Below are positions 1-64,000 of a stretch of DNA of 64,000 bases, piece after piece (within the stretch, counting starts at the first letter, position 1; every line of letters begins with the position of its first letter). Origin of the DNA: a phage; the NCBI GenBank assembly GCA_019234695.1, contig GCA_019234695.1_3937.1, one strand, 5' to 3'. Made by a program: the position numbers and the translations under genes. The notes below the pieces were generated by a model. The model did not search any database. It saw only the letters and a program-made list of their open reading frames with translations, and was not told the DNA's origin.

Positions 1-113
1 AAAAAAAGCTTCTACAATCCAAACAAACAGATGCTTGAAAGTAACTTTGCAGTATCTACAAGTATCGTCCATGACAGAAGCTTTATCCTTTACAAAAATA
101 TGAGAGGTGAGTC

Positions 114-290
114 ATGCAAGCATATTGGGTAGAAATTTTACTGTCACTTGGTAGTGTAGCAGTCTTTGTTTATCTTCTTTGTAAGTACTTTGCAGAACAC
201 AAGAAGTGTGACTACTGTAACGGAGAAGGGTATACAAGAGCAGGTTGTTGCCCTATGTGTGGTGGTTCTGGTAAAATGTTTAATAAGTAA
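114..290 (+). CDS. small membrane-anchored Cys4 zinc-ribbon protein (58 aa, below ORF-track cutoff)
   Basis: ATG at 114 after GAGAGGTGAG RBS; reads without stop to TAA at 288-290; hydrophobic N-terminus then CDYC...CPMC. Confidence 0.35.
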   Translation: MQAYWVEILLSLGSVAVFVYLLCKYFAEHKKCDYCNGEGYTRAGCCPMCGGSGKMFNK

Positions 291-318
291 TTTAACAGTA
301 AACTAAGAGGAAAGTATT

Positions 319-2685
319 ATGCGCATGGTAAATGACCACGCAGAAGTGATTAAGAGTTCAACTTCTTTAGAGACGTCTCAAGCACAGATTACAATGACAC
401 CTGAGATGTTCAGCCTTTTGAGTTCTGGTGTGTATACCTTTAAAGAAAGGGCAGTGATTCGTGAACTGTCATGTAACGCAGTAGATGCTCAGAAAGAAGC
501 TGGAAAAGAGAACATCCCGTTCCATGTGCATTTACCTACTCGTTTTGAGCCTTACTTTGAAGTTCGTGATTTTGGAACTGGATTGACTCATGATAAAGTT
601 ATGAGTTTGTACCTAAACTACGGGGCTTCTACGAAGAATGACTCTAATGACTACATTGGTGCAATGGGTATCGGCTCAAAATCACCATTTGCAATTGCTC
701 AGTCATTCACAGTGTCTAGCTATGTTGATGGTGTTGTTAATAAGTACTCTGTTTATCTTGAGAATGGTATCCCTCAAGTAACTAAGCTGACCACTAACCC
801 AACAAAAGAACCTAATGGTTTAGCTGTACGTGTGGCAGTTGCTGACCACCGTATCTCAAAGTTCTTTGAAGAAGCTGGAAATGTGTACTCATACTTCACT
901 GTAAAACCAGAAAGTAATATTGAGTACGACGATGTATTAGCAGACATGAACGTCATTGCCCGTGAAGAAGGTGTTTACGATGCCATGATTCATAAGCAAA
1001 GCTGGCGTTCTAGTGGTAACAGGACAGAGTTTAATGTGGTGATGGGTAATATTGCCTATCCAGTGAACATGGAAGCATTACTTGGTGATGATTTCTTCAA
1101 AGTCTTGCCAGAGTTTTTCCGTAGGAGCGTAGACCTTGTAAACATCTACATGCCTATTGGTTCAGTTGCTATAGCAGCTTCTCGTGAAGCATTGCAGATG
1201 AATGATACGACAAAAAATGTTATCATTGAGGCTACTAAAAAGATAACTGAAGCCATTACAAAGGATGTTATCAAGAAAGTTAATAGCCAACCTACACTCA
1301 TGGATGCTGCACAGGCTTATGCTGAGTTACGTTTGAACTCACGAGAGATGTTTAATGCTGTGTGTCCAAAGCTAGAGTGGGGAGGCGTTAAGCTTGATTC
1401 TCTGGAAGAAGAATTGCTAAACATTCGTCGTGGGATTATCTACGCAGAAGACGGCTCAGTCATTTATGAACGTGACGGTAAAGGCAATATTAAGGTTGAT
1501 AGGAACGGGAACAATATCCCTAAAGTAGATTATCTTTATAACCCAGTTGCTTATGTCAAGTTCAACTCTTTAGAGAGTAAGATTCGTGCAACAGCACTTT
1601 CCTACACTCAAGAGGCAAGTATGTTCAATATCTTTGGTGCAATGCGTAAAAGCCAAATTGAACAGTTTTTGTTCGTGATTAATGACCGTCGCAATAAAAA
1701 CGGCACTGAGAAGACTGTAGGACGAAACCAAATCTTGCGTGGTGCATGTCGAGACTACGCTAACGAATCAAGCCTGTTCCACAGATACAATGGTATTGTG
1801 TTTGTATTCTCGACTGAAAAAGAGTTAGATGATTTAATCAATCTACACAAACTTGATAAAAGCTTGTTAAAGATTGTGAAGATGTCTGATAAGGAACACC
1901 ACTATCAGCGTAAAGAAGCTGTAAGGGGTGTTGTAAAACTCTGGAAAGCTGTTCCAGCAGAAACTAAAGCTTCATACAAAGAGGTGTCAGAAGACTTAGA
2001 CACAATTGAAGAGCCTCAGCTTTATATTAAGGCAGTAGGTGACACAGTTGATGGTAGATGTTTTTGCTCATCTCCAGAGGATGTAGCTAAGTCAGTTGCT
2101 AATGTTACAGGCAAGACAGTCTATGTTTTCCGAAAAGCAAATTGGAAAAAGATACCAGAAGACTGGATTGAAGTAGATGAGAAGCTCTTGAACGACAGCT
2201 TAACTGATGTTCATTGGATTAACCATAACAGGTATATGACACGCATCTACATGGATGGTGTCCTCGACCTTACAAGCAGTTGGATTATTGCCAGAAACTT
2301 TACGTTCAATAACAGGAAGATTTCTCGCGGGTATTGTTATTCAAGGGATACTATTAAGACAATCTTCTTAGAAGGGAATGAAGATGCTGTTGAGGCAATG
2401 TTCGGTAAGATTCAGTATGTGGCTGCACCGTTTGCATACACTTACACTATCAGTGTTCTTCAGGATTTGAAGTCATGCCTTGATAATGACACAAAACTGT
2501 ACAAAAAGATTAAAAAAGCAGGTGACCGCATGGTTATCAAGCTGACAAACTATCTTTCAAAAAGAAAACAAGAAAACTTCTTGCTTTCACACTTAGATTG
2601 GAATAAAGTATCACCTATCGAAGTGAGTAAGTTTTTAGGCTTTAATGTGAAATGTGTTCCAGAAGGTACAACAATTTACGATTAA
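319..2685 (+). CDS. rIIA: rIIA protein (GHKL/HATPase-like N-terminus)
   Basis: 788 aa; N-terminal motifs AVIRELSCNAVDA, FEVRDFGTGL, GAMGIGSKSPF colinear with T4 rIIA; RBS AGAGGA. Confidence 0.85.
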   Translation: MRMVNDHAEVIKSSTSLETSQAQITMTPEMFSLLSSGVYTFKERAVIRELSCNAVDAQKEAGKENIPFHVHLPTRFEPYFEVRDFGTGLTHDKVMSLYLNYGASTKNDSNDYIGAMGIGSKSPFAIAQSFTVSSYVDGVVNKYSVYLENGIPQVTKLTTNPTKEPNGLAVRVAVADHRISKFFEEAGNVYSYFTVKPESNIEYDDVLADMNVIAREEGVYDAMIHKQSWRSSGNRTEFNVVMGNIAYPVNMEALLGDDFFKVLPEFFRRSVDLVNIYMPIGSVAIAASREALQMNDTTKNVIIEATKKITEAITKDVIKKVNSQPTLMDAAQAYAELRLNSREMFNAVCPKLEWGGVKLDSLEEELLNIRRGIIYAEDGSVIYERDGKGNIKVDRNGNNIPKVDYLYNPVAYVKFNSLESKIRATALSYTQEASMFNIFGAMRKSQIEQFLFVINDRRNKNGTEKTVGRNQILRGACRDYANESSLFHRYNGIVFVFSTEKELDDLINLHKLDKSLLKIVKMSDKEHHYQRKEAVRGVVKLWKAVPAETKASYKEVSEDLDTIEEPQLYIKAVGDTVDGRCFCSSPEDVAKSVANVTGKTVYVFRKANWKKIPEDWIEVDEKLLNDSLTDVHWINHNRYMTRIYMDGVLDLTSSWIIARNFTFNNRKISRGYCYSRDTIKTIFLEGNEDAVEAMFGKIQYVAAPFAYTYTISVLQDLKSCLDNDTKLYKKIKKAGDRMVIKLTNYLSKRKQENFLLSHLDWNKVSPIEVSKFLGFNVKCVPEGTTIYD

Positions 2686-2690
2686 AGTGT

Positions 2691-2719
2691 TTGACAAGGG
2701 GCTTTGAAGCCCCTTAGAA
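2691..2719 (+). promoter_or_regulatory. sigma70-like promoter with stem-loop in spacer
   Basis: TTGACA-17-TAGAAT; spacer is hairpin AAGGGGC-TTTGAA-GCCCCTT; upstream of rIIB. Confidence 0.4.
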
Positions 2720-2764
2720 TATCCTCACAAAATGATTTATTAACTAACAAGAGAGAGTAATAAG

Positions 2765-3874
2765 ATGACTACTAAAACTAAAGCACAGATTGACGCAGAA
2801 ATTTACAAACTGGTTAAAGAAGGTAAGCTGACTAAAACAGCTATTGCACAGAAATTTAATACTTCAACCCGTTCAGTCGGTCGTGCTGTAGAGCGTCATG
2901 AAGCAACCTTAAAAGGGAATAAGAAGGCAACTTCTACACCAGCTACGAAGTCTTTGAAACAAGTTGCTAAGACTTTTAAAAAGAAAGCTGGCAAACCAGT
3001 TGAAAAGGTTGTTAAAGATGCTGTACAGAAAGCTCCAGTAAATAAACTGCATGAAGCTATGCAGAAAGATGACAAGATTGAGTACATGATTACTGGTGAC
3101 TCTGTAATTATGACTTACGGTTCAGAGTCTGAAATTGTTGAGTCTACTCATCCGAACTATCAAGAGATTGTAGTTCATGTTGTGAAAGGTGAGTTTAAGA
3201 AAGCCTTTGAACTGATGAACATTCGTAAGTCTATCGAAAACTTCACTCAGGGTGCTATCACAATCAAAGGTGACAAACTATTCTACGGTGCTGTTGAGAT
3301 GCGTTCTACTCTGGTTGACCGTATTCTTCACATGATGAAGACTGGAGATAAAGGTTTTGAACGCCTTGTAATGTTCTTTGAAAAACTGATGGAAAACCCA
3401 TCTAAAGACTCTGTAGAACAACTTTGGGGCTTCGTATCTCACCTTGATGTTGAAATTGATGAAGAAGGCTACATCATTGGTTGGAAGAAAGTCTCTACTC
3501 GTGAAGGTAAGCTGGTTGACTCCCACACCTACAAAGTTCCTAACGATTTGGGTAACATTGTAGAGATGCCACGTTGGATGGTTGATAATAACCGTAACGT
3601 GACTTGCTCTCAAGGTCTTCATGTTGGTGCTTGGGATTATGTTCGTTGTTTCTCAGGTGATACAATTCTGAAGGTTCGTGTCCATCCACGAGATGTTGTA
3701 TCTGTTCCAACTGATTACAACGATATGAAGATGCGCTCATCTCGTTATGAAGTTGCAGCAATCGTTGATAATCAACGTAAAGTGTTGAAAGCATGGGATG
3801 GCAAGACTGAAGCTTTACATGTCATCGTTGGTACTGCTGGTGAACTCATCTCTCAGCGTAAACGTGAAATCTAA
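2765..3874 (+). CDS. rIIB: rIIB protein
   Basis: 369 aa; C-terminal half colinear with T4 rIIB (LFYGAVEMRSTLVDRIL, GLHVGAWDY, DVVSVP); directly downstream of rIIA. Confidence 0.85.
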   Translation: MTTKTKAQIDAEIYKLVKEGKLTKTAIAQKFNTSTRSVGRAVERHEATLKGNKKATSTPATKSLKQVAKTFKKKAGKPVEKVVKDAVQKAPVNKLHEAMQKDDKIEYMITGDSVIMTYGSESEIVESTHPNYQEIVVHVVKGEFKKAFELMNIRKSIENFTQGAITIKGDKLFYGAVEMRSTLVDRILHMMKTGDKGFERLVMFFEKLMENPSKDSVEQLWGFVSHLDVEIDEEGYIIGWKKVSTREGKLVDSHTYKVPNDLGNIVEMPRWMVDNNRNVTCSQGLHVGAWDYVRCFSGDTILKVRVHPRDVVSVPTDYNDMKMRSSRYEVAAIVDNQRKVLKAWDGKTEALHVIVGTAGELISQRKREI

Positions 3875-3887
3875 TAAGTAATTTCTT

Positions 3888-3914
3888 AAAAGGCTGCTTC
3901 GGCGGCCTTTTTTA
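3888..3914 (+). terminator. intrinsic terminator after rIIB
   Basis: AGGCTGC-TTCG-GCGGCCT followed by TTTTTT. Confidence 0.65.
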
Positions 3915-3943
3915 TTTGTATTTTGTGCAGAGTGCTGTATAAT
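3915..3943 (+). promoter_or_regulatory. promoter-like element
   Basis: TATAAT at 3938-3943 with weak -35; shares TTGTGCAG motif with 8.1 kb repeats. Confidence 0.35.
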
Positions 3944-3974
3944 TGTTGTCACGATAAACTAAACAGGAGAACCA

Positions 3975-4523
3975 ATGAAGAAATTGATTCTAGGTTTGTG
4001 CTTAATGTTTACAGCACACTTATCTTATGCAGTTGACTGCCCAGAGCTATCAATTAGCCAAAAAGTAAACATGTTAAAAGCTTACCAGTATGGTGAGAAT
4101 AACATGGGTAAAGGTTGGGGTATCACTCTAGCTGCTATAGCCTTACAAGAGTCAGAGTTAGGTCTGAAGGTAGAGAATAAAAAGACACATGATTATGGTA
4201 TTTTCCAGAATCACTTGAAGACTGTTGTAAAGCGTAACAACATTAGTCCTAATGTGGCTAAAAAGAAACTCTTAAAAGACTTTGACTATGCTGCAAAGGA
4301 AACGCACAAAGAACTTGAGTTTTGGACAAAGGTGCATGGTCAGCCAAAGTCAAAGAAGACTTTACAAAAAGTTTTAGCATCATATAATGCTGGGTATTCG
4401 TACAGAATCCCTAAAGCTAAGAAATACTCTCAAGATGTCTATAACAATATGAAAGTTATCGCTCAATGTGAATTTGCAACAAACATTTCTAAGGTAAACC
4501 ATGAAAAAATTAAGAAAGTCTGA
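3975..4523 (+). CDS. secreted lytic transglycosylase-like protein (SLT domain)
   Basis: N-terminal signal peptide MKKLILGLCLMFTAHLSYA; SLT-type motifs ALQESELG, YGIFQ, SYNAG. Confidence 0.55.
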   Translation: MKKLILGLCLMFTAHLSYAVDCPELSISQKVNMLKAYQYGENNMGKGWGITLAAIALQESELGLKVENKKTHDYGIFQNHLKTVVKRNNISPNVAKKKLLKDFDYAAKETHKELEFWTKVHGQPKSKKTLQKVLASYNAGYSYRIPKAKKYSQDVYNNMKVIAQCEFATNISKVNHEKIKKV

Positions 4524-5196
4524 TGAAGTCCTGTGCCACGCTTATGACTTGCATCCTCATGAGTTAGGTCTTGATTCCTGTGTATGGACTCCAGAACAGT
4601 GCAGAGATTTTGAAGACACTGCAAGAGAGGTTGTATGTTCACTTGAAGAGTTCCACACATCAGAACCCATTGTGAACGTTGTGGACAAAGAGACTGGACA
4701 AACTATAGGTGTAAGGCGTGATAGTTTAGTAATAGTCAATAAAGACCTTGTAGAAAAAGGTAACCTCATCTTAGCAGATATTGATGGTGTTCTTACAAAT
4801 TTTAATCACGAAGATTGCTCAACGGAATTGACTGATGGGTCATTCTCACAGTACACTAATCTTCTTGATTCTGTAAGAGCAAAACCAACATATGTTTTCA
4901 ACATTATTGATGCAATTGCAAATCATGCAGCAGTTGGACTCTTGACAGCAAGAGGTGAATCTCAGAGAGTACCTACTGAGATGTTTTTAAGGCATTACAT
5001 AGAGCATGATTACATGCTTTTTATGCGTGGTTTTGGAACTAACTCTATAAGTGCAGAAAGTTTGAAAGTGAGGATGATTCAGTCTTGCATTCTTCCTTAC
5101 TTTAATATAGTATGCTTTATAGAAGATACAGAGAAGAATGTTCAGAAGGTAAACAGAATCCTTCCACACATTAAAACCATGTTAGTTAAACATTGA
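4501..5196 (+). CDS. HAD-like hydrolase/phosphatase candidate
   Basis: ORF track; DxDG motif LADIDGVLTNF typical of HAD motif I; start overlaps preceding gene, exact start uncertain. Confidence 0.35.
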   Translation: MKKLRKSDEVLCHAYDLHPHELGLDSCVWTPEQCRDFEDTAREVVCSLEEFHTSEPIVNVVDKETGQTIGVRRDSLVIVNKDLVEKGNLILADIDGVLTNFNHEDCSTELTDGSFSQYTNLLDSVRAKPTYVFNIIDAIANHAAVGLLTARGESQRVPTEMFLRHYIEHDYMLFMRGFGTNSISAESLKVRMIQSCILPYFNIVCFIEDTEKNVQKVNRILPHIKTMLVKH

Positions 5197-5672
5197 GAGA
5201 AGAACTTATGAACAATATCATTACGGTAGCACTGGACGATACGGCAAACAAATCTGAAGTAGTTCGTAAAATGATTCAAGGTAACTTTGAAGGTAAAATT
5301 TTCCGTGCTGTTAATGTAAAAGCTGATGGCAGTATTCGTGAATACCGTGCATTGTTGAATGTTAAAAAGCACGTAAAAGGTGCTGGTTCAACGACTGCAC
5401 ACAAAGAAAACCTGATGACTATCTATGATATGGGTAAGGCTTCAGAGTTAGGTGCTGAAGGTATCGTTAAAGAAGGTGCTCCGTATCGCTCTTTCAATCT
5501 GGAAACTACTCTTATGCTTTCCTTTACGAGTGGTTCTAAAACAATCACTTATCTCTTTACTGATGCTGCAACGGTATCTGCTATTAAGGATAGCACTGTC
5601 AAAGCTGGCGTAGTTGCTGCTGCAAAAGCTTCTTCGATGGCTGCAAATATCCTTGCTAAAGTCCTCGGTTAA
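5193..5672 (+). CDS. hypothetical protein
   Basis: ORF track; followed by GGCTCC-TTCG-GGAGCC-TTTTT terminator; true start may be the internal ATG at 5208. Confidence 0.5.
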   Translation: MREELMNNIITVALDDTANKSEVVRKMIQGNFEGKIFRAVNVKADGSIREYRALLNVKKHVKGAGSTTAHKENLMTIYDMGKASELGAEGIVKEGAPYRSFNLETTLMLSFTSGSKTITYLFTDAATVSAIKDSTVKAGVVAAAKASSMAANILAKVLG

Positions 5673-5683
5673 GGTTAAGATAC

Positions 5684-5706
5684 AGGCTCCTTCGGGAGCC
5701 TTTTTC
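5684..5706 (+). terminator. intrinsic terminator
   Basis: GGCTCC-TTCG-GGAGCC followed by TTTTT. Confidence 0.7.
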
Positions 5707-5724
5707 ATTTCAGGAGATTGTTAA

Positions 5725-6072
5725 ATGACATTTAAAGAGTTCTGTCAAGCTACTTTCATAATTGTTTTCTTAGTTGGGGCAGGTGTCTGGGGAGGATACT
5801 CTTACAGAGACTACCAAGTTGCTGAAACTGAGCTAAACAACCAGAAGCTAATAAGTGTTGCTAAAGATGCTTATCAGGAAGGATTAGCTACACTGAGCAC
5901 CAATTACAAAAATGATTTGAAAGACGTGCTTGCTAAGAATAAGCACACAAAAGAGGTACTGACATATGAAAAGACTAAGCCAGAGTTTTATAATGTTTGT
6001 GTTACTGATAACTATGTCAGGGTGTTCAACGAACAAAGTGAACAGTACATTCAAAAACTCCCAAGTAAGTGA
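5725..6072 (+). CDS. i-spanin candidate (N-terminal TM, helical periplasmic domain)
   Basis: 115 aa; single N-terminal TM FIIVFLVGAGVWGGY; 3-prime end overlapped out of frame by a lipoprotein ORF. Confidence 0.45.
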   Translation: MTFKEFCQATFIIVFLVGAGVWGGYSYRDYQVAETELNNQKLISVAKDAYQEGLATLSTNYKNDLKDVLAKNKHTKEVLTYEKTKPEFYNVCVTDNYVRVFNEQSEQYIQKLPSK

Positions 6073-6235
6073 GAGTGATAAGTACACTCAAGAAGAGTCA
6101 AGATTCACTGTCAAAGGTAATACTGGTAGTGATGTGGCAGCAGCCCTTGAGTTTTATCGTGATGGTTTTTACCAGTGCACAATCAAAGCTAATAACCTTA
6201 TTGACATGATTTTATTAGGGAATAAGCAGCAATGA
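5966..6235 (+). CDS. o-spanin candidate (small lipoprotein)
   Basis: signal peptide ending ITMSGC (imperfect lipobox); overlaps 5725..6072 by ~107 nt in another frame; start may be the internal ATG near 5993. Confidence 0.4.
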   Translation: MKRLSQSFIMFVLLITMSGCSTNKVNSTFKNSQVSESDKYTQEESRFTVKGNTGSDVAAALEFYRDGFYQCTIKANNLIDMILLGNKQQ

Positions 6236-6501
6236 CAGAGAATCAAGACACTTTCTATGTAGAAGGTTACTTACTGTTGCCACGACCAAAAGAAACTTAT
6301 ATGCGAATCGATTTCTTACCAACCATTATGGATAATGTGATGTGTCATATCTTTATGCAAGGTGTCACAGCACAGCTTAAGCATGTTGGTAAAGATTGCA
6401 AAATAAAGGTTGACACTCATCCAGAAATCAAAGAGAATCACTACACATGGTTCTTACCAGATTCTAAAGAAATCTTAGCAGTTCTTAAAACGAGGAAGTA
6501 A
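6232..6501 (+). CDS. hypothetical protein
   Basis: ORF track; start/stop overlap with neighbours. Confidence 0.45.
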   Translation: MTENQDTFYVEGYLLLPRPKETYMRIDFLPTIMDNVMCHIFMQGVTAQLKHVGKDCKIKVDTHPEIKENHYTWFLPDSKEILAVLKTRK

Positions 6502-6503
6502 CT

Positions 6504-6830
6504 ATGCAGATTAATGGAAGAGACTTTGTAGCCGTTTACTACGAGAAAGATAAAGAAGTTGGCGTAGCACAAGTGTCTTATGGCAATGGTAAGTGGCTAT
6601 ATGGAACAATCGCAGTAGTTGGAACAAGAAGTGATACAAAAACTTTTAAAGATTGTGTTGACCTTCTTGAAGAATCCATTCAGAATCATTGGTGTCTGAT
6701 ATGGATGACTGACAATGAAGTGATAGAACGCTTCAAAAAGATTGATATCAACATTGATAGTATTGAGCATGTTGATTTATATGAGCTAACTGAGAAGGTA
6801 AACTATGAGAGTAATTCTAGCCAGAGATAA
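6504..6830 (+). CDS. hypothetical protein
   Basis: ORF track; tightly packed in same operon. Confidence 0.45.
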   Translation: MQINGRDFVAVYYEKDKEVGVAQVSYGNGKWLYGTIAVVGTRSDTKTFKDCVDLLEESIQNHWCLIWMTDNEVIERFKKIDINIDSIEHVDLYELTEKVNYESNSSQR

Positions 6831-7032
6831 AAAGACACGGAAACTCATCCGGTCAGCAGTATTCATTGGAAGAAATGAAGTCATCCCGTTTACAGCAAAC
6901 GATGTGATAGCCTACAGGAAAAACTTAGTATTTAGTGATTGCTTGCGTGGCTTCATCTCCCAACCGTTGGAAGACTTTAAAAGCCGTTGTGGTAAAGGTA
7001 TCATCATTCAAGAGGCAATTATCAATGGCTGA
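6805..7032 (+). CDS. hypothetical protein
   Basis: ORF track. Confidence 0.4.
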   Translation: MRVILARDKKTRKLIRSAVFIGRNEVIPFTANDVIAYRKNLVFSDCLRGFISQPLEDFKSRCGKGIIIQEAIING

Positions 7033-7225
7033 CTTCTGCAAAGACTGTTCTATAGAAATGTTTGGACGTGATACAGGTGACTTAAAAGGTCTTATCACTG
7101 AGGATGACTTTAAAGCTGGCTACGCAATGCCAGTAATCTGTGAAGGTTGTGGGTGCATCTGGGTAGACCACGAAGGACAGCGTGTAAAACCTTCAGAAGA
7201 TAAAGAATCTTGGGAGAGATGTTAA
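7025..7225 (+). CDS. small Cys-rich zinc-binding protein
   Basis: internal ATG at 7025 (MADFCKDCS...) after AGAGG RBS, trimmed from ORF 6935..7225; CxxC and CEGCGC motifs. Confidence 0.4.
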   Translation: MADFCKDCSIEMFGRDTGDLKGLITEDDFKAGYAMPVICEGCGCIWVDHEGQRVKPSEDKESWERC

Positions 7226-8005
7226 ATGGGTATTGTAAAAGTTGTGAAAGGTAACTTACTAGCTGCCTTCAAAAACACAGACATTGAGTTAATTGCTCAT
7301 GGTTGCAACTGCCGTAACCTCATGGGTGCCGGAATCGCTCAAAAAATTGCTAAGATTTTCCCAAAAGCTGAAGAAGCTGACCGGAAATTCCATAAAAAGT
7401 TTGGCTACAGCGCTCATGATATCGGATACCAGATGGTTGGTGAGGTGTCACATGCTCGAACGGAGTATGGTTACATTTTTAACCTGTATACACAGTTAGA
7501 TGTTGGGAAGTGTGCATCATACCGATACTTAGTGGAGTCACTAGAAAAACTCCGTAAATTTTGCTGGATGCACAACATTCGTAAGATTGGTTTACCCATG
7601 ATTGGTGCAGGTATCGGTGGTTTAGACGCACAAGCTGTGAAAAGCCTCATTAATAGCGTTATGTACAACGTTGATGTGTACCTATACGTCTATGATGAAG
7701 CAATGGCAACTGTAGTTACCCCTAAGTATGCCACCTCAGCACCACAATTCTATGATGGTGTCGTGCTAAGTGACGGTAAGTCTAACCATGTTACCCTCTA
7801 TCAGCTTGTTGATGGTAAGGTCGAGGCTAGTTACCCTCTGGTTAGTGAGATGGGTATGTGTAATAGTGAAATGTTCTCAATTGACCCGTTTGGTAGATAC
7901 GAAGGGGTGTTCTTTGATAACTACCCAGCAGCATACATCTACACAACAAATCAGGATGAAGTTCACTACTTGCTGTATTCTAAAAAGTTCAAATTCATAA
8001 ACTGA
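7226..8005 (+). CDS. macro-domain protein, TARG1/OARD1-like ADP-ribose hydrolase fold, with ~100 aa C-terminal extension
   Basis: IAHGCNCRNLMGAGIAQKIAKIFP and IGLPMIGAGIGGLDAQAVKSLI resemble TARG1 motifs LAHCISEDCRMGAGIA and MPRIGCGLDRL (recalled from memory). Confidence 0.65.
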   Translation: MGIVKVVKGNLLAAFKNTDIELIAHGCNCRNLMGAGIAQKIAKIFPKAEEADRKFHKKFGYSAHDIGYQMVGEVSHARTEYGYIFNLYTQLDVGKCASYRYLVESLEKLRKFCWMHNIRKIGLPMIGAGIGGLDAQAVKSLINSVMYNVDVYLYVYDEAMATVVTPKYATSAPQFYDGVVLSDGKSNHVTLYQLVDGKVEASYPLVSEMGMCNSEMFSIDPFGRYEGVFFDNYPAAYIYTTNQDEVHYLLYSKKFKFIN

Positions 8006-8035
8006 TTAGTGCTTCACAGCACCTATAATTAATCT

Positions 8036-8085
8036 AAAAAGGCCGCCTAACCCATTGAAAAATTTAAGGTAAGGCGGCCTTTTTC
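8036..8085. terminator. large-loop hairpin with A-tract/T-tract flanks
   Basis: AAAAAGGCCGCC ... GGCGGCCTTTTT with ~24-nt loop after macro-domain gene. Confidence 0.45.
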
Positions 8086-8228
8086 ATTTTCAATTTGTGC
8101 AGGTAGCTGTATAGGTCTGCACAGGTGTCTCAAAAAATCTCATCGCCGGATAGAAAAATCATTTTCAAAACGTGCAGACCCCGCTCAGGTCGGGCAAGAA
8201 AAATCATTTTAGAATTGTGCAGGTAGGT
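8081..8228. repeat. three direct repeats (~28 bp) sharing TCATTTT..TGTGCAG core
   Basis: copies at 8081-8106, 8155-8180, 8201-8228; first copy inside palindrome TGTGCAG..CTGCACA; C-rich tract at 8250-8282. Confidence 0.5.
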
Positions 8229-8401
8229 TTTTATGGGGAGCCAGACCAACCCCTCCCCCCCTCTTACTCCACCTCTCCCCAAAAGTCAAGAGAAAAATTT
8301 GTAGCGGGTTGAAAAATAATTCTTGATTTGTGTTCTGTTTTGTGGTAGTCGTGCGCGCACGTTCATTTCCCAACCTTACAAAAAATATTTAATAAAAACC
8401 G

Positions 8402-8430
8402 TTGACACGACAAACAAGTTTACGTACTAT
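8402..8430 (+). promoter_or_regulatory. sigma70-like early promoter
   Basis: TTGACA-17-TACTAT. Confidence 0.55.
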
Positions 8431-8479
8431 TTGCATCAGACGGGCAAGCAAGCCCACTTCCTAAACTGGAGAATCGAAA

Positions 8480-8686
8480 ATGCTTTATAGTCGTGAATTG
8501 ATGGTTACAACTAACGTTAACACAAAGGTAAAACGTTTTTACATGCAAGTATGTGGCGCATGGTCTAGAATATCAGAGGCTGACTATTGCAACTATGTAG
8601 AAACAGCTATAAACTCTAATTGCTACCTTACAAGAAATACAAGAAAGTACATAAGACAGACAGCAGTTTATTACTACGATGTCTAA
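8480..8686 (+). CDS. hypothetical small protein
   Basis: ORF track; conserved leader CTAAACTGGAGA..AAAATG; upstream TTGACA-17-TACTAT promoter. Confidence 0.5.
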   Translation: MLYSRELMVTTNVNTKVKRFYMQVCGAWSRISEADYCNYVETAINSNCYLTRNTRKYIRQTAVYYYDV

Positions 8687-8687
8687 T

Positions 8688-8777
8688 AAAGTACTTTACA
8701 AGGGGCTTAAAAGCTGATATCTTAAGCCCCAGATAAAGAGCTTTACCAAATCAACCCTTAAACTAGGAGATTCAAAA
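8688..8777 (+). repeat. cassette A copy 1 (stem-loop plus conserved leader)
   Basis: GTACTTTACAAGGGGCTTAAAAG...CTTAAGCCCCAGATAAAGAGCTTTACC...AAACTAGGAGATTCAAAAATG. Confidence 0.7.
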
Positions 8778-9161
8778 ATGGCATATCGTGCACCTAAATT
8801 CATCAACAAAGACAATTTCCGCAATGCACTGGAAAAATCACTTGATGAGAATTTTAAAGGTAACGTTATTGTTGTTCACTCGTTTAATTTTAAGTATGAT
8901 ATTAACGGGAATAAAATCAACCATTACACGGCGACAATGCTAGATGGTACTCTTTCAAGTGAAAAAGCCATTTTACATGCACTTGCTGGACGTGGTAAAA
9001 ACCTGATAAGATGCGATAAGAGACGTTATCAGGGTGGCGCATATGGTTACGATGATGCTGTTTATCATCTTGAAAATATGGGCTATCAAGTAGAAAAAGA
9101 TGGAGTGTCTCAAATAATCGGTAGTGATGGTTACGTAACTATCTTCAAAATTAACAAATAA
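8778..9161 (+). CDS. hypothetical protein
   Basis: ORF track; conserved leader AAACTAGGAGATTCAAAAATG. Confidence 0.55.
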   Translation: MAYRAPKFINKDNFRNALEKSLDENFKGNVIVVHSFNFKYDINGNKINHYTATMLDGTLSSEKAILHALAGRGKNLIRCDKRRYQGGAYGYDDAVYHLENMGYQVEKDGVSQIIGSDGYVTIFKINK

Positions 9162-9246
9162 AGTACTTTACAAGGGGCTTATAGTTCGATAAAGTAAGCC
9201 CCAGATAAAGAACTTTACCACTCAATCCTAAATTGGAGATTCAAAA
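9160..9246 (+). repeat. cassette A copy 2
   Basis: same element; stem GGGGCTTA / TAAGCCCC. Confidence 0.7.
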
Positions 9247-9480
9247 ATGGCTACTATCAAAAACGTTGTAATTCCTGTAAAAACTCGTGATGACGCTCGC
9301 ATCATGGCGAAAAAGTTAGGCGGGAAAGTGGTTGACAACGGAAAACAATCTGCTGTAAGATGGGGTGTGAGGGCTGATAAACAGTTGAAGTTAAAAAATT
9401 CACCAATAAATCTTTTTACATGTGTAAACACTATCGGAAAGACAAATGTATACACGATTTACAAGGGGCTTAAAAGTTGA
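9247..9480 (+). CDS. hypothetical small protein
   Basis: ORF track; conserved leader; 3-prime end runs into cassette A hairpin. Confidence 0.5.
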   Translation: MATIKNVVIPVKTRDDARIMAKKLGGKVVDNGKQSAVRWGVRADKQLKLKNSPINLFTCVNTIGKTNVYTIYKGLKS

Positions 9481-9536
9481 TACCTTAAGCCCCAGATAAA
9501 GAGCTTTACCACTAATCCTAAACTGGAGATTCAAAA
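9455..9536 (+). repeat. cassette A copy 3
   Basis: same element; overlaps 3-prime end of ORF 9247..9480. Confidence 0.7.
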
Positions 9537-9833
9537 ATGAAATTATCAAATAAAGTTCGTGAAAATCTAAGCAAATTACTCAACAAAATTGATTTCATTG
9601 AAACATCAAGAAATAGCCATGATGTTATGGAATGGTTACACGGCAAAATAAAAGGTCGTCGTGTAGTGATTTGCTTATGGAATAGTTGCAGGGAGTATAA
9701 AAAACCTGTATTGCAAGTCAATATCTATGATGATACTTTTAAAAGCCCTGTAAAGTCTAAAAGCGATTTATTAGAATCCTATGAGATAACTGTAAATGGC
9801 AAAGTATCACGTAAAGAGGAAACACCATGTTAA
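9537..9833 (+). CDS. hypothetical protein
   Basis: ORF track; conserved leader. Confidence 0.5.
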   Translation: MKLSNKVRENLSKLLNKIDFIETSRNSHDVMEWLHGKIKGRRVVICLWNSCREYKKPVLQVNIYDDTFKSPVKSKSDLLESYEITVNGKVSRKEETPC

Positions 9834-10159
9834 TGACTGGTATCACTGCAATCATTGCCATTTTCGCGCTATATAAGGCATATAAAGCCTATAATCTAGC
9901 AAATAAGGCAATCACACAGCAGGTTAGCAATAACCTTGTAATGAGCTTTCTAGAGCGGTTGAGCGATGAACAATTAAAGCGGTTAGAAATGAGCTTTAGA
10001 TTCAGGGCGAGAACTTATCAAATCAGCGACATTTTCAAAGATGATTTTCAATTAGTCGATGATTATAATTCTCTGATAAATGCTTTAAATATTAGTGACT
10101 TAAAAGACTATCATACTGTAATTGTTCAAGAGTTGAGCAAACGAAAACAAAACTGTTGA
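9827..10159 (+). CDS. hypothetical protein (N-terminal TM)
   Basis: ORF track; GAGGA RBS; hydrophobic N-terminus. Confidence 0.45.
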   Translation: MLMTGITAIIAIFALYKAYKAYNLANKAITQQVSNNLVMSFLERLSDEQLKRLEMSFRFRARTYQISDIFKDDFQLVDDYNSLINALNISDLKDYHTVIVQELSKRKQNC

Positions 10160-10184
10160 CACTGGTTTTTAGATAGATTAAATT
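10156..10184 (+). promoter_or_regulatory. cassette B promoter (copy 1)
   Basis: TTGACA-17-TAAATT, then hairpin and conserved RBS. Confidence 0.55.
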
Positions 10185-10248
10185 ACACATCAACGGGGAG
10201 GCAATAAACACCCCACTAAATAAAGTCCTTAAACTAGGAGATTCTAAA

Positions 10249-10653
10249 ATGGCTATTAATAATCGTGAGTTGTCAATCTTAAAAGCACGTTTAACCGTTA
10301 ATCGAATCAATGTTATCACGTCATCAGCACCGGATGAAACATTGCACAACATTATCGGGAAGATTCAAAGTGTTATCTTAGACGTTGAAAACGTAAAAAA
10401 CTCATTGTCTGACGTTGCAGCAGGCATCACGCTAGACGGTGCACAATATGAAATGGCTGACATGTTAGGCAAATCAAAGGTAATGAATAAAGAGCTTGAT
10501 TTAAAAATGTTTCGTTTTGCTGTTAAAGTGTGGCTATCTGTTGAGTATGACGCAAATTTTGCAATCGCTGACTTTTTCGCAACATGGTTGCAACGTAATT
10601 TGACAAATCATGATTTTCGCGATGTCTGTGATGCAATTTATGCAGAACTTTAA
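10249..10653 (+). CDS. hypothetical protein
   Basis: ORF track; cassette B promoter and conserved leader upstream. Confidence 0.55.
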   Translation: MAINNRELSILKARLTVNRINVITSSAPDETLHNIIGKIQSVILDVENVKNSLSDVAAGITLDGAQYEMADMLGKSKVMNKELDLKMFRFAVKVWLSVEYDANFAIADFFATWLQRNLTNHDFRDVCDAIYAEL

Positions 10654-10661
10654 AAATTTTA

Positions 10662-10690
10662 TTGACACTGATTTTTAGATAGATTAAATT
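10662..10690 (+). promoter_or_regulatory. cassette B promoter (copy 2)
   Basis: TTGACA-17-TAAATT, then hairpin GGGGAGGGAATGACCTTCCCC and conserved RBS. Confidence 0.55.
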
Positions 10691-10754
10691 ACACATCAAC
10701 GGGGAGGGAATGACCTTCCCCACTAAGTAAAGTCCTTAAACTAGGAGATTCAAA

Positions 10755-10952
10755 ATGGCTATTATCAACGGTTTAACCATTGAAACCACGCACATCAAAG
10801 ACATTAAAGTTGGTGATATAGTTCTTTCCCACGGCGTAGAAAAAACAGTCACTGCAAAGGATATCAAAGATGATTCTTTCATGGGTAGAACTCTCTTCGG
10901 TGATTCTTATTGCTTAGGTTATCTTGCAGTTTTAAAAGTTGTCAAAAATTAA
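10755..10952 (+). CDS. hypothetical small protein
   Basis: ORF track; cassette B upstream. Confidence 0.5.
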   Translation: MAIINGLTIETTHIKDIKVGDIVLSHGVEKTVTAKDIKDDSFMGRTLFGDSYCLGYLAVLKVVKN

Positions 10953-10957
10953 CTGAT

Positions 10958-11046
10958 AAAGTACTTTACAAGGGGCTTAAAAGTTCGATAAAGTAAGCCC
11001 CAGATAAAGAGCTTTACCACTAAATCCTTAAACTAGGAGATTCAAA
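10958..11046 (+). repeat. cassette A copy 4
   Basis: same element upstream of ORF 11047. Confidence 0.7.
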
Positions 11047-11589
11047 ATGAAATGCTTTCACGGTACTACTCAAGAAAACTTTATCAACCTGATTAATAAC
11101 GGTGATAAACCATCAGGTGTATGGAATTGTTCGGATATGGACGGCAATTTTTACGTGTACCCAGAAAATAAACTCTATGGTGATGATGAGGAAGAGATAG
11201 CATCGGAAGGTATCCAGCAAGCTCTAGGAAATGCCACTATCACGGCAGCTTTTCAGATGAAAACTCAAAATATTGTTATCTTAGAACTTGACATTCCAGA
11301 GGATGAGCTAAATGATGATTATTCTTGTGATAACATGTCAAATATAGCAAGCTTTACAGAGTACTTTGATGTAAATTGGATTAAAAAGGTCTATACAACA
11401 GAGTTCAACGCTATGTATTCACCTTTTTGTCTCCCTTCACTGGATAACCCAAATTTAAATTATCTTGATGAAACATTGGAGCTACTTGCTAAAAGTATCC
11501 AACAATCCGACAGTATTCAGGTTTTTTGTGACATCATGGATACACTGACAGAAAACATTGTAGAGAGTGATTTAAAGGTCTTTTTCTAA
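11047..11589 (+). CDS. hypothetical protein
   Basis: ORF track; cassette A and conserved leader upstream. Confidence 0.55.
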   Translation: MKCFHGTTQENFINLINNGDKPSGVWNCSDMDGNFYVYPENKLYGDDEEEIASEGIQQALGNATITAAFQMKTQNIVILELDIPEDELNDDYSCDNMSNIASFTEYFDVNWIKKVYTTEFNAMYSPFCLPSLDNPNLNYLDETLELLAKSIQQSDSIQVFCDIMDTLTENIVESDLKVFF

Positions 11590-11655
11590 AAACCTATACA
11601 TTCACCTTATAAACACTGATTAACCCCTTACAGGGGCTTTTAGAGGGCTTAAATC

Positions 11656-11889
11656 ATGCTTACAACCATTTATCTCATCCTTTCTATCTGTAGCGGTCAT
11701 TCATGTGACTTTAAAGGGCTTGAAGAGTTTACAGGAAGTAAAGAAAATGCTATTCAGGTTTGCCAGATAGCAAGACAAGACTATCCCGCCAGTGATGATA
11801 TACAATGCTACTTTAAGACAGAAGATGAAGAAGGAATCTATTTCGACAGTGTTGATGGTCAATATGAAATTATCATTGAAAAAGACTAG
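11656..11889 (+). CDS. hypothetical small protein
   Basis: ORF track. Confidence 0.4.
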   Translation: MLTTIYLILSICSGHSCDFKGLEEFTGSKENAIQVCQIARQDYPASDDIQCYFKTEDEEGIYFDSVDGQYEIIIEKD

Positions 11890-11915
11890 ACAAGCCTGAT
11901 AAAAGTCTGTAAATT
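11887..11915 (+). promoter_or_regulatory. cassette B promoter (copy 3)
   Basis: TAGACA-17-TAAATT, then conserved hairpin and RBS. Confidence 0.45.
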
Positions 11916-11979
11916 ACACATCAACGGGGAGGGAATGACCTTCCCCACTAAATAAAGTCCTAAACTGGAGATTCTAAAA

Positions 11980-12321
11980 ATGGCTTATGTAACCGTAATT
12001 ACTGATAAAGAGAATTCATCTTGGTCAACTCAGGTTAGTGACAAGATGTCACCTATGCAGTGCCTAAAATACTTTGAGCAGTGGAATAAAGGCGAGGATG
12101 TAAGCCCATTTCAAGTGATGCAGGTTATCCATGTAGATAACGAAGGGAATAAAACGGTTTTAAATAGTGAGTACTACGCAAGCCGTTTTGAAACTAGAAG
12201 TAAAACAATGAAGCTTTTACGTGAATCCGGTTATGCCCATATCGCCGCGCTAATCTGGGATGACCTGCTAAAAAGTCAGCGTATCAGCTATGTAAAACCT
12301 GAAAAAATATTCATCAGTTAA
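11980..12321 (+). CDS. hypothetical protein
   Basis: ORF track; cassette B upstream. Confidence 0.55.
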   Translation: MAYVTVITDKENSSWSTQVSDKMSPMQCLKYFEQWNKGEDVSPFQVMQVIHVDNEGNKTVLNSEYYASRFETRSKTMKLLRESGYAHIAALIWDDLLKSQRISYVKPEKIFIS

Positions 12322-12352
12322 TCAATAACTTATAAAAAACTTTTAAAAAGTG

Positions 12353-12381
12353 TTGACAATACCCCTTGACAATAGTACATT
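12353..12381 (+). promoter_or_regulatory. promoter-like element (tandem TTGACA boxes)
   Basis: TTGACA-17-TACATT; second TTGACA at 12366. Confidence 0.35.
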
Positions 12382-12449
12382 TGTTCGAGGGGGTTTATCT
12401 AAAAGGGATTCACTTAAAAGATTCTTTATAGATAAACTTAAAAAATTGC

Positions 12450-12478
12450 TTGCAATCATCTTCCAAAAACTTTATAGT
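12450..12478 (+). promoter_or_regulatory. sigma70-like promoter
   Basis: TTGCAA-17-TATAGT upstream of 12521 ORF. Confidence 0.5.
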
Positions 12479-12520
12479 TTATCTCAAGCAATAATGCTTT
12501 CCTAAACTGGAGATTCAAAA

Positions 12521-13051
12521 ATGAACAAGTTCAAAGCTATCAACTACATTCGCTCAAATAGTGTCATGTCTAAGCCTGTTAAGGATACCTACGAATTCCG
12601 TTGCAATGGTGAACACTTTGCTACCATCACCAAATCAAATAACGGGGCTTATTATATCCATCGTCGTAATGTTTCTACGGTTGTAGTTTCTAACTTTATG
12701 CAAGCTGTAGCGGAACTCCTCCCGCTCTTCTTAGAAAAGTATGCCGTACAGTGTGAAAGTGTTCGTGAATGCACTAAAACAGTGTTAAACGGTTATCGTA
12801 TGGCTTACGAGCGCTCTTTAAAGAATCTCAATAAATACTACAAAGCACCGGAAGGCACTTCATCCACAGCCTACGGGGTAGGGGGCTTCAATGTCAGCCT
12901 TTACGAAGTGGAAGAAATCGAGCTTTATGACCATCGCCCAAATGGTTACGCTAAGACACTGGGAGATGGGTTAATGCTGAATATCAAGAACTTAGAAAAA
13001 ACTTTAAGAGAAATTGAAAAAGATATTGACGAGACAATCAAAAGTCTGTAA
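12521..13051 (+). CDS. hypothetical protein
   Basis: ORF track; TTGCAA-17-TATAGT promoter and conserved leader upstream. Confidence 0.55.
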   Translation: MNKFKAINYIRSNSVMSKPVKDTYEFRCNGEHFATITKSNNGAYYIHRRNVSTVVVSNFMQAVAELLPLFLEKYAVQCESVRECTKTVLNGYRMAYERSLKNLNKYYKAPEGTSSTAYGVGGFNVSLYEVEEIELYDHRPNGYAKTLGDGLMLNIKNLEKTLREIEKDIDETIKSL

Positions 13052-13054
13052 ATT
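13026..13054 (+). promoter_or_regulatory. cassette B promoter (copy 4)
   Basis: TTGACG-17-TAAATT, then conserved hairpin and RBS. Confidence 0.5.
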
Positions 13055-13116
13055 ATCAATCAACGGGGAGGGAATAACCTTCCCCACTAAGTAAAGTCCT
13101 AAACTGGAGATTCAAA

Positions 13117-13380
13117 ATGGAACACGTAGAACTGACCACACTCTTACAAATCGCAACCGACAAGGAAGACGTAGCATTATTTCACCGTATAGAGAGTGAT
13201 TTGTTCAATGGTGAAATCATCAAAGAATCTTACGAAGTTGTCGGATTCAAAGATGGTAAAGCATTTGGCTTTTTTGACCTCGACAAAAGCAAAGCGGTTA
13301 CAAAGTACGATGTTCTATCTTGTGAGATTCTTACAAAATACAACGAAAAAAGGCTTGCAACATACGCCAACATGCAGTAA
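13117..13380 (+). CDS. hypothetical protein
   Basis: ORF track; cassette B upstream. Confidence 0.55.
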   Translation: MEHVELTTLLQIATDKEDVALFHRIESDLFNGEIIKESYEVVGFKDGKAFGFFDLDKSKAVTKYDVLSCEILTKYNEKRLATYANMQ

Positions 13381-13383
13381 ATT
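13355..13383 (+). promoter_or_regulatory. cassette B promoter (copy 5)
   Basis: TTGCAA-17-TAAATT, then conserved hairpin and RBS. Confidence 0.5.
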
Positions 13384-13445
13384 ACTAATCAACGGGGAGG
13401 GATGACCTCCCTACTAAATAAAACCTTAAACTAGGAGATTCTAAA

Positions 13446-13694
13446 ATGGCTACTATCCGCGCAACTGTTAACGAATTCGGCTTTTGCTCTCTGGATGTTA
13501 AATTTGACCTTGTAGGTACTGACAACGCCTTTGAGATGGTGAAAGGTCTTATCAGTCAGACCATCAAAGACTATAACCCTTCTGATGAGTTCTGGAAAGA
13601 AACAAAACAGGAAGTTCTCAAAGATGGTTATTCTTATCACTATTGGGGTGAAAAAATTGTCTCCCTATACTACGACAAAGATGGCACTAACTAA
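13446..13694 (+). CDS. hypothetical protein
   Basis: ORF track; cassette B upstream; followed by stem-loops. Confidence 0.55.
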   Translation: MATIRATVNEFGFCSLDVKFDLVGTDNAFEMVKGLISQTIKDYNPSDEFWKETKQEVLKDGYSYHYWGEKIVSLYYDKDGTN

Positions 13695-13704
13695 TCGACG
13701 CAAC

Positions 13705-13757
13705 GGGGCTAAATAGCCCCAGATACCTTAAAAGCTCCTTCTCATAGGGGCTTTTTT
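13705..13757 (+). terminator. stem-loops and T-tract after last small ORF
   Basis: GGGGCTAAATAGCCCC hairpin, then CATAGGGGCTTTTTT. Confidence 0.4.
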
Positions 13758-13759
13758 AC

Positions 13760-15290
13760 GTCTATAAAGAGACTCTATACAATCTCTTTCCTTCCCTTTC
13801 CAGAATCTATCCCACTGATTCGATAGAATCTATCTCGTACCTTAAAAGCAATAACTCTATAGCTTACTCTATAGCCCCTTATCAAATCAACTTAAATAAA
13901 AGCCAATAACCCCAGAAAGGGGATGGCCCATTTAAACGCTCTATAAAGCCCTATAACAGCCTTATCAACCTAACTTAAGGGATTGCATTACCTAACCATT
14001 AAAAGCCCTTTATAAAGCTTCCTAGAGGCTTAAAAGAATCTTATAAGGGTGTAAGCTTTATCATCTCGTTAGCTATCTTGTGAATAACTCAATAGCCCTT
14101 GATAGTCTCTAAAAAGTATGTTATAGGGGCTGTTAAGTTACTTTGAAGTTACGTAAAAGAGGCTATAAAGTTACGTAAATGCTAGCCCCCTTAACATTTT
14201 CTTAACAATTTCTTAACAAACCCTACATAGTTATGCTTGTTAGAGACTTATTAGCCCCTTGTTAAATCTCTGTTAAGACCACGTAAAAGCCTTGTAAGAG
14301 TCTTTAGCATAGCCTTTAAAGCCTCTGTAAAGCTCTATAAAGAGGTATCTGTACAGTTGGGGTGTAATTACTAGGAAGAGGCTTAAAAGGGCTTACAAGG
14401 AGCTATAGAGAGCTTTTAAGAGGTATGTTTAGAGAATCACTAAGAAAGAGAGGGAACGATAAGAAAAGAGATAGTGACCTTGTTAATAGCTTGTTAAAAA
14501 GATTAAACACTTGTTAGGAACTTGTTAATTATCCCTACAAAATAACTCTTTAAAATTAACTTGTTAGCTCTTGTTAGTCATCTGTTAAGCCTCTGTAAAG
14601 ACTATGTATCAACTGTTAAGAAACTGTTAAGCCCTTGTTAGTTCTGTTAAGAATCTGTTAAGACCTTTGAAGAGTTGTTAAGAAGATGTGAGAACTGTTA
14701 AGAGATTGTTAAGGATATTTTAAAATTTTGCAAAGTACTTGTAAGGGAGCTGTTAAGGGCTACCAAGCAGATATACATCTTCTACAGATATTTTTCAGTT
14801 CCTTCAAAGACCCTAAAAAATGACTTGATAGTCCTATTTTATAAAAATTTTAAAAATCTGAATAATTACCTAGACAGTCTTTTAAAAAATACAGGTAGAA
14901 ACAGGCTTATAAGATACCTTGTTAGTACCGTGTTAGACCTTGTGAGATAAGGTCTGTAAAGATATTCCTGTTAAGTTTGTTAAAACAGTCTATATAGAGG
15001 CTTAGTAATACCTAGTGAACACCTATAGAGAGTATCATAGCTGACATAGAGATTAAGGGGTGTATAGAGGCTTCTAAGAGCGTATAGAGAGATGGTTAAG
15101 GTGATTGTATAGGTTGTTAAGAAGGCTTGTTAGAAGAGTGTTTAGAGGGCTTATTAAAGGGCTAGTTAGAAGGCTTATACAGGGGGGCTATTAAGACCAC
15201 TAGATAGTTACTAAGATACTATATAGTACTATATAACTATATAGAGAGTAAGACTAAGGAGGTTGTTAAGAAGGATAGATATTTTGTTCA
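13760..15290. repeat. ORF-free iteron-rich region (degenerate CTGTTAAG / CTTGTTAG repeats; TATAGAG and TATAAAG motifs)
   Basis: no ORF of 60 aa or more on either strand across ~1.68 kb; about 35 copies of TGTTA(A/G), densest at 14470-14720. Confidence 0.7.
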
Positions 15291-15377
15291 CATATGCTGG
15301 TGACCCAGAGGTTGGGACAACCGATAAAATTTTATAAAAATTAAAAAGCCCCCGATTAAGGAGGCTCTTAAGATATT

Positions 15378-16001
15378 TTAAATCAGTGTTTCCAGAACTG
15401 TTTTAAGGGATGACTTAGTTGTCTGATAAAAATGAGTGAATCCGTTGTTGTTATCGAATATCTGCATCATGATATCATCTCCCTTGATTGGGTATACTCG
15501 GATATCATAGTGAAAACCATTAAAGACACAAGACCCATTACAGAATGCACTAAAGTCATCCACTGAGATATACTCTTCATGTCCTGTGATTTTTATACAA
15601 ACACCTTTACTCGGTCTCTTAGGGTTGATATCTTCCATCACAGACATACTCTGTCCACCAAGAGACACCATAGTGACCACTTTACGGTTCTTCTGTCTAA
15701 AGTACATCTTAACTTTCTGCAAAGTGTCTTCATAGAACGGATAAGACCTTTCTACAAAGATTCCTTCAAGTGGCTCTTTACCATTTTCAACTTCTCTGGT
15801 ATGTCGTACTGCAAAGATAATTTGTTGGAACCAGTCAAGATTTTCTTCGGAGAGTGCTTCTCGAACATCACTCCAGTCAAGGACTAAGTAGTTACCTTCA
15901 ACTTCTTTTAAGTTATCTTTTTCCATATCTATCACACCATTATCGTAAAACTTGATATTCTGGTACTGCGAATTTATTACTATTGTTCTTGATGAGGTCA
16001 T
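15378..16001 (-). CDS. hypothetical protein
   Basis: ORF track; first gene of leftward block; start may be an internal ATG. Confidence 0.5.
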   Translation of the reverse strand: MTSSRTIVINSQYQNIKFYDNGVIDMEKDNLKEVEGNYLVLDWSDVREALSEENLDWFQQIIFAVRHTREVENGKEPLEGIFVERSYPFYEDTLQKVKMYFRQKNRKVVTMVSLGGQSMSVMEDINPKRPSKGVCIKITGHEEYISVDDFSAFCNGSCVFNGFHYDIRVYPIKGDDIMMQIFDNNNGFTHFYQTTKSSLKTVLETLI

Positions 16002-16404
16002 CCCCTGAAACTAAAAATGTAATACCACATAAGTGTCTGTAACGACTATCATACTCGAATATCTTAAACAGATATTTACCATCATGATAAACCTGTTGCA
16101 CTTCACCTTCTGCAACAATCTCGCCTGTAATAAAATTTTTTAGTTTATACACATTACCAACTTTAGGTACTGTTTTCATCTCAGGCTCTTTTAGTGCTAC
16201 ACCTATTTTTGCATCACCGAGTAAATGAGAACTCTCAAAAGCTACGTGTTTCATATAAGCTTCTGAGCATTCCCAAATAAAACAATGTACAAGAACCTTA
16301 GCAGCATGTCTTGAGCAGTTCAACTTATCACAAATTTCTGTGTACATCTCATCTTTAGTAGAATTGTCAAGCATTGCTCTTTGCACTACTTCTTTAATTT
16401 TCAT
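15940..16404 (-). CDS. hypothetical protein
   Basis: ORF track; operon packing. Confidence 0.5.
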   Translation of the reverse strand: MKIKEVVQRAMLDNSTKDEMYTEICDKLNCSRHAAKVLVHCFIWECSEAYMKHVAFESSHLLGDAKIGVALKEPEMKTVPKVGNVYKLKNFITGEIVAEGEVQQVYHDGKYLFKIFEYDSRYRHLCGITFLVSGDDLIKNNSNKFAVPEYQVLR

Positions 16405-16816
16405 AAGCTCTCCGAATAACCCTATTAAGCATCTCTAAAGTCAGCTTTCCAGACTCTAAATGTGGCATAACAAGCTTTAAAGCTTTTTCAACATCATGCA
16501 CAATATCAATTATACCTTCCTCATAGGCTTCTACGAGGATATCTTTTACACCGATATAGCCTTCATTGATAATGATTTGCATATCAAAATCTTCTGATTG
16601 CTTGTTTAACTTACCTCTCCAATACCCATCAGCATTAAAAGATATCACTTCACACTCTTTAAAATCCATACCATCTGCATGGAATGGAGTAATTATTGTG
16701 CATTGGATTGGGTACTCTACACCAGTGGTGTCAACATCAAAGACCTTCACAGAAGTAAGTGGTTTCTTTGTTTTAGAGCAGTAAACTGTCAACCTTTTAC
16801 CAATAAGCTCTTTCAT
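16394..16816 (-). CDS. hypothetical protein
   Basis: ORF track; operon packing. Confidence 0.5.
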   Translation of the reverse strand: MKELIGKRLTVYCSKTKKPLTSVKVFDVDTTGVEYPIQCTIITPFHADGMDFKECEVISFNADGYWRGKLNKQSEDFDMQIIINEGYIGVKDILVEAYEEGIIDIVHDVEKALKLVMPHLESGKLTLEMLNRVIRRAYEN

Positions 16817-16868
16817 TTCGCTACCTTCTAAGTTTCTACAAAGGGGCTATCAAGTAACCCCTAAGTTA

Positions 16869-17093
16869 TTACTCAGACTTTTCAGTCTTCTTATCGGATT
16901 TCTTACTAGTCTTCTTCTCAGCTTTCTGCTCAGGTTCCTTCTCAGGAGTTGCCTTGATAACCATATCAAGAAGCTCTGATAAGTCACTCTTCAGCAAAGT
17001 AACAGGCTGCTCGTTGTAGAAGTTTTTGTCAAGATAAACTTTAAACTCTTCTATAGAAGGAAATCCAAAAATTGGTACAGGTGTCTTAATCAT
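16869..17093 (-). CDS. hypothetical small protein with Lys/Glu-rich tail
   Basis: ORF track. Confidence 0.4.
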   Translation of the reverse strand: MIKTPVPIFGFPSIEEFKVYLDKNFYNEQPVTLLKSDLSELLDMVIKATPEKEPEQKAEKKTSKKSDKKTEKSE

Positions 17094-17169
17094 TACTTAG
17101 TCTCTCCATAGGCATCTTTTAAGATTGCCTTGTTAATCATTTCAGCGATTGCAAAACGAACACATACAG

Positions 17170-17703
17170 CTATAATTGTAGGTTGCATTCTTTACTTACC
17201 TCTTCAAGTTTAACCTCAGAGTCCTTAAGTCGTTTCTTATGAACTCTGAACCTCATTAGTGAGATGATGATACCAGCTAAAGGAACAGCATACAAGTACC
17301 AAACATCATGTACCTTTGCAGTAATCTGTGTAATGGTCAAGTCTTGAGCTATGCAGCTAATTGCTGATACTGTCAGTAACATTGCTAAGAAGAACGCCAG
17401 TACCATAACAATACTTAGGCAGCCTCTGGCATGGTGTTCATGCTTAATACATTTGTTCTTTTCGTCAACAACCCTGTTGTAGTCGTTTGTAAAGTCTCTG
17501 TAGAAAGCTTTCAAGTATTCTTGATTGTAGCCTTCAAAGCAACCTGTACCATACCAATAATCACCACCAAAATGTGCTATGATACCAGTATCTCCATTTG
17601 GTTTGGTTACTCTTAAAGAAGTATGATGACGAGTATCCTGATAATCTATCTTATATCTCTCTTCAAAAATCATTTTCCAACCCCTCTCAATCGTTTGTTC
17701 CAT
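17170..17703 (-). CDS. hypothetical membrane protein
   Basis: ORF track; two C-terminal hydrophobic segments. Confidence 0.5.
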   Translation of the reverse strand: MEQTIERGWKMIFEERYKIDYQDTRHHTSLRVTKPNGDTGIIAHFGGDYWYGTGCFEGYNQEYLKAFYRDFTNDYNRVVDEKNKCIKHEHHARGCLSIVMVLAFFLAMLLTVSAISCIAQDLTITQITAKVHDVWYLYAVPLAGIIISLMRFRVHKKRLKDSEVKLEEVSKECNLQL

Positions 17704-17888
17704 TCAAGGTCAACAAATCTTTGCAGGACTTTCCCTCTAGGTGTTACACCTTTTAAATCTGCATCGTAACAATGGTAAAAGTCACCTTCAGCATGTTTAC
17801 CATAGCATTTTCTGATATTCTGGCTTCTGCGATACTGTTCTAACAAGGACAGTTTGTAGTAATCTTCAACTGTAGTTAGTTTTTTCAT
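17670..17888 (-). CDS. hypothetical small protein
   Basis: ORF track. Confidence 0.4.
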   Translation of the reverse strand: MKKLTTVEDYYKLSLLEQYRRSQNIRKCYGKHAEGDFYHCYDADLKGVTPRGKVLQRFVDLEWNKRLRGVGK

Positions 17889-18430
17889 TCTTTCACCATA
17901 GCATTTCTGAACTGACGTTGTGTTTCTCTTGTAATTTCGTTTGGAGTAAACCCTGCTTTTAGCATATCTCTGAAAAGAATTTCTAAATGGTTCCTCTCAA
18001 TGATGTGAATGGCATTCTGAATAGCTGTTTTGCGCTCCTTCAGGTCACTACTAATCTCTTCGCACTTACTGGTAAGTTCTGTGTCAACTTTCTTATAGAC
18101 TGGCATAACATGTGCGTAGCAACCTTTATTAGTCTCCATGAAAAATTTAAAAGATTCTTCAGAGTCCTTTAGAGCAATCCCTATAAAGTTCTTGTAAGCA
18201 CCTGTGAAAGATAAGGACTCAATCTCAGCAGTTGAGTATACAGTCCCTGCACACAGCCTTGCAGAAGTACTAAATGTGTGGTTTGGTGTCATGTCAAAAT
18301 CTAAGTTCTTCAGTGGCCTGAAATAAACAATACCGTTGTGTGAGATATGTGTTACAACAGCCTCAACATTCTTTGACGGATTCTGTTTAACGTACAAAAT
18401 TATTTTATCTTTTTCTTTCACTGTAGCCAT
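17885..18430 (-). CDS. hypothetical protein
   Basis: ORF track; 4-nt overlap with downstream gene. Confidence 0.5.
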   Translation of the reverse strand: MATVKEKDKIILYVKQNPSKNVEAVVTHISHNGIVYFRPLKNLDFDMTPNHTFSTSARLCAGTVYSTAEIESLSFTGAYKNFIGIALKDSEESFKFFMETNKGCYAHVMPVYKKVDTELTSKCEEISSDLKERKTAIQNAIHIIERNHLEILFRDMLKAGFTPNEITRETQRQFRNAMVKE

Positions 18431-18502
18431 ATCTATTCTCCAGAAACTAAAAAGGGAACTACCTCTCGATAGCTCCCATCATAATTAATGTTGTATACTC
18501 AG

Positions 18503-19084
18503 TCAAGAGTATTTTTTAGGCAGTAATGCACTACGCTTGTTACTTTCCTCACTCAGTAGTGCGATAAATTCATCACCTTTGCCTTTCCACGGGCTAAATG
18601 TAGGGATGTGTTCTCTGATAGCCTCAATCACTGTCTTCAGTGCGTTATTCTTTAACCACCAATCAGATACTGCCGATGCTACAACATAGTAAGCACCATC
18701 ATCTGTGAAGATTGGCTCAGAGATACATGGTGAAATCATAGTGGTAATGATAGAGCCATTATTCATGTAGTATGTTCTTTTTTCAACCTTGTCAAGAAGC
18801 TTATGAAGGTCTGCAAAGAGACTTACCACCTCTTTATGGTCAATATCTTTTTCAAGACTTGCTCTGTACTTTAATAGTGCAGCATCAACCTCTTTATCAT
18901 TGAATTTGAAGTACTGGACTTCTTCATTCACACATACGCTGATATTGTTGGTGTTTATCGTCAATTTGCACAGTTTGACTGGAGAGTTGATGTTGGTCTG
19001 AAAAAGTGCTACACAGCCCTCTACATTCCCGAAATGCTTGACTAATGTAACTTCTGGTTGAATATGCTCATGTTCTTCTGACAT
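18503..19084 (-). CDS. hypothetical protein
   Basis: ORF track. Confidence 0.5.
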   Translation of the reverse strand: MSEEHEHIQPEVTLVKHFGNVEGCVALFQTNINSPVKLCKLTINTNNISVCVNEEVQYFKFNDKEVDAALLKYRASLEKDIDHKEVVSLFADLHKLLDKVEKRTYYMNNGSIITTMISPCISEPIFTDDGAYYVVASAVSDWWLKNNALKTVIEAIREHIPTFSPWKGKGDEFIALLSEESNKRSALLPKKYS

Positions 19085-19428
19085 TATAGTTTCCTCATTA
19101 AATACTTTTTAAGTTGTGTGTTAGGTTTCTCAAAAACTTCTATAGAAGATATCTTGACAGACTCACCACGCATTCCTGTATGTTTGAATATATAGTACTC
19201 TAACATCCCTATGTACTTTGCTGGTAAGTCATGTTTGACATATACCGTTACAGAATCTTCAAATTCAACAACCTTTGTACCATCTTTGTAGTTAAACTCT
19301 TTAGGATGGTTATAGTTGTCAATGTCATACATTAAAAAGAGTCTTTTCCGTTGTAAGTCAAGCTTATTGGTTAAAGACTCTTTGATATCTGAGAAGTTTT
19401 TGTACACTGTGACATGGAGCTTACTCAT
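19084..19428 (-). CDS. hypothetical protein
   Basis: ORF track; start-stop overlap. Confidence 0.5.
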   Translation of the reverse strand: MSKLHVTVYKNFSDIKESLTNKLDLQRKRLFLMYDIDNYNHPKEFNYKDGTKVVEFEDSVTVYVKHDLPAKYIGMLEYYIFKHTGMRGESVKISSIEVFEKPNTQLKKYLMRKL

Positions 19429-19714
19429 CGTTAAACTCTCTGACGAAGAAATAGTTGACTTTATTATTACCTACCATAAGGTCAAAGCAGGTATTCTCAA
19501 AAGGTTTGTTGTAGGCATCGTATGAAGTGTACGTATCAGCTACTTGTTTAGTATTGAGCTTTTTACTTGATGGGTTTAAGAGGCCACCATACAGCTTCTT
19601 GATAGCCTCTTCTACAACAGACCAGATAATTTCGTCAGTAATTTCTTCGTACAGGTCAAGTTCACGCTCTAGTGAGAAGTCACAAATAGGGAAAACAACC
19701 TGTACTTTACTCAT
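19421..19714 (-). CDS. hypothetical protein
   Basis: ORF track. Confidence 0.45.
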   Translation of the reverse strand: MSKVQVVFPICDFSLERELDLYEEITDEIIWSVVEEAIKKLYGGLLNPSSKKLNTKQVADTYTSYDAYNKPFENTCFDLMVGNNKVNYFFVREFNDE

Positions 19715-20112
19715 TAACGAATAACCTGTGAGACTTGAATTGCTTCGGTTACTGACAAGTCACCTACTTTCTCTTCTTTGATAAAGGTGAAGGTAAGTTC
19801 AACAGGTTCTTGCTTTTCTTGCTCAACTGGAATGCCATTAAGCTCATCACGGATTGATTGAGTTGTCCAGTCTTCTCCACCATCTGGATAATGGATGGCG
19901 TAAAGAGGGAACTCCATATCATACCAGCCAAATACAGGACAGCCATCTGCATCATCTCGCATCCTACGTAGTGTGCTACCTGAGCCTGTAAAACGAAGGC
20001 TGATATTACCATTACACTCAAAGATTACTGCATCAGCAAGACCAGCGTCTTCACGGCCATCATGCCCAAACGTGTCAACTTTTACTTGAATATCTCTAAC
20101 ATCTTTATTCAT
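19714..20112 (-). CDS. hypothetical protein
   Basis: ORF track. Confidence 0.5.
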   Translation of the reverse strand: MNKDVRDIQVKVDTFGHDGREDAGLADAVIFECNGNISLRFTGSGSTLRRMRDDADGCPVFGWYDMEFPLYAIHYPDGGEDWTTQSIRDELNGIPVEQEKQEPVELTFTFIKEEKVGDLSVTEAIQVSQVIR

Positions 20113-20503
20113 AAAAACCTCTCTCTGCTTGTTCGATTTTTGCTCTTAAAGCTTCGCAATGCTGTAGATGGTAGTTAGCTTCTTGTTCATGTGTTGCTAA
20201 CTGCCTTTCCAGAACAGTTTTATAGTAACCTGCAAGTTGCTCTTTTGTCAATGGGTGCTCTGAAATAATATCAAGTCCACTTTCACCAAGAGGGTTGAAT
20301 TGTCCATGTTCGTTGACATTGTAAGTCTCAAACTTGAACAGGCCATTGTTCACAGACTCAATAGGTGACAGCTCAACAAGCTCTACAGTAAACCGTGTAT
20401 ATACCTTGTCACCTCTTGAAACCACATTGTTCCCGACAATGCGTACAAGCGAGCCATTACGAGTGTACTTAAAAGTTCCAAAGTCACTAGCCCAAAGTTT
20501 CAT
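20105..20503 (-). CDS. hypothetical protein
   Basis: ORF track; AGGAG RBS after the endolysin terminator. Confidence 0.5.
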   Translation of the reverse strand: MKLWASDFGTFKYTRNGSLVRIVGNNVVSRGDKVYTRFTVELVELSPIESVNNGLFKFETYNVNEHGQFNPLGESGLDIISEHPLTKEQLAGYYKTVLERQLATHEQEANYHLQHCEALRAKIEQAERGFYE

Positions 20504-20523
20504 AGTTTTCTCCTTAGAAAATA

Positions 20524-20546
20524 AAAAAGGCTCCCGAAGGAGCCTA
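20524..20546 (-). terminator. intrinsic terminator downstream of endolysin (minus strand)
   Basis: minus strand reads GGCTCC-TTCG-GGAGCC-TTTTTT. Confidence 0.65.
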
Positions 20547-20554
20547 TGAAGATA

Positions 20555-21019
20555 TTACTTTGGGTATACACTGTCAAGATAAATGTCAGCTTCCATTCTA
20601 CGTCTGTTTTTCAGACCGTTTGAAGTGACCTTCTTACCTTTGACTGTAACCTTGTTCCACCACTGCATAGCTTCTGCACAACCTACCTTATTACCAGCAT
20701 TGTGGCGCTTGATAAATGTGGAATCCTGCATAGCTGTGATACCGATGTTGTATGTTTCACTTACAAGTGCATCGAACTCATTCTGAGTAGTTGGAACCTT
20801 GATAGCTTTGTTCACTGCTGCAACAAACTTCTCAACATCCGCGAGAAGATACTGTTCAGCTTGTTCAGCGGTGATTTTCATTCCCATCTTAACAGGTTTT
20901 CCGTCAATACGAATTGTACCATACCCGATTGTTGGGATTCCGGCAGAGTCTTCGTAAGCCTCTAACTCAAGACCTTCGAAGAACTTAATAGCGTCTAAAC
21001 CTTTTCTTGAGAGTTGCAT
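20555..21019 (-). CDS. endolysin, GH24 lysozyme (T4 e / lambda R type)
   Basis: 154 aa; FEGLELEAYEDSAGIPTIGYG catalytic-region motif; followed by hairpin plus T-tract on minus strand. Confidence 0.85.
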   Translation of the reverse strand: MQLSRKGLDAIKFFEGLELEAYEDSAGIPTIGYGTIRIDGKPVKMGMKITAEQAEQYLLADVEKFVAAVNKAIKVPTTQNEFDALVSETYNIGITAMQDSTFIKRHNAGNKVGCAEAMQWWNKVTVKGKKVTSNGLKNRRRMEADIYLDSVYPK

Positions 21020-21903
21020 TACGCCTCCCCTGCTGGGTTAACTGTAACTGTTGCTGCATTGGATGTTACAGAGCCACCTGCACCAGTAACTACACAGGTG
21101 TAGCTTCCTGCATCAGCAGCGGTTGCACCTTCTTTGGTGTAAGTTGCAGTAGTTGCATCGAGGATGTCTTCCTCACCTTTCTTCCATTGGTAACCTGTCG
21201 CACCTGTTGCCACAACATTCAGTGTTAAGGTCTCACCTTCAGTGATTTCTTGATTGGTTGGTTGCTGAGTGATTACTGGAAGTGCATTCACAGTCACTGT
21301 TGCTGCATCTGAGGTAACACTTGTTCCACCCTCTCCAGATACAACGCAAGTGTATGAACCAGCATCAGAAGGTGCTACTGACTGTTTTGTGTAAGTTGCA
21401 GAATTGGCACTAGGGATATCCTCACCATCCTTCTTCCACTGATATCCAGTGGCGTTAGTTGCTAGAATGCTTAGAGTAAGTGTGCCACCCTCATTGACTG
21501 TTTGACCTGTTGGTTGCTGAGTAATTGCTGGTGGCTTAATAGCATCCTTCAGCTTAGCATTCAACATTGAGAACGGCTTAACTCTTGCCAACCATTCACA
21601 GTAAATAGTGTCAACATCTTTACCATTGATGATTGCATACTGCAAATCCATGAAGAAATCAGCAGTTCTCATCTGTGCACCAACACTGTAAAGGAGTTCA
21701 TCACTAAAAGGAACTTTGTAGTCTGGTTTGTAATCAAACTTCTCAACTTCTGCAATATCAGCTTCAGGCCAATATGAGCTATAGGTGAGTGGTAAAATAG
21801 CCTCTTGATATGTTCTAAAATCATATCTCTTACCAGCTTTTACGTTTGCAATGAAGCCCTTCACAAACTCTTTAAAGTCTGGGTAAGTCTTTGCTTTAAT
21901 CAT
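21019..21903 (-). CDS. protein with two tandem Ig-like domains
   Basis: two repeats of ...TQQPT.Q...EG.TLTL...ATGATGYQWKK.GEDI...ATYTK...AGSYTCVV.G.GG; N-terminal domain paralogous to 21900..22271. Confidence 0.55.
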   Translation of the reverse strand: MIKAKTYPDFKEFVKGFIANVKAGKRYDFRTYQEAILPLTYSSYWPEADIAEVEKFDYKPDYKVPFSDELLYSVGAQMRTADFFMDLQYAIINGKDVDTIYCEWLARVKPFSMLNAKLKDAIKPPAITQQPTGQTVNEGGTLTLSILATNATGYQWKKDGEDIPSANSATYTKQSVAPSDAGSYTCVVSGEGGTSVTSDAATVTVNALPVITQQPTNQEITEGETLTLNVVATGATGYQWKKGEEDILDATTATYTKEGATAADAGSYTCVVTGAGGSVTSNAATVTVNPAGEA

Positions 21904-22271
21904 TTATTTTCAGCCTCTAAATGTGCGTTTAGTCTAAAATAACCTTTGTGATTCGGAGATACATCACCAACAACAATACCTTTAACCTTATAACCTTTAC
22001 CAATTACATACTGGATATCCATAAGGAATCTTCCAAGACCAACAATATGGAACATTGGATATAATAGATTCTCAGAGTCTGGAATATTGATTTCGGGTTT
22101 GTAGGTGCATTGTTCGATTGTTGGTGTAATATCTTCTTCAGGCCATTTACTGAGTCTCCATGTCAAAGGTGTTGGGATAACATCATTAATGTTGTACCTT
22201 TCACCATTTTGCACGGAATTGATATAGGATTGTAGGAAGCAATAAAAGTCTTTTGCACTCTTAGCTTTCAT
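21900..22271 (-). CDS. hypothetical protein, paralog of N-terminal domain of the Ig-like protein
   Basis: shared pattern (FxxFxxxYIxxVxxGxRY..., MDLQYxIxxGK) with 21019..21903 N-terminus. Confidence 0.5.
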   Translation of the reverse strand: MKAKSAKDFYCFLQSYINSVQNGERYNINDVIPTPLTWRLSKWPEEDITPTIEQCTYKPEINIPDSENLLYPMFHIVGLGRFLMDIQYVIGKGYKVKGIVVGDVSPNHKGYFRLNAHLEAENK

Positions 22272-22318
22272 TAAATATCCTTATAAATAGTTAAAGGGGC
22301 ATCAGCCCCTATTCACAC

Positions 22319-22909
22319 TTAAGCTTTGGTCTTAAGTAGGTTCTTAAGTTTTTTAAGATTCATACTCTCATCAAACTTAAAACCAAATCCATTGACATAA
22401 TCAATGAACTCGGATTTCTTACTGAGTGACAATGCGTAACTCATATCAAAGTTCTTACTTGTTTCTGCGTCTGGACTAGAGTTCACATCAAATGAAATTT
22501 CTGTAGGCTCTTGCTTACTTTTTCTCATATTATCAACCAACAAACATGTATAGTTTGCTGGATAGAAATTTACACTACCATCAACGTAGCTGTACTTATT
22601 ATTATGGATAAGGTTGGAAAATACCTTAAGGAATGTTTCTGAGTCGTGGCAAACAAGTTTGAATTGGCTGCTCTCTCCAAGCGCAACTAATGAGTACGGG
22701 CTTTCACTATCAAAGTCATAATTTGGATTCGATGACGTTACTGTTACACGCATCAAGTTATTAGCAATAGTCTTCTGTTTAAAAGAATTTGGAACATAGT
22801 GAAGACCTCTATCACACTGATTAACTAATTCTTTCAATAGGTCATTTGCATATGGTGAGTTAATTGATACAGAGCCATCACTATTGTAATTAAAACTTAC
22901 TGTTAACAT
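22319..22909 (-). CDS. hypothetical protein
   Basis: ORF track. Confidence 0.5.
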   Translation of the reverse strand: MLTVSFNYNSDGSVSINSPYANDLLKELVNQCDRGLHYVPNSFKQKTIANNLMRVTVTSSNPNYDFDSESPYSLVALGESSQFKLVCHDSETFLKVFSNLIHNNKYSYVDGSVNFYPANYTCLLVDNMRKSKQEPTEISFDVNSSPDAETSKNFDMSYALSLSKKSEFIDYVNGFGFKFDESMNLKKLKNLLKTKA

Positions 22910-23136
22910 TTTTCAGTTCTCCTGCGATTTATAATTTTGCTGCAATAGAGAAACGAAGTAAACTCACTGGAAGAAACCATTAAGTGTTGTTCACTAGATT
23001 GAGCCATTGCCCTGAAATACATTCCAGTCAAAGCATCATAGTGACTATTCTTTCCAATTGAGGTTATATAGCCATGACTCTTTGCAGTTTGATATAAATC
23101 TATAATATCTGCGATTTCTAATTGGGAACTACACAT
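22903..23136 (-). CDS. hypothetical small protein
   Basis: ORF track. Confidence 0.4.
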   Translation of the reverse strand: MCSSQLEIADIIDLYQTAKSHGYITSIGKNSHYDALTGMYFRAMAQSSEQHLMVSSSEFTSFLYCSKIINRRRTEKC

Positions 23137-23300
23137 AGATAATCCTCTTGTCTTCTGTAATTTTGAAAGAACAGGTACAGACCAATTTCAGAGGATGAAT
23201 AGTAGATTGACTCTACCCTTTTTGATTCCTTACAGTGATTGGTATTCTTACCTTTCTTCGGTTTATTTGATTTTCTCATTAAGTCTCCTTTGTAGAACAA
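23118..23300 (-). CDS. hypothetical small basic protein
   Basis: ORF track; first gene of leftward operon. Confidence 0.3.
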   Translation of the reverse strand: MFYKGDLMRKSNKPKKGKNTNHCKESKRVESIYYSSSEIGLYLFFQNYRRQEDYLCVVPN

Positions 23301-23528
23301 GGCAGACCTACAGCTTTAAGTAAGATGGTACAGTAATCCATACAACAAGTCAAGAACTATTGCAAGTTAAAAAAGTTGTTGACAAAGTACTTGACAAGGT
23401 GTAGGCTTATAAATACTTAGAAGATAACTTAAAAGGTTCCTCTAAAAAGGCTATTTAAACAGATATCTTTCTGGATATCTATCTTTTATCTTAAAAGCCT
23501 TTTAAGAGGTCTTATAAGAGGCATACCA

Positions 23529-23900
23529 ATGAAAAACAGAACAAACAAAGGCCAGTTTAAAAAAGGCCAGTCTGGAAACCCATCTGGAAGACCAAAAGGC
23601 TCTCGTAACAAAAGCTCACTTGTAAAAGCTCAACTGACCATTGATAATTCTGCTGAGTTTGCTGCAAAGTTGTTTGAAGCAATTGTTACAAGGGATGCTG
23701 CTAAGCTTGCAGAGTTCGGGTTAAACACAGACGACGTAACCATCAAGAGCATGATTGAGGTCGGTAAAACTATCATGACTCACTCAGCAGGTGAGATGAA
23801 AGCCATTGCAGCAGACACTAAGAAGACTCCTGATAACGGTGGTCAGTCTCAGACAGATAACAAACCAACGTTCTCTGCTGTTGCAACCCTCAAAAAATAA
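23529..23900 (+). CDS. hypothetical protein with GNPSGRPKG motif
   Basis: ORF track; AAGAGG RBS; N-terminal KGQSGNPSGRPKGSRNK basic motif. Confidence 0.5.
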   Translation: MKNRTNKGQFKKGQSGNPSGRPKGSRNKSSLVKAQLTIDNSAEFAAKLFEAIVTRDAAKLAEFGLNTDDVTIKSMIEVGKTIMTHSAGEMKAIAADTKKTPDNGGQSQTDNKPTFSAVATLKK

Positions 23901-23912
23901 TTTTAAAAGATG

Positions 23913-23942
23913 TTGACAGACTCTACAAAGTTGCTCTAAAGT
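23913..23942 (+). promoter_or_regulatory. promoter embedded in inverted repeat, upstream of Ro60-like gene
   Basis: TTGACA-18-TAAAGT; flanked by inverted repeat TGACAGACT / AGTCTGTCA. Confidence 0.4.
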
Positions 23943-23981
23943 CTGTCACATCAAACAACAAATGAGAGAAGAGAGTAAAAT

Positions 23982-25397
23982 ATGAGCGAATTATTTAAAC
24001 ATGCGAACCTTCATGCAGGTCGAACTGAAAATGGTGCTGTAAACCATACTTCATCAATGTCTGCTCTTGTAGACTTTTACAAAGCTGCTGGTTCAAGCCG
24101 TAGCAACGTAGAAATCTTACCAGACCTGTTCTACAAAGCTTTGCGTGAGGATGTTGATGTTGCAGTTCGTATTTTGCTTCATATGCGAGATGTACGAGAA
24201 GGTATGGGTGAGCGTAAAGCCTTCAGAACTGTTTTGCTTCAAGCAATTGAAGATAAAGTTTTAGAGCCTACACAGGTTCTTCGCATTATGGATAAGATTG
24301 CAGAACTTGGTCGTTTTGATGACTTCAAAATCTTCGTGGGTACTTGTTTCGAGACAGATGCCTTCAAACATTTAGAAGCAGCATTACTAGACCCTGCAAC
24401 AGCAGGTTTGGCGGCTAAGTGGTTACCACGAGTCAAACCACGTCATAAGCAGTTTGTAAAACGTTTCTGCAAGTTTGCCAACTTGAGTGAGAAAGAGTAC
24501 CGCACACTGTTGTCTGCACTATCTGATACAGTTGAGCAAAAAATCTCTGCTAATGAGTTTGGTAAGATTGACTACAGTAAGATTCCTTCACTTGCTGCTG
24601 CACGTTACCAAAAACTGTTTAACCGTAAAGATGGAGAGCGTTACAAAGCTTACATCGAGTCCTTATCAAAAGGTGAGACTAAGATTAGCGCTGGTGCTGT
24701 TTACCCATACGATGTGATTAAATCCGTCAAGCATGGTAATGCAGATGTTGCTAATGAGCAGTGGAAAGCACTACCAAACTGGATGGCAGAAGGTGAAAAC
24801 ATCTTGTGTATGTCTGATGTATCAAGTTCAATGTCTTGGGTGAATTTTGGCTCCATTACTGCTCTGGATATTGGTGTATCACTTGCCTTGTATGTAGCAG
24901 AACGCAATACAGGTTGCTTTAAGAATGAGTTGATGGTTTATTCAACAAACCCTCACTTCATCGAACTGAGTGGTGATTTACGAAACCGTCATCGTCAGGT
25001 GATGCGACACGTTGAATATGGCTCAACTAACTTACAAGCAGCTTTTGACCGCATTCTTGAGACAGGCAAAAGAAACAACTTGACTCAGAAAGATATGCCA
25101 AGTAAGCTTATCATCTTCTCCGATATGGAGTTTAATCAGGTTGATGGGGCTAACGGTCGTACAAACTTTGAAGCAATTCAGAGTAAGTACAAAAAAGCTG
25201 GATATGAGATGCCACAACTGGTATTCTGGTACTTAGCAAACCGTAATGGTACTTGCGAAGTATCTGTTAAGGATAACGGTGTAGCAATGGTATCAGGGTT
25301 CTCTCCAGCCACTTTAAAAGCTCTGCTTGGTGGTGAGAAGTTTGACCCAATCAGTGTAATGCTCAAAGCAGTAATGATTGACCGTTATATCTGGTAA
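23982..25397 (+). CDS. Ro60-like protein (helical N-terminal domain plus vWA/MIDAS domain)
   Basis: 471 aa; SDVSSSM (DxSxS MIDAS), LIIFSDMEFN and GFSPATLKAL align by eye with human Ro60 vWA segments DVSASM, FIVFTDNETF, GFDTGAL (recalled). Confidence 0.5.
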   Translation: MSELFKHANLHAGRTENGAVNHTSSMSALVDFYKAAGSSRSNVEILPDLFYKALREDVDVAVRILLHMRDVREGMGERKAFRTVLLQAIEDKVLEPTQVLRIMDKIAELGRFDDFKIFVGTCFETDAFKHLEAALLDPATAGLAAKWLPRVKPRHKQFVKRFCKFANLSEKEYRTLLSALSDTVEQKISANEFGKIDYSKIPSLAAARYQKLFNRKDGERYKAYIESLSKGETKISAGAVYPYDVIKSVKHGNADVANEQWKALPNWMAEGENILCMSDVSSSMSWVNFGSITALDIGVSLALYVAERNTGCFKNELMVYSTNPHFIELSGDLRNRHRQVMRHVEYGSTNLQAAFDRILETGKRNNLTQKDMPSKLIIFSDMEFNQVDGANGRTNFEAIQSKYKKAGYEMPQLVFWYLANRNGTCEVSVKDNGVAMVSGFSPATLKALLGGEKFDPISVMLKAVMIDRYIW

Positions 25398-25415
25398 AAA
25401 GTTTTAAAAAGGGTA

Positions 25416-25444
25416 TTGACAATGTGTTTAATACCCTTTAATAT
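25416..25444 (+). promoter_or_regulatory. sigma70-like promoter upstream of tRNA cluster
   Basis: TTGACA-17-TAATAT; -35 flanked by inverted repeat GGGTATT / AATACCC. Confidence 0.55.
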
Positions 25445-25506
25445 GTTCTACATAGAAACGAAATGAGAGCTTTTCTAAGATACTGAAAAATATTTTAAAA
25501 AAGTTC

Positions 25507-25536
25507 TTGACAACCACTAAAAAATAATGTTAAAGT
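25507..25536 (+). promoter_or_regulatory. second promoter upstream of tRNA cluster
   Basis: TTGACA-18-TAAAGT with inverted repeat AACCACT / AGTGGTT; ~25 nt upstream of first tRNA. Confidence 0.4.
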
Positions 25537-25560
25537 GGTTACATAGAGTTTGAAAAGTTT

Positions 25561-25637
25561 ATCTCTGTTTAGCTCAGCTTGGTAGAGCGTTCCGTTTGGG
25601 GCGGTAAGGCCGGAGGTTCAAGTCCTCCAACAGAGAC
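25561..25637 (+). tRNA. tRNA-Pro (anticodon TGG)
   Basis: manual cloverleaf; acceptor CTCTGTT/AACAGAG, T-arm GGAGG-TTCAAGT-CCTCC, CCA encoded. Confidence 0.65.
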
Positions 25638-25644
25638 CAAATTA

Positions 25645-25722
25645 ATGTTCCAGTGGACAAAATGGTAAAGTCACCACTCTTTCAAAGTGGATATTTGAGG
25701 GTTCAAATCCCTTCTGGAACGC
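25645..25722 (+). tRNA. tRNA-Glu (TTC)
   Basis: manual fold; anticodon arm CCACT-CTTTCAA-AGTGG; T-loop TTCAAAT. Confidence 0.7.
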
Positions 25723-25728
25723 CAGTTT

Positions 25729-25802
25729 TGACAGAAGACCAATTACAGCAAACTTAATCTTATTCATCTGAAGGTAAATCGGACAAAGAAGAGATTTGGT
25801 CT
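25729..25802 (+). ncRNA. structured hairpin RNA E1 (Y RNA-like family)
   Basis: 5-prime ACAGAAGACCAATTACAGCAA pairs with 3-prime TTGGTCTGG; between tRNA-Glu and tRNA-Met. Confidence 0.45.
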
Positions 25803-25813
25803 GGTCATTAAGA

Positions 25814-25890
25814 ATTGCGGGTATAGAGAAAGGGCGTCTCACATGTCTCATTAGCATGGTATCGGCAGGTTCGACTCCTGCACCCGCCTC
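25814..25890 (+). tRNA. tRNA-Met (CAT), atypical
   Basis: anticodon arm CATGT-CTCATTA-GCATG; 1-72 mismatch and 3-nt connector before D-stem. Confidence 0.5.
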
Positions 25891-25895
25891 CAAAT

Positions 25896-25960
25896 TTACA
25901 GAAGACCGTTTACAGCAATATTTATTAAATTTTTAGCGGAAAAATTGAAAGATACGGTCT
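25896..25960 (+). ncRNA. structured hairpin RNA E2 (Y RNA-like family)
   Basis: 5-prime ACAGAAGACCGTTTACAGCAA pairs with 3-prime ACGGTCTGG; compensatory change relative to E1/E3. Confidence 0.45.
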
Positions 25961-25973
25961 GGTAATACTAAAC

Positions 25974-26050
25974 ATGGTTAGGAAGCACATAAGGTATGTG
26001 CGGTCGCCTGTTAAGCGAATGGCACAGGGTTCGAATCCCTGACTAACCGC
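25974..26050 (+). tRNA. tRNA-Asn (GTT)
   Basis: anticodon loop CTGTTAA; D-stem GCAC/GTGC; T-arm CAGGG-TTCGAAT-CCCTG. Confidence 0.7.
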
Positions 26051-26119
26051 CAAATTTAGGAGAGAAGCGATTGCTCACCGATTTGTAAGGTTCAAGTCCT
26101 TAGCCTGAATAGAAATCAA

Positions 26120-26207
26120 ATGTGTCGTTATCCCGTAGATGGTAGCGGTGGGGACTGTAAATCCCTTGTCATTGAGACTCGGTAGGTTCGACTCCTACAC
26201 GGCACAC
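26120..26207 (+). tRNA. tRNA-Tyr (GTA), long variable arm
   Basis: 88 nt; anticodon loop CTGTAAA; T-arm GTAGG-TTCGACT-CCTAC. Confidence 0.7.
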
Positions 26208-26213
26208 CAAATA

Positions 26214-26291
26214 AAGGTTATGTAGTTTAATCTGGTTAAAATACTCCCCTGTCACGGGAGATGATGAGGGTTCAAATCCCTTCATAACCGC
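26214..26291 (+). tRNA. tRNA-Asp (GTC)
   Basis: perfect acceptor GGTTATG/CATAACC; anticodon arm CTCCC-CTGTCAC-GGGAG. Confidence 0.8.
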
Positions 26292-26352
26292 CAATTTTGA
26301 GAGGGCTATTTAGCCCCTCCCTTAAAGAGTTCTTACGAGTATTCTTTAAAGG

Positions 26353-26426
26353 AGCAGAAGACCAAATACAGCAAGCATGTATGAAATTTCAAACCAATTC
26401 AATTTTGAAAATTTAAAACTTGGTCT
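26353..26426 (+). ncRNA. structured hairpin RNA E3 (Y RNA-like family)
   Basis: 5-prime CAGAAGACCAAATACAGCAA pairs with 3-prime TTGGTCTGG. Confidence 0.45.
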
Positions 26427-26438
26427 GGCTCAACAAAT

Positions 26439-26571
26439 TTACAGAAGACCGTTTACAGCAAAACTTAAACAATCTATTTCTCCGGTAAAGAAAAGGCGAG
26501 GGTTCGATTCCTTCACTCGGCAGATGTCGAGTTGGTGTAATGGTAGCACTTAAGATGATAAACAACGGTCT
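26439..26571 (+). ncRNA. candidate Y RNA (YrlA-like) with permuted tRNA-like module
   Basis: terminal stem AGACCGTT / AACGGTCT; internal order T-arm (GAGGG-TTCGATT-CCTTC), ACTCGGC, 4-nt loop, GTCGAGT, D-arm (GTGTAATGGTAGCAC). Confidence 0.5.
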
Positions 26572-26573
26572 GG

Positions 26574-26716
26574 TAATTATCTTTGTAGATAAGTTATTAA
26601 GCTTACCTGTGAGTATGCGACCACAAAGGGTGAATGGGTAAATTCTAGATTTAAACCCAAAAAGGCACATCGCTACAGACCTTAAGCAAGTCTGGGTAGC
26701 TTATCTACAAAGATAA
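26574..26716 (+). ncRNA. long hairpin element with 18-bp terminal inverted repeat
   Basis: ATTATCTTTGTAGATAAG (26574-26591) is the exact reverse complement of CTTATCTACAAAGATAAT (26699-26716); ~107 nt interior with sub-hairpins. Confidence 0.4.
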
Positions 26717-26720
26717 TTTA

Positions 26721-26796
26721 ATGGAAGTGTAGCAGAATGGTGATGCGGCAGACTTTTAATCTGACAGGCGATGGGTTCGAATCCCTCCACTTCTAC
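26721..26796 (+). tRNA. tRNA-Lys (TTT), weak T-stem
   Basis: anticodon loop CTTTTAA; acceptor GGAAGTG/CACTTCT; T-stem has two mismatches. Confidence 0.55.
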
Positions 26797-26800
26797 CAAT

Positions 26801-26877
26801 ATGGTTCAGTCGCAGATAAGGTAATGCAAGGGTCTCATAAGCCCTATGAATGTGGGTTCGATTCCCATCTGAACCTC
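26801..26877 (+). tRNA. tRNA-Met (CAT)
   Basis: perfect acceptor GGTTCAG/CTGAACC; anticodon arm AGGGT-CTCATAA-GCCCT. Confidence 0.7.
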
Positions 26878-26878
26878 C

Positions 26879-26954
26879 AAGCTGGTATAGTTAAGAAGGT
26901 TATAACACTCCCCTGATAAGGGAACATCGGTGGTTCGATTCCACCTACCAGTAC
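26879..26954 (+). tRNA. tRNA-Ile (GAT)
   Basis: anticodon loop CTGATAA; T-arm GGTGG-TTCGATT-CCACC. Confidence 0.75.
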
Positions 26955-26969
26955 CAATTTCAATAAAGT

Positions 26970-26998
26970 TGTTGACATTGAGATGTGACTACTTTATA
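26970..26998 (+). promoter_or_regulatory. internal sigma70-like promoter within tRNA cluster
   Basis: TTGACA-17-TATAGT after tRNA-Ile; precedes ~200 nt tRNA-free structured segment. Confidence 0.55.
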
Positions 26999-27200
26999 GT
27001 AACCTTAGTTTTCGTTGCGTAGCGTCTATTTTGCAAATTTAAAATAAATGCAAACGACAATGTTTTTCTGGCAGTAGCTTGATAGGCTAAACACCAGTGA
27101 GGTCTTCCAATCCCTCATCAAAGAATTTGGCGTACTCGCCCACGGTATGATTAATAAGGTGGGCATCTTTAAGGGCTTTCTAAGAGAGTCTTTAAAGATA

Positions 27201-27277
27201 ATGCACCCTTAGTTCAATTGGATAGAGCAACGGTCTTCTAAATCGTTAGTTACAGGTTCGAATCCTGTAGGGTGTAC
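27201..27277 (+). tRNA. tRNA-Arg (TCT)
   Basis: anticodon arm ACGGT-CTTCTAA-ATCGT; T-arm ACAGG-TTCGAAT-CCTGT. Confidence 0.8.
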
Positions 27278-27419
27278 CAAATAGTTAGCAGATTACTTAG
27301 ACGGCCTTAGCGGGTCTTCCTGTAGGGAGGTGGTCTGTATCTCATGTTTTCCAGAACATGTAAATAATCTGAGAAGGAGCTTGACAGTGTTGAGATAACA
27401 GGGTAAGCTTCGAATTATA

Positions 27420-27502
27420 ATATGGGACGATGTTAAGACTCTAAGGCATGAGCAACGGCCTCCAAAACCGTTTCAAAGGGGTTCAACTCCTCCGTCCCAT
27501 GC
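27420..27502 (+). tRNA. tRNA-Trp (CCA)-like, atypical
   Basis: perfect acceptor ATGGGAC/GTCCCAT; anticodon loop CTCCAAA; ~7 extra nt between acceptor and D-arm. Confidence 0.45.
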
Positions 27503-27515
27503 CAAAGTCTTATTA

Positions 27516-27603
27516 GGGGTAGGTAGCGGCTAATGGTAGCCAAACTGTCTTGAAAACAGTTGCCACTGTAGAGATACGGTGAGGGTTCGACTCCTTTACT
27601 TAC
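27516..27603 (+). tRNA. tRNA-Ser (TGA), long variable arm
   Basis: anticodon arm ACTGT-CTTGAAA-ACAGT; 20-nt variable arm; CCA not encoded. Confidence 0.75.
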
Positions 27604-27757
27604 CGCCTAATAAGATTTACTCCGTCCATGCTTGTTCGCATTGTCGGTTTATCCCTCGTGTATTGTCGTACACTGTCAAAGCACCTAGTAGGTGTCACGG
27701 AGAAGAGATAATATCAAGCTCTCCAAAGGTTCTAGTCACCGGATTAAACAAGACTAT

Positions 27758-27780
27758 GCAAAGACCTATTTAGGTCTTTT
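27758..27780 (+). terminator. terminator-like hairpin inside tRNA cluster
   Basis: AGACCTA-TT-TAGGTCT followed by TTTTT. Confidence 0.45.
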
Positions 27781-27859
27781 TAGAGGGCTTCTAAGGTTAT
27801 TAGTCGCTTGTTGTGGAACCTTGTTGCTTAGGTTCTTAGAAGTTCTCTAAAAAGATTTA

Positions 27860-27937
27860 ATGGGAGATTGACGGTAATTGGTAAACCTACCATCCTTAGA
27901 AGTTGGTGTTTGAGGGTTCGAATCCCTTGTCTCCTAC
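27860..27937 (+). tRNA. tRNA with anticodon TAG (Leu by anticodon), short variable arm
   Basis: acceptor GGGAGAT/GTCTCCT; anticodon loop CTTAGAA; discriminator A; 5-nt variable region. Confidence 0.5.
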
Positions 27938-27944
27938 CAAATTA

Positions 27945-28020
27945 ATGCAGGTGTAGCAAAATGGTTATGCGGCTGACTCTTAATCAGTAAGACGATGGGT
28001 TCAATTCCCTCCACCTGTAC
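27945..28020 (+). tRNA. tRNA-Lys (CTT), weak T-stem
   Basis: paralog of 26721..26796; anticodon arm GCTGA-CTCTTAA-TCAGT. Confidence 0.55.
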
Positions 28021-28026
28021 CAAACA

Positions 28027-28102
28027 TTGGGGATGTAGTTTACATGGTTAAAACATAAGTTTTGCAAACTTAAGTACAGGGTTCAATTCCCTGCTTCTCC
28101 AC
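28027..28102 (+). tRNA. tRNA-Ala (TGC)
   Basis: anticodon arm TAAGT-TTTGCAA-ACTTA; T-arm CAGGG-TTCAATT-CCCTG. Confidence 0.7.
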
Positions 28103-28108
28103 CAATTA

Positions 28109-28183
28109 GTGCATCCATAGTTTAAACGGGAAAATTACAGTCTTCCAAACTGAGGTTGAGGGTTCGATTCCCTCTGGATGCTC
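28109..28183 (+). tRNA. tRNA-Gly (TCC)
   Basis: perfect acceptor GCATCCA/TGGATGC; anticodon loop CTTCCAA; 75 nt. Confidence 0.7.
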
Positions 28184-28189
28184 CAAACA

Positions 28190-28266
28190 ATGCTGCTTTC
28201 GTATAATTGGCTATTACACATCCCTTGTAAGGATGGAAATGCAGGTTCGAGTCCTGTGAGCAGCAC
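28190..28266 (+). tRNA. tRNA-Thr (TGT)
   Basis: anticodon arm CATCC-CTTGTAA-GGATG; T-arm GCAGG-TTCGAGT-CCTGT. Confidence 0.8.
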
Positions 28267-28269
28267 CAA

Positions 28270-28357
28270 TTCAGAGGTCAAGTGAAAGACCGCTTTGAGT
28301 CAACTGAAGACCGTAACAAATACCACGGAGTTGAGTTAGCGGCACAACTTCAGACCT
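28270..28357 (+). ncRNA. structured hairpin RNA E5 (divergent member)
   Basis: outer stem CAGAGGTC / GACCTCTG; internal CTGAAGACCGTAACAAA resembles the E-family 5-prime motif. Confidence 0.35.
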
Positions 28358-28362
28358 CTTTC

Positions 28363-28437
28363 ATACTCGCTTAGTTTATATGGTAAAACATCACCCTTAC
28401 AAGATGAAGAAAAAGGTTCAAGTCCTTTAGTGAGTAC
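28363..28437 (+). tRNA. tRNA-Val (TAC)
   Basis: anticodon loop CTTACAA; T-arm AAAGG-TTCAAGT-CCTTT. Confidence 0.7.
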
Positions 28438-28438
28438 C

Positions 28439-28516
28439 ATGTTCCAGTATCCCAATTGGCAGAGGATGCAAGCTCAAACCTTGTATTAGTGACGGTTCGA
28501 ATCCGTCTTGGAACAC
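28439..28516 (+). tRNA. tRNA with anticodon CAA (Leu by anticodon), short variable arm
   Basis: acceptor GTTCCAG/TTGGAAC; anticodon arm GCAAG-CTCAAAC-CTTGT; discriminator A. Confidence 0.5.
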
Positions 28517-28521
28517 CAATT

Positions 28522-28597
28522 TTGCAGGATTAGTTCAAATGGAAAGAGCAACAGTCTACGAAGCTGTTAATAGGGGTTCGAATCCCTTATCCTGCGC
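28522..28597 (+). tRNA. tRNA-Arg (ACG)
   Basis: perfect acceptor GCAGGAT/ATCCTGC; anticodon loop CTACGAA. Confidence 0.8.
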
Positions 28598-28616
28598 CAG
28601 ATAAAAAGGTGATACT

Positions 28617-28859
28617 ATGCAAACATTAACAGTAGTTGAACATGAAAACTGTGAGAGTATTGAGTTTGTCAGGGTCATTGGTGTTGAACACCACATTTTC
28701 TTAAAAGTGGGATACTTATGCGACCCCGCTAGAGTAGAAAGATTTATACGTGATTGTTTTGGTGGTAGACATCTGAAGAGTGTTATTTTTGAGACAGTTT
28801 TACCAGAAGGTTTAGAAACGAATAATAACATTTACCTCCTTACGAGGATTAGACAATGA
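28617..28859 (+). CDS. hypothetical small protein embedded in tRNA cluster
   Basis: ORF track; AAAGGTG RBS-like upstream. Confidence 0.4.
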   Translation: MQTLTVVEHENCESIEFVRVIGVEHHIFLKVGYLCDPARVERFIRDCFGGRHLKSVIFETVLPEGLETNNNIYLLTRIRQ

Positions 28860-29413
28860 GATACTTAAAGTATGCTTCATGGATTTTCTTAGCTTTGTTA
28901 GAGCCATTTGCAGCAATCTTAGCAGTTATCTTAGCACCTTTTGTAGTTCCATTCTACAGTGAGAAGAAAGGACACTTACCTTTCGGGTTCAGATGGATGG
29001 AGACATATGACAACCCAATTGATGGTGATGAAGGTCACGTTAAAAGATGGGCTAATATTAGATGGATTGGTAAACTAGGTGTCTACATGCAAAGAGTCGG
29101 ATGGCTCTGGAGAAACAAAGCTTATAACTTCTCTTACCATGTATTAGGAAGAGATGTAAGAGATGTTACTAAGTGGAAAGGTAATATCAACGTAAGTTCT
29201 AACCCTGAAGATAATCAGACTGGTTATCTCCTAATGTGGAACAGTAATGCTTGGGGATTATTCGCTTTTATCCCATCAATTAAAGTCTTCGGTAAACAGT
29301 TTTACTGGAGAATTTATGTTGGATGGAAACTTAAAAGTGTTGTCCCAGAAGAAAGAGCATTCTCAAGGGAAAGAGTTATGTTGGCATTCTTTATTCATCC
29401 ACTGAGAAAGTAA
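28856..29413 (+). CDS. hypothetical membrane protein embedded in tRNA cluster
   Basis: ORF track; hydrophobic N-terminus; 4-nt start/stop overlap with upstream ORF. Confidence 0.5.
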   Translation: MRYLKYASWIFLALLEPFAAILAVILAPFVVPFYSEKKGHLPFGFRWMETYDNPIDGDEGHVKRWANIRWIGKLGVYMQRVGWLWRNKAYNFSYHVLGRDVRDVTKWKGNINVSSNPEDNQTGYLLMWNSNAWGLFAFIPSIKVFGKQFYWRIYVGWKLKSVVPEERAFSRERVMLAFFIHPLRK

Positions 29414-29420
29414 AGATTTA

Positions 29421-29496
29421 AAGGGGATTAGTTTACAAGGTTAAAACCTCGGTCTTTGAAATCGAAGAAGTTGGTTCAATTCCAACATCCCCCGCC
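29421..29496 (+). tRNA. tRNA-Gln (TTG)
   Basis: anticodon arm TCGGT-CTTTGAA-ATCGA; T-arm GTTGG-TTCAATT-CCAAC; weak 1-72 pair. Confidence 0.65.
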
Positions 29497-29498
29497 AA

Positions 29499-29577
29499 TG
29501 CTCCATTACTCCAATTGGCAGAGAGGCCAGACTTAAAATCTGTGTTATGTATCGGTTCGAATCCGATATGGAGTACC
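29499..29577 (+). tRNA. tRNA with anticodon TAA (Leu by anticodon), short variable arm
   Basis: acceptor GCTCCAT/ATGGAGT; anticodon loop CTTAAAA; 7-nt variable region; discriminator A. Confidence 0.5.
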
Positions 29578-29582
29578 AAATT

Positions 29583-29658
29583 TAGCGGTATAGCATAACT
29601 GGCAATGCAGCAGTCTCTGAAGCTGTCCTATTAAGGTTCAAATCCTTATGCCGCTGCC
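29583..29658 (+). tRNA. tRNA-Gln (CTG)
   Basis: D-stem GCAT/ATGC; anticodon loop CTCTGAA; T-arm TAAGG-TTCAAAT-CCTTA. Confidence 0.6.
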
Positions 29659-29689
29659 ACTTCTAAGGATTCTTACGAGAGTCCTTAAA

Positions 29690-29765
29690 TGTGGCCTTAT
29701 CATAAATGGTAATGCCCCATGCTGTGAACATGGTCTATACGGGTTCAAATCCCGTAGGTCACCCC
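29690..29765 (+). tRNA. tRNA-His (GTG)
   Basis: perfect anticodon arm CCATG-CTGTGAA-CATGG; T-arm ACGGG-TTCAAAT-CCCGT. Confidence 0.75.
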
Positions 29766-29771
29766 AATTTA

Positions 29772-29847
29772 TAGTCCAAGTAGCTTATATGGTTAAAGCG
29801 CGTGTCTGAAAAACATGAGAAGAGGGTTCAAATCCCACTGGACTACC
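29772..29847 (+). tRNA. tRNA-Phe (GAA)
   Basis: anticodon loop CTGAAAA; D-stem GCTT/AAGC; acceptor register ambiguous by 1 nt. Confidence 0.65.
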
Positions 29848-29864
29848 AATTTCAAAGGTGCTTA

Positions 29865-30599
29865 ATGAAAGAGATGACAGAACAAGGTAAGGAGATTTTC
29901 AATCTCTTAAAAACCGGTAAAGGGTTTTCTAACCCCCTTATTACTGGTGCAGCAGTTCTCGGTGGAACCGTAGCTGCCTCTACATCACTTGTAAGCTCTA
30001 TTAGCTCTGTATCAGACCCTACAGTAAAGGATAAGCTTGTTGCTGCTGGACTTACAACAGTTCTGCTTAACAGCTTTACCACGAGTCTGACAAGCACTAC
30101 ATCAACTACCAAAACACTAACAGATTACGGTCAAAAGTCCATTGATGAGTTTTCATCACGTATGCAGGTAGCAAAAGGTTACTCTAATGTTATGGGTGCA
30201 GCAGGTGAACAAGTTGGCTGTACACCATTTAGTGGTATTATGGGTGTTGCTACAGAGTATGGTCAAAAAACTATTGATACGATTAACAGTGCACTAGATA
30301 GTGTTAATGGTGTGTTAAGTGACTTACAAGATGCTATTGACAAAGGTCTTGATACTATTTCTGATTTAGCTGAGCAAGCTGTTAGTAAGATTAATGAAGG
30401 TATTTCAAAAATTACAGCTTATGCAGATGAAGTTGTGCAGATGATTGAAGAAGAAGCTGCTCTTATTGCAGAGTACCTTAAAACGAATATCAATGGGTTC
30501 TTAGCAGGTATCTTACCAGACTGGTTTGATGATGCTTGTAAAACTGGTGTAATTGACACTATTGCAACACCAGAAATGAAGAACGCATTACAGAAATAA
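29865..30599 (+). CDS. hypothetical Ser/Thr/Ala-rich protein embedded in tRNA cluster
   Basis: ORF 29802..30599 trimmed to internal ATG at 29865 because upstream part overlaps tRNA-Phe. Confidence 0.5.
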   Translation: MKEMTEQGKEIFNLLKTGKGFSNPLITGAAVLGGTVAASTSLVSSISSVSDPTVKDKLVAAGLTTVLLNSFTTSLTSTTSTTKTLTDYGQKSIDEFSSRMQVAKGYSNVMGAAGEQVGCTPFSGIMGVATEYGQKTIDTINSALDSVNGVLSDLQDAIDKGLDTISDLAEQAVSKINEGISKITAYADEVVQMIEEEAALIAEYLKTNINGFLAGILPDWFDDACKTGVIDTIATPEMKNALQK

Positions 30600-30601
30600 A
30601 T

Positions 30602-30694
30602 GGAAGATTAACCCTAAAAGGTAAGGGAGCAGTTTGCTAAACTGCCAGTAGCTGAGAAATCGGTGTACCAGTTCAAGTCTGGTATCTTCCTCCA
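30602..30694 (+). tRNA. tRNA-Ser (GCT), long variable arm
   Basis: 93 nt; perfect acceptor GGAAGAT/ATCTTCC; perfect anticodon arm GCAGT-TTGCTAA-ACTGC. Confidence 0.8.
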
Positions 30695-30698
30695 ATTT

Positions 30699-30774
30699 GA
30701 ATCCGTGACAGAAACGGCTATGTGCCTGTCTGCAAAACAGGTTTATAAGGGTTCGAGTCCCTTCGGATTCTCCA
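30699..30774 (+). tRNA. tRNA-Cys (GCA)
   Basis: perfect acceptor GAATCCG/CGGATTC; perfect anticodon arm CCTGT-CTGCAAA-ACAGG. Confidence 0.8.
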
Positions 30775-30811
30775 AGTTATTTTACTCTCTCTCAATTAAA
30801 ATAATAATAAT

Positions 30812-30871
30812 GCCCTGCTATAAGTATTCTTCCTTTCGCTACCGAAGAGTATTTTTAGACAGGGCTTTTTT
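30812..30871 (+). terminator. compound hairpin terminator after tRNA-Cys
   Basis: GCCCTG ... CAGGGC with nested hairpin, then TTTTTT. Confidence 0.5.
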
Positions 30872-30926
30872 ACAGAGTTATACTTTATAGGAAGACTTAT
30901 ACAGTATGTCTCTGACGTACATTGTG

Positions 30927-30951
30927 GTTTCTCCTTGACGGTCTCTGTGCC
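30927..30951 (+). terminator. intrinsic terminator
   Basis: GACGG-TCTCTGTG-CCGTC followed by TTTTTT. Confidence 0.55.
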
Positions 30952-30996
30952 GTCTTTTTTAAGGGGAAACATGATTAACTATTTGGAGAAAACATA

Positions 30997-31197
30997 ATGA
31001 GCGAGACCGTTTATAAAGAACTTTATGAAGCTAATAAAAAGCTAGAATTTATGCAGAATACTATCATGGCAATTGCAGACAGATTGTCTGTAGCAACAGG
31101 TATTGATATTAAAGAAGCATCTATGGATGCACTTCTTGATGCTGTTGATGCAAAGTTCGAAGTTAAGAAAGAAGAGACTGCTACAGACTCTGAATAA
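30997..31197 (+). CDS. hypothetical small acidic protein upstream of terminase
   Basis: ORF track; 66 aa; too small to call a small terminase confidently. Confidence 0.4.
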   Translation: MSETVYKELYEANKKLEFMQNTIMAIADRLSVATGIDIKEASMDALLDAVDAKFEVKKEETATDSE

Positions 31198-31218
31198 TTC
31201 TATTTGCGGAGGTGCTTA

Positions 31219-32820
31219 ATGGACTTAAATGCTGTTAAGCAGAAGCGAGTGGAAGATGTTAGGAAAGTCCTAGCTGGAGAGTTGGGGCTTTCTGATGAAG
31301 TAAAAGAAATTATTAAATCATTCGGTAAAGACCCCTCTAAATTCCTTCCAACTCAAATTCTGACTTTATTAAGATACACACCAGACCAAGTTCGCCTTAT
31401 CTTTAAATTGATGACTGATAAGAATTATGTAGCCCCTCAGCCGGGTTCTCAAGAGGTCTTTTTAAATACTAATGCTGACTTGGTTCTCTATGGTGGTGCT
31501 GCGGGTGCTGGTAAGACTGCTGCATTGTTAATGGACTCTTTAAGGTTTATTGATGACCCTAATTATAATGCTGTATATTTCCGTCGAAATACAACACAGC
31601 TACAAGGTGGTTTGTGGCCTGCTGCAAAGAAACTATTTGGTAAGTTTGGTGGGGTTCCTCACGAGCAGAAGATGACTATCACATTCCCTTCTGGGGCAAC
31701 TATCAAGTTTACCTATCTAGAGCTTGAAAAGCACGCTGAAGGTCATCAGGGTATTGAGTATTCAGCTATTTACTTTGACGAAGGTACTCACTTCTCTGCT
31801 TCACAGATTTCATACCTACAGACTCGTCTACGTTCTGGGGCTGAAGGTGATTCATACATGAAGATTTCTATGAACCCAGACAGAGACCACTTTATTTACG
31901 ATTGGGTAGAACCATTCTTAGATGAAGAAGGTTACCCAGACCCTGAAAAGTGTGGTCGTATTCGTTGGTATGTAATGAATGATGGTGTTATGGTTTCTGA
32001 TTGGGAGAGAGACAAGATTCTTGAAATGTTTCCTCTTGAGATTCCTCAAACATATACATTCATCTCTGGTACGATTGATGATAACCCAATTCTTGACTTC
32101 TTAGAACCTAAATATCGTGGTAAGTTGGAAAACAACACCCCTGTAAACGTTGCAAGACTTCGTTTCGGTAACTGGAAGGCTCGTGCAGAAGGTTCAAACT
32201 ATTGGCAAAGACAATGGTGTGAAATTGTTGATTCACTCCCAGAAGATGTATTCGATGTCAGAGCATGGGACTTAGCAGCAACTTTACCATCTGAGATTAA
32301 CCCTAACCCAGACTGGACAGCAGGTGTTAAGATGGGTAAATCTAAAAAAGACGGTTGCTATTATATCATTGATGTAGTAAGATTTAGAGATAGACCCTCT
32401 GGAGTCGAAACACAAATTAATTTGACTGCTGAAAGTGACGGTAAGCGAACTGGTATTTTTATCCCTCAAGACCCAGGCGCTGCTGGTAAATCCTACGCAA
32501 CATCCCTCATCAGGAAACTTGCCGAGAAAGGTTATCGAGCAAGAGCTAAACCAACAAATAAAGACAAAGTTACCCGATTTGCGGGGTTTTCTGCTGCTTC
32601 TGAAGCTGGACTTGTAAAAGTCTTGAGAGGTAGTTGGAACGAAGCTTACTTTCAAGAACTTGAAGGTTTTTGTGGTGATGGTAAAACTAAAGATGACCAA
32701 GTGGATGCTACCAGTGATGCTTTCAACAGTCTTAACGAAGTTAAATTATTCAAGCCACCATCAATGGGTGCTCACACAGACTTAGTGAGAGGAAACCCAT
32801 ATGAGGGGCTTAGACGTTGA
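31219..32820 (+). CDS. terminase large subunit
   Basis: Walker A-like LVLYGGAAGAGKTAAL; size and position before portal; start moved to ATG 31219 after GGAGGTG RBS. Confidence 0.8.
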   Translation: MDLNAVKQKRVEDVRKVLAGELGLSDEVKEIIKSFGKDPSKFLPTQILTLLRYTPDQVRLIFKLMTDKNYVAPQPGSQEVFLNTNADLVLYGGAAGAGKTAALLMDSLRFIDDPNYNAVYFRRNTTQLQGGLWPAAKKLFGKFGGVPHEQKMTITFPSGATIKFTYLELEKHAEGHQGIEYSAIYFDEGTHFSASQISYLQTRLRSGAEGDSYMKISMNPDRDHFIYDWVEPFLDEEGYPDPEKCGRIRWYVMNDGVMVSDWERDKILEMFPLEIPQTYTFISGTIDDNPILDFLEPKYRGKLENNTPVNVARLRFGNWKARAEGSNYWQRQWCEIVDSLPEDVFDVRAWDLAATLPSEINPNPDWTAGVKMGKSKKDGCYYIIDVVRFRDRPSGVETQINLTAESDGKRTGIFIPQDPGAAGKSYATSLIRKLAEKGYRARAKPTNKDKVTRFAGFSAASEAGLVKVLRGSWNEAYFQELEGFCGDGKTKDDQVDATSDAFNSLNEVKLFKPPSMGAHTDLVRGNPYEGLRR

Positions 32821-32836
32821 TAGCTAGGTGAGAAGA

Positions 32837-34303
32837 ATGGCAGATATTACAGAAACACAAGAAAGCTTACCACCATTTAGAATGGGTGAAGTAGGTTCTT
32901 TGGGTCTGAAGGTTAAGAATGGAAGAATCTATGAAGAACCTCGTCAGGCACTAAGGTTCCCTGAAAGTATTAAAACTTTCCAATTAATGATGCGTGACCC
33001 TGCTGTAGCAGCATCTGTAAATATTATTAAGATGTTTGTCAGAAAAGTCAACTGGAGATTCGTACCTCCAAAGGGAAAAGAGCAAGACCCTAAAATGCTT
33101 GAAAGAGCAGACTTCTTTAATTCTTTAATGGATGACATGGAGCATGATTGGGCAGATTTTATTAATTCTGTAATGTCATTCTGCACTTATGGGTTCTGTG
33201 TTAACGAGAAAGTTTATAAGAAGCGTCAGGGTAAAAAAGGAAAGTACCAGTCTAAATTTGATGATGGTCTAATTGGATGGGCTAAATTACCAATCAGAAA
33301 CCAATCAACACTTGATAAGTGGTATTTTGACGAAGACTTTAGAAAAGTTACAGGTGTTAGGCAGAATCTGAGAAATGTTTCACATATTGCTGGAGCAATT
33401 AATCTCGGAGAAAGACCACTAACAAGAAAACTTCCACGAGCTAAATTCATGCTGTTCAAGTATGACGATGAATATGGAAATCCAGAAGGTCGTTCACCAT
33501 TACTTAATGCTTATGTACCGTGGAAGTATAAAGTACAGATTGAAGAGTATGAAGCTGTTGGTGTTTCAAGAGACTTGGTAGGTATGCCAAAGATTGGTTT
33601 ACCACCAGATTATCTGGATGAAAATGCAGAACCTGAAAAGAAAGCTTTCGTACAATACTGCAAAACTGTTGTCAACGATATGATTGCTAATGACAGAGCA
33701 GGTTTAATCTGGCCTAGATATATCGACCCAGATACTAAAGAGGATATTTTCGAGTTCTCATTAGTTTCTAGACAGGGTGCTAAAGCATACGATACAGGTT
33801 CTATTATTGACAGATATTCCAAGCAGATTATGATGGCATTTATGTCAGATGTTCTTGCTATGGGTCAGTCAAAATACGGTTCATTCTCTCTTGCAGATTC
33901 TAAGACAAGCTTACTAGCGATGTCGGTAGATATTCTGCTGAAGCAAATTAAGAACGTAATTAACCGTGACTTAGTTGCACAGACTTATGCTCTTAATATG
34001 TGGGACGATGAAGAACATGTACAAATTACATATGATGATATCGAAACTCCAGACCTTGAAGCAATTGGTTCTTATATCCAGAAGACTGTTGCAGTAGGTG
34101 CTTTGGAAGTTGACAAAGAGCTATCTAACAAGCTTAGAGAGCATATTGGTCTTCCTCCTGCTGATGAGTCTCAGCCAGTATCTGAAAAGCTTTCTCCAAA
34201 TAGCCAAAGCCGTTCAGGAGATGGTTATAAGACCGCTGGAGAAGGTACTGCAAAGACACCTTCAGCGAAAGACCCAAGCACAGCAAATAAGGCAAATAAA
34301 TAA
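32837..34303 (+). CDS. portal protein
   Basis: ~490 aa immediately downstream of large terminase; start moved to ATG 32837 after AGGTGAG RBS. Confidence 0.65.
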   Translation: MADITETQESLPPFRMGEVGSLGLKVKNGRIYEEPRQALRFPESIKTFQLMMRDPAVAASVNIIKMFVRKVNWRFVPPKGKEQDPKMLERADFFNSLMDDMEHDWADFINSVMSFCTYGFCVNEKVYKKRQGKKGKYQSKFDDGLIGWAKLPIRNQSTLDKWYFDEDFRKVTGVRQNLRNVSHIAGAINLGERPLTRKLPRAKFMLFKYDDEYGNPEGRSPLLNAYVPWKYKVQIEEYEAVGVSRDLVGMPKIGLPPDYLDENAEPEKKAFVQYCKTVVNDMIANDRAGLIWPRYIDPDTKEDIFEFSLVSRQGAKAYDTGSIIDRYSKQIMMAFMSDVLAMGQSKYGSFSLADSKTSLLAMSVDILLKQIKNVINRDLVAQTYALNMWDDEEHVQITYDDIETPDLEAIGSYIQKTVAVGALEVDKELSNKLREHIGLPPADESQPVSEKLSPNSQSRSGDGYKTAGEGTAKTPSAKDPSTANKANK

Positions 34304-34803
34304 TGGCTGAAGTTATCTCTATTTCAAATGCTACACGAGTGCATTCGTATAGGGGTGTTCTTATTATCACTGACAAATTATCTGTAGAGGCTGGCTCAAG
34401 GGTCAGCCTTTCAGGTTATGTAAGTGATGGTGGAACCTCTGACGTTTTCACTATTTGCAGGTTACTTGATGCACCAATGAGTGGAAAACCGTTTATTTTA
34501 GGAAATTGTAGTGAAATTGTTAAAATTCCATTTGACAGTTCATGCCTTTTGGGTGTAAAGTTATATAACTGCGAGAATAAACGTATCAATGTTAATAGCA
34601 TTGAAGCCGCTTTCATTACCCTCGACACTGCATTTCAATCTCCAATGACAGTTAATAAAGAAACAAACAGACTTGAGTACATTTTTTCACAAAATGATTA
34701 CAAAGTACTTGTCAAAGGTAAAGTATATGATATGATTGTAAATGTGGTAGATGAATCTGGTAACCATTCAACAGTCCTTAAACAAAAAGTAAGGTTTAAT
34801 TAA
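34303..34803 (+). CDS. hypothetical head-module protein
   Basis: ORF track; start overlaps portal stop. Confidence 0.45.
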   Translation: MAEVISISNATRVHSYRGVLIITDKLSVEAGSRVSLSGYVSDGGTSDVFTICRLLDAPMSGKPFILGNCSEIVKIPFDSSCLLGVKLYNCENKRINVNSIEAAFITLDTAFQSPMTVNKETNRLEYIFSQNDYKVLVKGKVYDMIVNVVDESGNHSTVLKQKVRFN

Positions 34804-35135
34804 TGGGAACATTAACTATTGATGGTAAGAATAAAATCCTCGCCACGCTAACCCCAACGACTATTATTTTACACAATGTAGACCCAACGGCAGACCCTAC
34901 AGCAAATAAGGTTACTCAGCCAGTGGCTATTTATTTTTCTGAACCGGATAATGGCTTAATTGCCTCAGAAGATACAGTTAATATTACTGTTCCAGCTTCT
35001 GCAACGGTCTCACACTATAGCTTGTGGGATGCTAACGATAAATGCGTGGCAACTGGTGCTCTTAGCAAACCTCAATTCTTTGCTGAAGAAGGTATCTATG
35101 TTATCTCTTCAGTCTCTGTAGATTTAAACAAATAG
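34803..35135 (+). CDS. hypothetical head-module protein
   Basis: ORF track; start/stop overlap. Confidence 0.45.
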   Translation: MGTLTIDGKNKILATLTPTTIILHNVDPTADPTANKVTQPVAIYFSEPDNGLIASEDTVNITVPASATVSHYSLWDANDKCVATGALSKPQFFAEEGIYVISSVSVDLNK

Positions 35136-35146
35136 GGTGAGTAAAA

Positions 35147-36493
35147 ATGAGTTCGAATATCTTCAGACTTGCTGATAGATTATTCAACCAACCTTTACTA
35201 GCCACTGAATCATTAGCTCACTCAGCAGCAACTTATGTGAATAACAGATTGCTGGGTGATGTCCAAGCGGCAGTAAACTTTGATAAACCCAAAGGTGACG
35301 CAAGAAGTCTTTTAAAAGTAAAAGATGACATTGCTATTATCCCTATTATGGGTGGTTTAACTCATCGTATGACGTTCATTGATGCAATGTGTACAGGTGG
35401 ATTAAGCTCTTATGAGGGTTTACGTAGAGGCTTTGACGAAGCTTTAGCAGATGAGTCAATCAAGACTATTGTTCTGCATATTGATTCTGGTGGTGGTGAA
35501 GCTTCAGGTTGCTTTGAATTAGCACGTCACATTATGGCTTCAAGAGGCCAAAAGAAAATTATTGCTTATGTAGATGAGTTCGCTTGTTCCGCTGCATACG
35601 CTCTTGCATCTTCTGCTGAAGAAATTATTGCATCACCAGATGCAGATGTTGGTTCTATTGGTGTAATCATGGTTCATCAGGAATTAACTAAGGCATTTGA
35701 AAAGAATGGCGTAACAATTAACGTCATCAAAGCTGGTGAGTTTAAAGGTATGGGTTCACCATTCCAAGCACTCTCAGAAGAAAGCAAAGAAAGACTTCAA
35801 AAGAGAATTAATGATACCTACGCAACCTTTACAGGTTTTGTAGCCGAATCTCGTAATCTCTCTGAAGAAGCTGTAAAGAATACTGAGGCGAATGTTTATT
35901 CTGCTCAGGAAGCTCTTGAACTTGGTTTAATTAACTCAATCATGTCTCAAGATGATTTCTTAAATTACTTACAAGGTTCTGAAGAGGCTCCTGTAAGTTT
36001 AAACGTTAACAATTCAGGTGAAGAAATGACTGAACAAGAAAAGCAAGAACTAGAGGCTTTGCGTCTTCAGGTTGCTCAAATGAAAGCCAAAGAACAGGAA
36101 GCTGCTTTGTCAGATTTGACTAATAAGATTTCTGCTTCTGCTGAAGCTTTTGGGTTTGATGCAAAAGAAGCTGCAACGACTATTTTAGGTGCTGGTCTTG
36201 ACAACCCTCTGAGTGTTCTGTTTATGAATGCTATGGAAGGTGCTAACCAGAAACTTAATGAAACTATCGCGTCCCATGCTTCTGCAATGGAAGAAAAAGA
36301 ATCAGAAATTACCAAGCTGAAAGAAACTGCTGGTGCTGTTCTTGAACATTCCAACGCTATGGAAGAAGTGGGTAATGACGGCGAAGCTGATTTGGTTGAA
36401 GAAGAAAAAGAACCAGCTAAGAATGCTTCCGAAGACACCGCTGAACAACGCAAACTGGCTCTCCAGAATGCTCTAAAATCTCTTATCAAATAA
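35147..36493 (+). CDS. prohead protease (S49/ClpP-like) fused to Ala/Glu-rich scaffold-like C-terminal domain
   Basis: 448 aa; peptidase-like core with GSIG; C-terminal ~150 aa coiled-coil-like; position between portal and capsid genes. Confidence 0.65.
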   Translation: MSSNIFRLADRLFNQPLLATESLAHSAATYVNNRLLGDVQAAVNFDKPKGDARSLLKVKDDIAIIPIMGGLTHRMTFIDAMCTGGLSSYEGLRRGFDEALADESIKTIVLHIDSGGGEASGCFELARHIMASRGQKKIIAYVDEFACSAAYALASSAEEIIASPDADVGSIGVIMVHQELTKAFEKNGVTINVIKAGEFKGMGSPFQALSEESKERLQKRINDTYATFTGFVAESRNLSEEAVKNTEANVYSAQEALELGLINSIMSQDDFLNYLQGSEEAPVSLNVNNSGEEMTEQEKQELEALRLQVAQMKAKEQEAALSDLTNKISASAEAFGFDAKEAATTILGAGLDNPLSVLFMNAMEGANQKLNETIASHASAMEEKESEITKLKETAGAVLEHSNAMEEVGNDGEADLVEEEKEPAKNASEDTAEQRKLALQNALKSLIK

Positions 36494-36504
36494 GGAACAC
36501 AATA

Positions 36505-36882
36505 ATGGCATATCAAGGTTTTACTAAGTTAGGTAACAGAGAACCTCTGAATGATATCATTCTTTGGGAACAGATTACCCCAACAGGCCACTCTCGTAAA
36601 GAGTACACTCCAGTTGCTTCAACAGAATACCGTGTAGGTGAAGTTCTGAAAGCAGATGGTACTAAGGTACAAGCTGGAGAAGAAGCCCAAGCAGACTCTG
36701 TATGTATCGTTAATTTCTACGCAGACCTGCAACTGTCTTATCATGGTCAGTTGAAAGTGGTAGGTATCCACCGTGATGCAGAACTGAAAGACCTGCTTAC
36801 TCTTGAAGCGAGCGTTGATGCTGCTGCCGTCAAGACAGCTCTGGCTGCTAAAGGTATTGATTTCGTACCAACTGGCCTGTAA
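36505..36882 (+). CDS. head decoration protein (lambda gpD-like)
   Basis: 125 aa, immediately upstream of major capsid gene; lambda-like order C/Nu3-D-E. Confidence 0.5.
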   Translation: MAYQGFTKLGNREPLNDIILWEQITPTGHSRKEYTPVASTEYRVGEVLKADGTKVQAGEEAQADSVCIVNFYADLQLSYHGQLKVVGIHRDAELKDLLTLEASVDAAAVKTALAAKGIDFVPTGL

Positions 36883-36915
36883 TAACAATAATAAGACATT
36901 CTGGAGAATTTTACA

Positions 36916-38022
36916 ATGTTGACTAATTCTGAAAAAAGCAGATTTTTCCTTGCTGACCTTACTGGTGAAGTCCAGTCTATCCCAAATACTTATGGGTATA
37001 TTTCCAACTTAGGTCTGTTCCGTTCAGCACCAATCACCCAAACTACTTTCCTTATGGACTTGACTGATTGGGATGTTAGCTTGCTTGATGCGGTAGACCG
37101 CGATAGCCGTAAAGCAGAGACTAGCGCACCTGAGCGTGTTCGTCAAATCAGCTTCCCAATGATGTACTTCAAAGAAGTTGAAAGCATTACTCCTGATGAG
37201 ATTCAGGGTGTACGTCAGCCAGGAACTGCAAACGAACTGACTACTGAAGCTGTAGTACGTGCTAAGAAGCTGATGAAGATTCGTACCAAGTTCGATATTA
37301 CTCGTGAGTTCCTGTTTATGCAAGCTCTGAAGGGTAAAGTTGTTGATGCTCGTGGTACTCTGTATGCTGACCTGTACAAGCAGTTCGACGTTGAGAAGAA
37401 GACTGTTTACTTCGACCTTGACAACCCTAATGCTGACATTGACGCTGCTATTGAAGAACTGCGTATGCACATGGAAGACGAAGCTAAGACTGGCACTGTA
37501 ATCAACGGTGAAGAAATTCACGTAGTTGTTGACCGCTTATTCTTCAGCAAACTGGTTAAACACCCTAAGATTCGTGACGCTTATCTTGCACAGCAGACTC
37601 CGCTGGCTTGGCAACAGATTACTGGTTCTCTGAGAACTGGTGGTACTGACGGCGTTCAGGCTCACATGAACACTTTCTACTACGGTGGTGTTAAGTTTGT
37701 CCAGTACAACGGTAAGTTCAAAGACAAGCGTGGTAAGGTTCACACTCTGGTGAGCATTGATAGTGTAGCAGCAACTGTTGGTGTAGGTCATGCTTTCCCT
37801 AACGTTTCTATGCTGGGTGAAGCTAACAACATCTTCGAAGTGGCATATGGTCCATGCCCTAAGATGGGTTATGCAAATACACTTGGTCAGGAACTGTACG
37901 TATTCGAATACGAAAAAGACCGTGACGAAGGTATTGACTTTGAAGCTCACTCTTACATGCTGCCATACTGCACACGTCCTCAGTTGCTGGTAGACGTTCG
38001 TTCTGACGCTAAACCAGACTAA
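36916..38022 (+). CDS. major capsid protein (lambda gpE-like)
   Basis: 368 aa following decoration gene; strong GGAG-containing RBS region. Confidence 0.6.
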   Translation: MLTNSEKSRFFLADLTGEVQSIPNTYGYISNLGLFRSAPITQTTFLMDLTDWDVSLLDAVDRDSRKAETSAPERVRQISFPMMYFKEVESITPDEIQGVRQPGTANELTTEAVVRAKKLMKIRTKFDITREFLFMQALKGKVVDARGTLYADLYKQFDVEKKTVYFDLDNPNADIDAAIEELRMHMEDEAKTGTVINGEEIHVVVDRLFFSKLVKHPKIRDAYLAQQTPLAWQQITGSLRTGGTDGVQAHMNTFYYGGVKFVQYNGKFKDKRGKVHTLVSIDSVAATVGVGHAFPNVSMLGEANNIFEVAYGPCPKMGYANTLGQELYVFEYEKDRDEGIDFEAHSYMLPYCTRPQLLVDVRSDAKPD

Positions 38023-38043
38023 TATTCTTAAGGAGGGTTATGA

Positions 38044-38493
38044 ATGTGCTATACAGGCGACCCAGCCAATAACCCTCTTGATAGAGTAAGAATCCTCTGC
38101 ACAGACACCAATAATGATGAAATTCTTATTGAGCAGTCTGTGCTAGAGTGGTTCTATCTAGAATCTGGAAAGGATGAAAAGAAAGCAGCCATCAAAGCTC
38201 TTAAATATTTACTCTTTCAAGTAGCCAAGATGGGAGATGAGAAGGTTGGTGGTGTTTATTTACGTAACTCTTCCAGATTCAAATCTCTGAAAGCTGTTTA
38301 TGACGACCTTGTTAAAAGCTCTGTTTCAGGACTACCCTATGCAGGTGGTATTAATCAGTGCGACATTGATATGCGTCGTCAAAATCCTTGCTCTGTCAAG
38401 AAATACACAGAATATGGTGATGCTGCCAGATACGAAGGCAGAGATTACTGCAACCGTGTTAATGGCGTATTTATTATCGAGCGAGATGAATAA
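38044..38493 (+). CDS. head completion/connector candidate
   Basis: ORF track; AGGAGGG RBS. Confidence 0.4.
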   Translation: MCYTGDPANNPLDRVRILCTDTNNDEILIEQSVLEWFYLESGKDEKKAAIKALKYLLFQVAKMGDEKVGGVYLRNSSRFKSLKAVYDDLVKSSVSGLPYAGGINQCDIDMRRQNPCSVKKYTEYGDAARYEGRDYCNRVNGVFIIERDE

Positions 38494-38975
38494 TGGTTAA
38501 AAGGGTTATTCACCCCGCTAGAGCAAAATTAGTCGGGGCTATGAAGAACTTGCAAACGGCTAATGCTCAAGTTGGGTATTTTCAAGAACAAGGTCAACAT
38601 AGCTCTGGTTTTTCTTATCCTGCTTTAATGTATTTACAAGAAGTTATTGGGGTTCCTTCAGCTTCTGGTAAAGTATATCGTAGGTTGTTTGAAATCACTA
38701 TGATGCTAAACAGACAGACCTTGTTAGAGCAGACTAAGAAGAATCTCTATAAGCAACTTAGCAGTCTCAACACAGACCCTTCAAATACTTTAGAAGCATT
38801 TGCAAAGAATGCTCAGAAGGCAATTAAAAGGGGTTTTGGTAATTCTGCTATCCTCCCTCCTAACGCACCTTCCACAGTCAAGAAAAAAGGCTTTAACGCA
38901 CCTCTTGTTGAGACAGGTGACTTAAGAGATAACCTTGCTTATAAAATTTCTACTAAGAAGGGTATTAAGAAATGA
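38493..38975 (+). CDS. head-tail connector candidate
   Basis: ORF track; overlapping start/stop. Confidence 0.4.
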   Translation: MVKRVIHPARAKLVGAMKNLQTANAQVGYFQEQGQHSSGFSYPALMYLQEVIGVPSASGKVYRRLFEITMMLNRQTLLEQTKKNLYKQLSSLNTDPSNTLEAFAKNAQKAIKRGFGNSAILPPNAPSTVKKKGFNAPLVETGDLRDNLAYKISTKKGIKK

Positions 38976-39373
38976 GACTCTTAAACAGACACAGCTTTGT
39001 AGTAAAGCGTAAAGTCTCTGAAGACGGTTATTACAATGATGATGGTGATTGGGTAGCTTCACAAGATATTGTAGAGGTTAACTGCAAAGGTAATATCCAG
39101 CCATATATCAAAGGTTCTGTAAAGAACGGTACACAGATTGCTTTACCGGAAGGTATCAGGCTTACCGATACAAGAATCCTGTATACTACATATAAACTTA
39201 GAACTTCAGATGATGTAGAGTGGAATGAGTCTGACATTGTTATGATTGATGGTCATGAGTATGAAGTATTTATGACTATGGATTGGTCACAGCAATTAGC
39301 CCATACGTCCCATTATGAATATATCATTATTAGAAGGGATAAAATGAATGCAGTTAGAAACAGCAGAACTTGA
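38972..39373 (+). CDS. head-tail connector candidate
   Basis: ORF track. Confidence 0.4.
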   Translation: MRLLNRHSFVVKRKVSEDGYYNDDGDWVASQDIVEVNCKGNIQPYIKGSVKNGTQIALPEGIRLTDTRILYTTYKLRTSDDVEWNESDIVMIDGHEYEVFMTMDWSQQLAHTSHYEYIIIRRDKMNAVRNSRT

Positions 39374-39947
39374 AAAAGGTCTAGTTAGAACCTTAGTGGA
39401 TGTTATTGGTCACAGACTAGCTCGTGATAAAAATAATAGACCAAATGTAATTAGAGCTTACCCTTCTGATAACTCAAATGACAAAGGTTTAAAACCTGAC
39501 CAGCCATTTATTACCGTATATTGTCAAGATGCTGCAACACCTTATGGTTGGGTTCTTGATAAGTTTGTTGAGGATGATGTAGTTTGCTACAGAATTGCTT
39601 TTCAGATTCCAGTATTAATTACGGTAAATGGTAAAGGTGCTCACAGTATTATGCTTGAGCTTAAACAACGATTAGAGATGAGTTCAGTCAGAGATTTAAT
39701 TCTTGAAGAGACAGGAGCTACAGTTTTAGACACTGGAGCTATCCCGAATGACTATACCTATCTCAATACAGATTTCGAAAATTCTGCGCCTCTTGTTGTA
39801 ACTCTTGTAAAAAATTCAGTCCTGAAAGATGAACGTGGGGGAATTATTGAACGTGTCATTGTTGATGGTGAATTAGTTTACGAAGAAGGACAAGAGCCAC
39901 CAGAATATACTATCCATCTAGATGTAGACTCCAAAGGGGTAAAATAA
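39348..39947 (+). CDS. tail completion candidate
   Basis: ORF track; precedes sheath gene. Confidence 0.4.
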   Translation: MQLETAELEKGLVRTLVDVIGHRLARDKNNRPNVIRAYPSDNSNDKGLKPDQPFITVYCQDAATPYGWVLDKFVEDDVVCYRIAFQIPVLITVNGKGAHSIMLELKQRLEMSSVRDLILEETGATVLDTGAIPNDYTYLNTDFENSAPLVVTLVKNSVLKDERGGIIERVIVDGELVYEEGQEPPEYTIHLDVDSKGVK

Positions 39948-41300
39948 ATGTGGAATCCAATTGTTAATGTAGATATTACATTGAACACCGCAGGAACTAC
40001 AAGAGAAGGTTTTGGGCTACCACTATTTTTAGCTTCAACAGATAACTTTGAAGAAAGAGTCCGTGGTTACACTTCCTTAACTGAAGTTGCTGAAGATTTC
40101 GATGAAAACTCTGCTGCATATAAGGCTGCTAAACAACTTTGGAGTCAGACTCCTAAAGTAACTCAGCTTTATATTGGTAGACGTGCTATGCAGTACACTG
40201 TATCAATTCCTGATGAGGTTACTGAGAGCACCGACTATTCTTTAACTGTAGCTGTGAGCGGTGGAGTTTCTCAGCCATTCCAGTACACTTCACAGTCAGA
40301 AGATACTGCTGAGAAGGTGCTACAGCAGCTTAAAACTCAGATTGAAGCAGAGCCTTCTGTAAAAGACCTTGTTACCGTCAATGTAACTGGTGCTGGTGGT
40401 TCAGCAACAATGGTAATCACCAAAGCGGGTGACAATGACTTCGTGAAGGTTACCACTACAGCACAAACAGTGTCAATTGCAAGTACAACTGCTGACACAG
40501 CATCGACTGCTCTGGCAGCTATTGAGGCTTATTCAACTGACTGGTATTTCATTGCAGCAGAAGATAGAACTCAACAGTTTGTCTTAGCAATGGCTTCTGA
40601 GATTCAAGCTCGTAAGAAGATTTTCTTTACAGCTAACTCTGATGTAACAGCCCTACAAGGTACAGAATTAGCCAGTGCAAATGATGTTCCAGCACAGCTT
40701 GCTAAGAGTCAGTACACTCGTACCGTTTGCTTGTGGCATCACACAGCAGCAGAAGACTATCCAGAAATGGCATACATTGCTTATGGCGCTCCGTATGATG
40801 CAGGTTCGATTGCTTGGGGTAACGCACAGTTAACTGGCGTAGCTGCTTCTCTACAGCCATCTAATCAGAGACCTCTGACAAGTATTCAGAAGTCAGCTTT
40901 AGATGCACGTCGCTGTAACTTTATTGACCTTGATGGTGGTGTTCCAGTGGTTCGTAGAGGGATTACTTCTGGTGGGGAATGGATTGATATCATCCGTGGT
41001 GTTGACTGGTTAGAATCAGACCTGAAAACTTCTCTGAGAGACTTGCTAATTAACCAGAAGGGTGGTAAGATTACTTATGATGATACTGGTATTACCCGTA
41101 TTCGTCAAGTCATTGAAACCTCTCTGCAAAGAGCAGTCAACAGAAACTTCCTGTCATCTTACACAGTTAATGTTCCTAAAGCCTCTCAAGTTGCTTTAGC
41201 AGACAAGAAAGCTCGTATCCTGAAAGACGTTACCTTCTCAGGTATCTTAGCAGGGGCTATCTTGGATGTTGACTTGAAAGGTACAGTGGCTTACGAATAA
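39948..41300 (+). CDS. tail sheath protein
   Basis: 450 aa followed by 148 aa tube-size gene, two chaperone-size ORFs and tape measure (myovirus order). Confidence 0.55.
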   Translation: MWNPIVNVDITLNTAGTTREGFGLPLFLASTDNFEERVRGYTSLTEVAEDFDENSAAYKAAKQLWSQTPKVTQLYIGRRAMQYTVSIPDEVTESTDYSLTVAVSGGVSQPFQYTSQSEDTAEKVLQQLKTQIEAEPSVKDLVTVNVTGAGGSATMVITKAGDNDFVKVTTTAQTVSIASTTADTASTALAAIEAYSTDWYFIAAEDRTQQFVLAMASEIQARKKIFFTANSDVTALQGTELASANDVPAQLAKSQYTRTVCLWHHTAAEDYPEMAYIAYGAPYDAGSIAWGNAQLTGVAASLQPSNQRPLTSIQKSALDARRCNFIDLDGGVPVVRRGITSGGEWIDIIRGVDWLESDLKTSLRDLLINQKGGKITYDDTGITRIRQVIETSLQRAVNRNFLSSYTVNVPKASQVALADKKARILKDVTFSGILAGAILDVDLKGTVAYE

Positions 41301-41315
41301 TAGAGGTAAATTGGA

Positions 41316-41762
41316 ATGGCTATGTATCAGCAATATTCCCCTAAAGACGTTGTGTGTAGCTGGAATGGTATTGCCATTGAAGGCTTTGCCCCAGACTCAT
41401 TCTTACGTCTACAGAGAACATCACCACTTGTGACACCAGTTGTAGGTGCGGGTGGTCAAGTTGCTCTGACAAGAAATGCAGACAAGACAGGTACTATTGA
41501 GATTGAGTTAATGCAGACTTCTCTCTCTAATCAGATGCTTTCTGCAATTCAAGCTAAACAAGACAATATGGAACTTGAAGAAGATATCTCTTCTAACTTC
41601 GTAATCTACGACCCATCAGGCTCTGTTCTGGCAACTGGTATTAATGCTTGGTTGCAGGAATTACCGCAGATTGAACTTGGTCGTGACCAGAACTCTAAAA
41701 CTTGGATTTTTGGTTGTGAGAAGCTAGACTACACTTCTACAATTCCAGCGTCAAGTGTTTAA
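41316..41762 (+). CDS. tail tube protein
   Basis: 148 aa directly after sheath; followed by terminator hairpin. Confidence 0.5.
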   Translation: MAMYQQYSPKDVVCSWNGIAIEGFAPDSFLRLQRTSPLVTPVVGAGGQVALTRNADKTGTIEIELMQTSLSNQMLSAIQAKQDNMELEEDISSNFVIYDPSGSVLATGINAWLQELPQIELGRDQNSKTWIFGCEKLDYTSTIPASSV

Positions 41763-41774
41763 TAAATCCTATAA

Positions 41775-41806
41775 GGGGGAGACTTTAAAAGGTCTTCCCC
41801 TTTTTT
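41775..41806 (+). terminator. intrinsic terminator after tail tube gene
   Basis: GGGGGAGAC-TTTAAAAG-GTCTTCCCC followed by TTTTTTG. Confidence 0.65.
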
Positions 41807-41835
41807 GTTTCTTTTAAAAGTATTAAGGAATCACA

Positions 41836-42234
41836 ATGAAAACAGAATCTAGAGTAATTAATGGTAAGAAAGTAAATATCGTTCTGCTTGGGGCAAGAGA
41901 TGGTATTAAGATGTCTATGAAGTTGGGTAAAATTGTTGTTCCAACCTTTGCACAGATGCTGTCAAGTCTGACTGATAAAGGCAAGAAAGAAGCTCCAATG
42001 GTTCCATTTAAAGAACTTGTTGAAGCTTGTTTTGACAGAATTGAAGAAATTAACCTTGAAGAAATGGCTACATTACTATTTCAAGGGGCAACTGTCGATG
42101 ACTTCCCACTTAATATTGATACGTACTTCCAAGCAAACTACGGTGAGTTTATTGATTACTTAGCATTTGCGCTGGAGGCAAACTTCGGAAGTTTTTTCGA
42201 AGCAAGCATTTTCAAAAGCCTAACTTCTCAGTAA
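41836..42234 (+). CDS. tail assembly chaperone candidate
   Basis: position upstream of tape measure. Confidence 0.4.
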   Translation: MKTESRVINGKKVNIVLLGARDGIKMSMKLGKIVVPTFAQMLSSLTDKGKKEAPMVPFKELVEACFDRIEEINLEEMATLLFQGATVDDFPLNIDTYFQANYGEFIDYLAFALEANFGSFFEASIFKSLTSQ

Positions 42235-42236
42235 AC

Positions 42237-42475
42237 ATGGGTAACACTCTACAGACACCACTAACTGATGCTGCTGTAGAGGCAACCTATGAAGAAGCAG
42301 ACGAGATGAAATTTGTGCTTGCTATTTATGGTATGGAAGGGTGTAAAGAAACACTTGACCAACTCTTTGCTATGACATTCTCTGATTTATTATCATTGAG
42401 ACAATTTCTTGAGATTCAGAGGTCGTATAAAGAGGAAATTGCTTACAACGAACTTAGAAGAGCAGGAAAAATGTA

Positions 42476-42476
<1 letters not shown>
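42237..42476 (+). CDS. tail assembly chaperone candidate (second ORF)
   Basis: 79 aa between chaperone and tape measure. Confidence 0.35.
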
Positions 42477-47860
<5,384 letters not shown>

Positions 47861-47861
<1 letters not shown>

Positions 47862-49330
47862 TGGCAGGATTAACTACAACAGGATTACAAACTCTAAGAT
47901 ATCAGGAAATTTTTGATAATATCAAATCAAGACTTCTTAGAGATATTTCACCAAACCTTGACGTTTCTGAAGATAGCCAATTAGGTCTCTTCCTAGCTTC
48001 AATTGCAAGGTCTTTAGCAGATACACATGAGATTCTATCAGAAATCTATGACGGCGGGACAATTGACAAGGCTGAAGGATTTAACCTTGATGATATTACA
48101 GCTTTGAATGCTGTATACAGATATGTTGCTCAGGCAACAAGGGGTCAGGTTGAGTTTACTGGAACAACTGGTGCTACCATCTCTTCAACAACAAGATTGA
48201 GAAGTACTGCTGGAAATATCTTTTATCCAGTTAACAATATTACCCTTACCCCATCATATTGTGTTGAAGCTGTTCTTGAAGTTAACTCTTTACGAACTTA
48301 TGCAGATTATGTTATTATTATTGATAACGTTATTTTCTCGTATAAACCAACCTCATCAGACACAATTACCACACTACTAACTAAATTAGCAGAGGCTATT
48401 AATGGTGGTATTGTAGCAAAAGCAGAAGTTATCAATGATGGAGCCTCATTAAGAATCTATAAAGATGAGGGTGATATTATTGCAAGAACAAACCCTATGG
48501 TTGTTACTGCGACAACGTTTCTGACATTTACAAAGATTACAACTATCTCAGATGTAGTAGCTGAAGAGGTTGGTGCTATTCCTGCTTTAGCTGGGACTCT
48601 TATTGAGATTGAAACCACTGTTGATGGCCTTGACAGCATCTATAACAGGTATGACTTAACAACTGGTAGAAACGAAGAAACTGACACAGAACTTAGACAG
48701 AGATATTTAGAATCCTTAGCAGTTACTGGTGTAGGGACTTTGGATGCAATTGTAGCTGCTGTTAAAAGAGTTCAAGGGGTCTCAGATGCTTCAGGTGTTG
48801 AAAATGATACTGAAGAGACGAACTCAGAAGGTCTTCCACCAAAATCTTTTAAGATTGTCGTAGTTGGTGGTCAAAATGATAATGTTGCTCAAGCAATCTG
48901 GGATACAAAACCTGCTGGTATTAGGGCTTATGGCTCGATTTTTGGCACAGCCTATGATTTAGGTGGTTTAGCACATAATATTTATTTTAGCAGACCAACA
49001 CCAAAATACGCATTTGTTAAAGTCTCTTACTCTTTATATGACGAAGAAAGCTTGACAATCCCTGAAGAGGATATCAGAGACAGTATTGTACAAGGTATTA
49101 ATGCCTACGGAAGAACTCTTAAGGTTGGTAATGACGTTATCCCTAACAGAATTTATGGGTACATCTATGACGTAATCAAAGGTATTGAGATTAATGAGGT
49201 GAAAGTAGCATTATCAAACAGCCAATCAGTTCCACCTAGTGACGGACAATATACTACAGCAAGAATTACTGTTGACGGTGACCAATATACTGTTTGGGAA
49301 AGTAGCCAGTATACCATCACTAAGGAGTAA
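47861..49330 (+). CDS. baseplate J-like protein candidate
   Basis: 489 aa; gene order. Confidence 0.4.
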
Positions 49331-49332
49331 TA

Positions 49333-50187
49333 ATGTTTGAAAAGATTGATAGTGTTTATTATAAAACACTTGATGAAAGGACTGTAACACAGTTTAAAGA
49401 TAAATTTATCTATACAAGTATCTTGAAAGCAATCACTGATGAGCTACAAACACTAGAGGATGTTTGCTGGCAGATGCACACAGAGAGAAATATCAGGACG
49501 TCAGTAGGTCAACAACTTGATAATATTGGCTCACTGATTAAAGTTCCTAGACCTTTAGGTGCTGATGATGAAACATACAGAGCTATGCTTTATATCCAAA
49601 TCTTCCTAAGACGCTCTGACACCACCCCAACATTCTTGCAAAAAGCAATTATGACGCTATACGGTGCAACTTTCTCTCAGATTTTTGAGCATATTACTCC
49701 TAAGACTGGTGGTATCGTTATCCGTATCAACACTAGAAAAAGCGTTCTAGATGCTGCATATACACTATCAAAGATTTCTGCAACAACTACTGGCTCCGCT
49801 GTTATCTTAAGAGATGTTACTTTAAATGGAACTGCTTGGACTCCTGTAGAGGTTGCTGATTCATCACTTGCTATTGTTGATGATAAAGAGAACTGGTTTG
49901 TAACTGATGCTAACAGAGGTCTTGTCACAAATAACACTGGCGGCTCTCTGGAGTCCAACTTAGTAGGTAGTCTTGCAGATGCTGATGTTATTGATGGTTA
50001 CTTTAGGGTTGACAGAACAGCAAACTCACAGAGTGATGATTATATGACTGTAGATAGGTCCAATAATAGTGGCTATTTCATCGTTGGTAAAGAAGCTATT
50101 GCAGGTGGTGCATATGGAATCATGGCTGAGGTTGCACAAATTGTCAAAGGCAGAAAAGATAAATCACAACAAGAAGGAAATTCTTAA
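49333..50187 (+). CDS. baseplate/tail-fibre attachment protein candidate
   Basis: 284 aa between baseplate genes and tail fibres. Confidence 0.35.
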
Positions 50188-50489
50188 TGGCAGTTTTAAA
50201 TTGGTCTACAAATGAAGTAGATACTGATGGTAACCAGTTAAAAGTTTTACCACCACCGGAAGTTCAAGAGACAGGTCTTTTAAAGGGTGAACCTATGGGT
50301 AGACAGTGGTTCAACTATATTATCAACTACCTGCTTAATAAAGTAAACGGCACTGTTGGTGAAGTTCGCTCATATGCAACTGAGCAACCAGATTTAGTGG
50401 CTAATGGCTGGAATCTGATTAAATCTGAGACAGGGACTGCATCAACAAGTACAGGAAACCTTTACACATATGAATATGTAGGAGCTTAA
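50187..50489 (+). CDS. hypothetical tail protein
   Basis: ORF track; overlapping start/stop. Confidence 0.4.
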
Positions 50490-50491
50490 TA

Positions 50492-51667
50492 ATGGCAGTA
50501 GGTGAAATTCAAATTAGTGCCTTGCCACAAGCGGCCTTACCAGTTGATTTAAGTGATATCTTCCACCTTAAGCAAGGTGTTGAGGATAAAAGATGTACGC
50601 TTGAACAGTTGTTAGCACCTCACGCATCTCTGAGGAATAATCCTCATGGTGTAACCAAATCGCAAGTGGGTCTTGATAATGTTATTAACTCTCTCCAATT
50701 AGTTGCAGCCAATAACTTGTCAGACATTGTGAATGTTGCTGAGGCAAGAGCAAATCTACAAATTATGTCGTCAGAGGAAGTGAATAACTTAATTCAGCAG
50801 CATGTTGACGACAAAAGTAACCCACACAATACAACGAAAGCGCAGGTCGGTTTAAGTAATGTTCAGAACTGGACAACATCTAATCTGTACAATGAAGATG
50901 CTGATAAGTATGCTACCGCGAAAGCAGTTAATAATTTATACAAAGCTATCCAAGCGTCATATCCAGTAGGGACTATTCATCTATCTGTTAACTCTGCTAA
51001 CCCATCCACTTACTTGCTTTGTGGAGGTACTTGGGAGTTAGTTTCTAAAGGTAGAGCACTAGTTGGTTATGATACAGATTCTAGACCTGTTGGTTCAACG
51101 TTTGGTTCTCAGACTGTAGCATTAACAAATAATAATTTACCAGCACATACTCACTCTATCTATCTAACAGGTGGTGGTCATACACACTCTGCAAGTGTAT
51201 CTATCTCTAGTTTTGATTATGGTTCAAAAAGTACATCAACTTTTGATTACGGTACAAAAACGACTAATAGTGCTGGTGCTCACACTCACACGTTTAGTGG
51301 CACAACAAGTAATGCTGGTAACCACAACCATAGAGTCCCTATGAGGGGTAATGATAGGGGTGGCACAAACGCTATTACTGCATCTGCTGATGCTGGTGTT
51401 GGTAATGCTATGTATACTGATTTAGCTGGTGCTCACACCCATAGCTTCTCAGGTACAACTGCATCATCTGGTGCTCATAGCCATACTGTCGCAATTGGTG
51501 CTCACAGCCACACTGTTAATATTGGTTCGCACAGTCATACAGGTACTGTTACTGTTTCTAGCTCTGAGCATACACACTCAGGGACATCTGGTTCTGTTGG
51601 TGGTGGTCAAGCTTTCAGTGTTGAGCAGCCATCTTTTGTAGTGTATGTGTGGCAGAGAACAGCTTAA
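50492..51667 (+). CDS. tail fibre protein with His-X-His repeat C-terminal domain
   Basis: NPHG..K.QVGL.NV repeats near N-terminus; C-terminal GAHTHSFSGTT, GAHSHTVAIGAHSHTVNIGSHSHTG; tail ...WQRTA shared with next gene. Confidence 0.65.
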   Translation: MAVGEIQISALPQAALPVDLSDIFHLKQGVEDKRCTLEQLLAPHASLRNNPHGVTKSQVGLDNVINSLQLVAANNLSDIVNVAEARANLQIMSSEEVNNLIQQHVDDKSNPHNTTKAQVGLSNVQNWTTSNLYNEDADKYATAKAVNNLYKAIQASYPVGTIHLSVNSANPSTYLLCGGTWELVSKGRALVGYDTDSRPVGSTFGSQTVALTNNNLPAHTHSIYLTGGGHTHSASVSISSFDYGSKSTSTFDYGTKTTNSAGAHTHTFSGTTSNAGNHNHRVPMRGNDRGGTNAITASADAGVGNAMYTDLAGAHTHSFSGTTASSGAHSHTVAIGAHSHTVNIGSHSHTGTVTVSSSEHTHSGTSGSVGGGQAFSVEQPSFVVYVWQRTA

Positions 51668-51713
51668 TTTCTTTACAGGGGCTATAAAGCCCCTTTTAAG
51701 AGGAAAATTCATA

Positions 51714-54263
51714 ATGGCAGATTACAAATTGAGTCAATTAAACTCAATCGACACAATTCGTTCAGAAGACCTATTGCACATCAGAGTTAAGAAAAGACCT
51801 GAAATGTTGGGTGACGAAGACCGTAGAATGACCTATCAAGACTTCTTAGCTTCCTTCAAACTAGAAAGGTTTGTTCAGATTGCTGGGAGTACTATGGTTG
51901 GGGATTTAGGTATTGTCAAGTTACTTTACGGTGGTAAGGCAGTATTTGACCCAACAGGCTCTTCTGAGATTACTATTGGGGATATTTTAAAGACTTTTAA
52001 AATTAACTCAAATGGGCTTAAACTCACTATTGCAGATGCCACAAGGTCGGCAACTGTTTATCATACTTTGAATAAACCAAGCCCTAATGAACTTGGTATG
52101 AGAACTAATGAAGAGAATGATGCAAGATATGCAAGGCTTGCTGTTACAAACACATTCTCTGGAACTCAGAACATTCAAGGTGATGCTAACTTACTTCGTC
52201 TTAGAAACCAGAATGCAAATAATGCGCAATATATTGAGGGTGTGAACTTAGATGGTTCAGCTAGATGGTGGGTTGGTATTGGTAGTAATGGCTCTGATGA
52301 AGTAAAACTGTACAATAACAAATACAACTCAGCTTTGACTATTGCAAGCAATATCTCTGTTAATAAGTCTTTAGCAATCACTGGACAAGTTCAACCTTCA
52401 GATTTCTCTAACTTAGATGCTAGATACTTCACTCAGACAGTTGCTAATCAGAGATTTGCACAGTTAGCTGGCAATAATACTTTTACAGGTGCTAACACAT
52501 TTAGGACTATGAGTGTTATTTCAAATGCTGCTGCTATCACACTGCAATGTGCATCAGCAAACGAATCCCTGTATCTACTTGCAAAAGATTATGAAGGTGG
52601 AAACTTATGGTATCTTGGTAAAGGTAGTTCAGGTGCTGGTGTAACTATCTACAACTATACCACTAACACCTCTTTGGTCTTAGATGCTGCTGGAGTATCA
52701 GCAAATAAAAATGTCAGAATCACTGGACAAGTTCAACCTTCAGATTGGGCTAACATTGACTCTAGATATATTCCGGCAGCAACATTAAGTACAATTGCAA
52801 GAACTAATGCAAGGAATACTTTTAATGGTGTACAGACAGTTGTTACGGATAATGAAGGTCTGATTGTTAAAAACTCTACTCAGAATAGACCATTATATAT
52901 TCGTGGTGTGGACACTACTAATGTATCAAGATGGTGGATTGGTGTTGGTGGTGCTGATACGAATGATGTTACCCTAAATAACAGTTATTCTGGAACCCAA
53001 TTGGTTCTCGGAAATACAACATCATACATTAACAAAACATTGACTATTGCTGGACAAGTTCAACCTTCAGATTTCTCTAACTTAGATGCTAGATACTTTA
53101 CGCAAAGTGCTAGTGATAGCAGATACCTAAGAATCAGAAGTACTAGTTTTAATTTAGGAAACGGTGAAAAGTGGGCTAAAATCGCTACTGTTGTAATGCC
53201 ACAATCAACATCTACGGCAGTCATTGAGGTTTTTGGAGGTGCTGGTTTTAATGCGAATAACCCATACCAAGCAGGTAAGTGTGAAATTGTTTTACGAACG
53301 TCAAATAATAATCCAAAGGATTTAAATGCTGTAGCTTGGAGAACAGCAGATAATGCCCTCATCACGGATATTGGTTATATTAACACTTCTGGTGACACTT
53401 ATGATATTTACTGTAAGGTTGGTGGCTACCAAAATTCTACGGTATCTAGGGTTCAATCTTCTAGTAATGCAAGTGTACAGTTGTTTGAAGTACCGCAAAC
53501 ATTTGATGATGCTCCACAAGGTATTGTGAAGGGTACACTTGCAAGGTACTACACAAGTTTGCAAAAACCAACCCCTTCAGATATTGGTGCATACACTAAA
53601 GCAGAGACTGACCAGAAAATTGCAGAAGCAATTAGTGACTCTACAGACCTGAATAAAATCTATCCAGTAGGTATTGTGACGTGGTTTAACAGTAATGTCA
53701 ACCCAAACACAGCACTTCCTGGGTTAACTTGGACGTACCTGAATAATGGTGTTGGTAGAACTATTAGAATTGCAGCAGCAAACGGTTCAGATGTTGCTAC
53801 AACTGGTGGTTCAGACTCTGTAACGTTGTCTGTTGGTAACTTACCTTCACACACGCACAGCTTCTCTGCTACTACTTCATCATTTGACTATGGTACTAAG
53901 ACTTCTAGCACAACTGGTAACCACAACCACAACAGAGGTACTATGGAGATTACTGGTTCATTTGGTTACTTCAGAAGTGACGCTAGTAGCTTCTACACAG
54001 CAAGTGGTGCATTCTACCTCGGTAGTCAGGCAGGTTCTAAAGGGTATACTGGTAACAACTTTACTAATGGTATCCCTGTCAACTTCAACGCATCAAGAAA
54101 CTGGTCTGGTGTAACGAATACAACAGGTAACCACAGCCACACTGTTGGTATTGGTGCTCACAGCCACACAGTTAGCGGTAACACAGGTGGTACTGGTTCT
54201 GGTTCAGCATTTAGTGTTACTAACCAGTTCTATAAGTTAATGGCTTGGGTAAGAACTGCTTAA
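51714..54263 (+). CDS. large tail fibre protein with triplicated internal repeat and His-X-His C-terminus
   Basis: start moved to ATG 51714 (MADYKLSQ) after AAGAGGA RBS; three copies of ITGQVQPSDFSNLDARYFTQ; C-terminal GNHSHTVGIGAHSHTVSG ... WVRTA. Confidence 0.65.
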   Translation: MADYKLSQLNSIDTIRSEDLLHIRVKKRPEMLGDEDRRMTYQDFLASFKLERFVQIAGSTMVGDLGIVKLLYGGKAVFDPTGSSEITIGDILKTFKINSNGLKLTIADATRSATVYHTLNKPSPNELGMRTNEENDARYARLAVTNTFSGTQNIQGDANLLRLRNQNANNAQYIEGVNLDGSARWWVGIGSNGSDEVKLYNNKYNSALTIASNISVNKSLAITGQVQPSDFSNLDARYFTQTVANQRFAQLAGNNTFTGANTFRTMSVISNAAAITLQCASANESLYLLAKDYEGGNLWYLGKGSSGAGVTIYNYTTNTSLVLDAAGVSANKNVRITGQVQPSDWANIDSRYIPAATLSTIARTNARNTFNGVQTVVTDNEGLIVKNSTQNRPLYIRGVDTTNVSRWWIGVGGADTNDVTLNNSYSGTQLVLGNTTSYINKTLTIAGQVQPSDFSNLDARYFTQSASDSRYLRIRSTSFNLGNGEKWAKIATVVMPQSTSTAVIEVFGGAGFNANNPYQAGKCEIVLRTSNNNPKDLNAVAWRTADNALITDIGYINTSGDTYDIYCKVGGYQNSTVSRVQSSSNASVQLFEVPQTFDDAPQGIVKGTLARYYTSLQKPTPSDIGAYTKAETDQKIAEAISDSTDLNKIYPVGIVTWFNSNVNPNTALPGLTWTYLNNGVGRTIRIAAANGSDVATTGGSDSVTLSVGNLPSHTHSFSATTSSFDYGTKTSSTTGNHNHNRGTMEITGSFGYFRSDASSFYTASGAFYLGSQAGSKGYTGNNFTNGIPVNFNASRNWSGVTNTTGNHSHTVGIGAHSHTVSGNTGGTGSGSAFSVTNQFYKLMAWVRTA

Positions 54264-54342
54264 TCACTTGTTGACTGATTGTTAAGATGGTGTTAATATT
54301 CTTTATGGGTATTCTCACCATCTTGGCTGATGAGGTGATTAA

Positions 54343-54537
54343 ATGCCTACAATCCTAGCAATTCTTCTAAAAAATCTAGGTAGCTTCTTCTGGAAACTCA
54401 TTTTATCCCTTCTAAGTGAATACATGATTGAGAAAGTGTTCTTTAAGCTTGCAAGATACCTTGCGAGTAAAACAGATACACCTATTGATGATGAGTTCGT
54501 AGATAACTTAGAAAAAGCTTTTAAGGGGGAGAAATAA
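54343..54537 (+). CDS. small membrane protein (possible lysis-associated)
   Basis: 64 aa with hydrophobic N-terminus; function not established. Confidence 0.35.
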   Translation: MPTILAILLKNLGSFFWKLILSLLSEYMIEKVFFKLARYLASKTDTPIDDEFVDNLEKAFKGEK

Positions 54538-54909
54538 ATGAAGTGGCTAGAGGAAGCTTTTAAAAATAATATTGGTGCAATTGTAGTTGGTATTTTTAGT
54601 GTTATTGGGATGTATACCACTATGCAAGTCTCAAGTGGTAAGCAGGAAGTGTCTGTCACAACAAAGTTACAGCAGCTAGATAATTATTCCAAAAGTAACT
54701 ATTCAGCTATTCGTGATTTACAGTCTGACATGAGATTGATTCAGCTAGGGATGGAGAACCAGAAAGTTCAGTTAGAGAATGTTAAGGGTGAAAACGCAAA
54801 ACTTACCAAAACCCTTGATAAATTCTCTGACAGTGTGAACAATCTGGCTCAATCAGTATCAGCCTTGCAAGCTATTACTGAAAAGAACACAAAGAATACT
54901 GAAAAATAA
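54538..54909 (+). CDS. small membrane-anchored coiled-coil protein
   Basis: N-terminal TM IGAIVVGIFSVIGMY then helical region; followed by bidirectional terminator. Confidence 0.45.
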   Translation: MKWLEEAFKNNIGAIVVGIFSVIGMYTTMQVSSGKQEVSVTTKLQQLDNYSKSNYSAIRDLQSDMRLIQLGMENQKVQLENVKGENAKLTKTLDKFSDSVNNLAQSVSALQAITEKNTKNTEK

Positions 54910-54915
54910 AATTTA

Positions 54916-54943
54916 AGGCTCCCGTAAAAAGGAGCCTTTTTTG
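54916..54943. terminator. bidirectional terminator between convergent blocks
   Basis: GGCTCC-CGTAAAAA-GGAGCC followed by TTTTTT. Confidence 0.65.
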
Positions 54944-54946
54944 TTT

Positions 54947-55846
54947 TTACTTACCTACTGACAGAGGTGCTTCAATCTTTCCTGCATGTTGGTAGTTGTA
55001 AATGCCACCAATAAAATCACTTGCAGTAAGGTGTTTTAGGTCACTTAGTGTGTTAAGTGGTACACCAATCTCAAAAGTAGGTGCATGGAACTCTTCATTG
55101 TTCATCAGTTCATAAACCTGCTTCATATGGTTCTGATAAATCTGGGTATCCCCAAAGACACCTATCAAGTACCGTGGAGTGTATCCAGTCATCTTGCAAA
55201 GAACTTCTAAGATGAAGCCATAAGACGCAATGTTAAATGGAAGCCCTAAAAAGGTGTCTACAGAACGTTGATACCATTGCAAGTCAACTTCACCTTCGTT
55301 AGTGATATAAATCTGAAACAGAACATGACAAGGTGCTAAAGCCATTGAGTTTGCTGCGATATCTGCTGCATTCCAAGCATTAACAAGCATGTATCGGTCT
55401 GTGATATCACCATTCATCTTCGTTACTAAGGTCTCTAGCTGGTCTACAACACAACCGTTATGCCCTTCAAAGTTTCTCCACTGAACTCCATAGATTCTCC
55501 CACCTGCATCCTCTAACCAATCTTGTTCAGAAGAATAATTAGAGCTTAACCAACGTTTAAAATCATCTGACCAGATAGTCCAGCGTTCTCCGTCATTTTC
55601 ATCCCAAGTACGGTAACGAAGTTCACCCAGCTTATTCTCACCATTCAGGAACCATAAAGCCTCCCCAATAACTTGCCGTGTAAACACCTGTTTAGATGTT
55701 AAGAGCGGGAAACCAGTCCTCATATCAAAACGAAACTGAGGTGGAGCAAAAGCAGAGATAACATCTCCAGTTCGTGTAGTACGCAGTTCACCAACGGATA
55801 AAACATGGTTCAGGATATTTTTGTAACTTGTATCTGCTTGTGACAT
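54947..55846 (-). CDS. thyA: thymidylate synthase (ThyA family)
   Basis: FPLLTSKQVFTRQVIGEALWFLNGENK and active-site-like ALAPCHVLFQIY match ThyA motifs; adjacent to DHFR. Confidence 0.75.
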   Translation of the reverse strand: MSQADTSYKNILNHVLSVGELRTTRTGDVISAFAPPQFRFDMRTGFPLLTSKQVFTRQVIGEALWFLNGENKLGELRYRTWDENDGERWTIWSDDFKRWLSSNYSSEQDWLEDAGGRIYGVQWRNFEGHNGCVVDQLETLVTKMNGDITDRYMLVNAWNAADIAANSMALAPCHVLFQIYITNEGEVDLQWYQRSVDTFLGLPFNIASYGFILEVLCKMTGYTPRYLIGVFGDTQIYQNHMKQVYELMNNEEFHAPTFEIGVPLNTLSDLKHLTASDFIGGIYNYQHAGKIEAPLSVGK

Positions 55847-55847
55847 A

Positions 55848-56393
55848 TCAAAAGTGTCCTTTTACTTGTGGAACATAAATTTCAAAAGTTGCTTTACCAT
55901 CCTCTGATGGTTTTGACTGTACCTTTGTAAACACACGGTTATCATACAGCTTCTCAAAGAAGTTTTCAAAAGGTAAATGCACAGTGGCCTCTTCAGTAAC
56001 TTTATGGAAAACAGTATGGAACACCACACTAGCATATGGTAAAGCATTGACAAGGATACCTGCACCACCAATTACAAAGACATCTTCATCAATAGAGCTA
56101 TCAAGATACTTCAAAAATGCTCCAAATGACTCTTTACTGGCTTTAGCATACATTACATCATCTTTGCCAAAGTCTATGCCTAAGTATGGTACAGAATTTG
56201 TTAAGATGAGGTTTGCACGTTCTGGTAAAGGTTTACTACCCAGAGTCTTAAAAGTCTCATTACCCATGACTACTAAGTTATTTTTAGTGAGTCTCTTAAA
56301 CTCTTGCATGTCCTGTTTATGTCGAGGCCACGGCATACCAGTCGGTGTACCAAATTCACCGTTTTCACCACTTGCAAATATTAGCTTAATCAT
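55848..56393 (-). CDS. frd: dihydrofolate reductase
   Basis: MIKLIFASGENGEFG...MPW...LVVMGNETF DHFR N-terminal signature; 2-nt spacing to thyA. Confidence 0.8.
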   Translation of the reverse strand: MIKLIFASGENGEFGTPTGMPWPRHKQDMQEFKRLTKNNLVVMGNETFKTLGSKPLPERANLILTNSVPYLGIDFGKDDVMYAKASKESFGAFLKYLDSSIDEDVFVIGGAGILVNALPYASVVFHTVFHKVTEEATVHLPFENFFEKLYDNRVFTKVQSKPSEDGKATFEIYVPQVKGHF

Positions 56394-56650
56394 TTTGTAA
56401 ACCCTTTCTTAATGAACCAGTTGATAACATTCTTCACAGCTTTATTGCTGTGGTAGATTAAGTGTGGTGTAGGTTGGTATGAACCATAGGCCCAGAATGA
56501 TAGATGCTCACCACAACCAACACATGTAGTACTTTCTTCAGCTATATGGCCATTAACAATCACATGAACTTCACCTTGTAAGTCTGTACACCCACAATGT
56601 GGACATCGGATAGGTGTTCCGTCAGGCTCATAGCAGTGTTCAATTTTCAT
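56390..56650 (-). CDS. small zinc-ribbon protein
   Basis: CPHCGC ... CVGCGEH. Confidence 0.45.
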   Translation of the reverse strand: MKIEHCYEPDGTPIRCPHCGCTDLQGEVHVIVNGHIAEESTTCVGCGEHLSFWAYGSYQPTPHLIYHSNKAVKNVINWFIKKGFTK

Positions 56651-57166
56651 TTATTTAACCTCAAAAACTGGTTCAAGAACCAATATAAAGTCTACACAGT
56701 CATCTTCTTCATCCAGAATACCATCAAAGTTCTTAGGAACGAAGTCGAAGAGGCTCATCACAAAACAGTCAGAAGTAACCCTGATAGTTCCTCCAATGTT
56801 CTCTACAGTCAATACTGTACGACTTTCTTTCACCTCCCGAAGAAGATTACTCACAAAGTCATCTAAGAAGTACTTCATCAGCGACTTGAAACCTTTAGGG
56901 TAATCTGTACCAGAGTATGTTTCAATCTGAGGGACAAGCTTAACATTTATGCTAGTCTTTGTTAAGAATGCACTAGAGAACATACTGTCAGGTAGTTTAC
57001 AAACAATCTTTCCAGTACCTTCATGTTCAATCTCAACAAAACCAGCTTCATCGCCACATGTAACTATTTTAAAAGACGCTTCATTCTCACCCTGTGAAGC
57101 CATAAACTTTTTAAGCATCACTTTAAGGAAGTCTGCATGAGCATCTTGTAAGTAGATATCAATCAT
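56651..57166 (-). CDS. hypothetical protein
   Basis: ORF track. Confidence 0.5.
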   Translation of the reverse strand: MIDIYLQDAHADFLKVMLKKFMASQGENEASFKIVTCGDEAGFVEIEHEGTGKIVCKLPDSMFSSAFLTKTSINVKLVPQIETYSGTDYPKGFKSLMKYFLDDFVSNLLREVKESRTVLTVENIGGTIRVTSDCFVMSLFDFVPKNFDGILDEEDDCVDFILVLEPVFEVK

Positions 57167-57179
57167 AGTTAATCACCTA

Positions 57180-57539
57180 TTAAGGGAACAAACACTTAAT
57201 GTCATCGTTTTTGAAAACGAAACTTGTATAGTTGTGACCGTCAACATCCAGCCAAACAGCCTGAACATCTACACCATCAAGATTGTGGTAAAGTTCTTTG
57301 ATGAAGTGGTCTTTCACAATCTGGCTGCTAGTTGTTTCCAGCTTAATATTTGAGATTGCTGAACCTACAGCCATATAACCCATGACACGTTTCTTCTCAG
57401 TATGCTTAATCTTACCATCTTTGTAAGCCATAATGAGATTGGAAAGAATTTTTACACCGTAGTACTTTTCAAGGTGAGTAGGTGCACCATAAAAGCCTAA
57501 TGCGAAGTTTTCAGAGTGGATAATGTTTTCACGTTTCAT
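57180..57539 (-). CDS. hypothetical protein
   Basis: ORF track. Confidence 0.5.
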   Translation of the reverse strand: MKRENIIHSENFALGFYGAPTHLEKYYGVKILSNLIMAYKDGKIKHTEKKRVMGYMAVGSAISNIKLETTSSQIVKDHFIKELYHNLDGVDVQAVWLDVDGHNYTSFVFKNDDIKCLFP

Positions 57540-57540
57540 A

Positions 57541-57870
57541 TTAATCTGCCAACCTTAAATTGAAATTAACACCAAATTTTTCACACACTTCCAACATATA
57601 CTCAAGAGAGACATTCCCAGTGAGGTGGATTATGTTGGATACACGAGCTTGAGAGATACCACAAATTTTAGCGACTTGCTCTTGAGAAAGACCTCTGGAT
57701 TTAATCTCTCTCTTAAAACGATGTGCAACGAAGTCTCTCATTTCGTCTACATCCATTGGACAAATATAACTCTCCATTTCAGCCTCTCTATCAGCCTCCC
57801 AATCATCTTGTGGAGCATAAGGGTCAAAAACCTCATTCATCTTTCTTCTTCCGTTTACGTGGAGTATCAA
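57541..57870 (-). CDS. HTH (XRE-like) DNA-binding protein
   Basis: LSQEQVAKICGISQARVSNI helix-turn-helix signature. Confidence 0.5.
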   Translation of the reverse strand: MILHVNGRRKMNEVFDPYAPQDDWEADREAEMESYICPMDVDEMRDFVAHRFKREIKSRGLSQEQVAKICGISQARVSNIIHLTGNVSLEYMLEVCEKFGVNFNLRLAD

Positions 57871-58045
57871 TTAATGAGTCTATGTTTGTAGCTCTGACCT
57901 TTTCACGTTCATCATTAAGATAATCATCAAGAGCCTTTTCAATCTGTGAATCATCTTGACAGATGACTGTAAAGACTGTAAAGCCGTCTGTATCGTCAAT
58001 TATCTTACCATAACCGCTTCTGGGATGTAACTTTTTAAGAGCCAT
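57833..58045 (-). CDS. hypothetical small protein
   Basis: ORF track. Confidence 0.35.
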   Translation of the reverse strand: MALKKLHPRSGYGKIIDDTDGFTVFTVICQDDSQIEKALDDYLNDEREKVRATNIDSLIDTPRKRKKKDE

Positions 58046-58046
58046 A

Positions 58047-58430
58047 TCAAATACCTGTGCAGCTTCTGTTTTCTAAGAAATACTCAACACCATACATAGC
58101 TTTTTGCATCAAATCTTCTTTAAACTGGATACGGTGGCTGAGCATCGCCTGTACATCAATATCATCATGGTGCTTCTCTTTAATATTTGCAGATTGCAGG
58201 AAATACTCTGCAAGAACGCGATATTGATAGTCAGTCACCTTATCAGTCATCTCTGTCAAAGACTCTTCAGAGATTGGTTTCAGTAGCTCACCATTAGCTA
58301 GAGCAACACCTTTTACAATCTGACAAGTATCCTCTGGGACACCTGATAAGTTCACATTTGGCAGTTCTGTTGCATTGACTGGTAAATTCATTGCCATAAC
58401 CATTGCAGCAGCTAATAAAATCTTTTTCAT
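58047..58430 (-). CDS. secreted/periplasmic hypothetical protein
   Basis: signal peptide MKKILLAAAMVMAMNLPVNA. Confidence 0.5.
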   Translation of the reverse strand: MKKILLAAAMVMAMNLPVNATELPNVNLSGVPEDTCQIVKGVALANGELLKPISEESLTEMTDKVTDYQYRVLAEYFLQSANIKEKHHDDIDVQAMLSHRIQFKEDLMQKAMYGVEYFLENRSCTGI

Positions 58431-58544
58431 AATGACCTCAAAGTTATATTAAATTTTGTATTACATTGAGTATAAAAATAAGCTATAACACCTGACTTGT
58501 CAACAGATTTTATAGCTTATTTGGCAGATTTTTTATAAGGCTAC

Positions 58545-58930
58545 TGCCATCCTTCCATACCTTACTTTACCACACCTAACCATACCTAACCAAACTATAC
58601 CATACAATACCTTGTTAAAAGACCCTTTTAAAGACCTTTTAAAAAGGTAAGTCTCATTTTAATGTAGCTGAGACTAACTACCCATACATTACCTTACCAT
58701 ACCAGACCTCACCCTACCTTAACTTACCTTACTCTATCCTACCAAACACCACTTAAAAACCCTCTTAGAAGACTCTTAAGTGATGTAATCGGATTTTTAT
58801 GTAGCTCCGATTAACTACCCATACCAAGCCTAACCTGACCGCACCAAACCTTACAACACCACACCATACCTGACCATACCAAACCTCATTAAAAGACCCT
58901 CTTAAAGACCTTTTAAAAAGGAGCCTCCGA
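58545..58930. repeat. G-depleted (C/A/T-rich) tracts with conserved-loop hairpins, region 1
   Basis: plus strand nearly lacks G over long CCATACC-type runs; hairpins at ~58660-58687 and ~58787-58814 share loop TTTWATGTAGC. Confidence 0.6.
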
Positions 58931-58941
58931 AGAGGCTACCT
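58914..58941 (-). terminator. terminator-like hairpin downstream of 58949..59389 (minus strand)
   Basis: minus strand reads AGCCTCTTCGGAGGCT then CCTTTTT. Confidence 0.45.
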
Positions 58942-58948
58942 AGTCAAC

Positions 58949-59389
58949 TTAGAAAGGTTTTCTACGTTGCTTGTTAATGTTAGCTTTCATAGCAGCTAAA
59001 TGGTTTTGCTGTTCAATCAGTCGTGAGCGTTCTTGATGGCTAAGTGCCATAGTGTTCACATTCTCAATTGCTTGAGTGGCTTGCTTTAAAGCGCGACCAA
59101 TCTTACCAGACATTTTACGTTTTGCAATAGTTGCTTGATGCTTAGGTTCAACCACACGATAACCAACACCCATTGAAGCAACCAGATAAATCTTCTCTTC
59201 TTTAAGAAGCTTCTCAATAAACTTCTCAAGTCGGTTTAGACGTGTAAGCGCATAAGCCTTCATTTCATCTTCGTACTTAACAATGTCACCTTGATAAGTT
59301 GGCTTCACAATACCTAAGAAGGTGTCCATCTCAGAGTGTGATACAGTGTCACCGTAACTAAACTTTGCTGCTAATGCTTTTGTATTCAT
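58949..59389 (-). CDS. hypothetical protein
   Basis: ORF track; followed on minus strand by hairpin plus T-tract. Confidence 0.5.
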   Translation of the reverse strand: MNTKALAAKFSYGDTVSHSEMDTFLGIVKPTYQGDIVKYEDEMKAYALTRLNRLEKFIEKLLKEEKIYLVASMGVGYRVVEPKHQATIAKRKMSGKIGRALKQATQAIENVNTMALSHQERSRLIEQQNHLAAMKANINKQRRKPF

Positions 59390-59391
59390 AA

Positions 59392-59997
<606 letters not shown>

Positions 59998-60074
59998 TTA
60001 GTTGATTGTTAAGTTGTTTGTAAAGAACCCTCAACAGAAGACTCTTTAGAAACTTGGTAGATTTTTAACGTGGC

Positions 60075-60360
60075 TACTACCATCCACCCATACCATACCG
60101 AACCTTACCTTACCAAACCAGACCGCGCCTTACCAAACCAGACCAAACATTACTTTACCCTACCTCATTAAAAAACCCTCTTAAAGACCTTTTAAAAAGG
60201 TAAGTCTCATTTTAATGTAGATGAGACTAACTACCCATACTGTACCGCACCTGACCCGACCTGACCAGACCTAGCATTACCGTGCCACACCGTACCGAAC
60301 AGAACACTACCATACCTCACATCACTTAAAAACCATCTTAGAAGACTCTTAAGTGATGCT
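60075..60360. repeat. G-depleted tracts with conserved-loop hairpin, region 2
   Basis: 60165-60240 near-identical to 58615-58687; CACTTAAAAACC.TCTTAGAAGACTCTTAAGTG at 60322-60358 matches 58749-58787. Confidence 0.6.
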
Positions 60361-60573
60361 GGTGAGTACCCGTTGGTTTATGCTGCTCAGTATACTCACC
60401 AAATTTTCTATGTCAACAACTTTTTATAAAAAAGTTCTGATAGCTATATGTGTCACGAAACAAAAGATTGTAAACAAGACACCCATTGCAAAAGATGTGT
60501 CCAAAAGCTTACTTGCAACGTATGACAATACAAAGACAACCAGTATAAACAGAATGACTGTACTGAACATAGT

Positions 60574-61674
60574 TTATTCATAATCCCTAATAACTAGCCC
60601 GACAGGGAACTGTAAAGAACCCTTACGAGTCATCTTCTGGAACTGTACCGTTAAAGGCTTCCCGATAAACTCTTCAGGATGCTCAGCAAGATACTGTTTC
60701 TTCTCGTGTGTAGTTTTCCATGAAACATCTACAAAGACGTTAGGAAGAGTCTCTACAACGAACTTACCATGACCACGTTTATCAGTCTTTACACCAGTCA
60801 CTTTAAACTCTTCAGTGTGCATCTTCTTGTGCTTAATCAAGAAGTATGAACGGTGACCGCACTCATAGAATGAGTTTTCAGAGATTGAACGGTACATTGC
60901 ACCTTCAAACTTAGCTTCAACCCACTTATCATGAGCTTCATCAAACTCTTCCCAAGAGTTAACACGGCGAGACTTGACAGGAACAACTTTACAGCCATCT
61001 CTAAAGTCATTCAATGGTGAAGTCTCAATAATATCTCTACGCTCAGGCCACGTCTTAGTACTGTCACAGATATCGTACCAGTAGAACTGGAGTAGATGTC
61101 GGTCTGGATTGTCAGCATTCTTAATCATAGACACAATATCTTCTAAGTCCCAACCGTGAGCATAAATCTCACCATCAAAGTCTTCGACTTGTGGGTGCAA
61201 TTTAAGCAACAAAAGCAAATCTGGGATTAGTTCTGCTGGGACGTTGTAAACAGTATTCTCACGAGAGTAAGCCGTGAAACTAACTGAGTCATTATTTCTT
61301 GAAATTCTACAACGGACACCATCAAGTTTTGGTTGAGCATCAGCAGGAAATATCAAATACTTTGCATGACTAACCTTTGCAGCATCATGAGCAAGCTGTA
61401 CACCTACCTTCTCAGTATTCTGTGCAGACTCTTTCGTGTAAGCATAACCTTTACGGTCAACTTGCTTTTTATACTTAGCAGCAACTTCAAAGAGAGCTTG
61501 CTGTTCAGCATTACGTTCATTCTTTTTACCGATGTTTTTAGGTTCTGCTGTATACTCTTCAAACATCATCTTGCCATTTTCTTTACCATAGGTTGTAATA
61601 ACTTTGTTACCTATAGCACCGCATGACCAGATGTTGAAGGAACCGTCTTTATTTTGTTTGTACAGTGTTGTCAT
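60574..61674 (-). CDS. ATP-dependent DNA ligase
   Basis: KxDGxR adenylation motif PKLDGVRC; start moved to ATG (MTTLYKQ) after AGAGGA RBS. Confidence 0.7.
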   Translation of the reverse strand: MTTLYKQNKDGSFNIWSCGAIGNKVITTYGKENGKMMFEEYTAEPKNIGKKNERNAEQQALFEVAAKYKKQVDRKGYAYTKESAQNTEKVGVQLAHDAAKVSHAKYLIFPADAQPKLDGVRCRISRNNDSVSFTAYSRENTVYNVPAELIPDLLLLLKLHPQVEDFDGEIYAHGWDLEDIVSMIKNADNPDRHLLQFYWYDICDSTKTWPERRDIIETSPLNDFRDGCKVVPVKSRRVNSWEEFDEAHDKWVEAKFEGAMYRSISENSFYECGHRSYFLIKHKKMHTEEFKVTGVKTDKRGHGKFVVETLPNVFVDVSWKTTHEKKQYLAEHPEEFIGKPLTVQFQKMTRKGSLQFPVGLVIRDYE

Positions 61675-61675
61675 T

Positions 61676-61867
61676 TTATTCCTCTGAGTGATACCAAGTA
61701 TTGCAAGCATTACATGCGTAAAGTTCTAAGTCATTTTTATCTGGTTTATGGAAACAGTTTGCTCCGCAGTGGCAACGAAACGGCTTTCCACCAACTGTCA
61801 GGATGAAGGATTGAACCTTTCCATCTGGAGTTCGTATAGCATTTTTATACTTATCTTCTTTGTTCAT
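61676..61867 (-). CDS. small zinc-ribbon protein
   Basis: CHCGANC ... CNACNTW. Confidence 0.4.
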   Translation of the reverse strand: MNKEDKYKNAIRTPDGKVQSFILTVGGKPFRCHCGANCFHKPDKNDLELYACNACNTWYHSEE

Positions 61868-62022
61868 TTATCTCTTACCTTTGTCAGATTTCATATATGA
61901 CATGTTACTACGCCTTTTAATGAAATGCACAACGCATTTTGGTGTATCTTTTGCATCTTTAATGTACAGCCTTTCGAAACTGTGTACTGTGAAGATTGCA
62001 TCTGTCATTGTTTGCTTGGATT

Positions 62023-62232
62023 TCATTTTCTTTTACCACCAATCTCTACGTCAATAACTTGAACATCGCCAGCAACATCAAACTTATGAATGATGCTTTC
62101 CACAGTGTAAGTCCAACCCTCGATGCGAACCAACTCACCTTCTCGTGGGACGATTGGGTTACGTTGAGCTACGGTTGTAGTGGAGTGAACAACATCATAA
62201 CAATAGATATAGTTTACTAGGACTTCCATCGT
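62023..62232 (-). CDS. hypothetical small protein
   Basis: ORF 62023..62328 trimmed to ATG (MEVLV) after GAGG RBS to avoid overlap. Confidence 0.35.
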   Translation of the reverse strand, partial: TMEVLVNYIYCYDVVHSTTTVAQRNPIVPREGELVRIEGWTYTVESIIHKFDVAGDVQVIDVEIGGKRK

Positions 62233-62239
62233 GAAAACC

Positions 62240-62497
62240 TCACTCAATAACCGTAGTGTGTGATTGACCATTTTTCCCATAACTATAAGATGTTGTTGTT
62301 TGAGAGTTTGGACATCTGACAACAACAATATCTCTGCTTATGGCATCACCATGTAACTTATAGACTTTGCAATCTTGCATCTCTGGTGGGAGGCTATAAG
62401 AAGCGTTTTTGTCCTCGTAAGAGGGGTTGCAGCCAGATAGAAAAATTACTCCAAGTGCAACCATTACTTTCACACAACTCTTAACCTTATTGTTCAC
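62240..62497 (-). CDS. lipoprotein
   Basis: signal peptide with lipobox LSGC. Confidence 0.55.
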   Translation of the reverse strand: MNNKVKSCVKVMVALGVIFLSGCNPSYEDKNASYSLPPEMQDCKVYKLHGDAISRDIVVVRCPNSQTTTSYSYGKNGQSHTTVIE

Positions 62498-62629
62498 GAT
62501 AGTCTACCTCTCTGTATGTTTTTAAATAGTGGGTAATGAGTTCTGGTAATTCACTACGTTTAACGTTTGAACGAAGAAGTGTCCAGTCAAAACCTTTACC
62601 AACCCTTCCCCAGAGACTGTACATTTTCT

Positions 62630-62863
62630 TCATAGCAACTCCAGAATATCAATACGTTCACCTTTAAGTACTCCAGTACGGTCTTTTGCAATCTTACCGT
62701 CAACGATAAGGATGTGTGTAGACCTTAAAGCGTCGTTGTTAAAGGTTTTTACGAACTTGCTAGGCATGACTACAATGGACATCTCCTGAATTAACTCTGG
62801 AGTGTAGCAGTTATCATGAAGTTGCTGAATAACGTCTGCAAGTGTCATTTTTGATGTCTCCAA
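62630..62863 (-). CDS. hypothetical small protein
   Basis: ORF track. Confidence 0.4.
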   Translation of the reverse strand: METSKMTLADVIQQLHDNCYTPELIQEMSIVVMPSKFVKTFNNDALRSTHILIVDGKIAKDRTGVLKGERIDILELL

Positions 62864-63054
62864 TATTCAATATCTACAAGTTCTTGTGCAATGCTTTTCA
62901 GATTACCTTTCAAGAAAACCTTCTCAGAACCTGAAAGAGATGAATTGTCAATCAACCTGTTTATTCTCTCAAACAACTTCTGCTTACGATTCTTGATAGT
63001 TTCCTTTGAAGCACCTTTCATCATTGCTGCATGGGTTCTTCCACGGTGGCTCAT
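62845..63054 (-). CDS. hypothetical small basic protein
   Basis: ORF track. Confidence 0.35.
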   Translation of the reverse strand: MSHRGRTHAAMMKGASKETIKNRKQKLFERINRLIDNSSLSGSEKVFLKGNLKSIAQELVDIEYWRHQK

Positions 63055-63115
63055 AAGCCCTCCTATATAAGATATTGTATAAGGTACTCTTCCATGAGTA
63101 CCTTGTCAATACTAA

Positions 63116-64000
63116 TTAGTGCACTTCAAGCCAGCTTTTACCAACCTTACCAGTACCTGTTACAAGTGTTTCTTTCTTAAGACCTAAATTCTTAGAAGCT
63201 TGTCCATAATACCAGTCAGTAACTGCTTTCACTTCTGCCGTCATACTTTCTGGACATTCCCAGCTTGTTTCATCGTGATATGCGCAGAGCAAACGAGCAC
63301 CAATAGCTGGTTTACGACCATTTAACTTCATCAAACCTTCGTCAATCATACGACGACAAGCAAGGTTAATTGCCTCATTTTGAATCTGAGCCTCTGAACC
63401 CATCAAAAGATAGTTCAACAGTTTGTGTGGAGATTTACACCACAACCAAGCTCCAGCAACCTTTACAAATCCCCCTTTAGAGATTGCAGCGGTCTTACCA
63501 AAAACCTCTTCAAGTGCCTTTTTAGTCGCTTTGTAGTCAGCTTCCAAGTCATCTAGCAACTTCTTAATTTTAGGCAAACGAATAAAGTAAGTCTGTTTAG
63601 TCAGTGCACCTTCCTGAGTAGTTGCAGCTTTAATTGTCTTAGCAAACTTCTCATCACCTGCACCGAACAGCAGTGCATAGATACCATTCTTAGCTTTCTT
63701 ACGACCTTTGCTAATCTCATGAAGAAGATTCTCATCCTGAGTAGCTCGACAAGTCAAGATATCCTGCTCATCATTCAAGCTAAAGTAAATACTGTTCAGT
63801 GTATGTGCATCAGTCCCTGAATAGACAACGTACAGGTCATTCTCAGAGTCATAGCGAAGGTACTTATCAATCTCTGGGTTTAGGTACTCATCAAAATGTT
63901 TGCAGTAATAGCGTCCATCTTCTTGACGAATAAACTCAATCTCTTCTTTACCTTGCGTTACCGCTTTGGTGAAGTCTTTGTCACCCATAAAGTTACAAAG
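63116..64000 (-). CDS. family-A DNA polymerase, C-terminal part (N-terminus beyond window edge)
   Basis: motif B-like RKKAKNGIYALLFGAG, motif C-like LLCAYHDE, C-terminal VTGTGKVGKSWLEVH resembling Klenow end; frame stays open to position 64000. Confidence 0.6.
   Translation of the reverse strand, partial: LCNFMGDKDFTKAVTQGKEEIEFIRQEDGRYYCKHFDEYLNPEIDKYLRYDSENDLYVVYSGTDAHTLNSIYFSLNDEQDILTCRATQDENLLHEISKGRKKAKNGIYALLFGAGDEKFAKTIKAATTQEGALTKQTYFIRLPKIKKLLDDLEADYKATKKALEEVFGKTAAISKGGFVKVAGAWLWCKSPHKLLNYLLMGSEAQIQNEAINLACRRMIDEGLMKLNGRKPAIGARLLCAYHDETSWECPESMTAEVKAVTDWYYGQASKNLGLKKETLVTGTGKVGKSWLEVH

What the first reader, a model, noticed from the sequence alone, without database searches (positions are those of the whole stretch)
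26574..26716. 143-nt element bounded by a perfect 18-bp inverted repeat next to the Y RNA-like element
ATTATCTTTGTAGATAAG and its exact reverse complement enclose ~107 nt containing sub-hairpins (for example CAGAC-CTTAAGCAA-GTCTG). A perfect 18-bp terminal stem is far longer than needed for a processing hairpin and resembles either a stable structured RNA or a miniature inverted-repeat element inserted into the tRNA cluster.
Basis: seen in the sequence. Interest (0 to 1): 0.45.

Follow-up and report, generated by a model that had tools for sequence, protein, structure and literature searches.

The report
Conserved pseudoknotted RNA in phage tRNA cluster
The inverted repeat is real and closes a ~144-nt structured non-coding RNA gene. 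It is conserved at one fixed place in Felix O1-like phages, between a Y RNA-like gene and tRNA-Lys and just downstream of a Ro60-like protein gene. It is an undescribed RNA family, not a mobile element.

Summary
The exact 18-mer lies at 26576-26593 and 26700-26717. It extends to 19 perfect pairs, or 24 with G·U, and is the best inverted repeat in the window.

The window is a Felixounavirus. About 250 related phage genomes carry the element at the same locus, none lacks it, and no copy was found in bacterial genomes, so it is not a MITE.

Two sequence types about 71% identical, plus six more distant lineages, keep the same architecture through compensatory changes. The shared parts are a 20-24 bp terminal helix, hairpins, a terminal hairpin with a 9-nt CUUWAGCAA loop, and a pseudoknot from that loop to the junction after the helix. 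G·U outnumbers A·C 49 to 3, so the structure belongs to + strand RNA, the strand of the tRNAs. There is no Rfam match, no conserved ORF and no annotation.

The gene 1.2 kb upstream encodes a Ro60-like protein. A preprint reports its Bas63 homologue, gp130, as an anti-defence factor.

The best reading is a stable RNA excised from the tRNA/Y-RNA precursor. It may be an atypical second Y RNA. That function is inferred, not shown.

The parts
26575..26598 (+). P1 5' arm (AAUUAUCUUUGUAGAUAAGUUAUU). It forms 24 pairs with 26695-26718, 21 Watson-Crick and 3 G·U.
26601..26605 (+). Pseudoknot 5' strand (GCUUA), 2 nt after P1. It pairs with UAAGC in the P4 loop.
   Evidence: Three compensatory states are seen: GCUUA:UAAGC, GCUAA:UUAGC and UUACUA:UAGUAA.
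26608..26625 (+). P2 hairpin, UGUG/CACA, with loop AGUAUGCGAC. The loop motif (G)AGUAUGC recurs in relatives and the stem becomes GGGG/CCCC in L176. This is the least certain helix.
   Evidence: read from the sequences; inference
26636..26658 (+). P3 hairpin, GGGU-AAAUU-CUA-GAUUU-AA-ACCC.
   Evidence: Compensatory G-C/A-U at alignment columns 67/88, and A-U/G·U at columns 72/82.
26676..26694 (+). P4 hairpin, CAGAC/GUCUG, with a 9-nt loop CUUAAGCAA (26681-26689). The pseudoknot 3' strand is 26683-26687. P4 abuts the P1 3' arm.
   Evidence: 100% of cells paired; 5 of 6 pairs covary
26695..26718 (+). P1 3' arm (GGUAGCUUAUCUACAAAGAUAAUU).
26719..26798 (+). Context: a 4-nt spacer UAAU, then tRNA-Lys(UUU) at 26723-26798. 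In all nine lineages a tRNA-Lys gene follows the element: tRNA-Lys(UUU) in eight, tRNA-Lys(CUU) then tRNA-Lys(UUU) in L260.
26434..26576 (+). Context: a YrlA-like RNA, with a Y-like bulged stem plus a permuted T-arm, closed acceptor stem and D-arm. It abuts P1 and overlaps it by 2 nt.
   Evidence: partial tRNA match at 26465-26515; architecture compared with PMC4201824
23982..25397 (+). Context: a 471-aa Ro60-like protein (DUF2828+DUF7788, TROVE-like ring plus vWA domain with a DVSGSM MIDAS motif).
   Evidence: the Bas63 gp130 homologue
25416..25536 (+). Context: two sigma-70-like promoter matches upstream of the first tRNA. The next one is at 26972-27000, after tRNA-Ile, and no terminator-like site on the + strand lies between them. 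The element therefore sits inside the first tRNA transcription unit.

Best explanation
The element is the gene for a ~144-nt highly structured non-coding RNA, read on the + strand.

Transcription and release: it is transcribed from the promoters upstream of tRNA-Pro as part of one precursor. That precursor runs tRNA-Pro, Glu, Y-like, Met, Y-like, Asn, Tyr, Asp, Y-like, YrlA-like, this RNA, tRNA-Lys, Met, Ile. RNase P cutting at the 5' end of tRNA-Lys, 4 nt downstream, would set its 3' end. A cut at or within the P1 helix would free the 5' end. RNase III is the obvious candidate for a 20-24 bp duplex, and processing of the abutting YrlA-like RNA is the alternative.

Fold: P1 clamps both ends. 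It encloses a compact core of hairpins P2, P3 and P4, plus a pseudoknot between the P4 loop (CUUWAGCAA) and the strand just after P1.

Proposed role: it acts in trans with the phage's Ro60-like protein, as an atypical, non-tRNA-like second Y RNA. It would be the counterpart of the YrlB/Yrn2 RNAs that accompany YrlA/Yrn1 in bacteria.

Shown here: existence, conservation, strand, helices, synteny, and the Ro60-like fold of the neighbouring protein. Inferred: transcription, processing enzymes, stability, the protein partner and the function.
For: Conservation without polymorphism:
- 237-250 Ounavirinae records hold the element at the same locus.
- ESCO56 has lost the flanking tRNAs and most of the YrlA-like RNA but keeps the element intact.

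Compensatory evolution:
- RNAalifold on 28 unique type A and type B sequences gives double changes in P1 (4 pairs), P3 and P4.
- Nine lineages share 140-162 nt, a P1 of 20-24 bp, and a P4 of 5-6 bp with a 9-nt loop.
- On a structure-guided alignment, 90.6% of cells pair against 72.7% in shuffles (0 of 500 reach it). Slid controls give 29-43%. 27 of 39 pairs change on both sides.
- The pseudoknot is present in 7 of 9 lineages with three compensatory states.

Strand and coding:
- G·U outnumbers A·C 49 to 3. All tRNAs are on the + strand.
- No conserved ORF overlaps it.

Independent detection:
- A covariance model built from types A and B finds lineage C (E about 1e-9) and L261 (E about 9e-5).
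- A descriptor scan gives no hits in about 190 unrelated or distant loci.

Context:
- It lies inside a promoter-to-promoter tRNA unit.
- It directly abuts a YrlA-like RNA, and the Ro60-like gene is 1.2 kb upstream on the same strand.
- Bacterial Ro60 loci typically encode two or more Y RNAs processed from one precursor (PMC4201824).
- In relative L177 the closing stem is itself a Y-like bulged stem.
- Bas63 gp130 is reported as Ro60-like and as a counter to the ppl defence, with its RNA partners still unidentified (PMC11482910).
Against: - No expression, end-mapping or binding data were found.
- P1 in the window is a perfect helix. It has no bulge and no CGAA-type Ro-binding motif, the feature used to recognise Y RNAs.
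- The RNA has no tRNA-like domain.
- 75 more distant phage loci encoding DUF2828 proteins (39-44% identity) show no detectable copy. The RNA is therefore not an obligatory partner of this protein family.
- Lineage L176/L259 keeps the element but lacks the adjacent YrlA-like RNA.
- The pseudoknot is weak in L260 (4 bp) and absent in L263.
- The alignment behind one search was hand-fitted to the structure, so its controls lean towards it.
Confidence: 0.55

Rival explanations
1. It is purely a cis-acting processing module. In this reading the long helix is an RNase III site, like the stalks flanking rRNAs or the T7 early sites. Its only job would be to separate the YrlA-like RNA from tRNA-Lys or to set their ends, and the excised piece would have no function of its own.
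For: P1 length (20-24 bp) is conserved while its sequence is not across lineages, which fits a structure-specific dsRNA nuclease. The element is wedged with 0-4 nt spacers between two RNAs that need processing. A second long-stem element of about 28 bp ends just before tRNA-Leu(UAG). Several lineages have an irregularity near the middle of P1.
Against: A processing hairpin does not need a ~95-nt interior with conserved hairpins, a conserved 9-nt loop and a covarying pseudoknot. ESCO56 keeps the element although the flanking RNAs it would process are deleted. Most tRNAs in the cluster are separated by only 1-9 nt without such a module.
Confidence: 0.2
2. It is an RNA decoy or inhibitor aimed at a host defence. 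One version is a mimic that titrates a tRNA-Lys anticodon nuclease or a dsRNA-sensing factor, acting independently of the Ro60-like protein.
For: A tRNA-Lys gene follows the element in all nine lineages although the rest of the tRNA order varies. The P4 loop begins CUU and ends AA, like the tRNA-Lys anticodon loop CUUUUAA. In type A the stem reads CAGA/UCUG, as in the tRNA. Phage tRNA clusters are linked to defence evasion (cited in PMC11482910).
Against: P4 stems do not track the tRNA-Lys anticodon stems across lineages. The loop has 9 nt rather than 7 and is predicted to be occupied by the pseudoknot. There is no experimental link.
Confidence: 0.08
3. It is a self-cleaving or otherwise catalytic RNA that cuts the precursor at its own boundary.
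For: It has a compact pseudoknotted fold with a few invariant loop nucleotides. It sits exactly at processing junctions.
Against: No match to any Rfam ribozyme family, even at E up to 10. Few nucleotides are invariant across lineages, and P2 and P3 vary a lot. A clamped 24-bp terminal helix is not typical of known small ribozymes (my knowledge).
Confidence: 0.05
4. It is a miniature inverted-repeat or other mobile DNA element, or a DNA-level cruciform signal, inserted into the tRNA cluster.
For: It has terminal inverted repeats and a size of about 144 bp. A partly similar outer stem sequence (UCUUUNUAG/CUANAAAGA) occurs in a second element at 27765-27864.
Against: The locus is the same in about 250 genomes and there are no empty sites. 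No copy was found in E. coli genomes, and the motif scan of 185,579 species genomes found none. There is no target-site duplication. Orthologues diverged in place with compensatory changes. G·U outnumbers A·C 49 to 3, which is meaningless for a DNA duplex or cruciform.
Confidence: 0.02
5. It encodes a small protein. Some GenBank records annotate a minus-strand 'hypothetical protein' here, for example bas63_0138.
For: A 95-codon stop-free minus-strand frame overlaps the element in type A. ORFs are annotated here in several records.
Against: The frame is not conserved in types B or C or in more distant lineages. Those differ by 1-, 2- and 5-nt indels and have at most 45 codons in other positions. 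The ORF lies antisense to a tRNA operon.
Confidence: 0.01

Closest known systems
Bacterial and phage Y RNAs: YrlA/YrlB of Salmonella and Mycobacterium, Yrn1/Yrn2 of Deinococcus, Yrl1/Yrl2 of Thermus phage phiLo
   Same: It is encoded within about 1.2 kb of a Ro60-like gene on the same strand. It is about 100-150 nt long. Its 5' and 3' ends pair into a long stem that encloses a structured module. It lies next to a tRNA-like YrlA-type RNA in one precursor, as described for YrlA/YrlB (PMC4201824; PMC12135203). In relative L177 the closing stem carries the same bulged design as the neighbouring Y-like modules.
   Different: P1 in the window is fully paired, with no bulged helix and no GNCGAA/CGAA motif. 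It has no tRNA-like domain. [quoted passage not shown] Instead it has a multi-hairpin core with a pseudoknot. The neighbouring protein belongs to the DUF2828 family and is related to Ro60 only by fold.
Phage T4 'species 1' and 'species 2' stable RNAs (rnaC, rnaD) in the T4 tRNA gene cluster (from my own knowledge, not checked here)
   Same: These are small stable RNAs of roughly 120-140 nt. They are encoded among phage tRNA genes, cut out of tRNA precursors, and have no known function.
   Different: No sequence or structural relation was tested. T4 has no known Ro60-like gene next to its tRNA cluster.
RNase III processing stalks: helices flanking 16S and 23S rRNA, and phage T7 early-region sites (my knowledge)
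   Same: A helix of 20 bp or more is formed by sequences flanking a structured RNA inside a polycistronic transcript. Length is conserved rather than sequence.
   Different: Cleavage is not shown. The enclosed RNA is small and has its own conserved tertiary contact.
Miniature inverted-repeat transposable elements (MITEs)
   Same: Terminal inverted repeats and a size of about 144 bp.
   Different: A single conserved locus, no target-site duplication, no polymorphism, no other copies, and evolution under RNA base-pairing constraint.

Membership tests
Y RNA (bacterial/phage type) | Encoded close to a Ro60 (TROVE) gene on the same strand | tested here: met
   The element starts 1,178 nt downstream of the end of ORF 23982-25397 on the + strand. 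The model of that protein matches Ro60/Rsr/phage Ro60 structures over its full length as the top 11 PDB hits (E 6e-8 to 8e-6, TM 0.5-0.64). The protein is in the DUF2828 family, not the Pfam TROVE family.
Y RNA (bacterial/phage type) | 5' and 3' ends pair to form a long stem | tested here: met
   P1 has 24 bp in the window and 20-24 bp in nine lineages.
Y RNA (bacterial/phage type) | Bulged helix or internal loop carrying the Ro-binding motif (GNCGAAN0-1G, or CGAA) | tested here: not met
   P1 in types A, B and C is continuous, with no bulge and no CGAA. Only L177 has a Y-like 3x3 internal loop.
Y RNA (bacterial/phage type) | Bound by the Ro60 protein | not testable with these tools
   This needs RIP/CLIP or EMSA with the gp130-like protein.
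YrlA subfamily | tRNA-like module (T-arm, D-arm, acceptor-like stem) | tested here: not met
   No tRNA or tRNA-like match within 26575-26718, even at E up to 10. The neighbouring RNA at 26434-26576 does have one.
MITE / mobile element | Multiple copies, presence/absence polymorphism, target-site duplication | tested here: not met
   One copy in the window. Present in all of about 250 relatives. None in E. coli genomes. The motif scan of GTDB genomes found none. The flanks GGT| and |TAAT show no duplication.
Any Rfam family (4,227 models) | Match to the covariance model | tested here: not met
   No match overlaps 26575-26718 at gathering thresholds or at E up to 10. In nine related loci, all 150 listed matches of 167 at gathering thresholds were tRNA; the 17 lowest-scoring were not shown.
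RNase III substrate | Roughly two turns (about 20 bp or more) of dsRNA | tested here: met
   A 24-bp helix, with length conserved across lineages. Actual cleavage cannot be tested here.
tRNA-Lys anticodon stem-loop mimic | Stem and loop track the cognate tRNA | tested here: not met
   P4 stems vary independently of the tRNA-Lys anticodon stems in eight lineages. The loop has 9 nt rather than 7.

The most novel reading that the evidence does not exclude
The RNA is a new class of pseudoknotted Y RNA that does not mimic tRNA. Together with the YrlA-like RNA and the three other Y-like modules, it would be an RNA subunit or regulator of a phage Ro60-like anti-defence particle built on the gp130-type protein reported to counter the ppl system in Bas63. 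Its 24-bp clamp and pseudoknotted core would gate the protein ring or recruit a host nuclease or target to it.
Probability: 0.25. Interest if true: 0.8.

Novelty: new variant of a known kind. Interest (0 to 1): 0.55.

Why it matters
Felix O1-like phages are widely used for Salmonella and E. coli typing and biocontrol, and Bas63 is a model phage. Their Ro60-like protein has just been implicated in overcoming a bacterial defence, but its RNA partners are unknown. This element and its neighbours give concrete, conserved, testable RNA candidates.

It would also add a structured RNA family to the short list of non-tRNA products of phage tRNA clusters. That class has been unexplained since the T4 species 1 and 2 RNAs. 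It also corrects spurious 'hypothetical protein' annotations such as bas63_0138.

Tried and rejected
- A loose stem-only pattern scan of IMG/VR returned mostly chance matches and wasted one scan. A tighter pattern worked.
- Rfam at gathering thresholds and at E up to 10 gave nothing at the element. In nine related loci, all listed gathering-threshold matches were tRNA.
- Host origin or host mimicry: no match in 5,426 E. coli genomes, and none in GTDB genomes by motif.
- A PDB sequence search with the upstream protein found nothing. Only the fold search revealed Ro60.
- tRNA-Lys anticodon-arm mimicry by P4 was rejected for lack of co-variation.
- An alternative pairing, CUAC (26672-26675) with GUAG (26696-26699), would make P4 look like the Y-like modules. 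I rejected it because lineage C replaces GUAG with ACAG and pairs it to GCUGU in P1.
- Kissing between the P4 loop and the loop of the second long-stem element (UUGUUGCUU) gives only an invariant 5-nt match with no covariation, whereas the intramolecular partner covaries.
- Iterative covariance-model refinement was abandoned. The near-palindromic P1 brings in reverse-strand matches that contaminate the alignment.
- Literature searches for Felix O1 or Felixounavirus transcriptomes or ncRNAs found nothing relevant. The PhageMaP supplements are not held.
- MFE folding of the interior alone gives inconsistent P2 and P3 across distant lineages, so these two helices are claimed only for types A, B and C.

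Full report
**1. Observation**

The 18-mer ATTATCTTTGTAGATAAG occurs once, at 26576-26593.
- The perfect duplex is 19 bp (26575-26593 / 26700-26718).
- The repeat finder extends it to 22-nt arms at 95%.
- With G·U pairs the helix has 24 pairs (26575-26598 / 26695-26718).
- It is the most complementary long inverted repeat within 300 nt in the 64-kb window.
- The + strand folds to -49.2 kcal/mol, z = -5.5 against shuffles.
- The sub-hairpin CAGAC-CUUAAGCAA-GUCUG is at 26676-26694.

**2. Where it sits**

The window is a Felix O1-like phage (Felixounavirus, Ounavirinae). A 701-nt query around the element matches 264 phage records at up to 99% identity.

All 26 tRNA genes lie on the + strand between 25563 and 30774. 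The element fills the space between a YrlA-like RNA, whose last two bases it shares, and tRNA-Lys(UUU), which starts 4 nt after it.

Promoter-like sites lie upstream of the first tRNA (25416-25444 and 25507-25536). The next is at 26972-27000, after tRNA-Ile, with no + strand terminator-like site between. The same promoters are annotated in phage ASO1A. The element is therefore inside a tRNA transcription unit.

No record annotates it as RNA. Some place a minus-strand 'hypothetical protein' on it, such as bas63_0138.

**3. Not mobile, not host-derived, not coding**
- The element is found in 237 records with one query and 250 with the other, always at this locus. About 190 are type A (at least 94.7% identical). 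About 60 are type B (Mooglevirus, Suspvirus and some Felixounavirus), roughly 71% identical.
- I found no empty site. Phage ESCO56 has deletions that removed tRNA-Asp, most of the YrlA-like RNA and tRNA-Lys/Met/Ile, yet the element is intact.
- There is no second copy in the window. There is no match in 5,426 E. coli genomes. A motif scan of one genome from each of 185,579 species found none.
- Stop-free frames over the element are not conserved between lineages, which differ by 1-, 2- and 5-nt indels.

**4. A conserved RNA structure**

RNAalifold on 28 unique type A and type B sequences predicts P1, the tip of P3, and P4. Double (compensatory) changes occur at four P1 pairs, one P3 pair and one P4 pair.

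I reached more distant relatives through homologues of the upstream protein (53-63% identity). All are syntenic, and all have a related element just 5' of a tRNA-Lys gene. In L260 tRNA-Lys(CUU) comes first and tRNA-Lys(UUU) follows it.

Nine lineages share these features:
- a length of 140-162 nt;
- a terminal helix of 20-24 pairs;
- a last hairpin, P4, of 5-6 pairs with a 9-nt loop (CUUAAGCAA, CUUUAGCAA, CCUUAGCAA, CUUUAGUAA or CCUAUGCAA) that abuts the P1 3' strand.

The P4 loop is complementary to the strand 0-4 nt after the P1 5' arm.
- Three compensatory states are seen: GCUUA:UAAGC, GCUAA:UUAGC and UUACUA:UAGUAA.
- The pairing is 5-7 bp in seven lineages, 4 bp in L260 and absent in L263.

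I made a structure-guided alignment of P1, the pseudoknot and P4, with the interior removed and N as padding. MAFFT mis-registered two rows, which counts against the structure. On it:
- 90.6% of cells pair, against 72.7% in shuffles (0 of 500 reach it) and 29-43% when partners are slid;
- 27 of 39 pairs change on both sides;
- P4 is 100% paired.

This alignment was fitted by hand, so these controls lean towards the structure.

Two checks are independent of that alignment.
- A covariance model built only from types A and B finds lineage C (E about 1e-9) and L261 (E about 9e-5).
- A simple descriptor (loop motif, P4, and at least 17 of 20 P1 pairs) hits every Ounavirinae-type locus. It hits none of about 190 other loci, roughly 2.5 Mb on each strand.

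In P1 and P4, G·U pairs outnumber A·C 49 to 3. The constraint therefore acts on + strand RNA, not on DNA or the opposite strand.

P2 (UGUG/CACA, loop AGUAUGCGAC) and P3 (loop CUA) are supported among types A, B and C. Stems change to GGGG/CCCC in P2 and to GAGC/GCUU in P3, and the loop motif (G)AGUAUGC recurs. They are not consistently recovered in the most distant lineages.

No Rfam family matches, even at E up to 10.

**5. Context that shapes the interpretation**

The ORF at 23982-25397, just upstream of the tRNA cluster, carries DUF2828 and DUF7788. It belongs to PHROG 850, 'RNA-binding protein'.
- An AlphaFold model built on 24 homologues (pLDDT 81.6) matches Ro60 structures over its full length as its top 11 PDB hits. 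These include Xenopus Ro60, Deinococcus Rsr and Thermus phage phiLo Ro60 (E 6e-8 to 8e-6, TM 0.5-0.64).
- The alignment keeps a DVSGSM MIDAS motif.
- The Bas63 orthologue, gp130, was reported as Ro60-like. Its deletion reduced plaque size on cells carrying the ppl defence. The authors guessed that some 'tRNA genes' downstream might be Y RNAs (PMC11482910).

The cluster indeed holds four modules sharing CAGAAGACCNNNUACAGCAA ... GGUCUGG, a bulged stem. The fourth (26434-26576) has a permuted T-arm, closed acceptor stem and D-arm, which is the YrlA design (PMC4201824).

[quoted passage not shown] The element occupies exactly that 'second RNA' position. In L177 its closing stem has the same bulged design as that phage's Y-like modules. 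The P1 5' strand also loosely resembles the UUUACAGCAA part of those modules; this is my reading and carries low weight.

**6. Mechanism proposed**

Shown here:
- a conserved + strand structured RNA gene inside a tRNA/Y-RNA operon;
- a terminal 24-bp clamp;
- a pseudoknotted core;
- a Ro60-like neighbouring gene.

Inferred:
- RNase P at tRNA-Lys sets the 3' side.
- RNase III, or the enzyme that trims the YrlA-like RNA, cuts at or in P1.
- The clamp protects both ends from exonucleases.
- The RNA then works with the Ro60-like protein as an atypical Y RNA.

I put about 0.9 on 'functional structured RNA, not a mobile element' and about 0.3 on the Ro60 partnership, giving 0.55 for the combined statement.

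Points against the partnership:
- P1 has no Ro-binding bulge or CGAA motif.
- There is no tRNA-like module.
- Lineage C keeps the element without the adjacent YrlA-like RNA.
- 75 distant DUF2828 loci show no detectable copy.

**7. Rivals**

- Pure RNase III processing spacer (0.2). Conserved helix length favours it. The conserved interior and pseudoknot, and retention in ESCO56, argue against it.
- Defence decoy tied to tRNA-Lys (0.08). The adjacency to a tRNA-Lys gene in all nine lineages favours it. P4 does not co-vary with the tRNA's anticodon arm.
- Ribozyme (0.05).
- MITE or DNA signal (0.02).
- Small ORF (0.01).

**8. Novelty**

I found no description of this RNA in Rfam, in GenBank annotations or in the searchable literature. 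It is best filed as a new variant within a known kind: non-tRNA structured RNAs of phage tRNA clusters, and Ro60-associated RNAs. It fails one defining Y RNA feature, so I do not file it as a Y RNA.

Noticed in passing
window 23982-25397 (+): A 471-aa DUF2828/DUF7788 protein whose predicted fold is Ro60-like (TROVE ring plus vWA domain with a DVSGSM MIDAS motif). It is the orthologue of Bas63 gp130, reported as a counter to the ppl defence. More than 1,800 homologues were found, mostly in phage contigs, and many are annotated only as 'RNA-binding protein' or DUF2828.
   Followed up: yes
window 25724-25812, 25891-25972, 26346-26426, 26434-26576 (+): Four Y RNA-like modules interleaved with the tRNAs. 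They share CAGAAGACCNNNUACAGCAA on the 5' side and GGUCUGG on the 3' side, forming a stem with an AGA(A)/(U)G bulge. The last one has a permuted tRNA-like domain, the YrlA design. The bulge motif CAGAAG differs from the published GNCGAAN0-1G.
   Followed up: partly
window 27765-27864 (+): A second long-stem element of about 28 bp (MFE -42.9, z -6.5) ends just before tRNA-Leu(UAG). It is conserved in types B and C. Its outer stem, UCUUUNUAG/CUANAAAGA, and its 3' junction UUUAAUGG resemble those of the studied element, so it may be a paralogue. Its apical loop holds an invariant UUGUUGCU, complementary to the AGCAA shared by the P4 loop and all Y-like modules.
   Followed up: partly
L149 (Escherichia phage ESCO56, OM386665.1) 590-830: This phage has two deletions. 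One removes tRNA-Asp, two Y-like modules and most of the YrlA-like RNA. The other removes tRNA-Lys/Met/Ile. The 144-nt element between them is left intact.
   Followed up: partly
L176 6135-6421; L259 4728-5013: A lineage whose Ro60-like protein is 62-63% identical lacks the YrlA-like module. The element follows the third Y-like module directly.
   Followed up: partly
window 26053-26121 (+): A degenerate tRNA-like stretch with a T-arm-like GGTTCAAGTCC lies between tRNA-Asn and tRNA-Tyr. It is absent from phage ASO1A, where these two tRNAs are 9 nt apart.
   Followed up: no
window 26898-27202 (+): Sub-threshold matches to the permuted-tmRNA and tmRNA models (29 and 16 bits) lie downstream of the strongest promoter match (26972-27000, TTGACA-17-TATAGT). 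This is a ~200-nt unannotated stretch before tRNA-Arg.
   Followed up: no
L266 (Bas63, MZ501086.1) 1654-1928: bas63_0137 and bas63_0138 are short minus-strand 'hypothetical protein' calls lying on the YrlA-like RNA and on the studied element. They are probably spurious, and any knockout fitness reported for them would really report on the RNAs.
   Followed up: partly
L264 9893-10440: In a 143-kb phage contig carrying a 51%-identical Ro60-like gene and a tRNA cluster, an OrfB_IS605/Cas12f-like TnpB gene lies just downstream of the cluster.
   Followed up: no

What the first reader, a model, noticed from the sequence alone, without database searches (positions are those of the whole stretch)
26970..27200. 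Internal promoter followed by ~200 nt tRNA-free structured segment
A strong TTGACA-17-TATAGT promoter right after tRNA-Ile is followed by ~200 nt with several hairpins (TTGCA..TGCAA, GAGG..CCTC, GCCCAC..GTGGGC) before tRNA-Arg at 27201. It contains no credible ORF. It may be a small RNA or a processed leader; T4's tRNA region is known to encode two small stable non-tRNA RNAs, so a counterpart is plausible.
Basis: partly seen in the sequence, partly recalled or inferred. Interest (0 to 1): 0.4.

Follow-up and report, generated by a model that had tools for sequence, protein, structure and literature searches.

The report
Phage RNA mimicking and targeting tmRNA
The ~200-nt gap in this Felix O1-like phage's tRNA cluster encodes a conserved small RNA that carries a tmRNA-style peptide-tag template but no tRNA-like part, and whose 5' end is antisense to the host's own tmRNA, suggesting that the phage blocks or re-programmes the host's ribosome-rescue tagging system.

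Summary
The window is a Felixounavirus tRNA cluster. The promoter (26972-27000) and the structured ~196-nt segment (about 27006-27202) are real. The segment is neither a spacer nor a T4 rnaC/rnaD counterpart.

It contains a start-codon-less reading frame, GCA AAC GAC AAT GTT TTT CTG GCA GTA GCT TGA (ANDNVFLAVA*; compare E. coli ssrA ANDENYALAA). The resume-codon context is tmRNA-like. The stop codon sits in a helix-5-like loop, followed by a covarying hairpin and pseudoknot.

Homologues occur in about 600 phage records from unrelated families, and in E. coli prophages and phage-plasmids, almost always beside tRNA genes. There are 25 nucleotide versions encoding 16 peptides, with excess synonymous change in the tag frame.

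No tRNA-like domain or SmpB gene was found in the window. ARAGORN and Rfam do not call it a tmRNA.

The 5' leader aligns antisense to host ssrA nt ~81-106. An Alteromonas-phage-like relative carries the change predicted from Alteromonas ssrA (ANDETYALAA), which I predicted first and then confirmed.

Best reading (inferred): the RNA docks on host tmRNA and substitutes, or blocks, its tag template. I found no prior description.

The parts
26972..27000 (+). Sigma-70-type promoter: TTGACA, 17 nt, TATAGT. Predicted start at about 27006-27008.
   Evidence: 11/12, best in the region. Promoters sit at the same distance from the conserved 5' motif in Pistou, swi2, BUCT610 and pIS4-A and in L348. The start site is inferred, not mapped.
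27006..27032 (+). Leader, antisense to host tmRNA (ssrA nt 81-106: the A-rich stretch before the resume codon, the resume codon, and tag codons 1-6). The core UAGUUUUCGU (27006-27015) is the exact complement of ssrA ACGAAAACUA.
   Evidence: RNAduplex gives -27.3 kcal/mol at ssrA nt 76-107 (14/1000 and 1/200 shuffles as good). Local alignment to the reverse complement of ssrA scores 28 vs a shuffle maximum of 25. Pairing with the RNA's own tag region is much weaker. The leader of the Alteromonas-type relative matches Alteromonas ssrA instead.
27027..27046 (+). Hairpin UAUUUU / AAAAUA with an 8-nt loop, in the position of tmRNA pseudoknot 1. Its 5' arm is also part of the antisense leader.
   Evidence: Sequence reading and the fold. 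Other lineages have a different hairpin (CUUUGCGG...CCACAAAG) at the same place. Covariation was not formally tested.
27044..27049 (+). AUAAAU upstream context of the resume codon. The U and A at -5/-4 match E. coli AUAGUC.
   Evidence: Rfam tmRNA and permuted-tmRNA models align AAAAUAAAUGCAAACGACAA to their consensus at maximal posterior probability. The columns are invariant in A1.
27050..27082 (+). Tag reading frame without a start codon: GCA AAC GAC AAT GTT TTT CTG GCA GTA GCT TGA = ANDNVFLAVA*.
   Evidence: 25 nucleotide versions encode 16 peptides. Synonymous differences are 544/2487 in this frame, 11/2420 in frame 1 and 177/2443 in frame 2. TAA, TAG and TGA are all used at the same codon, and L079 has an in-frame 3-nt insertion.
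27068..27097 (+). Helix-5-like stem: outer CUGG/CCAG and inner UAGCU/GGCUA, with the stop codon UGA (27080-27082) in the loop.
   Evidence: outer helix 94.9% paired, and pair 32:59 switches G-C (14 sequences) to A-U (10 sequences). The inner helix is 77% paired, partly because the alignment is out of register.
27098..27130 (+). Hairpin UGAGG/CCUCA (27098-27102 / 27113-27117). Its loop CCAA (27107-27110) pairs with UUGG (27127-27130), forming an H-type pseudoknot in the position of tmRNA PK2.
   Evidence: the stem is 100% paired with 3 of 5 pairs changed on both sides. Three of the 4 pseudoknot pairs are changed on both sides (CCAA/UUGG, CCGA/UCGG, CCAG/CUGG, CUCCA/UGGAG, CUAG/CUAG, GUCG/CGAC). 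The covariation score for the whole structure is 0.429 vs 0.187 in shuffles (0/500) and at most 0.128 when the partners are slid.
27138..27164 (+). Hairpin GCCCAC/GUGGGC with a conserved loop (G)GUAUGAUUAAUAAG.
   Evidence: Relatives keep the loop core UGAUUAAUAA on quite different stems (GGCGGGAG/CUCCCGCC, GCCCUGA/UCAGGGC, GCCCCGU/ACGGGGC, GCUUCCA/UGGAAGC). No partner for the loop was found.
27165..27199 (+). 16-bp terminal hairpin, immediately before tRNA-Arg. In other Felixounaviruses the same hairpin holds an insert of about 90 nt.
   Evidence: Fold. Two-piece matches that are about 90 bp longer. L038 sequence. Similar hairpins lie at 26321-26353 and 26579-26714. A role in processing is inferred.
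27203..27279 (+). tRNA-Arg(UCU). RNase P cleavage at its 5' end would create the 3' end of the small RNA (27202).
   Evidence: The processing step follows from established tRNA-operon maturation and was not tested.

Best explanation
The segment is a gene for a roughly 196-nt small RNA (about 27006-27202). It is transcribed from its own promoter together with the downstream tRNAs and released at its 3' end by RNase P cleavage of tRNA-Arg. The RNA has two parts.

(1) The body is homologous to the mRNA-like half of tmRNA. It has a hairpin in place of PK1, an AUAAAU-GCA resume context, a 10-codon tag frame (ANDNVFLAVA), a stop codon in a helix-5-like loop, a PK2-like pseudoknot and a further hairpin. 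It has no tRNA-like domain.

(2) The 5' leader is antisense to the host's tmRNA, from just before the resume codon through tag codon 6.

Proposed mechanism (inferred):
- The exposed core UAGUUUUCGU nucleates on host ssrA codons 3-6.
- Pairing then extends over the host resume codon and its upstream A-rich stretch. The same leader segment otherwise pairs with the phage RNA's own upstream stretch (27041-46).
- This hides the host tag template and frees the phage one.
- The host's alanyl-tmRNA-SmpB then carries a phage-encoded template, as a non-covalent two-piece tmRNA. Rescued proteins would receive the phage tag instead of ANDENYALAA.

What is shown: conservation, structure, peptide-level selection on the tag, absence of a tRNA-like domain in the window, and host-specific antisense complementarity. 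What is inferred: transcript ends, pairing in vivo, and template substitution.
For: Identity of the phage.

Conservation in about 600 phage records across Ounavirinae, Ackermannviridae, Schitoviridae and siphoviruses. It is also in 329 of 5426 E. coli genomes, in lambdoid prophages and phage-plasmids, and in about 70 IMG/VR contigs. It is almost always next to tRNA genes.

Strand-specific fold. Covariation including the pseudoknot.

Tag frame: synonymous excess, all three stop codons used, and an in-frame indel.

tmRNA homology: Rfam alignments of the resume region. The family model R1 finds the MLD of E. coli and Alteromonas ssrA (21.5 and 20.4 bits, E = 0.03-0.05) and nothing else outside the family.

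No tRNA-like domain or SmpB in the window.

Antisense leader:
- Duplex energies at the same ssrA site in eight enteric-phage lineages, plus L079 against Alteromonas ssrA, with 0-2/200 shuffles as good.
- The leader pairs better with host ssrA than with its own MLD in 11 of 11 lineages.
- Alignment scores to the reverse complement of ssrA exceed all 300 shuffles, and cross-host pairs are not significant.
- Prospective test: the variant leader GUAAGUUUCG of the Alteromonas-phage-like contig L079 predicted host codons GAA ACU UAC. Alteromonas ssrA indeed reads GACGAAACUUAC, tag ANDETYALAA.
- E. coli, Salmonella and Klebsiella share an identical target sequence.
- No cis partner for the leader lies within 1.5 kb in L079.
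Against: There are no expression data of any kind. The transcription start, 3' end, stability and translation are all inferred.

Only one independent host switch (Alteromonas) supports leader-host covariation. The host of L079 is assigned by similarity to phage P24 (88.5% identity over 35% of 4 kb), and the part of P24 that was fetched lacks the element.

Three divergent leaders (L028, L035, L071; hosts unknown) are not significantly complementary to E. coli ssrA.

Part of the leader-host complementarity (the CUAUUUU / UUUGCGG blocks) could follow simply from self-pairing plus homology of the phage and host upstream regions. Only the core motif is free of this confound.

The core also faintly resembles the tmRNA D-loop motif (UAGGAUCGAC).

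Whether a ribosome can resume on a template held only by base pairing to tmRNA is unknown.

Siphovirus and lambdoid versions carry tRNA-like modules 3' of the MLD, so some family members may have their own acceptor part and work differently.
Confidence: 0.45

Rival explanations
1. A pure anti-tmRNA. The RNA pairs with host ssrA only to inactivate it, by masking the resume codon or by triggering RNase III cleavage. The tag-like frame is a relic of its origin from a tmRNA gene, or serves only as a mimic that binds S1 or SmpB.
For: The same antisense evidence as the main explanation. No tRNA-like domain. A TLD-only tmRNA (phage DS6A) is reported to inhibit tmRNA (PMC4131195), so phage interference with trans-translation has a precedent.
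Against: The tag frame shows peptide-level purifying selection: synonymous excess, three different stop codons at the same codon, and an in-frame indel. The resume context and the stop-in-loop geometry are also kept. A relic would not retain these across so many lineages.
Confidence: 0.25
2. The coding piece of a multi-piece phage tmRNA. A separate phage-encoded tRNA-like acceptor RNA pairs with this RNA and delivers it to the ribosome, independently of host tmRNA.
For: In siphovirus and lambdoid relatives, tRNA-like modules follow the MLD. Rfam tmRNA aligns L349 1766-1824 as a TLD-only match (20.2 bits), and a D-arm plus T-arm insert is present in L021. The window has orphan T-arms at 26086 and 26498, and tRNA fragments in permuted order. 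The permuted-tmRNA model scores 29.2 bits when it uses the tRNA-Ile 3' half.
Against: None of these candidates has G3-U70. None is complementary to the ends of the MLD RNA. The Felix and Alteromonas-type copies have no such module nearby. The 26465-26549 fragments look like remnants of a tandem tRNA duplication. This model does not explain why the leader tracks host ssrA.
Confidence: 0.12
3. A non-functional spacer, a processed leader, or a decaying remnant of a once-complete phage tmRNA.
For: No recognised family at Rfam gathering score. No annotation in almost any record.
Against: At least 99% identity in 146 records, and conservation at 70-87% across unrelated virus families. Compensatory base changes. 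Selection on the tag. A dedicated promoter.
Confidence: 0.05
4. A homologue of the T4 stable RNAs rnaC/rnaD (species 1 and 2).
For: The same kind of location, inside a phage tRNA operon.
Against: Model R1 finds nothing in the T4 tRNA region. No tag frame was seen in rnaC or rnaD on inspection.
Confidence: 0.03
5. A small protein gene: either the 46-aa ORF on the minus strand (27026-27166) or the +1-frame AUG ORF (MQTTMFFWQ).
For: The minus-strand ORF coincides with the conserved block. A few records annotate hypothetical proteins there.
Against: The minus-strand ORF is not kept in other lineages; only 2 of 57 members resemble it. The +1 frame has 11 synonymous differences out of 2420. The structure is specific to the + strand.
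Confidence: 0.02

Closest known systems
Bacterial tmRNA (SsrA; Rfam RF00023), mRNA-like domain
   Same: - Resume codon GCA with no start codon.
- A-rich upstream context with U-A at -5/-4.
- A 10-residue tag beginning AND/ANE and ending in hydrophobic residues plus Ala.
- A stop codon in the loop of a helix-5-like stem.
- A downstream pseudoknot.
- The family model hits the MLD of real ssrA genes.
   Different: - No acceptor stem, T-arm or CCA end.
- No G3-U70.
- About 196 nt instead of about 360.
- PK1 is replaced by a hairpin, and PK3/PK4 are absent.
- Scores far below the Rfam gathering threshold (15.7 vs 47), and ARAGORN does not call it.
- Carries a leader antisense to host tmRNA.
Two-piece (circularly permuted) tmRNA of alpha-/beta-proteobacteria and cyanobacteria (RF04321, RF01849-51)
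   Same: The template and the acceptor function lie on separate RNA chains held together by base pairing. The resume region is very similar (UAAAUGCAAACGAUAA).
   Different: There, both pieces come from one gene, and the coding piece carries the 5' acceptor strand. Here no acceptor piece is encoded, and the proposed partner is the host's complete tmRNA.
TLD-only tmRNA of mycobacteriophage DS6A, and CDS-less plastid tmRNAs (PMC4131195; PMC11915505)
   Same: A reduced tmRNA derivative. The DS6A example is phage-encoded and is reported to interfere with host trans-translation.
   Different: It is the mirror image. Those keep the tRNA-like domain and lose the tag template; this one keeps the template and loses the tRNA-like domain.
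Complete phage tmRNAs (mycobacteriophage Bxz1 group, Bacillus phage G)
   Same: Phage-encoded trans-translation RNAs, often found with large tRNA sets.
   Different: Those are full one-piece tmRNAs found by ARAGORN and Rfam. This family is missed by both tools, and I found no mention of it in the two tmRNA surveys I read.
Phage-encoded anti-sRNAs such as AgvB and AsxR of EHEC prophages (from my own knowledge; named)
   Same: Phage RNAs that act by base pairing with a host non-coding RNA. They are encoded in the same late-region neighbourhood of lambdoid prophages.
   Different: Those are short Hfq-dependent sponges for regulatory sRNAs. Here the target would be tmRNA, and the RNA also carries a translatable template.
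T4 rnaC / rnaD (species 1 and 2 RNAs)
   Same: Stable non-tRNA RNAs embedded in a phage tRNA operon and matured with the tRNAs.
   Different: No sequence or structure similarity was detected. The function of the T4 RNAs is unknown.

Membership tests
tmRNA (one-piece, RF00023) | Tag reading frame that starts at a resume codon without an initiation signal and ends at an in-frame stop | tested here: met
   27050-27082. Frame-specific synonymous excess and conserved stop position. Rfam aligns the resume region at maximal posterior probability.
tmRNA (one-piece, RF00023) | Stop codon presented in or near the loop of helix 5, followed by pseudoknot(s) | tested here: met
   Helix 27068-27097 with UGA in the loop. 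Pseudoknot 27098-27130 with covariation. Only one pseudoknot is present, rather than PK2-PK4.
tmRNA (one-piece, RF00023) | tRNA-like domain: 5'/3' acceptor stem with G3-U70, T-arm and a CCA end | tested here: not met
   ARAGORN finds no tmRNA. No Rfam TLD hit in 64 kb at E<=10. The T-arm motif scan finds only orphan T-arms at 26086 and 26498, neither with G3-U70.
tmRNA (one-piece, RF00023) | Score at or above the Rfam gathering threshold | tested here: not met
   15.7 bits vs 47.
tmRNA (one-piece, RF00023) | Works with SmpB | not testable with these tools
Host SmpB would have to be used.
Two-piece permuted tmRNA (RF04321) | Acceptor piece (T-arm, 3' acceptor strand, CCA) encoded upstream of a coding piece that begins with the complementary 5' acceptor strand | tested here: not met
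   29.2 bits vs 47. The 'acceptor piece' that aligned is the 3' half of tRNA-Ile, and the RNA's 5' end is not complementary to it.
T4 rnaC/rnaD stable RNAs | Sequence or structure similarity to T4 species 1 or 2 RNA | tested here: not met
   R1 search of T4 69000-74000 gave no match at E<=10.
Trans-acting antisense RNA against a host RNA | Extended complementarity to a defined target, beyond chance, that tracks target sequence changes between hosts | tested here: met
   The Alteromonas prediction was confirmed. Only one host switch was available.
Trans-acting antisense RNA against a host RNA | Physical pairing in vivo and an effect on the target | not testable with these tools
   Needs RIL-seq or CLASH, northern blots and genetics.
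The new phage family itself (model R1) | Match to the covariance model built from 25 diverse members | tested here: met
   Window 27040-27137 scores 102.5 bits, but the window sequence is in the training set. The independent member L348 scores 74.8 bits.

The most novel reading that the evidence does not exclude
A phage-encoded 'template-swap' RNA. It hybridises to the host's charged tmRNA, masks the host tag template, and supplies its own. Host trans-translation then appends a phage-specified peptide (ANDNVFLAVA and relatives) to rescued proteins. In effect this is a two-piece tmRNA assembled in trans between virus and host. The device has spread horizontally among Felix O1-like, Vi1-like, N4-like, lambdoid and other enterobacterial phages and phage-plasmids.
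Probability: 0.35. Interest if true: 0.95.

Novelty: new variant of a known kind. Interest (0 to 1): 0.85.

Why it matters
tmRNA-SmpB is the universal bacterial ribosome-rescue system. Until now, phages were known only to carry complete tmRNAs or, in one case, a tRNA-like-only fragment.

A widespread, unannotated RNA that keeps only the tag template and is antisense to host tmRNA would be new on two counts:
- It would be the first viral RNA aimed directly at tmRNA.
- It would be a natural example of trans-translation template replacement.

It would also give a testable function for one of the 'mystery' non-tRNA RNAs in phage tRNA clusters. It would explain conserved blank regions in therapeutic and typing phages (Felix O1-like, Kuttervirus) and in Stx-type prophage late regions. 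And it would show that standard tmRNA finders (ARAGORN, Rfam) miss a whole class of tmRNA derivatives.

Tried and rejected
- Conventional ORFs on both strands. The minus-strand 46-aa ORF is not conserved. The +1-frame AUG ORF has almost no synonymous variation.
- Rfam at gathering score and ARAGORN: no family assignment.
- T4 rnaC/rnaD homology: none.
- Downstream tRNA as the missing tRNA-like domain. Rejected because different tRNAs follow the element in different phages: Arg in the window, Leu in Pistou, and none nearby in others.
- tRNA-Ile as the acceptor piece of a permuted tmRNA. Rejected because there is no complementary 5' strand.
- The upstream fragments at 26465-26549 as the tRNA-like domain. 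Rejected as tRNA-Thr-like duplication remnants with no Ala identity.
- Self-pairing as the reason for leader conservation. Rejected because own tags vary where the leader is constant, and the energies favour host ssrA.
- Homology of the leader to the tmRNA D-loop motif. Considered, but it does not explain the host-specific change in L079.
- IMG/VR scans for leaders predicted for ANDDNY-type (Pseudomonas-like) or further ANDETY-type hosts: no additional family members, so no second covariation event.
- Complementarity of the conserved loop UGAUUAAUAA to ssrA (a 7-nt match, UUAAUCA). This is within chance expectation and does not covary in L079.
- My recollection that Salmonella ssrA differs in the tag was checked and found wrong for the record examined.
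- Literature searches found no description of this RNA.

Full report
WHAT THE WINDOW IS. The region matches Felix O1-like E. coli phages at 99.8% identity (Felixounavirus, e.g. Escherichia typing phage 1). It lies in a cluster of 26 tRNA genes on the + strand, at 25563-30774. The finding covers the gap between tRNA-Ile(GAU), which ends at 26956, and tRNA-Arg(UCU), which starts at 27203.

CHECK OF THE OBSERVATION. The promoter TTGACA-17-TATAGT (26972-27000) is the best sigma-70 match in 25-31.5 kb (11/12). The + strand RNA 27007-27202 folds far better than shuffles (z = -4.1). The - strand does not (z = -1.65). No conventional ORF of 60 aa or more exists.

The third, TTGCA..TGCAA, is not conserved, and its 3' arm is in fact a codon of a reading frame described below.

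CONSERVATION. A blastn search with the 246-nt gap found 596 phage records. Felixounaviruses match at 95-100%. The central 95-125 nt also match at 71-87% in unrelated viruses:
- Ackermannviridae (Kuttervirus, Taipeivirus, Ag3)
- Schitoviridae (Pollock, St11Ph5)
- several siphoviruses of about 47 kb (swi2, BUCT610, pIS4-A of Aeromonas)
- a 60-kb Klebsiella phage
- Erwinia and Hafnia Ounavirinae

The region is nearly always unannotated. In most of the fetched loci it lies beside tRNA genes, usually on the same strand.

The element also occurs in 329 of 5426 complete E. coli genomes. In lambdoid prophages it sits between the Q antiterminator and the lysis genes. In plasmids of about 100-120 kb, which look like phage-plasmids, it sits next to a tRNA cluster. 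About 70 IMG/VR contigs carry it as well.

WHAT IT ENCODES. Reading the aligned copies shows a start-codon-less frame: GCA AAC GAC AAT GTT TTT CTG GCA GVA GCT TGA in outline, and in the window exactly GCA AAC GAC AAT GTT TTT CTG GCA GTA GCT TGA = ANDNVFLAVA* (27050-27082). It resembles the E. coli tmRNA tag ANDENYALAA.

Relatives encode ANEEMYLAVA, ANDNTFLAVA, ANDDVVLMAA, ANDEQFLAVA, ANDTQYLAVA, ANDDLMLAAA and others. In total, 25 nucleotide versions give 16 peptides.

Differences between versions are synonymous in 22% of cases in this frame, against 0.5% and 7% in the other two frames. Identical peptides are encoded by up to five different sequences. TAA, TAG and TGA all occur at the same codon. 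One member has an in-frame 3-nt insertion. The frame is therefore under selection as a peptide.

Rfam's tmRNA and permuted-tmRNA models align AAAAUAAAUGCAAACGACAA to their resume-codon consensus with maximal posterior probability. Total scores, however, are far below threshold (15.7 and 29.2 bits vs 47).

STRUCTURE. On a 25-sequence alignment (A1), four helices were tested:
- a helix-5-like stem whose loop holds the stop codon
- its inner extension
- a 5-bp hairpin
- a pseudoknot between that hairpin's loop and a downstream tetranucleotide

Overall, 90.1% of cells are paired, against 77.0% in shuffles. There are 74 double-change cells against 23.6 expected. The covariation score is 0.429 against 0.187 (0/500 shuffles reach it) and at most 0.128 when the partners are slid by 1-3 columns.

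The hairpin is 100% paired, with three covarying pairs. The pseudoknot has three of four pairs changed on both sides.

A further hairpin keeps the loop UGAUUAAUAA on quite different stems.

A covariance model of this core (R1) scores the window at 102.5 bits and an independent phage-plasmid copy at 74.8 bits. It also picks the mRNA-like region of genuine E. coli and Alteromonas ssrA (21.5 and 20.4 bits, E = 0.03-0.05). It finds nothing in the T4 tRNA region that contains rnaC and rnaD.

WHAT IS MISSING. ARAGORN calls no tmRNA in the window or in relatives. An E<=10 Rfam scan of all 64 kb shows no tmRNA tRNA-like domain. A T-arm motif scan finds only two orphan T-arms, neither with alanine identity. 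No SmpB-like ORF is present.

The RNA is therefore not a tmRNA by the family's defining feature. The large tmRNA surveys found only complete or TLD-only forms in phages (PMC4131195; PMC11915505). No paper in the searchable library describes this RNA.

THE LEADER. The most conserved part upstream of the tag is (N)RGUUUUCG(U), which follows the promoter directly. In the window, UAGUUUUCGU (27006-27015) is the exact complement of E. coli ssrA ACGAAAACUA (tag codons 3-6).

The best duplex between the 40-nt leader and the whole of ssrA lies at nt 76-107. It scores -27.3 kcal/mol, and 14/1000 and 1/200 shuffles do as well.

Eight enteric-phage lineages with different leader sequences all find the same site:
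- The Ounavirinae leaders (window, Pistou) pair from ssrA nt 76-79, at -27 to -29 kcal/mol.
- The longer siphovirus, Ackermannviridae and Schitoviridae leaders pair from nt 54-56, at -40 to -50 kcal/mol.
- In each case 0-2/200 shuffles do as well.

At the sequence level, the leaders align to the reverse complement of ssrA nt 68/81-106 with scores above all 300 shuffles. In 11 of 11 lineages the leader pairs much better with host ssrA than with the RNA's own tag region. This fits the fact that own tags vary exactly where the leader is constant.

E. coli, Salmonella and Klebsiella ssrA are identical over the target.

A PROSPECTIVE TEST. One IMG/VR contig (L079) is related to Alteromonas phage P24. 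It has GUAAGUUUCG in place of GUAGUUUUCG. If the leader targets host tmRNA, Alteromonas ssrA should read ...GAA ACU UAC.

A genome scan with that prediction returned Alteromonas abrolhosensis among its hits. Its ARAGORN-confirmed ssrA reads GCAAACGACGAAACUUACGC, tag ANDETYALAA.

The L079 leader pairs with it at nt 80-110 with -31.8 kcal/mol (0/200 shuffles). By sequence alignment it is not significantly related to E. coli ssrA (score 16 vs shuffle mean 14), although RNAduplex still gives it -28.4 kcal/mol against E. coli (4/200). The window and Pistou leaders show nothing against Alteromonas ssrA.

L079's own tag, helix 5 and pseudoknot remain of the phage-family type. No cis partner for the leader exists within 1.5 kb. 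So it is the leader, not the whole element, that follows the host.

This is one event only. Scans for leaders predicted for other host types found no further members. Three divergent leaders of unknown host are not complementary to E. coli ssrA.

MECHANISM (INFERRED). The RNA combines an anti-ssrA leader with a surrogate mRNA-like domain.

The 3' part of the leader (CUAUUUU, 27026-27032) can pair with either of two sites:
- the RNA's own A-rich stretch before its resume codon (27041-27046), or
- the homologous stretch of host ssrA.

The 5' core can pair only with the host. The simplest model is therefore toehold-type strand exchange. Docking on host tmRNA hides the host's resume codon and first six codons, and exposes the phage's. 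The host's alanyl-tmRNA-SmpB then delivers a phage-encoded template.

The tags keep N3, D/E4 and an aromatic or hydrophobic residue 7, and end in LAVA, LMAA or LAAA. From my own knowledge of SspB/ClpX recognition, this suggests a changed rather than an abolished fate for tagged proteins.

The main rival is a pure inhibitor of trans-translation. It explains the leader but not the selection on the peptide.

A phage-encoded acceptor piece is a further rival. Siphovirus and lambdoid copies are followed by tRNA-like modules, one of which Rfam aligns as a TLD-only tmRNA at 20 bits. No such module accompanies the Felix or Alteromonas-type copies.

VERDICT. My confidence by claim:
- Identity as a tmRNA-MLD-like small RNA: about 0.9.
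- Pairing with host tmRNA in vivo: about 0.65.
- Template substitution: about 0.35-0.45.

All functional steps need experiments.

Noticed in passing
window 26465-26549: The 3' two-thirds of a tRNA is present: anticodon arm UUUCU-CCGGUAA-AGAAA (GGU, Thr-like, with C33), T-arm GAGGG-UUCGAUU-CCUUC, and acceptor 3' strand ACUCGGC-A. After AGAU comes a tRNA 5' third (GUCGAGU-UG-GUGU-AAUGGUA-GCAC). Its acceptor strand is 7/7 complementary to the upstream 3' strand. This is either remnants of a tandem duplication or a circularly permuted tRNA gene.
   Followed up: partly
window 26321-26353, 26579-26714 and 27165-27199: A family of long AUCUUU.../...AAAGAU-type hairpins lies in the tRNA cluster. The one at 26579-26714 (AUCUUUGUAGAUAAG / CUUAUCUACAAAGAU) encloses a roughly 105-nt insert that contains AAACCCAAAAAGGCACAUCGC (compare E. 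coli tmRNA AAACCCAAAAGAGAUCGC). They look like processing stems or cassette sites.
   Followed up: no
window 27424-27498: A tRNA-like gene was missed by ARAGORN (Rfam tRNA-Sec model 23 bits). It has acceptor AUGGGAC/GUCCCAU, discriminator G and an encoded CCA. It also has T-loop UUCAACU and an enlarged anticodon loop containing CCA (Trp-like). Pistou has a normal tRNA-Trp in its cluster.
   Followed up: no
window 26053-26121: An orphan perfect T-arm (UAAGG-UUCAAGU-CCUUA, at 26086) lies between tRNA-Asn and tRNA-Tyr, with no detectable remainder of a tRNA.
   Followed up: no
L038 (IMG/VR Felixounavirus variant), about 120-280 nt after the tag start: The terminal hairpin carries a roughly 90-nt insert (…CCCUUAUGGGGCUUGGCUUAAAUGCA…). 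The same insert fills a module in lambdoid and siphovirus copies (L016, L349). tRNA-Arg is replaced by an odd D-arm-less tRNA-like gene with anticodon UCU, acceptor C1-G72 / G3-U70, discriminator A73 and an encoded CCA, which is an alanine-identity acceptor.
   Followed up: no
L349 1369-1830; also L003, L016, L021, L025, L036: In siphovirus and lambdoid phages the element sits in an array of modules closed by CACAACAGGUAAGAGCAUU ... AGUGCUCUUUCCGUUGUGG helices, with interchangeable inserts. Some inserts are tRNA-like without an anticodon arm. The array is followed by a GUUGUGGUG...T-arm...CCACCACAAC(CCA) unit. In L349 that unit contains a CAUGUAG motif like the tmRNA 3' region, and Rfam aligns it as a TLD-only tmRNA (20.2 bits).
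   Followed up: partly
L008 2582-2795 (Serratia phage IME250, same non-coding region as the element): A match to the prophage sRNA family STnc100 (RF02076) at 48.7 bits, just above its gathering score of 47.
   Followed up: no
L015, L017, L026, L027, L089, L098 and other IMG/VR contigs: Genuine permuted (two-piece) tmRNA genes with tags such as ANDNFAPSGFALAA and ANENFALAA occur on viral contigs. L089 has two. They are either host flanks of prophages or phage-borne two-piece tmRNAs.
   Followed up: no
L350 1909-2047 (T4 rnaC): T4 species 1 RNA ends in a perfect T-arm (CCGGG-UUCGAAU-CCCGG) preceded by CUUAAUAACC, the same string as around the E. coli ssrA stop codons. It begins with AUCGAUUCGAGG, reminiscent of the tmRNA D-loop motif GGAUUCGAC. 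It may be worth testing as a tRNA-like or tmRNA-derived RNA.
   Followed up: no

What the first reader, a model, noticed from the sequence alone, without database searches (positions are those of the whole stretch)
27860..29577. Three Leu-anticodon tRNAs appear to have short (class I-like) variable arms
The tRNAs with anticodons TAG (27860-27937), CAA (28439-28516) and TAA (29499-29577) fold with 5-7 nt variable regions and total lengths of 78-79 nt, whereas bacterial tRNA-Leu is normally class II with a long variable arm, like the Ser and Tyr genes here (88-93 nt). All three keep discriminator A73, the major LeuRS identity element. Either these are unusual Leu isoacceptors supplying UUA/UUG/CUA codons, or their identity differs from what the anticodon suggests.
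Basis: partly seen in the sequence, partly recalled or inferred. Interest (0 to 1): 0.5.

Follow-up and report, generated by a model that had tools for sequence, protein, structure and literature searches.

The report
Arm-less leucine tRNAs in a coliphage
A Felix O1-like phage of E. coli/Salmonella carries three leucine tRNA genes that lack the long extra arm bacterial leucine tRNAs normally have; they look fully functional, and such arm-less leucine tRNAs prove common in phages although hardly described.

Summary
The genes are tRNA-Leu(UAG) 27862-27939, (CAA) 28441-28518 and (UAA) 29500-29578. They are 78-79 nt long, have unstructured 5-7-nt variable regions and end in A73-CCA. Tyr and Ser in the same 26-tRNA cluster keep long arms. 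The window is a Felixounavirus.

All three keep the E. coli LeuRS identity set: A73, U8/A14, A15:U48, G18G19, A20a and the T-loop. That set does not include the long arm. The genes are conserved in over 250 phage genomes and show compensatory stem changes. They match codons the phage over-uses. Published tRNAscan isotype models score the orthologues as Leu. The closest reference genome (wV8) has no annotated synthetase.

Best reading: genuine "type I" tRNA-Leu charged by host LeuRS (inferred, untested). One caveat: E. coli LeuRS reportedly failed on the Streptomyces type I tRNA-Leu.

The trait is widespread. Roughly 10% of matching viral tRNA-Leu are short, and they also occur in T5-like phages and Actinomycetota chromosomes. 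The loss is Leu-specific, and most short forms have a remodelled core (A9, C12:G23, C13).

This is a new member of a known kind, of moderate interest.

The parts
27862..27939 (+). tRNA-Leu(UAG), 78 nt, 5-nt variable region (UGUUU), G1.U72, A73, encoded CCA. It has an irregular D arm of 18 nt, with an extra nucleotide at the acceptor/D junction. It also has a U30.U40 mismatch, and A37 instead of G37.
   Evidence: ARAGORN; Rfam 40.0 bits with a one-nucleotide acceptor shift; lineage covariation; homologue in T5-like phages; 25 of 26 cluster tRNAs encode CCA after the discriminator, which supports the ARAGORN register.
28441..28518 (+). tRNA-Leu(CAA), 78 nt, 6-nt variable region (AUUAGU), A9, 3-bp D stem UCC/GGA, D loop CAAUUGGCAGA, U48, A73, encoded CCA.
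   Evidence: ARAGORN; Rfam 44.0 bits; segmentation against E. coli leuX; 249 of 292 matching phage records are at least 95% identical, 160 of them at least 99%.
29500..29578 (+). tRNA-Leu(UAA), 79 nt, 7-nt variable region (GUUAUGU), G1.U72 and C2-G71 as in E. coli leuZ, A9, D arm CUC-CAAUUGGCAGA-GAG, anticodon loop CUUAAAA (A36A37A38), A73, encoded CCA.
   Evidence: ARAGORN; Rfam 47.5 bits; segmentation; 216 phage records at least 99% identical.
25563..30774 (+). The 26-gene tRNA cluster that holds the three Leu genes, all on the + strand, interspersed with small ORFs.
   Evidence: ARAGORN; Rfam; 94-97% identical to Felixounavirus genomes over 5.3 kb.
26122..26209 (+). tRNA-Tyr(GUA), 88 nt, with a variable stem-loop. 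Internal control showing class II arms are kept where the synthetase needs them.
   Evidence: ARAGORN.
27518..27607 (+). tRNA-Ser(UGA), 90 nt, long variable arm (internal control).
   Evidence: ARAGORN; Rfam.
30602..30694 (+). tRNA-Ser(GCU), 93 nt, long variable arm (internal control).
   Evidence: ARAGORN; Rfam.

Best explanation
The three genes are genuine phage-encoded leucine tRNAs of the 'type I' architecture, meaning a short unstructured variable region in place of the class II stem-loop. After infection they are transcribed with the rest of the 26-tRNA cluster and processed; the CCA end is already encoded. The host leucyl-tRNA synthetase then charges them with leucine. E. coli LeuRS recognises A73 plus the shape of the tRNA elbow and core (U8:A14, the A15:U48 Levitt pair, the register of G18G19, A20a, and the D-loop/T-loop pairs). 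It does not read the anticodon and does not require the long arm, so a tRNA-Leu can lose the arm and keep its identity. SerRS and bacterial TyrRS do use the arm, which explains why Ser and Tyr tRNAs in the same cluster keep it. The charged tRNAs read UUA/UUG, UUG and CUA (plus wobble), codons this 39% G+C phage uses far more than its host does. Shown here: the structure, the identity nucleotides, conservation and covariation, the codon match, the absence of an annotated phage synthetase in the closest reference genome, and the Leu-specific, widespread nature of arm loss. Inferred: expression, actual leucylation by the host enzyme and its efficiency, and decoding.
For: Structure. Identity set: all three have U8, A14, A15, G18G19, A20a, U48, U54-U55-C56, A58 and A73. 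CAA and UAA have exactly the 3-bp stem and 11-nt loop D arm of E. coli leuX/leuZ/leuW. The review PMC9976931 states that A73, A15:U48, G18G19 and A20a define E. coli leucine identity, that the anticodon and long arm do not, and that tRNA-Leu variants lacking the arm stay active. Isotype models: Leu scores highest for all three Sf14 orthologues (67.4, 49.1, 60.2). Selection: 95-100% identity in about 250-350 genomes. The TAG lineage is 94.9% paired against 47-59% for slid controls, with 6 pairs changed on both sides and 0 of 500 shuffles reaching the covariation score. In 109 distinct viral short Leu tRNAs 98.3% of helix cells are canonical against 40% for the control, and U48 is present in 92 of 92. 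Codons: UUA 28.6%, CUA 11.7%, CUU 25.8% and CUG 13.8% of Leu codons, against textbook E. coli values of about 13, 4, 10 and 50%. No aminoacyl-tRNA synthetase is annotated anywhere in the close relative wV8. Arm loss is Leu-specific: 177 of 370 Leu are at most 80 nt, against 3 of 134 Ser and 4 of 50 Tyr. Short Leu tRNAs occur in two unrelated coliphage families, Ounavirinae and T5-like Demerecviridae. In thymidylate synthase, 10 of 11 UUA/UUG/CUA positions align with Leu or I/V/M/F in phage T5 (small sample).
Against: No aminoacylation data exist for these tRNAs. Fan et al. 2019 report that E. coli LeuRS could not charge the S. coelicolor type I tRNA-Leu(CAA) and describe it as charging only type II; that tRNA has C48 rather than U48, which may explain the failure. 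The C-terminal domain of E. coli LeuRS contacts the variable arm, and U20 is invariant in E. coli tRNA-Leu, whereas phage CAA and UAA have C20. Charging may therefore be less efficient. Single-sequence folding is weak: z-scores are -0.3, -1.8 and -1.6, and the cloverleaves lie 3.4-4.8 kcal/mol above the MFE. The UAG species has an irregular D arm and junction, a U30.U40 mismatch and A37 instead of G37. Some GenBank records label it 'tRNA-OTHER', in Si3 with a pseudogene flag. No related gene occurs in 5,426 E. coli genomes or in plasmids, so there is no evidence of long-term coexistence with the host enzyme outside lytic infection.
Confidence: 0.8

Rival explanations
1. The tRNAs are leucine tRNAs as above, but loss of the arm is an adaptation rather than tolerated streamlining. 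Without the class II arm, the phage tRNA-Leu would not be recognised by host defence toxins or other factors that select class II tRNAs through their long variable arm. Leucine decoding would then continue when host tRNA-Leu is inactivated. This reading adds a 'why' and is compatible with the best explanation.
For: MenT3 uses the long variable loop as an anchor. [quoted passage not shown] Phage tRNAs are already proposed to escape tRNA-targeting defences through sequence changes. Arm-less Leu tRNAs recur in unrelated virulent phages and appear to have two separate origins within this one cluster.
Against: No defence system is known to target enterobacterial tRNA-Leu through its arm. MenT3 prefers tRNA-Ser, not tRNA-Leu, and phage tRNA-Ser keeps its arm. 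Short tRNA-Leu is also a normal chromosomal gene in Actinomycetota, so no phage-specific pressure is needed. T5 itself keeps a type II Leu.
Confidence: 0.15
2. One or more of the genes, most plausibly the UAG species, is non-functional in translation. It could be a decaying gene, or an RNA with another role such as a decoy or processing signal, and the host LeuRS does not charge it.
For: The UAG gene has the lowest Rfam score (40 bits), an irregular D arm and junction, a U.U mismatch, A37, and 'tRNA-OTHER' labels in some records, one flagged as a pseudogene. E. coli LeuRS rejected a heterologous type I tRNA-Leu. MFE z-scores are weak.
Against: The UAG lineage shows six pairs with compensatory changes and 94.9% pairing. 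The U30.U40 mismatch is conserved between Felixounavirus and T5-like homologues with covariation beside it. All identity nucleotides and the encoded CCA are kept. CAA and UAA are near-invariant across more than 250 genomes. Leu is the top isotype score.
Confidence: 0.06
3. The tRNAs carry an amino acid other than leucine, so that UUA/UUG/CUA are partly recoded during infection.
For: Only the unusual architecture. In the Sf14 table the UAG orthologue's Leu score (67.4) is close to its Ile2 (65.7) and Lys (63.4) scores.
Against: The leucine identity nucleotides are complete. From established identity rules, the anticodons lack the main determinants of the near-scoring isotypes: U35 for LysRS, LAU/GAU for IleRS, C35/A20 for ArgRS and G34 for PheRS. 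Host type II tRNA-Leu read the same codons as leucine, so recoding would scramble 53% of the phage's own Leu codons. UUA/UUG/CUA positions align with Leu or other hydrophobic residues in a T5 homologue. Losing the arm moves these tRNAs further from SerRS and TyrRS, not closer.
Confidence: 0.02

Closest known systems
Streptomyces coelicolor type I tRNA-Leu(CAA) (Fan et al. 2019, NAR, PMC6614811)
   Same: A bacterial-type tRNA-Leu with a 5-nt unstructured variable loop that is leucylated by a bacterial LeuRS. Five nucleotides is the minimum functional loop, which matches the 5-7 nt seen here and the 5-nt mode in viral contigs.
   Different: It is a chromosomal gene that coexists with a LeuRS whose leucine-specific domain is needed for charging the type I tRNA. 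It has C48, A73 is not an identity element there, and E. coli LeuRS does not charge it. The phage genes have U48 and A73, an E. coli-type D arm, and a host that has only type II tRNA-Leu.
E. coli type II tRNA-Leu (leuX CAA, leuZ UAA, leuW UAG)
   Same: The anticodons are the same, as are A73, U8, A14, A15, G18G19, A20a and U48. The CAA and UAA species share the 17-nt D arm architecture. The UAA species shares G1.U72 and C2-G71 with leuZ.
   Different: The host tRNAs have 13-15-nt variable stem-loops, G9, G12-C23, R13 and U20. The phage CAA and UAA genes have A9, C12-G23, C13 and C20. Between 31 and 38 of 66 core positions differ, so they are not recent copies of host genes.
Engineered minimal E. 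coli tRNA-Leu lacking the variable arm (Larkin et al. 2002; Asahara et al. 1993 and 1998; Tocchini-Valentini et al. 2000, as summarised in PMC9976931)
   Same: They show that E. coli LeuRS can charge tRNA-Leu without the long arm, provided A73 and the D/T-loop tertiary structure are intact. The natural phage genes keep exactly those elements.
   Different: They are laboratory constructs, and I could not read the primary papers. The phage genes are natural, conserved and have a remodelled core.
Animal mitochondrial tRNA-Leu(UUR/CUN)
   Same: They have a short variable region and leucine identity resting on A73 and A14.
   Different: They are charged by a dedicated mitochondrial LeuRS, have a relaxed structure, and have reduced D/T-loop interactions. 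The phage genes keep canonical G18G19 and a UUCGAAU T-loop.
Type I tRNA-Leu(UAG) of T5-like phages (Salmonella phage 5 and, per its GenBank note, BF23; also EC148 and others)
   Same: It is a direct homologue of the window's UAG gene: about 84% identical, with the same anticodon loop, T arm, 5-nt variable region and U30.U40 mismatch.
   Different: Its D arm is a regular 17 nt (AUG-GAAUUGGCAUA-CAU). In T5 itself the same locus holds an 85-nt type II tRNA-Leu(UAG) that works as an amber suppressor once its anticodon is changed.
Short-variable-loop tRNA-Leu(UAG) in mycobacterial tRNA gene arrays (PMC6582537)
   Same: It is an array-encoded Leu isoacceptor with a short variable loop, sitting beside normal chromosomal long-arm genes.
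   Different: It was mentioned in one sentence only, in an actinobacterial host whose own chromosome already carries short tRNA-Leu.

Membership tests
tRNA (Rfam RF00005) | Cloverleaf covariance-model score above the gathering threshold (29 bits) | tested here: met
   40.0, 44.0 and 47.5 bits.
Class II (type II) tRNA | Long variable arm (more than about 10 nt) forming a stem-loop | tested here: not met
   The variable regions are 5, 6 and 7 nt with no stem. Tyr and Ser in the same cluster do meet this feature.
E. coli-type tRNA-Leu (LeuRS identity set) | Discriminator A73 | tested here: met
   A73 followed by CCA in all three.
E. coli-type tRNA-Leu (LeuRS identity set) | A15:U48 Levitt pair and U8:A14 | tested here: met
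   U8, A14 and A15 are present, and the last variable nucleotide is U in all three. Pairing is inferred from sequence.
E. coli-type tRNA-Leu (LeuRS identity set) | G18G19 in the Leu-specific D-loop register, with A20a | tested here: met
   CAA and UAA have CAAUUGGCAGA against the host's RAAUYGGUAGA, with the same length and register. UAG has AAUUGGUAA, but with an extra nucleotide 5' of the D stem.
E. coli-type tRNA-Leu (LeuRS identity set) | T-loop partners for G18:U55, G19:C56 and U54:A58 | tested here: met
   The T loop is UUCGAAU in all three.
E. coli-type tRNA-Leu (LeuRS identity set) | U20 (invariant in E. coli tRNA-Leu; modulates activity) | tested here: not met
   C20 in CAA and UAA; U20 only in UAG.
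E. coli-type tRNA-Leu (LeuRS identity set) | Leucylation by E. coli LeuRS | not testable with these tools
   This needs an aminoacylation assay. The published negative result for a different type I tRNA-Leu means it cannot be assumed.
Type I tRNA-Leu (Streptomyces and mitochondrial kind) | Leu anticodon with an unstructured variable loop of about 5 nt or slightly more | tested here: met
   Loops of 5-7 nt with anticodons UAG, CAA and UAA. Five nucleotides is the functional minimum.
Type I tRNA-Leu core signature (defined here: A9, C12:G23, C13) | Positions 9, 12:23 and 13 differ from type II (G9, G12:C23, R13) | tested here: met
   Met by CAA and UAA. Not met by UAG, which has G9 and whose nearest neighbours are mostly type II.
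tRNAscan-SE Leu isotype model | Leu is the best-scoring isotype-specific model | tested here: inconclusive
   I did not run this. It is published for the near-identical Sf14 orthologues, where Leu is top for all three but only 1.7 bits ahead of Ile2 for UAG.

The most novel reading that the evidence does not exclude
Arm-less tRNA-Leu may be a distinct structural class spread by phages and tRNA arrays, marked by a remodelled core (A9, C12:G23, C13). Its loss of the class II arm may be selected because it hides the phage's leucine tRNAs from host toxins, or from phage-induced tRNA turnover, that recognise class II tRNAs by their long arm (AbiEii/MenT-like nucleotidyltransferases or nucleases not yet described). 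It remains chargeable because bacterial LeuRS, unlike SerRS and TyrRS, does not need the arm.
Probability: 0.15. Interest if true: 0.75.

Novelty: new member of a known kind. Interest (0 to 1): 0.45.

Why it matters
Textbooks and the synthetase literature treat bacterial tRNA-Leu as class II. Type I tRNA-Leu is treated as a rarity of mitochondria and Streptomyces, and E. coli LeuRS as an enzyme that charges only type II.

These genes are 95-100% conserved in about 250-350 sequenced Felixounavirus genomes. Short homologues of the UAG gene also occur in T5-like and Vequintavirinae phages of E. coli, Salmonella and Cronobacter. All of these must rely on the host enzyme to charge natural type I tRNA-Leu.

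If that is confirmed:
- It would settle a disagreement in the LeuRS literature using natural substrates.
- It would show that the long arm of tRNA-Leu is evolutionarily dispensable wherever the synthetase ignores it.
- It would give compact, orthogonal-looking Leu tRNA scaffolds for engineering.
- It would identify a sizeable class of phage tRNAs (about 10% of matching viral tRNA-Leu) that annotation pipelines sometimes flag as 'tRNA-OTHER' or pseudogenes.

It also opens a testable link to defence systems that select class II tRNAs.

Tried and rejected
1. Single-sequence MFE folding does not recover clean cloverleaves. The z-scores are only -0.3 to -1.8, and the cloverleaves lie 3.4-4.8 kcal/mol above the MFE. 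I treated this as uninformative for A/U-rich tRNAs and relied on covariance models and covariation instead.

2. Rfam's register for the UAG gene shifts the acceptor stem by one and makes U the discriminator. I rejected it in favour of ARAGORN's register, because 25 of 26 cluster tRNAs encode CCA directly after the discriminator.

3. I first read the ASO1B D-arm changes as a compensatory pair supporting the shifted D stem. The pair counts showed C14 opposite A25, so they are not paired. I withdrew the claim, and the D-stem register of the UAG gene remains ambiguous beyond two invariant G-C pairs.

4. I searched E. coli genomes and plasmids for related genes as evidence of long-term compatibility with the host enzyme. 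There were no matches.

5. The codon-to-residue test against T5 homologues found only thymidylate synthase (22 Leu positions). The result is consistent with Leu but underpowered.

6. The primary papers on arm-less E. coli tRNA-Leu (Larkin 2002; Tocchini-Valentini 2000) are not held, so I relied on the review.

7. Ten literature searches found no description of arm-less tRNA-Leu in phages beyond one sentence on mycobacterial arrays. The library is open-access only, so older T5/BF23 work may exist that I could not see.

8. I considered that the genes are host type II genes with a recent deletion. I rejected this because 27-38 of 66 core positions differ from the host genes, and CAA and UAA have a remodelled core.
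Full report
**Observation**

ARAGORN finds 26 tRNA genes on the + strand between 25563 and 30774. Three of them have Leu anticodons:
- UAG at 27862-27939 (78 nt)
- CAA at 28441-28518 (78 nt)
- UAA at 29500-29578 (79 nt)

Otherwise the description is accurate. The drawn cloverleaves and my segmentation give variable regions of 5 nt (UGUUU), 6 nt (AUUAGU) and 7 nt (GUUAUGU). None has a stem, and all three genes have A73 followed by an encoded CCA. In the same cluster Tyr (88 nt) and the two Ser (90 and 93 nt) have long variable regions of class II length; ARAGORN draws a stem-loop for Tyr.

The Rfam tRNA covariance model scores the three genes at 40.0, 44.0 and 47.5 bits against a threshold of 29. 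It places the same anticodons and inserts only 1-3 nt in the variable region.

**Source genome**

The region is 94-97% identical over 5.3 kb to Felixounavirus genomes. These are Felix O1/wV8-like myoviruses of the subfamily Ounavirinae that infect E. coli, Salmonella and Shigella. Most GenBank records already annotate three tRNA-Leu genes. The full annotation of the close relative wV8 contains no aminoacyl-tRNA synthetase. Any charging must therefore be done by the host enzyme.

**Anatomy compared with the host**

I fetched E. coli K-12 leuX (CAA), leuZ (UAA) and leuW (UAG) and segmented all six tRNAs in the same way.

The phage CAA and UAA species have exactly the host's tRNA-Leu D-arm architecture. 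This is a 3-bp stem and an 11-nt loop: CAAUUGGCAGA in the phage against A/GAAUYGGUAGA in the host. All three phage genes have U8, A14, A15, G18G19, A20a, a variable region ending in U (U48), the T-loop UUCGAAU and A73. The UAA species even shares G1.U72 and C2-G71 with leuZ.

The Giegé & Eriani review (PMC9976931) states which elements define leucine identity in E. coli:
- A73, the A15:U48 Levitt pair, G18G19, A20a and the D/T-loop tertiary pairs define it.
- The anticodon and the long variable arm do not.
- tRNA-Leu variants lacking the arm remain active.

Every element the host LeuRS is reported to need is therefore present. The one class II hallmark that is missing is the one the enzyme is reported not to need.

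**Evidence that the genes are functional Leu tRNAs**

1. Conservation.
   - CAA: 249 of 292 matching phage records are at least 95% identical, 160 of them at least 99%.
   - UAA: 216 records are at least 99% identical.
   - UAG: the gene is more variable, with 71 records at 99% or above and many alleles at 80-90%.

2. Covariation in the UAG lineage. I aligned seven alleles and homologues.
   - 94.9% of cells are paired, against 47-59% when partners are slid.
   - Six pairs change on both sides: two in the acceptor stem, three in the anticodon stem and one in the T stem.
   - 0 of 500 shuffles reach the covariation score.
   - The anticodon stem occurs as CCAUC/GUUGG, CCUCG/CGAGG, UCUCG/CGAGA and CCGUC/GUCGG.

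3. Published isotype models. A 2025 paper on the tRNAs of Shigella phage Sf14 analyses a Moogle-like member of the Ounavirinae with the same cluster. It tabulates tRNAscan-SE isotype scores, and Leu is highest for all three orthologues (67.4, 49.1 and 60.2). The word 'variable' never occurs in that paper.

4. Codon usage. In 70 ORFs of the window the Leu codons are UUA 28.6%, UUG 13.2%, CUU 25.8%, CUC 7.0%, CUA 11.7% and CUG 13.8%. Textbook E. coli values are about 13, 13, 10, 10, 4 and 50%. The phage tRNAs match codons it over-uses.

5. Codon-to-residue check. In the one protein shared with my T5 locus (thymidylate synthase), 6 of 11 UUA/UUG/CUA positions align with Leu and 4 with I/V/M/F. 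The sample is small, but it gives no hint of recoding.

**Wider distribution**

I scanned IMG/VR for a Leu-type D loop, an NAR anticodon and a T arm, once with a short spacer and once with a long spacer.
- A combined scan listed about 9 short-type loci among the first 80 rows, so roughly 10% of matching viral tRNA-Leu are short.
- ARAGORN on the 240 loci confirmed the pattern's specificity: 110 of 124 short matches are tRNA-Leu of at most 80 nt.
- It found 166 short Leu tRNAs, 151 of them distinct, in 110 loci whose G+C ranges from 32% to 65%.
- All 166 have A73 and 162 have U48. The variable region is 5 nt in 131 of them.
- Across 109 distinct sequences with the standard D arm, 98.3% of helix cells are canonical, against 40% for a slid control. 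Most positions show 4-6 pair types.

The loss of the arm is specific to Leu. 177 of 370 Leu are at most 80 nt, against 3 of 134 Ser and 4 of 50 Tyr.

Named examples of short Leu tRNAs include:
- Erwinia phage Hena2 (Kolesnikvirus), with three short Leu.
- Enterococcus phage EFGrKN (Herelleviridae), whose Leu has the same D arm as the window's CAA gene.
- Many T5-like phages. In Salmonella phage 5 (and, per its GenBank note, BF23) the Ala-Leu-Ser2-Ser1 locus holds a 77-nt Leu(UAG), where T5 holds an 85-nt type II gene.

Most hits are Actinomycetota, where a single chromosomal tRNA-Leu(UAA) is short and carries the same CAAUUGGCAGA D loop. Others lie in tRNA arrays of 5-29 genes.

**Remodelled core and two origins**

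Comparing 109 short and 151 long viral Leu tRNAs, the positions that differ most are 9, 12:23 and 13.
- Type II tRNAs have G9 (98%), G12:C23 (97%) and R13.
- Most short tRNAs have A9, C12:G23 and C13.
- Actinobacterial short genes show this even more strongly.

From established tRNA structure, these are the positions that form base triples with the variable region in class I tRNAs.

The window's CAA and UAA genes carry the full signature. 24-25 of their 25 nearest non-trivial neighbours are short Leu tRNAs. They differ from the host genes at 31-38 of 66 core positions.

The UAG gene keeps G9, and its nearest neighbours are mostly type II (19 of 25). Its clear homologue is the T5-family short Leu(UAG). 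The two share the same anticodon loop, the same T arm and the same U30.U40 mismatch. One cluster therefore seems to hold arm-less Leu tRNAs of two different origins.

**Mechanism and caveats**

The best-supported reading is that these are genuine type I tRNA-Leu charged by the host LeuRS. The arm could be lost because that enzyme does not use it for identity. Ser and Tyr keep theirs because their synthetases do.

What remains inferred is the charging itself, and there is real counter-evidence.
- Fan et al. 2019 (PMC6614811) found that E. coli LeuRS could not charge the S. coelicolor type I tRNA-Leu(CAA), and they call it an enzyme that only charges type II.
- That tRNA has C48 and so lacks the E. 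coli A15:U48 element, which the phage genes keep. I therefore do not take the result as applying here.
- The C-terminal domain of E. coli LeuRS does contact the arm. U20 is invariant in E. coli tRNA-Leu, whereas phage CAA and UAA have C20. Reduced efficiency is therefore possible.
- The UAG species is the least canonical. It has an 18-nt D arm with an extra nucleotide at the acceptor/D junction, which Rfam absorbs by shifting the acceptor stem. It also has the U30.U40 mismatch and A37 where CUN-reading tRNA-Leu normally has G37. A37 with an NAG anticodon is common in phage Leu tRNAs of both types.

**Why the arm was lost**

The default reading is tolerated streamlining. A more interesting possibility is escape from factors that select class II tRNAs by their arm. 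MenT3 uses the long loop as an anchor. The abortive-infection toxin AbiEii appears to prefer class II tRNAs. Phage tRNAs are already thought to diverge to evade tRNA-targeting defences. No system is known to target enterobacterial tRNA-Leu in this way, so I give this reading about 15%.

**Known or new**

Type I tRNA-Leu is a known kind, described in animal mitochondria and in S. coelicolor. One sentence notes a short-loop tRNA-Leu(UAG) in a mycobacterial tRNA array. The MenT3 paper implies that two M. tuberculosis tRNA-Leu lack long loops.

In the library available to me, 'type I tRNALeu' occurs in a single paper. I found no description of the trait in phages, even in a paper devoted to this very cluster. 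I therefore file the finding as a new member of a known kind.

The wider result is not described in the open-access literature I could search. It covers the prevalence in phages, the specificity to Leu, the core signature, and the presence in two coliphage families whose host enzyme is said to charge only type II. It is directly testable.

Noticed in passing
L366:4001-4079 (Salmonella phage Si3): Si3 carries a chimeric Leu gene: the 5' half comes from the CAA gene and the 3' half, including the anticodon, from the UAA gene. The join is inside their identical D loops. The intervening Arg(ACG), two ORFs and Gln(UUG) are deleted. This shows that the two paralogues recombine.
   Followed up: partly
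window 25816-25892 and 26803-26879: Two CAU-anticodon tRNAs, called Met by ARAGORN, have discriminator U73 rather than A73. In the published Sf14 table their best tRNAscan isotype score is Cys (56.9 and 63.8), not Met (38.4 and 45.2). Their identity (Met, Ile2 or something else) is unclear. The first of the two is also missed by Rfam at its gathering score.
   Followed up: no
window 27891-27907 (anticodon arm of Leu-UAG); L371:1197-1273: The U30.U40 mismatch in the anticodon stem is conserved between the window's allele and its T5-like and Cronobacter-phage homologues. The neighbouring 29:41 pair covaries (A-U against G-C). Other Felixounavirus alleles have a fully paired stem.
   Followed up: partly
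L244:11625-11709 (T5) versus L371:1197-1273 (Salmonella phage 5; BF23 per its GenBank note): The orthologous Ala-Leu-Ser2-Ser1 locus holds an 85-nt type II tRNA-Leu(UAG) in T5 but a 77-nt type I gene in close relatives. The sequences differ too much for this to be a simple deletion, so it looks like a gene replacement.
   Followed up: partly
L245, L250, L252, L254 and many others (genome-contig loci): In Nocardia, Mycobacterium, Gordonia, Rhodococcus, Arthrobacter and relatives, the single chromosomal tRNA-Leu(UAA) is about 74 nt plus CCA, with a 5-nt variable loop. Its D loop, CAAUUGGCAGA, is the same as in the phage genes. Type I tRNA-Leu therefore seems to be a core gene across much of the Actinomycetota, not only in Streptomyces.
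   Followed up: partly
window 23982-25397 (+): A 471-aa protein encoded immediately upstream of the tRNA cluster matches DUF2828 and DUF7788 (E-values 2e-30 and 2e-43). RefSeq annotates it as 'RNA-binding protein'. A role in tRNA handling is possible but was not examined.
   Followed up: partly
window 28856-29413 (+) and 29802-30599 (+): Conserved ORFs of unknown function lie inside the tRNA cluster: DUF7338 (E-value 4e-61) and DUF7217 (E-value 3e-88).
   Followed up: no
window 30602-30694 and 27518-27607: Ser(GCU) has discriminator U rather than the G73 of E. coli tRNA-Ser. Ser(UGA) is the only one of the 26 tRNAs that does not encode CCA.
   Followed up: no
viral loci L004-L243: CUN-reading phage tRNA-Leu often have A37 instead of G37 (25 of 58 short and 19 of 76 long). 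They would therefore lack m1G37, the modification that normally guards the reading frame at these codons.
   Followed up: no
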